Assembly (NCBI RefSeq): GCF_001186125.1
Contig: NW_014040545.1
Location: 213,700 to 234,069 of the forward strand
From: Sphaeroforma arctica JP610
Taxonomy: Eukaryota
Length of the DNA stretch: 20,370 bases
Reading direction: 5' to 3'
Each line of letters starts with the position of its first letter. Position 1 is the first letter of the stretch. The notes under the pieces are model-generated. The model searched no databases. It was not told where the DNA came from and was given only the letters and a program-made list of their open reading frames with translations. Of the stretch, positions 1-20,370 are shown piece by piece. Made by a program: the position numbers and the translations under genes.

Positions 1-19
1 CCTGTCCGCCACGTAACAG

Positions 20-76
20 CCAGTTCGACCGGAATTCGATAGGGAGACATTACTCCACATCTCGCATGTCTGCGAA
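20..76 (+). CDS. EXOC2: Possible upstream internal exon of Sec5/EXOC2 (PVRPEFDRETLLHISHVCE)
   Basis: AG at 18-19, GTGTGT donor at 77, 57 nt, phase 0 compatible with the next exon. Peptide similarity is weak. Confidence 0.4.
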
Positions 77-271
77 GTGTGTGTGGATAAGTAAATCCGT
101 TGACCAAGCCGTACAGTACTCTCAATTGTGTCACTATTGTGTGACATTTTCGTTACCGGCCGCTTCTTCGTTCACTATACCATCGGCCTATGCATGCTAT
201 AGCGGGGCGGGTACTCATACGTATACCGCAACCCCATTCTGTCCTGCGTTGCACCGTAAACCATCCCACAG

Positions 272-460
272 CGAGGCCAACAGTCGCTGTACCAGAACAT
301 GTCGTTAGATCTACTCGCCTTCGAGTCACATCCCCCGAGCAGGTCGCAGCGACTGCTGATTGTGCTGGGGTCCATCAACTACCTTATCGACATTACTATA
401 CCGATGCTGGGCCAGATGTTTGAGAAGAAGTTTATGTGCTCTCTGATTGCGATGTTACAG
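272..460 (+). CDS. EXOC2: Exocyst complex component 2 (Sec5), internal exon
   Basis: cccacag acceptor, GTAAGT donor at 461. Peptide ...PPSRSQRLLIVLGSINYLIDITIPMLGQMFEKKF matches the recalled EXOC2 motif QRLLIVLSN..YL...F..I...FEK. Confidence 0.85.
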
Positions 461-908
461 GTAAGTGCACACATGCGTGTGGATACCCTATTCAGGATTT
501 TAGAGTGCCGCTCTCTGTCGGTGTAGGTGGGTGGGGAAATGGTGTTATATCTGCAACTTACTTGTTTTTCTTGTGTCTCGCGCCAATGTTTTCTATACCT
601 GTTTATCTTCGGCGCCTAGGGCCGGGGTTCAGTGATGTACTCGTGTCCGCGCATGCGCATTCGCATTGTGGGATGCGATGTAGTTGCCATGACGCGCGTC
701 ATTTGATCATGATTCAGGCAACGAACTTGAAGCTGTCAGCAATCGTCAATATCTGACCAAATGGCGCAAATTCTGTACCTTCGTCAAATACGGCGTTGTG
801 GTGCGTGGCAATGTAGCGCTGCTTTTGTGCATTTCCCGGGAGAAAAAGTGCTCAAAATCACACATATTCTGCCGTGAAGTTTGCTCAATTCTTCATCACA
901 CCAAATCG

Positions 909-926
909 CACACACACACACACACA
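909..926. repeat. (CA)n microsatellite abutting a splice acceptor
   Basis: cacacacacacacacaca directly before the G of the acceptor at 927. Confidence 0.9.
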
Positions 927-927
927 G

Positions 928-1092
928 CAACCTCTGCGAAAATTAAAACTGCTGGCTCTAGACATCAACGACGACTACGTGCGCACCAACACAGAACGAC
1001 TGATTGCCATTATCGATGAGGGCGTGAAGGATGACTCGCTGCTGCAGAAGAAACCATGCGGAATAAGACAGTTCGTAAAGGACGTGATTCTG
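928..1092 (+). CDS. EXOC2: Sec5/EXOC2 internal exon
   Basis: (CA)n-cag acceptor, GTGTGT donor at 1093, 165 nt phase 0. QPLRKLKLLALDINDDYV...KPCGIRQFVKDVIL resembles EXOC2 P.GVRNYLKEAL. Confidence 0.85.
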
Positions 1093-1706
1093 GTGTGTCG
1101 ATTGTGCTGGATATAGGTAGATTTTACATATGCTCTGATTTGTCGAAGATCTAGATTTGTGTTTCTATACAGATGTACCCCTATATTTGTACCTCGATCA
1201 TGTACGAACGTGTACTCAGTTTCTTATTTTAGCGTGCATCTGGTAAATTGAAACTTACCTGGGCTGATTGTGATGTTAGCTTGTGCTGTATGCAATGGGG
1301 CCCCTCGATGTATGCTGAGTTTATGTCTCGAGCAGAGGCAGGTCAGTTGAAAAATGAATAGGCTGTACATGGCAATGCTTCGTGCTAGTGGAGTTTCTGT
1401 CCAATCACTTTTCGATGGTGTCTGAAAGCGGGTCATATTTACATCCGCAACCATATGAATATATAGGCTTTACCGGGTTGATTAGGATCTGTTGTGAAAG
1501 TTGAGTGTGTATTTTGAGCGATATCGTGTCCGTACCTCTTGAAGTATGCGAACACCCGATTATTTGTAACGCATTCTGCATAGATTTCAGGCGGGTATTA
1601 CATTGCGTTATTTTGTGATTCAATCAATCCCGTTTGTATCTGTTCTGTATCGCTAAAACTACTTTTCCATCAAATATTTTCTTGCCTCCATCTCATCTCT
1701 CCCCAG

Positions 1707-1773
1707 GGTCTGGTAACAGTGCATTCCGAGGTGACTTCCATTGACAGATCGTATTGTCGGACGATGATTGAAG
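1707..1773 (+). CDS. EXOC2: Sec5/EXOC2 internal exon
   Basis: Polypyrimidine ccccag acceptor, GTATGG donor at 1774. GLVTVHSEVTSID matches the EXOC2 ..VHAEV motif. Confidence 0.85.
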
Positions 1774-1916
1774 GTATGGTGAAATTTTGTCGCCCTCTCT
1801 GGCTAGTGAGTGCGGAATTTTGATCTTCAGACTACGTAAAAAGATATACACATACTGCCCTCTAATTTATAGTTGTTTAGTATACTGACAGGTTTTTTAT
1901 TTTCAATTTCATTCAG

Positions 1917-2011
1917 GTTTACAAGATAATATAGCAGACGGCATTTGTATCATCATTGATGGGATGGAGATCACCTTACAGCAGTACCAGCAAATACATA
2001 TGGACCTGAAG
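1917..2011 (+). CDS. EXOC2: Sec5/EXOC2 internal exon
   Basis: ttcattcag acceptor, GTATAG donor at 2012. Phase 1 start fits the previous exon. Peptide (G)LQDNIADGICIIIDGMEITLQQYQQIHMDLK. Confidence 0.8.
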
Positions 2012-2477
2012 GTATAGTTCATCCTGTATATAGACTCCTCGCGTGAATCCTTAAGTGATACTGTTGTGCCTGACCATGATGCGTTGGTTGGTTGCTTGCG
2101 GGTGTTATTTTTTTTCCCCTCAGTGTAAATTTTTGAGGTAATTCAGAAATACTCTGCACAATAACAGACATACTCTGCACAAATTTTTTTCCCAGTGCAT
2201 TCGGTTTGTGACCTGCTTTCGCTGTCCAAATGTATTTACTAATAACGAGAAAAGTGCGCAACAATTCTAGATTTTTTTGCTAGGGGTTTTATGGTGTCAG
2301 TGATCAATAGCAAATGTGGACCACACAATATATCGGTTTCGCCTCCAATCCGAATGATTGTTTGTTGACTTTTCAATGAATTAGGGCCATCCACTTACAA
2401 CTCGAACATCGGTCCGCAAGCTTTCTTTAGTACAAGTTATCTAAGATTCCTGCATAATTCTGATGATTGCTATTCAG

Positions 2478-2612
2478 ATCCTGTCGATAGCGATGGGGAG
2501 TTACAACACGACAAGATCCAAATCTTTAATGAAAGATGCCTTCAGATTGCTGAAGGGCAAAGTTACTGAATGCAAACCGTACGCCGTTCCTGACGAAATT
2601 GAGATTCTAGCA
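2478..2612 (+). CDS. EXOC2: Sec5/EXOC2 near-terminal exon (3' end uncertain)
   Basis: tattcag acceptor. ILSIAMGSYNTTRSKSLMKDAFRLL resembles the EXOC2 C-terminal region. Possible donor GTATGT at 2613, otherwise reads to the stop at 2645. Terminal exon not resolved. Confidence 0.7.
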
Positions 2613-4681
2613 GTATGTTTTATGAAGGAGATAAGTTGTTATTGATTTAGCACACCGCATTATACGTGTCTACGTCAGGGATTACTAAAATTCACAATGG
2701 GTGTGTCGTATAATTCCGCATGCTATATTCTTCATCTGGCGTGTTATTTTCCTATAAAGTTGTGACTCTCACTGCCTAATGAAATTAAGAGTTTGTTTAC
2801 TATTGACCCAGATTAGTGCTATTGTGTTTCAATCTGCTCATGTGTGATAATTCTCTATGCTTTGTGATTATTTATGTCATCTAACTTACATCAGGACTTG
2901 TCGATATTGCAAGGTTTATTAATATAGTTTGAGTTTTCTGTTCAATTCCTCGTGTGTTTGATACTATGTACTATGTAGTTGTTTTAAAGCACCTTATGTT
3001 CATTTTGAGTTTATTTCGATAACCCTTCCTGCAGCATTATGACAAATTAGTTGTGCGCGCATGCTCTGGTACTTTGAATTGGTATTTTGGACGTATATAA
3101 TGTACTATTTATTGTGTTGCTTTATGGACGAAAAACATACTTTCTAGGTATATCTGAAATTGCGAGTATGATGTGCCTAGCATAAAAATCTCAAAAAATT
3201 TGCAAGCAGTTCATGGTGGGGCGGTTAGTGGGCTCTGCCTCTCCATCGAAGTATTGATTTTATCGTGGTTTATTCACGAAGCTTGAAGTCTTCTCTCACA
3301 TGTCGATATTGCATCGATCAACGGCAACCTATCAGAAGCTCATTCTTTTCATGTATTTACTCCCCTCCTGTGCATTGGAAACACTCAACTGTGTCGATAC
3401 CGAATATAGAAATTCGAACAACAGATGACCTTTACTTTGATGTGCTTAGAGGGCTGATAAGATGTTAAAATGTCAATAAATAAATAATTTACCTGATAAT
3501 TGCTGGTAAAAAACGAGCAAGTTTTTATCGATGTGCGTTCATTTTTACACGTCGATGTTTCTGTGCTAATTATTTTGCGCCCAACTTAGGATAGTATCGT
3601 ATGTACTTGATAATGCGGCACCAGAAATACTTTGAACCCAAATGTTCACCCGATCTATGTCTAACGTCTTACTGTAGGTTCCTTGAGAATACGTTGTGAC
3701 CACCATCCCTCTGCATATCAAAAATCAGAGGCCCTTTCTTCTAGAAATGAATATCTGGTGAATGTATTCCGCTTTTCAAAATCATGTCAAGTTACAGAAC
3801 ACATACGGACATTTTATGCATTTTCCGCACACAAGTTTATACTTTGAAGACAGGTTTGAAAATACAACTGGTCGCTGATTATCGTGGAATGCCTGAAATT
3901 CACTACAACGTATCGAATAGAACGTCATTCGACGCGTAACCCATTGCAAAAATTAAGCTCAAAGGTACTTTCGCTATTTTCGAGGATTGATCCGTTGCGT
4001 ACCAACTACACTTGTCTGAGCTTGAGTCCTGTGTATAATTGAAGCACTGTAGATCTACCGGGAAGCGGTTTCTACCAGTAATAACGCTCAGGCTAGACGG
4101 TACTGTCATAGAATAAGCAACAGCAATCTAATAAGAAACTGCAAAAATGGTTTGGGAATGTAGATCGGTAGCCGAAGTCATCGAGATCTTTTACTGAATT
4201 GGTCAAATTTTTATGAACTTCAAATATGTGAGAAGTTACAATTTCCCTTTTCAACGTCTGAGTTTTTATCTATAACTTACTAAAATATGTGCTGTATCAT
4301 ACTGTGTCTGTACTGAACGGGAATGGTCGGATGCTGGTATCTGATAAGCCAGTTCAAAACACCTATATCACAGCCGCTTTGAACTGGTCGATGTGCAACT
4401 CTGCAGAAAGTAGCAGGCTTTAGATTGATACTACTTTGTGATAGCGTGTAGGGTAGGAGACTATAAGCAATGTGTAGATGTGTCTTTTAAGAATAAAATT
4501 TTTTATGATCTCACCATCAGTCATATACTGAGGGTGTCTGTACTAATGTTCAACCACTTGGATTGGCTAGGGGAAAATCTCATACGATCAGTATGAGAAT
4601 CATTGTGCAGACATACTTCCCCTTGTTTAATTTTCACTTCCCCTTTTTTATTTTTCATCACGGACCTTCTGATTTTAAATT

Positions 4682-5704
4682 TTGGAATCCGAAACGTCTT
4701 TTCAGCTAAGCCGAGGTCACCAGTGCCGAGGTCACCAAGAGAAAACTGTGGACCTCGAATCCCTCCTCAGTAGACCGCCACACGACAATCATACTACTAC
4801 ATTTCAATTTGGTGTGAGCTCACCTCAACAACCAACAAATTATGCCACTGTGAACACTACACCGGCAAAACGCTTGCGCACCAATGAGCCACGTGACATT
4901 GAAGTTGCCAGCTACCGTTCCAAAGTAGCTAAATCCACAAAACCGTCCCCTAAAACACGACCATCCCCTCCAATACCAAAATCAACAGCCCGCCCATCAG
5001 GTTCTGAAGCATTCATGTCACAAATGACGGGTCGCCAGCTGCCGGAAAAATGTCTAGGCGAATTGGCGGATACAACTCCTGTCTGGCTCTTCTTCAAAGC
5101 AGTATTTCCAAATGACAAGCCTCCCTCACGATTTACCTTCGAGAAGTGTGGCGCTCCCACCCTAGTCTGAATCGTTACCATCTTTCTAGAAAAAGACCTA
5201 TATATCACTTTCTCTGTTGCGTACTCTCGGGCTGGCAGATGGTCCACGTACTCTCGGGCTGGCCGATGACCGATGGCCCAATGGGCAATATGAGAACAGG
5301 TCATTATAATCCGTTAACTTCTGTAGTCTCTTTGTTTTAACCCGCGGGACCCTTGCGTATTTACAAGTTCGTTATCGATTCTAAAAGTCTTCAGGAGCTT
5401 GACGGACTGAATTTATTGACTAAACATAAATTGATACCAGCCAGAAGAAGAAATTTATTTGCTTACAAATCTCCCCGATCACTTCGAACGCAGTTCTACC
5501 TTTCACCATTTGTTCACTACGATCACGTTTTGACCTGTTTACTTTTGGCCCACTCATCCTATCTTGACGGAAAAATGTTATCGAAAAATATTATGTTCGA
5601 TTACTCTGGAGCTGAGTATCGCAACTTATACAACAAGAACATAAAAAAATATTTCATTTCATTTTATGCGCGCAGTTAGTAAACCTTAACCCTAAACCCC
5701 TAAT
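4682..5704 (+). other. Unidentified ORF relic (P/S/T/K-rich), possibly TE-derived (gag/ORF1-like)
   Basis: 162-aa low-complexity ORF and a downstream 108-aa ORF with no visible introns, short internal duplications, ending near taaaccttaaccctaaacccctaa. No diagnostic motif. Confidence 0.25.
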
Positions 5705-7227
5705 TAGCACTTTAGATCAAGAAAATGCATCGAGTAAAAGCGCTAGGTTTGATGTCAGAATGCACTAAGATACAGATTCCAATATGGTAATTTAATGTAG
5801 ACAAATCGTTGGGATCAACAAGTCAAAATTACTATCATTACTTTTAAACCGTACTTTATCAAAAACGATGAAAGCTATACTAAACCGTGTTGATCCGCAT
5901 TTCGTTATTGTTCGCAAACACAGTCAGTTCTCAATCAAAATTTTATCGATATAACGTACTGCCAGTATATAGAATTCAAAGCAGCGTCGCATAGCACTTT
6001 TGTAATTAATGTCGGTTCATTCTATACAATAGCATATACATCTGCAAGGTACGAATACTCGAATAGTACTCGAAATAATACACAGCGAAATGGGCATGTA
6101 AGCTGCGGTACATTGCCTTCATTTGAACTTTGCAAGGTGTAAATGCTGCTGTGTAGAAGACAAAGTGATTAGATTTGCGCAGTACAAGATTGCATATCAA
6201 ATTACTTCCAGTTACTATTTTCAGCTGTATAACCAGATTGCTGGTGTGGAGCACTTTAAAGTGGGTTTGTGCAGTACAACCTTTCTGTTGGTACATAACA
6301 TTGCGTCACATTGGGATAATGGCATTTTCCTCTGTACAACTGACATGCTGATGTCGGTGATTAGAACATTTCTTCTCGGAAAGCGACTTCGCTATTCATC
6401 ACATTATATGTACCACATATTTGGTCATTTCGAGGTGAACATAAATCTGTTACAGACAATGCAATATCTGAACCGAAAGGAAGCGGTTATATTTCCTGGA
6501 ATAAGGAAAACAATAAAGAGACCTTCGGTTAAGAACTTTGGTTTGACCTGCAGGCTAGATAGATCTTGTTCTTGCACGGGGCAATGTGTTGAGAATATTC
6601 TTATTCAGGGGTGGTATTGATCACTTCTATCCAGGAACAAATGACTGTCGCACGACAGTATTGTTAAACTTTCAATACCTATTGTCTTTTGAGGAGTAGT
6701 TAAAGATCGAAAAATACCTCTTATTGAACGTACGGGCAGTGCAGGTAGATAGATACACCCCCCCCATCCAAATAGAGTATTTTGTATTATATAAGCTATG
6801 ACTGTCTACTTCGAGTCTGCATGTTTCTAGCCCAAAATTTGGAATAGTATGCCGGTAAGTTTGTTTACTGTCGTAGTGGGCATATTATTTTGATTTTGAT
6901 CGATTCGCCAAAAGATCCAAAGATGACATTGTTCTGGAAATCATTGTATTTCCAAATTTTATAATCCTAATAATATCGTTTCCGAACAAAAAGGGATACT
7001 TGGGATATCTTGAATACAAGAGCGGGATATACTAATGTTGTCGTACACTGGTCAATACAAAAATAGGGTATTTTCAAGCTTGTACCTCAGTAGTCCCAGT
7101 ATTTAAAGACGACATTCAACCTTCTTACTGTGTGGTGCACCGATAGTTTGCCTTTGTGTCTACATAAATGTATTAGTAAGTGTATACTGATATTGAGAGC
7201 AATGTAACGTTTGTCTTAGTTTAAACA

Positions 7228-7712
7228 AACAGCTGGGGCCAGTGGAAAGACAAAGTACCTTTTTCGTTATCTCAACTGTGCGCATCACATGCTGGGAACG
7301 ACAAACTTGCATATGTAGCATTGCTTTCATACTGCCACTGATGGATATGTATGCATATGCTGATATCTTGAAATACAAAACTCTTGTCTAAATCTGGTGT
7401 CTTTATCTTGATAAATAGCTGGGGTCTAGAAACAACAAAGTACCTCTTTCGTAATCTCAACCGCGTCCATCGATGGTGAGGTAAGCCAAACTTGCATATG
7501 TAGCATTGCTTACTTGCTGTCGTCGATGGATATATATGCCTATACTGATATTTAGAGAAGAATTCTCAAGATCACCAGTTAGGGTCAGTAACGACAAGGT
7601 ACGACATTCGTAATCTCAACCGCATCGATGGCGTGATGGTATGCTAGGCATGCCAAACTTATAATTGTTACAAATGCTGCCTACTTATTGTCAGATGGAT
7701 GCAAATATCTAT
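7228..7712. repeat. Three degenerate tandem copies of a ~160-190 bp unit
   Basis: Recurring blocks acaaagtacc...ttcgt(a/t)atctcaac, caaacttgcatatgtagcattgctt and gatggata, starting near 7230, 7417 and 7577. Confidence 0.75.
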
Positions 7713-8029
7713 GCTTTTCACAATGTTGTTTAAATCTAGCAAACAACTAGCGAAGAGTACGAAAAATAAAATGTGAAGAAGAAATGAGGTGGTACTAATA
7801 CCGGTGCTGATTGAAAGTCGAATTTCTAAATTATACGCCACACACACTCGCCTCCAGTCAGATGGATGCACATATCTATTCTTTTCACAATGTTGTTTAA
7901 ATCTAGCAAACAACCAGCGAAGAGTACGAAAAATAAAAATGTGAAGAAGAAATGAGGTGGTACAAATACCGGTGCTGATTGAAAGTCGAATTTCTAAATT
8001 TTACGCCACACACACTCGCCTCCAGTCAG
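7690..8029. repeat. Near-perfect tandem duplication (167/168-bp unit)
   Basis: 7690-7856 vs 7857-8024 differ by a few substitutions and a 1-nt indel. GTCAG occurs at all three boundaries. Confidence 0.95.
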
Positions 8030-8253
8030 CTCACCTTATTTGGCACGAAAGCTGTGATTCAACTAGCCCAAGAAGCAATGGGCAGCGTACCCTCTTCTTC
8101 AACTACATCGATGGAGCAGGGTCCGGGGATATATATGCGGTTGCTATTCGGGCCTTATCGATGGAGGTAATGGTCCGACAGACGAACATCAACAGACTAC
8201 GCACACAAATGTTAGTAGTCGCAATGAAATAAATGAAGAAGGAAATCATCTTT

Positions 8254-8297
8254 CCCCCCTGCCCCCCCCCCCCCCCCTCCCACACACACACACACCC
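8254..8297. repeat. Poly-C tract plus (CA)n microsatellite
   Basis: Read directly from the sequence. Confidence 0.9.
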
Positions 8298-8780
8298 GAT
8301 GGTTTTATTGTTTTATTGCTACTACAGGTGTTTCAGTGAGTACTTCTCTCTCTACGACTTCAGCGACTAGAATTGATTTGAATCGGAATGCAAGTGTTCG
8401 TACACTGGTGATAAGTACTTCCAGGACACAAACAAAAGCTGATCTAAACGATTCGTCCGATATAAATCCTTCCCAGCCGAATACGTCCAGCAACACTATC
8501 TCCATTCATACGACAATCAAGACAACTAATATTGTTGGCGACTACCTTGAAACATGTATCAGGACGTACCGTATTCAGACAAAGCGATGTGACAGTGACA
8601 ACTATGTATTTGTTACCAACAGTATGTGGATACGTGCTCCTGAATTAATTTAAAAAAATAATTAGTTCAAAAGTCACAAACTTGATTCCTGATGCATATT
8701 ATTATCTCGTTTTTGTTTGTTTTTTTGTGAATGCCAGATGTATATTTCGGCCTTCGTGTGAGTCATAGGATACCGTCAGC

Positions 8781-9099
8781 TGTAGAGGTCAACACACAAG
8801 GAATGATAGTTAACATTCAGTTTATTGGTTGTGCCTCCGAGTTTACTAGTTGAATGATCGGGCACAAATGTGTGTTGCTTCCTAAGTATCCTTCTCGTCG
8901 AAGAATCCTCGCCATTGTTGACCCTCCCCTGGACATCCTCGGACACTGGTTCACCCTCGGTTCTTCCCCTTGAACACCTCGCGGCCATCCACATCCTTAT
9001 TGTCTCCCGGTACGGTCAACTATCTAGCACAACACTCCTCCAGGTCTACAACGACACCTACCTACGGAGAGGTCCACCAATGTATCCCATCCTCTAACA
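8781..9099 (-). repeat. Candidate 3' LTR of the old element (alternative inner boundary 9330)
   Basis: TGTAGAGG...CCTCTAACA imperfect terminal inverted repeat, PPT-like GGGAGAGG on minus at 9102-9109, AATAAA on minus at 8821-8826. The alternative end GGTTACA at 9330 would include a TATA-like site near 9153. Confidence 0.55.
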
Positions 9100-9397
9100 C
9101 ACCTCTCCCACAACCTCTGCTCCTCCAACCTGTCAATCACTCTCTACCACTTATATCAGCTGTCAATCAACGGAGTACTGATCTCCGTCGGTTCGGTACT
9201 ACACCAATACCGAACTCTAGTACTGTCGGACCTTACATCCCCCCAGGAACGGGATGCTGTCGCATCAGCGTTCCTTAGAGCTGACAGACTGGACTCAAAC
9301 GTTATAGTATAATGAATAAAGCAGGTTACAATCCCGTGAACGCATGCCTATAATCCATATTGTTCATATATCGGTTGACAGACTCGTTCAAGCTCGG

Positions 9398-10815
9398 CTA
9401 TCGTATCCTTACCGCTGAAACGAGTGCGGTCGTACAGACAGTATGGGGATGTAAAATATCAAATGACAGTACAGACAGCTCACTAACCCTGGCGAACACG
9501 ATTCTCCTTGCGAACTCCCCACTGTAGCAATTTCTTTCTGCGATACTGAAAATTGCGCTACGCCAAGCAGGTACAAACCGCGCACCAATATGCTGAGCCA
9601 CCAGCTCCGGATCTCTCTCCTGCAAGGACTCCGTACGCTGATGCTGATGGGTATGCGTGAGTGCCACCCACCGATGCCAATACGTGTTGACACCATTCTG
9701 CCAGGAAGCTGCTTCGGCACTGGTGCTAAAAGCACGAACTATCCCCTGCCGCTCCTGGTCACCCGCGTCCTTGAACGGGCTCTCATACATCAGCCAGTTG
9801 GTGTACACCGTGCCTGATAGGCAACGATGTGCTTTTCCCCGCTCTGGCTCAACAATGGGTATGCGATAGGCTCTCATGTCAGTAATGTGGACACTATATA
9901 ACTTGCCACTAACCCTCATGCGCACGTTATGGTACACCGGCGGATCTAATGCGACCTCATCCACCGGACCTACGCAATCTGCCTGGGATTTGTGCGGGGT
10001 TCTCGCGGGACGGAACATAACTACCCGTCCCATATTGAACACGGGCACGTCAACTCGCCACTTATTAGCAGCCCGTGCCTGTGCCAACTGGGCTTTATCG
10101 CCCATATCCCATGCCTTCTCGTCCAAATCTGTTCGCCCAGATCGGTCCGCAACAATCCACCAGCTCCGCATCAGCGAGATGAGAAAACACCCGACCATTT
10201 GTGGCCAGAGTATACGGCGCCATGCCTGTAGTAGACGACCAAGTCGAGTTGTATGCCGAGATGAAATCGGCTACCGCATCCGGCCAGGAGGCTTCCCGCC
10301 CTTTGGGCAAAAACCGTGACAACCATCAACTAGCCCATTGCCCTGGTGGCGGCCTTTCTGGACCGGATGAACCCGGATATTGCGCTCTGAACACCAGGAC
10401 GTGAACTGTTCTCATTAATGATGAGTTGTCTGGGCCAACCCCATGGTGTAATTTGCTGTTCAACAAACCGCTTTGCTTCCTCATACGTATGTTCATGACG
10501 CCTCATCGGACGGCCCACCGCCATGCGAGACATTCGACATACACCTAACAAAATGAAATTATACCCATCCGGACTCGGCGCATGGTATTATTAGTCCAAG
10601 TGCCACTACACTCCAAACGCCTTCGCACGAGGCGGTTGACACAGCAACCCTTGCCGTAAACCCACCGAAGCACCACGGCGAGCGATACATACTGTGCACG
10701 TGTCAACAATATCCGCTAACAAGCCTTTCGGGAAAATCCACCCCAACTTTTCTTGGAACAGGCCTCGGAGTCTCTCCGGACGTGCACACATGTATCGATA
10801 ATGTATCAATCAGAC
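9398..10815 (-). pseudogene. Degenerate Gypsy integrase (Zn finger, core, GPY/F-like, chromodomain-like tail)
   Basis: Frameshifted pieces: H...DIVDTCTVC; FGV.ALGL; YNFILLGVCRMSRMAVGRPM; FVEQQITPWGWPRQLIINE; AYNSTWSSTTGMAPYTL; FNMGRVVM..VGPV..VHITDMRAY. Catalytic Asp residues appear lost. Confidence 0.8.
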
Positions 10816-10864
10816 CGCACTTAGCACGGTGCGTGGCTGTACTCGAACCCCACGCTACCAGGTC

Positions 10865-11902
10865 TCAACTTAACAAGCTCGTCCAAAACTCCTGGCAACA
10901 AACGTAGAGGCGGCCGTTTTGGACGAGGCACCTCGACCCGTTTGAACAAAACCGACACTGCTGGTCTATCATCCTCCACCCTGTCCGAAACCGTAAACGC
11001 CGATTGATCTGTGGTTCATACCTCAACCCAGTGTGAGACAACCGTTCTACATCCTTGGAATCCATAGAAGCGTCAGCGACCGGCTCGTCGTGACGCTGCT
11101 GAAACAGCTGGAATTGCTGTAAAGCCATCAATAGTTGCTCGGACCACTCCTGAGCATCCACGAAAGCCTCTGGCACTTCAACCCCATCATCCATGCCACC
11201 TGGTACTAACTCCTCTGCCTCGCGCTGTGCCATCCGCTGCTGCCAACACTGGTCTGACAGGCGTTCTTTCGATACACCGAGTGGATCTCCCAGACCATCC
11301 GACCCCTCTTCAGGTACCATCCCCGAAGAGTCCGTCCCCAAACCACGTCCCTGGGACATGCTGTCCTCGACAGCCACGTCACCGCATGCAGGGCTCACTG
11401 CTTCCTCAGACAGCAACCATGGAATGCCCTCGACGACAGGCTCCATGTTGGCCTCGGTATGGCTGGACCCCTTGTACCAACAACTATCGTCACGCAACAG
11501 ATTACCCCTGAGGGCCGGCCCTGTCCTGGCCGTCGTATCATGTTGTCCAGATTGCACCGCGCCTAAGCCACTGTCGACCGCAGAACCTGGCCCAGAACAA
11601 ACCAGAGTACCCTCGGGCGGGACACTGTCCACCAAACCCTGAGACACATGCCCCCCCAACGTGGTTTCCCCCGGCCCCGATAGAGAACTACCCAATATAC
11701 AAGGTTCCACACTGTCAGCACTTACCTGAGACCGGTCGGCATCCACTATCACCGGGGACTCCTCGACAACTAGCTCCAGACCCATATCCGCCGGCTGCAT
11801 CAACTCTCCTTCACCGTCATCCCCAGATTCTTCCCGCGGTTTGGCATCCGTCGGCTCCCGACCGGCCATAATGGGGGCAAAACTCTCGGCCGTCGACTCC
11901 AT
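10865..11902 (-). other. 345-aa acidic low-complexity ORF, pol spacer between MTase relic and integrase
   Basis: Uninterrupted D/E/G/S-rich frame on the same strand and in the position between MTase relic and integrase Zn finger. Confidence 0.55.
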
Positions 11903-12009
11903 ACGACGCTGTTACTCATTCTCCTGGCTCGCTCGAAGATGCTGACGCAAGCAGTCACCATCAGTGGAATCCGCCTCCGACGCAGCCGACGCCCGAGCCT
12001 GTGCCCGGG

Positions 12010-12325
12010 TGATTACCGCCAGACATGGTAACGTCGGCCCCATCAAATTCCGGGCCTCATACGGCTTGGACGCCACCCCAAATCGTCTCCAAAACGCCCG
12101 CGGCAAATATTGGAGCGGCACATGGCAATCGCTAGTAAGCAGACCGATGAGAGAACATCCCCATAACGGCGGACCCAGGGGTTGGCCATTTCCCCCCCCA
12201 AAAAAAACGGGTCGTGTTGTGGCGGAACTATGATTGGTGCATCAGCCAGCAGCGCACAAAACCGTCCATCTCCAGTCTAGGCCACCGCCCCTTAGCCCTT
12301 GCCACCCAACGCGGGTTCATGCGTT
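12010..12325 (-). pseudogene. Relic Dam-like N6-adenine methyltransferase domain in the old element
   Basis: NPRWVARAKGRWPRLEMDGF aligns without gaps to NPRWFELAQKILGPHTIDMF of the young element. After frameshifts, HDPFF...NPWV/PPLW corresponds to GDAF...NAWANPPW. Located just after RNase H. Confidence 0.65.
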
Positions 12326-12499
12326 GGACCTTCCTCTGGCGAGTAAGCCGTACGACCCCCGCTACAGGCAACCCCTCGAAAACGATATCCTGGCATAGGC
12401 AAAGCATCCGCAGGCTCAGGCAACTCCAACGGCCAACCAATCGTGACCCGACGCTCCACTGGTTGCAGCGCTCGATCAACAACTTCCGGCCCCAACCGG

Positions 12500-13531
12500 G
12501 AAGGGCAGGTGCCATAGCCAGATGTTCCTCTAACAGTTTTTTTCGCTAAATCCTTACCCTTCTTCTTGCGCTCCGTTTTCGTCTTCCAGCGATGTAACTG
12601 CTCGGTTAGCGGGTCCCCTTCCCGCTCCAAATACTCCACCAGTTTATCCTACGCCTGGCCCCACGCTACCTTTGCCCTGGCATACGCGTGAGACGGATCC
12701 TTCTTGGCCCGCTTCTGACGAGCCATCTCAGCCGCCCAGCCGCAATATCTTTCCCCATCTGTAGAACGACCGCAGGCGCCCTCTGCACCAACACTTCAAC
12801 CCCTACAGCGTACTCACTGATATCAGGGTAGCCATGGATTTCCTCCTGCGGCTCCGGACTGTACAGATATATGCCATTAGTAACTAGCCACATGCACCGA
12901 TCATACACAATGACACACTCGTAATCCATATTAAACTTGACACCATCCTTCGTCTGATTCGTGAGGGGCACAAGAGTACCACTCAGCCCAGGGGTAAAGC
13001 AACTCCACCTAGCCATCATACATATAATGGTGAGTGGCTCGTCCTTATTCTTCGGCAAGCCCAGGCTCACGATGCCCTGCATTCGCTCATCCGTAATAGT
13101 GACGAATCCGTCGTACCAAAGGTGGCCATAGAACAGCCTTGGAATGTGGTCCCCGACTCAATCGCTGCTCGAACCTTATGCCAGAGCGACTTCCAGTGCC
13201 ATAGGTCAGCCTCGTACTCTCTCAGCGTCAACCTCTCGGCCTCGCCAGTCCCCCCAGCCGATAGGACATCCGTCATCCGCGGCAACTCTCGACGAACACT
13301 GGGTATCCCTTCCTCCTCCTGAAGAACACCACTACTCCCAGAATCACCAAAACTACCTGTGATAGAACGCTGCGCTGAATTTCCCATATCCGGCCGGCCA
13401 CCTGACGATGCCCTCAACTGATCCTCCATCTCCTTATTGGTGCTCGTCGTAAAACCTCATCGACAAAACACGTAAAGCCTTGCACAGCACGGACCTAAAA
13501 TTATGCTCGCTCCGCTGGGTATACTGTGCTG
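12500..13531 (-). pseudogene. RT C-terminal half, connection and RNase H relic of the old element
   Basis: PAQYTQR, FVDEV (YxDD-like), LVILGVVV, LPKNKDE...FTPGLSGTLVPLTNQTKDGVKFNMDYEC...YSPEP...PDISEYAVGVEVLVQ (DAS-like), QLHRW. Many frameshifts. Confidence 0.8.
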
Positions 13532-14441
13532 TGTAAAAGTCGGTCTCCTCTAGGCTGACTATACGATATCAAGACGTTTACGTTAAAAAGAAAATACGTT
13601 AAAACGTTAAAATGCAAAATGTTAACAATAAGTTTAGCTTCAGCCCTTGGTAGTGAGCAAAAGATTAGGGGATTTTAGACTGAGACTATTGTCTATATGC
13701 TCCGCTCTAATCACTCACTACTTCGGTCTAGATTTATTTATGTTTTAGTTGCTAAGACTAGATATCATTTCATTGGACGCATATTTTGCATTTCACGCCT
13801 CGAAACAATTACCTACTCAAAATAACCAATAAAATATCGCTAAGTCCAACCCAAGAAAATTAAAAAATTAAAATCAAAACATCAAGCAGGCGCAGTATAC
13901 ATCTGCACCTAAACCCCATCACTTGGTACCTAGCTCTCCATCCCATTTAAGGCATAGACGGCACATCTAGTTGGCTGACTAGGAGGAATCAAAACCAGGT
14001 TGTCCTAGATTCTAACAACTCTGATCCTGTCCTTTTCTCAGTGGATTATCTTGCTCTGAGATAATTATCGAATTATACCATAGGTTTGTGCCAACAACCA
14101 ATTCATGCCTGAGACCCTCTCTCATGGTACTCCCATTAATTAGAGATTCCCAAAGTGTCATTTCCAGGTGTCAGATTTGTATCATTCCTATGTTAAGTAC
14201 AATTCTAATTTCAGTGGGAAAAAAAACCAATCTATATTTGGAAACCCGCCTAATTGTCCACAGTAGAGTCTCATACTCTACTGAGTACTATCACATGTTC
14301 AGAATCTTAAATATCTCAATTCTTGTTCATGTCCAATGCGCTAAACGTATTCCAGTACTATAAGAATAACCGTTAATGCGTTAGTACGTTTATAAAATAC
14401 GTTAACTGTGCAACTACTATTTGGAACCCGCTATTTTTACA
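13532..14441 (-). mobile_element. Solo LTR (910 bp) with 4-bp target-site duplication GCTG
   Basis: gctg|TGTAAAA...TTTTACA|gctg (TSD 13528-13531 and 14442-14445). Removing it restores RT ...LSGVPAQYTQR. Shares blocks with the LTR at 15179-15935, from which the orientation is inferred. Confidence 0.92.
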
Positions 14442-15100
14442 GCTGGAACCCCGGACAACTCGAATCCCGCGCCAACACGCTCGTAAACCTGACCGTCGCT
14501 GGCAACAAACTTCGTATTATACCGGTCACGCTCATCTATCGTGAATTGGTTAAATCCATTGGCGTTGTCCGTGATGGTAGTCTGGTGAGCGTTACATATA
14601 TGTGTCCGCAACTATTCTTCGCTGGGCATGTTGGAGTGATCCGGGATGGACCATTTCCGGGTGATGCCCCGTTCTAGTTCCTTGGCCAGCTTCCTGCTCT
14701 CCACTCCCTTCCGAAGCGGATCCCTATACTTGTAAATGCTCCTAGACGGGATGGCATCAGGCCTCGTAGGAATCCGGAAACCAGGACCCTTGGAGAACGC
14801 GTGGTCTTGATCTTTCCGATATGCACACTTGCGCCAGTGTGCTTTCATTCTCTTCAACTCTTGTTCACTGACCCCAATGCCCTTGGCCATAGCGTCCGGG
14901 TGCAAGAAAAAAAATCGTTGCCCTTGATGTCCTCCTCCTGGAAGGGCATAGTTTCCATATTGAATATGGTCTCCGCGTCGATCGTACTCGACGCTAAACG
15001 AAAAACAGGAGGATCGCTGGTGCGGTCCCAATCTGTAATCGATCTTGCTGGGATAAGAAACTAAGAATCGCCTCTTTCCCAAGCAGAATGGTGCCATGAC
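14442..15100 (-). pseudogene. Protease tail and RT N-terminal half of the old element
   Basis: FLV...DYRLG; FRIPTRPDAIP...Y...LAKELERGITR; TDNANGFNQFTIDERDRYNTKFVASDGQVYERVGAGFELSGVPA. In-frame stop at 14612-14614. Confidence 0.82.
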
Positions 15101-15178
15101 ATCAAATAATATAGTATCAGTAGTAAACGGACACATGTGGTTAGATATAGTAATATAAACATCTAGAATCACCACCGC

Positions 15179-15935
15179 TGTAAGATTCGGTCTATTAAGG
15201 CGATATTAACGCCGTAGAGTAAATAAACGCGTGGGTAAATTCTAAGTATCGTGAAAATATCAAAGTAAATAAATGAAATGAAACTTTTAGTAAAGTTAGG
15301 TATGCCTCGTGAAAGCAGCAATACTTTGAGGGATTGTGAGGCTGAGACATTGCCTATATAAAATCCTCTCAGTACTGTTTCCGCCGAAGGGATTTTATTT
15401 AGTGTTTCGTTGTCGCTCTATTAAAAACTACGATATTTTTCATCGGGGCGAATCCGAGAGACTCATAAAATCCTATCTTTAGAAGATTTTTTTTTAACTC
15501 TTGATGTCCTTAGTTATTGTCTTAACCAATAACTTGCCACTTATCAAGAATTACCGACTTAGCCTTCATCAGACTGGCACATCTGGTTGGCTGATCGGAG
15601 GATCAACTAGGTAACGTTAATAGTCCCTAGAAACCTATATTCGGTTGAGCCATCTCGCTACCGAAGTGTTCAGATATAAATAAAGTTGGAAAGTAAATAT
15701 AGTTATGTTAATAGAACTAGACCAACTCTTATGTTTGGTATTTTTCTGAGGCCTTTTAATGGCCTTGTCCAAATATCTTATATGTAAAATGGAATAGGTA
15801 TTAATTAATAAAATCATTAAAAACCATTTAGGAAAATTTAAGTTCCTTGTACTATTAAGAGTACGTTTATAATTTACGTACTGCTTAAGAGTGCGTTTAT
15901 AACATAGAGTCTAATGTGGAGGCCCGGCTATTACA
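15179..15935 (-). repeat. 3' LTR (757 bp) of the young element
   Basis: TGTAA...TTACA termini, adjacent to the PPT, AT-rich, with block homology to the solo LTR (e.g. ggcacatct(a/g)gttggctga, tgtaa..(g/t)tcggtct). Confidence 0.85.
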
Positions 15936-15937
15936 CA

Positions 15938-15947
15938 GCCCCCACCC
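15938..15947 (-). promoter_or_regulatory. Polypurine tract (plus-strand primer)
   Basis: Minus strand GGGTGGGGGC-TG directly precedes the LTR start TGTAATAG. Confidence 0.75.
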
Positions 15948-16074
15948 AGCTTTGAGACCCGTGAGAAGCAAGTTGCTCACTCAAGCTGAGTATGGGTCAA
16001 AAAGCGAGAAAGGAAGAACTGGTCGAAAACATTAAGTAGTATAACATATAGTTATTGTTTCTCAGGCGGAGAAG

Positions 16075-17553
16075 TTAAGCGTTCTCGGTTACCCTGTGAG
16101 TTTTGGGCTTAGGTCCAGTAGGTCCGTGGTGGCCGACTGGACGTTTCTTACGCTTCAGTGTCTTACGTACATATGAAGGATGAGCATTAAAGCTCGGGAT
16201 AAATGCTGTGGGCGGGTAAGTTTTAACTTCCGTGCCTTCAAACGATGGAAACATGCTATCTTTTTCAGCTTGTGAATTATGCAGGCATTTTCGCCATTTT
16301 CGATTAAAGGCTTTTAAATAGTCTTAATTATCGAAAGCATCTGAAGTCAACTCAGCTATTGTACCGTTTATAAAGCGTGTGCGATAGTATGTATAGCCTC
16401 CATTATCCGTTCTCCATATATTGTCTTTAAATTCAGAACTATCAAGAGGGGCATTAGAGTCATGTCTTCTTGCGAGTATAATCTCTGTAGTCGGAATACG
16501 ACTTGTGCCTATATTAGGCGCACTAGAACCATCGGGGTTGTTTACCGCGTACGTTCCACTTTTAGTGTCTGCTACAGAGATTATATATGGACCTATCCAT
16601 TTAGATGTTAATACAGTAGCATCGGAATTACGTTGACTGATGTTAACTCTGTCACCAACCTGATACTCTGCTATCTTCTTGGTAGTGTTCCAACGCTTTT
16701 GCCTTTTTAATAAGGCTATATTGCGTATTTCTCGCAAGCAAGGATATACAACGTTATAAATACGTTGTACCTTCTCTAAACATGGTAACTCATGGTGATC
16801 AGGCTCGCCCTTGTTAAAGGGGATTTGTAACTCACTATATCTGCCACGAAAATAGTGAGCGGGTGTAGTTCCTGTAACCGGATCAGCACACTCGTTCATC
16901 TGTGTTTGTACCCACTTAAGGTGGTACGGCCATTCATCTGCATCATCCGTTAATGCAGTACGCAAGAAAAACTTAAGTTTTCTATGGCGCGTTTCATTCG
17001 CGCCTTGTGTTTGCGGCTTATATGGCACACCTCTCTTATGGCATATGCCTGATACGAGTACTAGCGATTCCATTACGTCATCGCAGAACTCACTACCGTT
17101 ATCAGTGCATATAATACCTGGCCACCTGTGGTCAGCAAAGACTTGGCAACATAATTATGCCACGGTCTGCGTATTCTTATCCTTTAATGGATAAAGCAAG
17201 TTAAACCGTGACGCCACATCAAAGAAGTGGCATACGTAACGGTCGCCTGTGTGCTCGGACGTGGGCAGGTCAACCAGATCAATGATGACCCTGCGCCATA
17301 GAACATCTTCAGTCACACTCTTAAGCGGTGCGAACCCATAGCGCTTGATCTGATTGAGATCACAGTCTGTACATGACTGATATACTCTGTCAACTAAAGT
17401 TGCCAGCTTAGGGTGCACGATCCCATTTCGCTTAGCATCTTTAAGTGCGTCTACTACGTTCTGGTGCTTCAGCTCATGGTTTTGCGTCAGCCAAGCAAGA
17501 ATGTTTTTATCATTCTGCTCTTCCAGAAAAAAGTTAGGGTGTTGAGAATCCAC
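16075..17553 (-). pseudogene. DDE integrase with HHCC Zn finger, GPY/F motif and chromodomain-like/basic tail
   Basis: HELKH...CTDC; VIIDLVD; CTDNGSEF with E 36 residues on (D-35-E, GANETRH); KWIGPY. One frame with in-frame TAA at 17155 and 16324, ending at TAA 16075. Confidence 0.93.
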
Positions 17554-17929
17554 TTATGTGGTCTCTAAGTCTGTAGTGTTTCCAGACTCCTGTCCTGCTT
17601 TCGCATGAGTGTCATAAGTGCGCTCATGTGCGTTAGATACACCTGACTTATGTGTATACGCTTCAGGATCATCTTTCATTAATCCCTTTAAAAATAGGGT
17701 TTGAAAGACATCGGGTTTGGACTTTATGTTATTAAACAGAGTCCTAGCTAGAGACTGACGCTTCTTAACAGTAATTTCACTAGTAGATTGTATTTCTTGT
17801 GCACAGACTTCAAGTGATGTGTTGCCTTTGAACTGCTTCACGTTCAGTTGGGTAAAAAGTGGAATCTCTGATTCTTTGACCTTGTTAAGGAAGGTCTCAG
17901 AAGGGGCCCATTTGGATGTTCCAATGGGA

Positions 17930-18478
17930 CATATACGACATATTATAGTCTCCAGGGCGTCTTCTGGACGGCTCGGGTACCCTTATATAGGAAAGTATCT
18001 ACTTCCCTATCTAAATATATTGGCTCGCATTGTATCATGCTTATTAATTTATTGAGCCATGGATCTTTACTCCGTATTGGGTAACACAACGTGATGGTAG
18101 CTTTATGTATATGAACATAATTTAATAGCTGGGCAATTAACTACCATGGTGGGTTAGCATCTAAATATATTGGCTCGCATTGTATCATGCTTATTAATTT
18201 ATTGAGCCATGGATCTTTACTCCGTAATGGGCAACACAACGTGATGGTAGCTTTATGTATATGAACATAATTTAATAGCTGGGCAATTAAATGCCATGGT
18301 GGGTTAGCCCACGCATTATGTTTAGAGAGGTCTATTTGAAAGGCGTCTCCCAAAGTATGATTTAAAGTCCTGTAATGCGATAGTTGTGCATTATGATGTG
18401 CAGCAAACATATCTATGGTATGTGGCCCTAATATCTTTTGAGCCAGTTCAAACCACCTGGGATTACATTTCCAGTCAG
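17930..18478 (-). pseudogene. Dam-like DNA N6-adenine methyltransferase domain within pol
   Basis: In frame with RNase H: DWKCNPRWF...GPHTIDMFAAHHNAQLSHY...GDAF...WANPPW..I...L......ATITLCCP....PW, the motif set of DIRS/phage Dam-type MTases. Disrupted by a 150-bp duplication carrying a TAG and a frameshift near 17950. Confidence 0.9.
18009..18308. repeat. 150-bp tandem duplication in the MTase
   Basis: 18009-18158 vs 18159-18308, 4 substitutions seen. Confidence 0.95.
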
Positions 18479-18519
18479 TGGCTAGTAACTCACGTACGGA
18501 TTTATTAAAGTCCGGTACG

Positions 18520-20370
18520 AAGCGTGATAACATATCCGGTAAATGGTTATGTATTCCTGGCAGATGTTTTATATCAAAATGAAACGTTGATATTGTATCA
18601 TGCCAGCGACTCAGTAATTGTGAGTCGGGTTTCATCTCTTTCATATATTGAAGAGATTTCTGATCACGCATCAGCGTAAATGCTGTTCCGTATAAGTAAT
18701 CTCGGAAGTGTGTTAGAGCTGCCACTACGGCTAATAGCTCTTGTTTAACAGTTGGGTAATTCAACTGTGAAGCATTCATTGCTCAACTAAAGAATTGCAT
18801 ATATCTAGGTTTGTTATCTATAACCCGATATACTACTCCTCCTAAGGCTAAGTCGGAGGCGTCCGTTGCTATTTCAAACGGCACGCCGTCGACTGGTCCT
18901 TGTACAACATGGGCTTGCTGGACTGCGTGTTTGAGCGCTTTAAATGCGTCATCACACTCTTTAGTCCACAAGTCTCCTAGCTTGCCATTATGATATCTTA
19001 TGTGTCCAAAAGGTTTAAGGTAATCAGCCAAGTGTGGTACTCCATCTGAAAAGAAGTTTACAAACCCACACATGCTGTTAACATCTCTTTCTGTAGTTGG
19101 TGTTCGCCAATCTAACAGGTGTTCTACCTTACCGGGGTCGATTTTAATACCTTCCCCAGATATACGGTAGCCTAAGAGCTGTATTTCGCTCATGGCGAAG
19201 TGGCATTTCATCTCGTTAATCTTGAAGTTTTGCTCGTTGAGTTTCTTAAGGACTCGTCTGACTAATGCGGTGTGTTCGCCCATAGTTTTGGAAAAGATGA
19301 CTATGTCATCTATGTAGACTTGCACGTTAGGCATGTCTGCAAACATTTCCTCCATTACTTGTTGGAAGAATGCTGGTAAAGAGTGTAACCCAAAAGGTTT
19401 CTACCTTACCGGGGTCGATTTTAATACCTTCCCCAGATATACGGTAGCCTAAGAGCTGTATTTCGCTCATGGCGAAGTGGCATTTCATCTCGTTAATCTT
19501 GAAGTTTTGCTCGTTGAGTCTCTTAAGGACTCGTCTGACTAATGCTGTGTGTTCGCCCATAGTTTTGGAAAAGATGACTATGTCATCTATGTAGACTTGC
19601 ACGTTAGGCATGTCTGCAAACATTTCCTCCATTACTTGTTGGAAGAATGCTGGTAAAGAGTGTAACCCGAAAGGTGCACCTCTGAGCCTGTATTGTTTAC
19701 CTTTCCACGTAAAACTAAAGTATTTACGATGTGGTTCATATACCTGCATTTGATGGTATCCTTGTGTAAGGTCTATAGTTATAAATACTGTAGCACTTTC
19801 CATCCTTCGCAGTAGCTCGTTAATAAGTGAAAGCTATGAGTCGGCAATAATTTATTTATTGGACTCATATCTAAACATACTCTGACTTCTTAAACGATCC
19901 GTCAGAGTTATGTTGGTCTACGGCTAGCAGTGCCAAGCTAACTGGCGTCTGTTGATAGTTAGTTTCTATCACTCCATCTGCTAGCCGTTTCTCAACTTGT
20001 ACTTTTACCACAGCCTCGTGTCTCCAGGATACATAGTTCCTTGAGGGACACTTTAACTGAGTAAAGTCCACCTCGGTTAAGTCAAGGCTGACATACCGGT
20101 CGTTAAAACGGAATTTTGCCCAATCTGTGATCTATATCTTCTTATTAACTAGAATCAGATCCATGATTTTGTTCGCAAAGTCAGGTATTAATGCCTTGAC
20201 TGTGTCTGACGGGGGCTTATATGGGTTCAGACAGTTATCGTCTGATTGATCCTTTAATGGATCTATGTTATTTGGTAGACCAGTTACGGTTATACCCAGA
20301 GTGAGTAAATCGCTCATTCCGACTATAATGTCGTACTTCTGTGACATCTTAACTTTACGGCTTGGGTAGT
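18520..20370 (-). pseudogene. Protease tail, reverse transcriptase and RNase H of the young element
   Basis: Motifs DIIVG, RVCLD, IDLTQGYHQ, APFGL, VYIDD, LLGYRIS, ATDAS, ELLAVV, DMLSR. Stops at 20132 and 18783, frameshifts near 19885, 19830 and 19398. Confidence 0.95.
19122..19675. repeat. 277-bp tandem duplication in RT
   Basis: 19122-19398 vs 19399-19675, 3 substitutions seen. Duplicates YIDD and shifts the frame. Confidence 0.95.

What the first reader, a model, noticed from the sequence alone, without database searches (positions are those of the whole stretch)
16075..18900. LTR retrotransposon with a DNA adenine methyltransferase fused between RNase H and a DDE integrase
Seen: RNase H (DMLSR, ~18530) reads in frame into a domain with the SAM-binding motif IDMFA (~18413), GDAF and the catalytic NPPW (18294-18305). 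A spacer follows, then HHCC/D-35-E integrase, PPT and a TG...CA LTR. Established: a Dam-like MTase after RNase H is typical of DIRS tyrosine-recombinase retroelements, while canonical Ty3/Gypsy pol goes RH directly to IN. Inference: this is an integrase-type LTR lineage packaging its own amino-MTase, perhaps to mark new cDNA or insertions with 6mA (a permissive mark in several unicellular eukaryotes and early fungi) to evade silencing or license expression. I cannot verify whether such elements are already catalogued.
Basis: partly seen in the sequence, partly recalled or inferred. Interest (0 to 1): 0.92.

Follow-up and report, generated by a model that had tools for sequence, protein, structure and literature searches.

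The report
Gypsy retrotransposon carrying adenine methyltransferase domain
This is a broken copy of a repeated gypsy-type jumping gene that carries an adenine-methyltransferase-like domain between its RNase H and integrase; the design is real and conserved in intact relatives, but a 2026 preprint already described such elements, likely this same lineage from single-celled relatives of animals, and what the domain methylates is still untested.

Summary
Observation confirmed. On the minus strand RNase H reads in frame into a Dam/DIRS-type methyltransferase (MT) domain (IDMFA 18416-18402, NPPW 18305-18294), then a spacer, an HHCC/D-35-E integrase and a 757-bp TG...CA LTR (15935-15179). This copy is dead (stops, frameshifts, two tandem duplications), but the family is multi-copy (about 70 different LTR flanks per run) and two relatives about 70% identical hold RT-RH-MT-IN in one open frame. 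The RT is Gypsy-type and sits in a supported clade with Abeoforma whisleri proteins; a Sphaeroforma arctica protein matches the closest relative. The scan noted DAM-LTRs before on other DNA (23 notes). Two small additions: the folded MT matches the RNA enzyme PCIF1 best (Z 9.6; T4 Dam 7.8), favouring single-stranded or RNA:DNA substrates, and the integrase ends in a likely decayed chromodomain that the preprint calls absent. Host, activity and substrate not shown. New member of a known kind; interest 0.3.

The parts
19890..20370 (-). End of protease region, linker and start of RT (runs off the window; one stop, frameshift near 19886)
   Evidence: tblastn of P0001 52-205 at 66% and P0002 102-259 at 64%
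18880..19889 (-). Reverse transcriptase (YIDD 19593-19582) and connection; 277-nt tandem duplication 19122-19675
   Evidence: Pfam RVT_1 E 1.5e-26; repeat D1; Gypsy side of RT trees
18522..18879 (-). Gypsy-type RNase H (TDASD 18866-18852, DMLSR 18536-18522); stop at 18785-18783
   Evidence: Pfam RT_RNaseH and RT_RNaseH_2; motifs
17934..18521 (-). N6-adenine methyltransferase-like domain (IDMFA, GDAF, NPPW 18305-18294); 150-nt tandem duplication 18009-18308 with a stop at 18143-18141; frameshift near 17947
   Evidence: Pfam Dam E 1.7e-5 to 6.4e-5; model pLDDT 89.4; best fold matches PCIF1 Z 9.6 and T4 Dam Z 7.8; 67-70% identical to P0001/P0002
17554..17933 (-). Poorly conserved spacer
   Evidence: 22-29% identity to relatives; no Pfam hit; low-confidence in the model of Abeoforma P0008
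16435..17553 (-). Integrase: HHCC zinc motif, D-D35E core, SH3-like C-terminal part; stop at 17157-17155
   Evidence: Pfam rve E 2.1e-8; model of relative P0008 matches PFV and Ty3 intasomes
16288..16434 (-). Likely decayed chromodomain-like module at the end of integrase; stop at 16326-16324
   Evidence: Transitive profile evidence only: window+P0001+P0002 vs 9 relatives 95.7%, those 9 vs chromodomains 98.0%, direct comparison 0.26%; ESM Atlas Chromo 0.92 for P0001 1252-1330
15939..15953 (-). Polypurine-tract-like G-rich run
   Evidence: Sequence, 3 nt before the LTR
15179..15935 (-). 3' LTR, 757 bp, TGTAA...TTACA
   Evidence: loose ends of 70/70/73 contigs at 15179 and 41/41/42 at 15935 in runs X1/X5/X14 with 35-37% agreement
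9400..15178 (-). Insertion target: older, heavily decayed Gypsy-like pol (RT about 14700-13250, RH about 13130-12800), itself split by a solo LTR at 13532-14441
   Evidence: Weak: P0003 E 3.5e-4, profile hits iE 0.011 and 0.018; low, single-contig cover at 13000-13491 and 14476-14967

Best explanation
This is a dead copy of a multi-copy Ty3/Gypsy LTR retrotransposon whose Pol polyprotein holds RT, RNase H, a Dam/DIRS-type adenine methyltransferase domain and integrase in that order, likely a member of the ichthyosporean DAM-LTR lineage, and in intact copies the domain would likely methylate adenines on the element's own reverse-transcription intermediates. Shown: architecture, multi-copy status, one open frame in relatives, Gypsy-type RT, conservation of the MT as strong as RT and RNase H, amino-methyltransferase fold with NPPW (about 0.9 for this part). 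Inferred: Pol is packaged in the particle, the small MT (no target-recognition domain of its own) sits beside RT/RNase H and marks RNA:DNA hybrid or single-stranded cDNA; after integration the host AMT1 system would maintain 6mA and keep the new copy transcribed (the preprint's model; about 0.5).
For: P0001 (1376 aa) and P0002 (1400 aa), 70% and 68% identical to the RH-MT frame, hold RT-RH-MT-IN in one ORF. Of the best 150 hits of an MT profile plus P0002-P0004, 18 of 153 join MT and integrase in one protein. P0001 vs P0002 identity: MT 69.5%, RT 60.9%, RH 72.1%, integrase core 55.8%, spacer 29.8% of aligned columns. NPPW/NPPF in 14 of those 18 and in 11 of the 12 rows of the window's clade. 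Careful RT tree of 33 rows: Gypsy side vs 15 DIRS-like rows 100/100; 12-row MT-bearing clade with the window 95/98, holding P0005 and P0006, which EukProt names Abeoforma whisleri; S. arctica SARC_08637 (P0111) is 71% identical to P0002 over 155 aa. Window RT scores 155 bits on a profile of 6 distant Gypsy-side RTs and 88 on one of 45 DIRS-like RTs. Best solved fold for P0002 RT-RH is Ty3 (E 6e-63). [quoted passage not shown] The preprint reports more 6mA and more expression on DAM-LTRs than on other LTRs in Abeoforma and Sphaeroforma and no activity on E. coli DNA.
Against: No activity, substrate, 6mA or expression was measured here. Pfam Dam scores of the window, P0001 and P0002 are below the curated cut-off. 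P0002 has CPPW in place of NPPW yet an equally conserved domain. The only published assay is negative, and Iyer et al. call DIRS MT domains likely inactive (PMC4738411 passage). The Foldseek match to PCIF1 is not significant (E 0.28) and Z 9.6 is only modestly above T4 Dam. The AU test did not reject a tree with the window RT beside the 45 DIRS-like rows (p 0.68; constrained tree 16.5 log units better than the quick tree). The MT tree is weak: only the window+P0001+P0002 node is starred, the wider group has 82-84. The host is not established, and the DIRS-like label rests on architecture, not on named references.
Confidence: 0.55

Rival explanations
1. The domain is a catalytically inert SAM- or nucleic-acid-binding module that is kept for a structural role in Pol (RNA packaging, priming, or mimicry of a host enzyme); 6mA on these elements would come from host AMT1 alone because they are transcribed.
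For: Negative E. coli assay; Iyer et al. judge DIRS MTs likely inactive; CPPW in P0002 and other substitutions in 4 of 18 MT+IN proteins; earlier scan notes report lineages with the motif lost (not checked).
Against: NPPW/NPPF is kept in 11 of 12 rows of this clade, whose RTs are far apart (window vs Abeoforma RT about 45%); the acidic SAM-binding motif (IDMFA/IDLFA) is kept too.
Confidence: 0.2
2. The domain is an RNA methyltransferase of the PCIF1 kind: it would put m6A or cap-adjacent m6Am on the element's own genomic RNA, to stabilise it or to route it to packaging.
For: PCIF1 is the top structural match in both searches; 12 of 46 MT relatives hit Pfam PCIF1_WW at E<=0.05 (best 1.7e-7); Iyer et al. 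place DIRS MTs in the PCIF1 clade; no activity on E. coli DNA.
Against: 41 of 46 hit Pfam Dam; PCIF1 needs its helical domain for cap and long-substrate binding (PMC8287941 passages), and no folded equivalent is seen in the spacer of the relative P0008; the published link is with DNA 6mA and AMT1 hosts.
Confidence: 0.15
3. The domain is a classical motif-specific Dam that methylates finished double-stranded cDNA or the integrated copy.
For: T4 Dam (Z 7.8) and E. coli Dam (Z 7.2) are the next fold matches; Pfam Dam hit.
Against: The domain is only about 150 aa; the preprint finds eukaryotic DAMs lack part of the target-recognition region and gave no 6mA in dam- E. coli.
Confidence: 0.08
4. A one-off DIRS fragment inserted into one Gypsy copy, or two elements placed side by side.
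For: In this copy a frameshift and stops separate MT from integrase; the window is a nest of elements; the AU test did not reject the window RT beside DIRS-like rows.
Against: Intact single-ORF relatives; 13 RT-bearing MT+IN proteins in the tree; contigs of the same family bridge RH to MT (X16 record 20) and MT to spacer (X16 record 19, X14 record 12); no tyrosine recombinase hit in the spacer.
Confidence: 0.02

Closest known systems
Ichthyosporean DAM-LTR lineage (Fernandez-Moreno et al., bioRxiv 10.64898/2026.05.21.726589; Pirum gemmata, Abeoforma whisleri, Sphaeroforma arctica)
   Same: Ty3/Gypsy RT, DAM-like domain with Asn-Pro-Pro, DDE integrase, no Pfam-detectable chromodomain; RT clade shared with Abeoforma proteins; S. 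arctica protein 71% identical to the closest relative.
   Different: The preprint says the lineage lacks chromodomains; profile comparison finds a divergent chromodomain-like end in the lineage, most decayed in this subfamily. It treats the domain as prokaryotic-Dam-like and its main text does not mention PCIF1. Whether this very family is in its tables could not be seen (supplement and figures not available).
DIRS1-like tyrosine-recombinase retrotransposons (PMC3266345)
   Same: RT-RH-MT order in pol; the MT profile of this element finds 47 RT-MT proteins without integrase among its best 150 hits.
   Different: DDE integrase instead of tyrosine recombinase, protease in the relatives, TG...CA direct LTR instead of inverted or split repeats, Gypsy-type RT and RNase H.
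PCIF1/CAPAM cap-specific adenosine N6-methyltransferase
   Same: Best structural match of the MT model (6irx, Z 9.6, rmsd 2.4, 114 aligned); NPPF-type motif.
   Different: 14-15% identity; no WW domain; no helical cap-binding domain seen; part of a retrotransposon polyprotein.
KnitGypsy-Dnmt3 and SymbioDIRS-Dnmt3 (PMC5890265)
   Same: A DNA methyltransferase domain built into a retrotransposon Pol.
   Different: Those carry C5-cytosine enzymes, unrelated to this amino-methyltransferase.

Membership tests
Ty3/Gypsy LTR retrotransposon | Order PR-RT-RH-IN in pol with a DDE integrase after RNase H | tested here: met
   Window order; single ORF in P0002 with protease, RT, RH, rve
Ty3/Gypsy LTR retrotransposon | RT groups with Gypsy, not DIRS | tested here: met
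   100/100 split in careful tree, 155 vs 88 bits; Ty3 best PDB hit. Caveat: no curated references; AU test did not reject the alternative placement
Ty3/Gypsy LTR retrotransposon | TG...CA LTR preceded by a polypurine tract | tested here: met
   15935-15179 and G-rich tract
Ty3/Gypsy LTR retrotransposon | Paired 5' LTR, primer-binding site, gag, target-site duplication | not testable with these tools
   Outside the window; no genome held
DAM-LTR retrotransposons | DAM-like domain inside the Pol of a non-DIRS LTR element | tested here: met
DAM-LTR retrotransposons | Conserved Asn-Pro-Pro catalytic triplet | tested here: met
   NPPW in the window and P0001; CPPW in P0002
DAM-LTR retrotransposons | Raised 6mA and transcription of copies; AMT1 in the host | not testable with these tools
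   No methylation data, no genome, no listed RNA holder
Ichthyosporean DAM-LTR lineage | Groups with Abeoforma/Sphaeroforma/Pirum elements by RT | tested here: met
   12-row clade 95/98 with Abeoforma P0005, P0006
Ichthyosporean DAM-LTR lineage | Groups with them by the DAM domain | tested here: inconclusive
   Abeoforma P0005, P0008, P0006 are the nearest rows after P0001/P0002 and the next-best profile hits, but the joining nodes have only 82-84 support
Ichthyosporean DAM-LTR lineage | Host is an ichthyosporean | tested here: inconclusive
   Only indirect: named relatives from Abeoforma and S. arctica; no host gene identified in the window
Ichthyosporean DAM-LTR lineage | Lacks a chromodomain (as described in the preprint) | tested here: inconclusive
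   No Pfam Chromo hit in the window, P0001, P0002 or P0006, as described; but a divergent chromodomain-like module is found by profile comparison
DIRS1-like elements | Tyrosine recombinase, no DDE integrase, inverted or split terminal repeats | tested here: not met
   DDE integrase and TG...CA LTR present
PCIF1/CAPAM family | WW domain plus helical domain plus MT acting on capped RNA | tested here: not met
   Only the MT fold is shared; neighbours in the protein are RNase H and a low-confidence spacer; activity not tested

The most novel reading that the evidence does not exclude
The ichthyosporean DAM-LTR enzyme is a PCIF1-like, single-strand or hybrid-directed adenine methyltransferase that works inside the particle on the element's RNA or nascent cDNA, which would explain the failed E. 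coli assay, and the lineage descends from a chromodomain-bearing ancestor whose chromodomain has decayed step by step, so writer and reader modules were once joined in this lineage too.
Probability: 0.3. Interest if true: 0.65.

Novelty: new member of a known kind. Interest (0 to 1): 0.3.

Why it matters
The function of the DIRS-type methyltransferase domain has been called unknown since at least 2011 (PMC3266345 passage), and the 2026 preprint could not show activity. This copy adds no new class, but its intact natural relatives with NPPW (P0001) and CPPW (P0002) are a ready pair for an assay, and the PCIF1-like fold says which substrates to try (hybrids, ssDNA, capped RNA). A positive result would show a transposon writing a permissive mark on itself. 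The decayed chromodomain would change how the preprint's chromodomain-bearing and chromodomain-less lineages relate.

Tried and rejected
Spacer as a remnant of a DIRS tyrosine-recombinase N-terminus (my first idea from a motif recalled from memory): no Pfam hit, only an unnamed PHROG at E 0.0017, and 22-30% identity between families; dropped. A second MT in the older element at about 12340-12100 (seen by eye): not significant with any profile (iE 1.6 at best). Sequence searches of the PDB with the MT found nothing. The search for related loci found no relative in viral contigs (83 pattern matches, 0 confirmed) or metagenome contigs (306, 0 confirmed), so no DNA of relatives and no dN/dS. Near-length homologue search: 0 of 88 candidates. 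No RNA holder listed; expression and the copy number of the older element were left open. ApT and CpG ratios are unremarkable. The AU test does not ask the right question in an unrooted tree (it only needs the window RT to branch first on the Gypsy side) and showed the quick search was incomplete; the tree was rerun carefully on 33 of 65 rows (30 of 45 DIRS-like rows and the 2 long-branch EN-MT-RT rows left out). Direct profile comparison of the window subfamily's C-terminus with chromodomains failed (0.26%), and the window copy alone scores -3.5 bits. No tRNA in the window. Literature searches; 'DAM-LTR' occurs in one paper of the library.
Full report
Observation. The element lies on the minus strand and runs off the right end of the window. 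One stop-free frame, 18782-18141, holds the second half of RNase H and the first 126 residues of the domain in question; Pfam gives RT_RNaseH (E 7.5e-16) and Dam PF05869 (E 6.4e-5, below the curated cut-off). Downstream come a spacer, an integrase (rve E 2.1e-8 when read with X at stops; HHCC and D-35-E counted), a G-rich tract and a 757-bp TGTAA...TTACA LTR at 15935-15179. The copy is dead: six stops, two frameshifts and tandem duplications of 277 and 150 nt. No genome is held for the window.

Is it a family trait? Contigs of four public runs were laid on 13000-20370. In three runs 70, 70 and 73 contigs leave the LTR at 15179 and 41, 41 and 42 at 15935 into unlike flanks, which fixes the LTR ends and points to dozens of insertions. 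Contigs cover the MT as they cover RT and integrase in all four runs, and single contigs bridge RNase H to MT and MT to spacer; depth here is cover, not copy number. At the stops at 17157 and 17556 nearly all laid sequence differs from this copy, so these lesions are private to it. Two database proteins, P0001 and P0002, 70% and 68% identical to the RH-MT frame, carry RT, RNase H, Dam and integrase in one ORF, P0002 also a protease. Between them the MT is 69.5% identical, against RT 60.9%, RNase H 72.1%, integrase core 55.8% and spacer 29.8%: the domain is held by selection at the protein level. No DNA of relatives was found, so dN/dS was not computed.

Wider relatives. A profile of the MT found 2590 proteins at E<=0.001. 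Among the best 150 plus P0002-P0004, 18 of 153 join MT and integrase, 3 more join a Gypsy-type RNase H and MT, 2 have MT before RT, 47 are RT-MT proteins without integrase (DIRS-like by architecture; 4 checked had no names) and 81 are MT only. NPPW or NPPF stands in 14 of the 18.

Gypsy or DIRS. A quick RT tree of 65 rows put the window on the Gypsy side (100) in a 12-row clade of MT-bearing elements (98). An AU test did not reject a tree with the window RT beside the 45 DIRS-like rows (p 0.68), and the constrained tree scored better than the quick one; that constraint only needs the window to branch first on the Gypsy side, but it showed the quick search was incomplete. A careful tree on 33 of the 65 rows gave the same split at 100/100 and the 12-row clade at 95/98, and the window RT scored 155 bits on a profile of 6 distant Gypsy-side RTs against 88 on the DIRS-like profile. 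Ty3 is the best solved match of P0002. No curated Repbase or GyDB references were available.

Which lineage. P0005, P0006 and P0008, among the next-best MT hits, are EukProt proteins of Abeoforma whisleri; P0005 and P0006 are in the 12-row clade. P0111 is S. arctica JP610 SARC_08637, 71% identical to P0002 over 155 residues and 63% over 30 residues to the window's MT end. The host of the window is not established, but an ichthyosporean is likely. In the MT tree the Abeoforma rows are nearest after P0001/P0002, with weak support (82-84).

What the domain looks like. The model of window 18521-18159 has mean pLDDT 89.4. Foldseek ranks PCIF1/CAPAM first but not significantly (E 0.28, TM 0.61). The wide structural search ranks PCIF1 first (Z 9.6, rmsd 2.4, 114 aligned), then T4 Dam (7.8) and a run of other class I methyltransferases. 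Of 46 MT relatives, 41 hit Pfam Dam and 12 PCIF1_WW at E<=0.05. Iyer et al. place DIRS MTs in the PCIF1 clade and think them likely inactive (PMC4738411, passages). PCIF1 uses a helical domain for cap and substrate binding (PMC8287941, passages) and in vitro prefers ssRNA over RNA/DNA hybrid over ssDNA over dsDNA (PMC9178792, abstract). In a model of Abeoforma P0008 the MT and integrase fold well and the spacer does not; the integrase matches PFV and Ty3 intasomes.

A hidden chromodomain. The last strands of that model prompted a test. The C-termini of 9 relatives match chromodomains of 6 chromodomain-bearing hits at 98.0% (hhalign), the window with P0001 and P0002 matches those 9 at 95.7% (reversed control 0.5%), P0002 and P0001 score 14.6 and 6.8 bits against a best of 2.3 in 300 shuffles, and the ESM Atlas gives Chromo clusters at 0.92 for P0001 1252-1330. 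Against this, the direct comparison fails (0.26%), the window copy alone scores -3.5 bits, the tryptophans typical of the relatives are lost in this subfamily, and Pfam Chromo is weak or absent (best E 0.0011 in 9 relatives). I read it as a likely decayed chromodomain.

How it most likely works. Shown: a Gypsy Pol with a conserved amino-methyltransferase module next to RNase H. Inferred from general retrotransposon biology (own knowledge): Pol is packaged with the RNA and cut by the protease, so the MT is present during reverse transcription. Because it is small, lacks a clear target-recognition part and folds most like an enzyme that prefers single strands and hybrids, it would most likely methylate adenines on the hybrid or single-stranded cDNA; host AMT1 would then keep 6mA on the new insertion and favour its transcription (about 0.5). 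Rivals: inert binding module (0.2), RNA methyltransferase (0.15), classical dsDNA Dam (0.08), one-off chimera (0.02).

What is known. bioRxiv 10.64898/2026.05.21.726589 (whole main text read; figures and supplement not seen, and they may list this family) claims the first DAM domains in non-DIRS LTR elements, defines five lineages, among them an ichthyosporean one in Pirum, Abeoforma and Sphaeroforma without chromodomains, finds more 6mA and expression on these copies, gets no activity in dam- E. coli, and proposes methylation of RNA-DNA intermediates followed by AMT1 upkeep. Its main text does not mention PCIF1. 'DAM-LTR' occurs only in this paper of the library; other searches gave no earlier description. 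Passages of PMC5890265 and PMC3266345 cover Dnmt3-bearing Gypsy elements and the DIRS RT-RH-MT layout; passages of two further preprints were not relevant. The scan's notes hold 23 similar findings on other DNA and none like this sequence; I had found the preprint before reading them.

Verdict. A real feature, correctly read, and a member of a recently described kind. The copy itself is dead. The PCIF1-like fold and the decayed chromodomain are small, testable additions. Interest 0.3.

Noticed in passing
window 13532-14441 (- strand): A second, multi-copy solo LTR of 910 bp (TGTAA...TTACA) with a 4-bp target duplication CAGC, related to the focal LTR (472 of 728 aligned bases; score 261 vs at most 202 in 100 shuffles). 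It may belong to a sister DAM-LTR family.
   Followed up: partly
window 9400-15178 (- strand): Older, GC-rich, heavily decayed Gypsy-like pol into which both LTR insertions landed; about 2.5 kb lie between its RNase H and integrase-like parts, with an MT-like look at 12340-12100 that is not significant.
   Followed up: partly
P0002 residues about 690-697: An intact close relative has CPPW in place of NPPW with an otherwise equally conserved domain.
   Followed up: no
P0020 and P0060: Long proteins (2144 and 2382 aa) with the order exonuclease/endonuclease/phosphatase - Dam-like MT - RT - RNase H - integrase zinc finger, on a long RT branch; a different DAM-element layout.
   Followed up: no
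P0085: A 776-aa protein with dUTPase followed by a Dam-like domain.
   Followed up: no
P0111 (S. arctica SARC_08637): An annotated protein that joins the end of a DAM-LTR MT and spacer to the start of a DIRS-like RT, probably a gene model across nested elements.
   Followed up: no
window 7168-8029: Short arrays of about 160-185-bp units (77-96% alike), no coding hit sought.
   Followed up: no
window 18009-18308 and 19122-19675: Two near-perfect tandem duplications inside pol; a contig of a relative lacks the first (X14 record 12). Copy-specific duplication or assembly artefact could not be told apart.
   Followed up: partly
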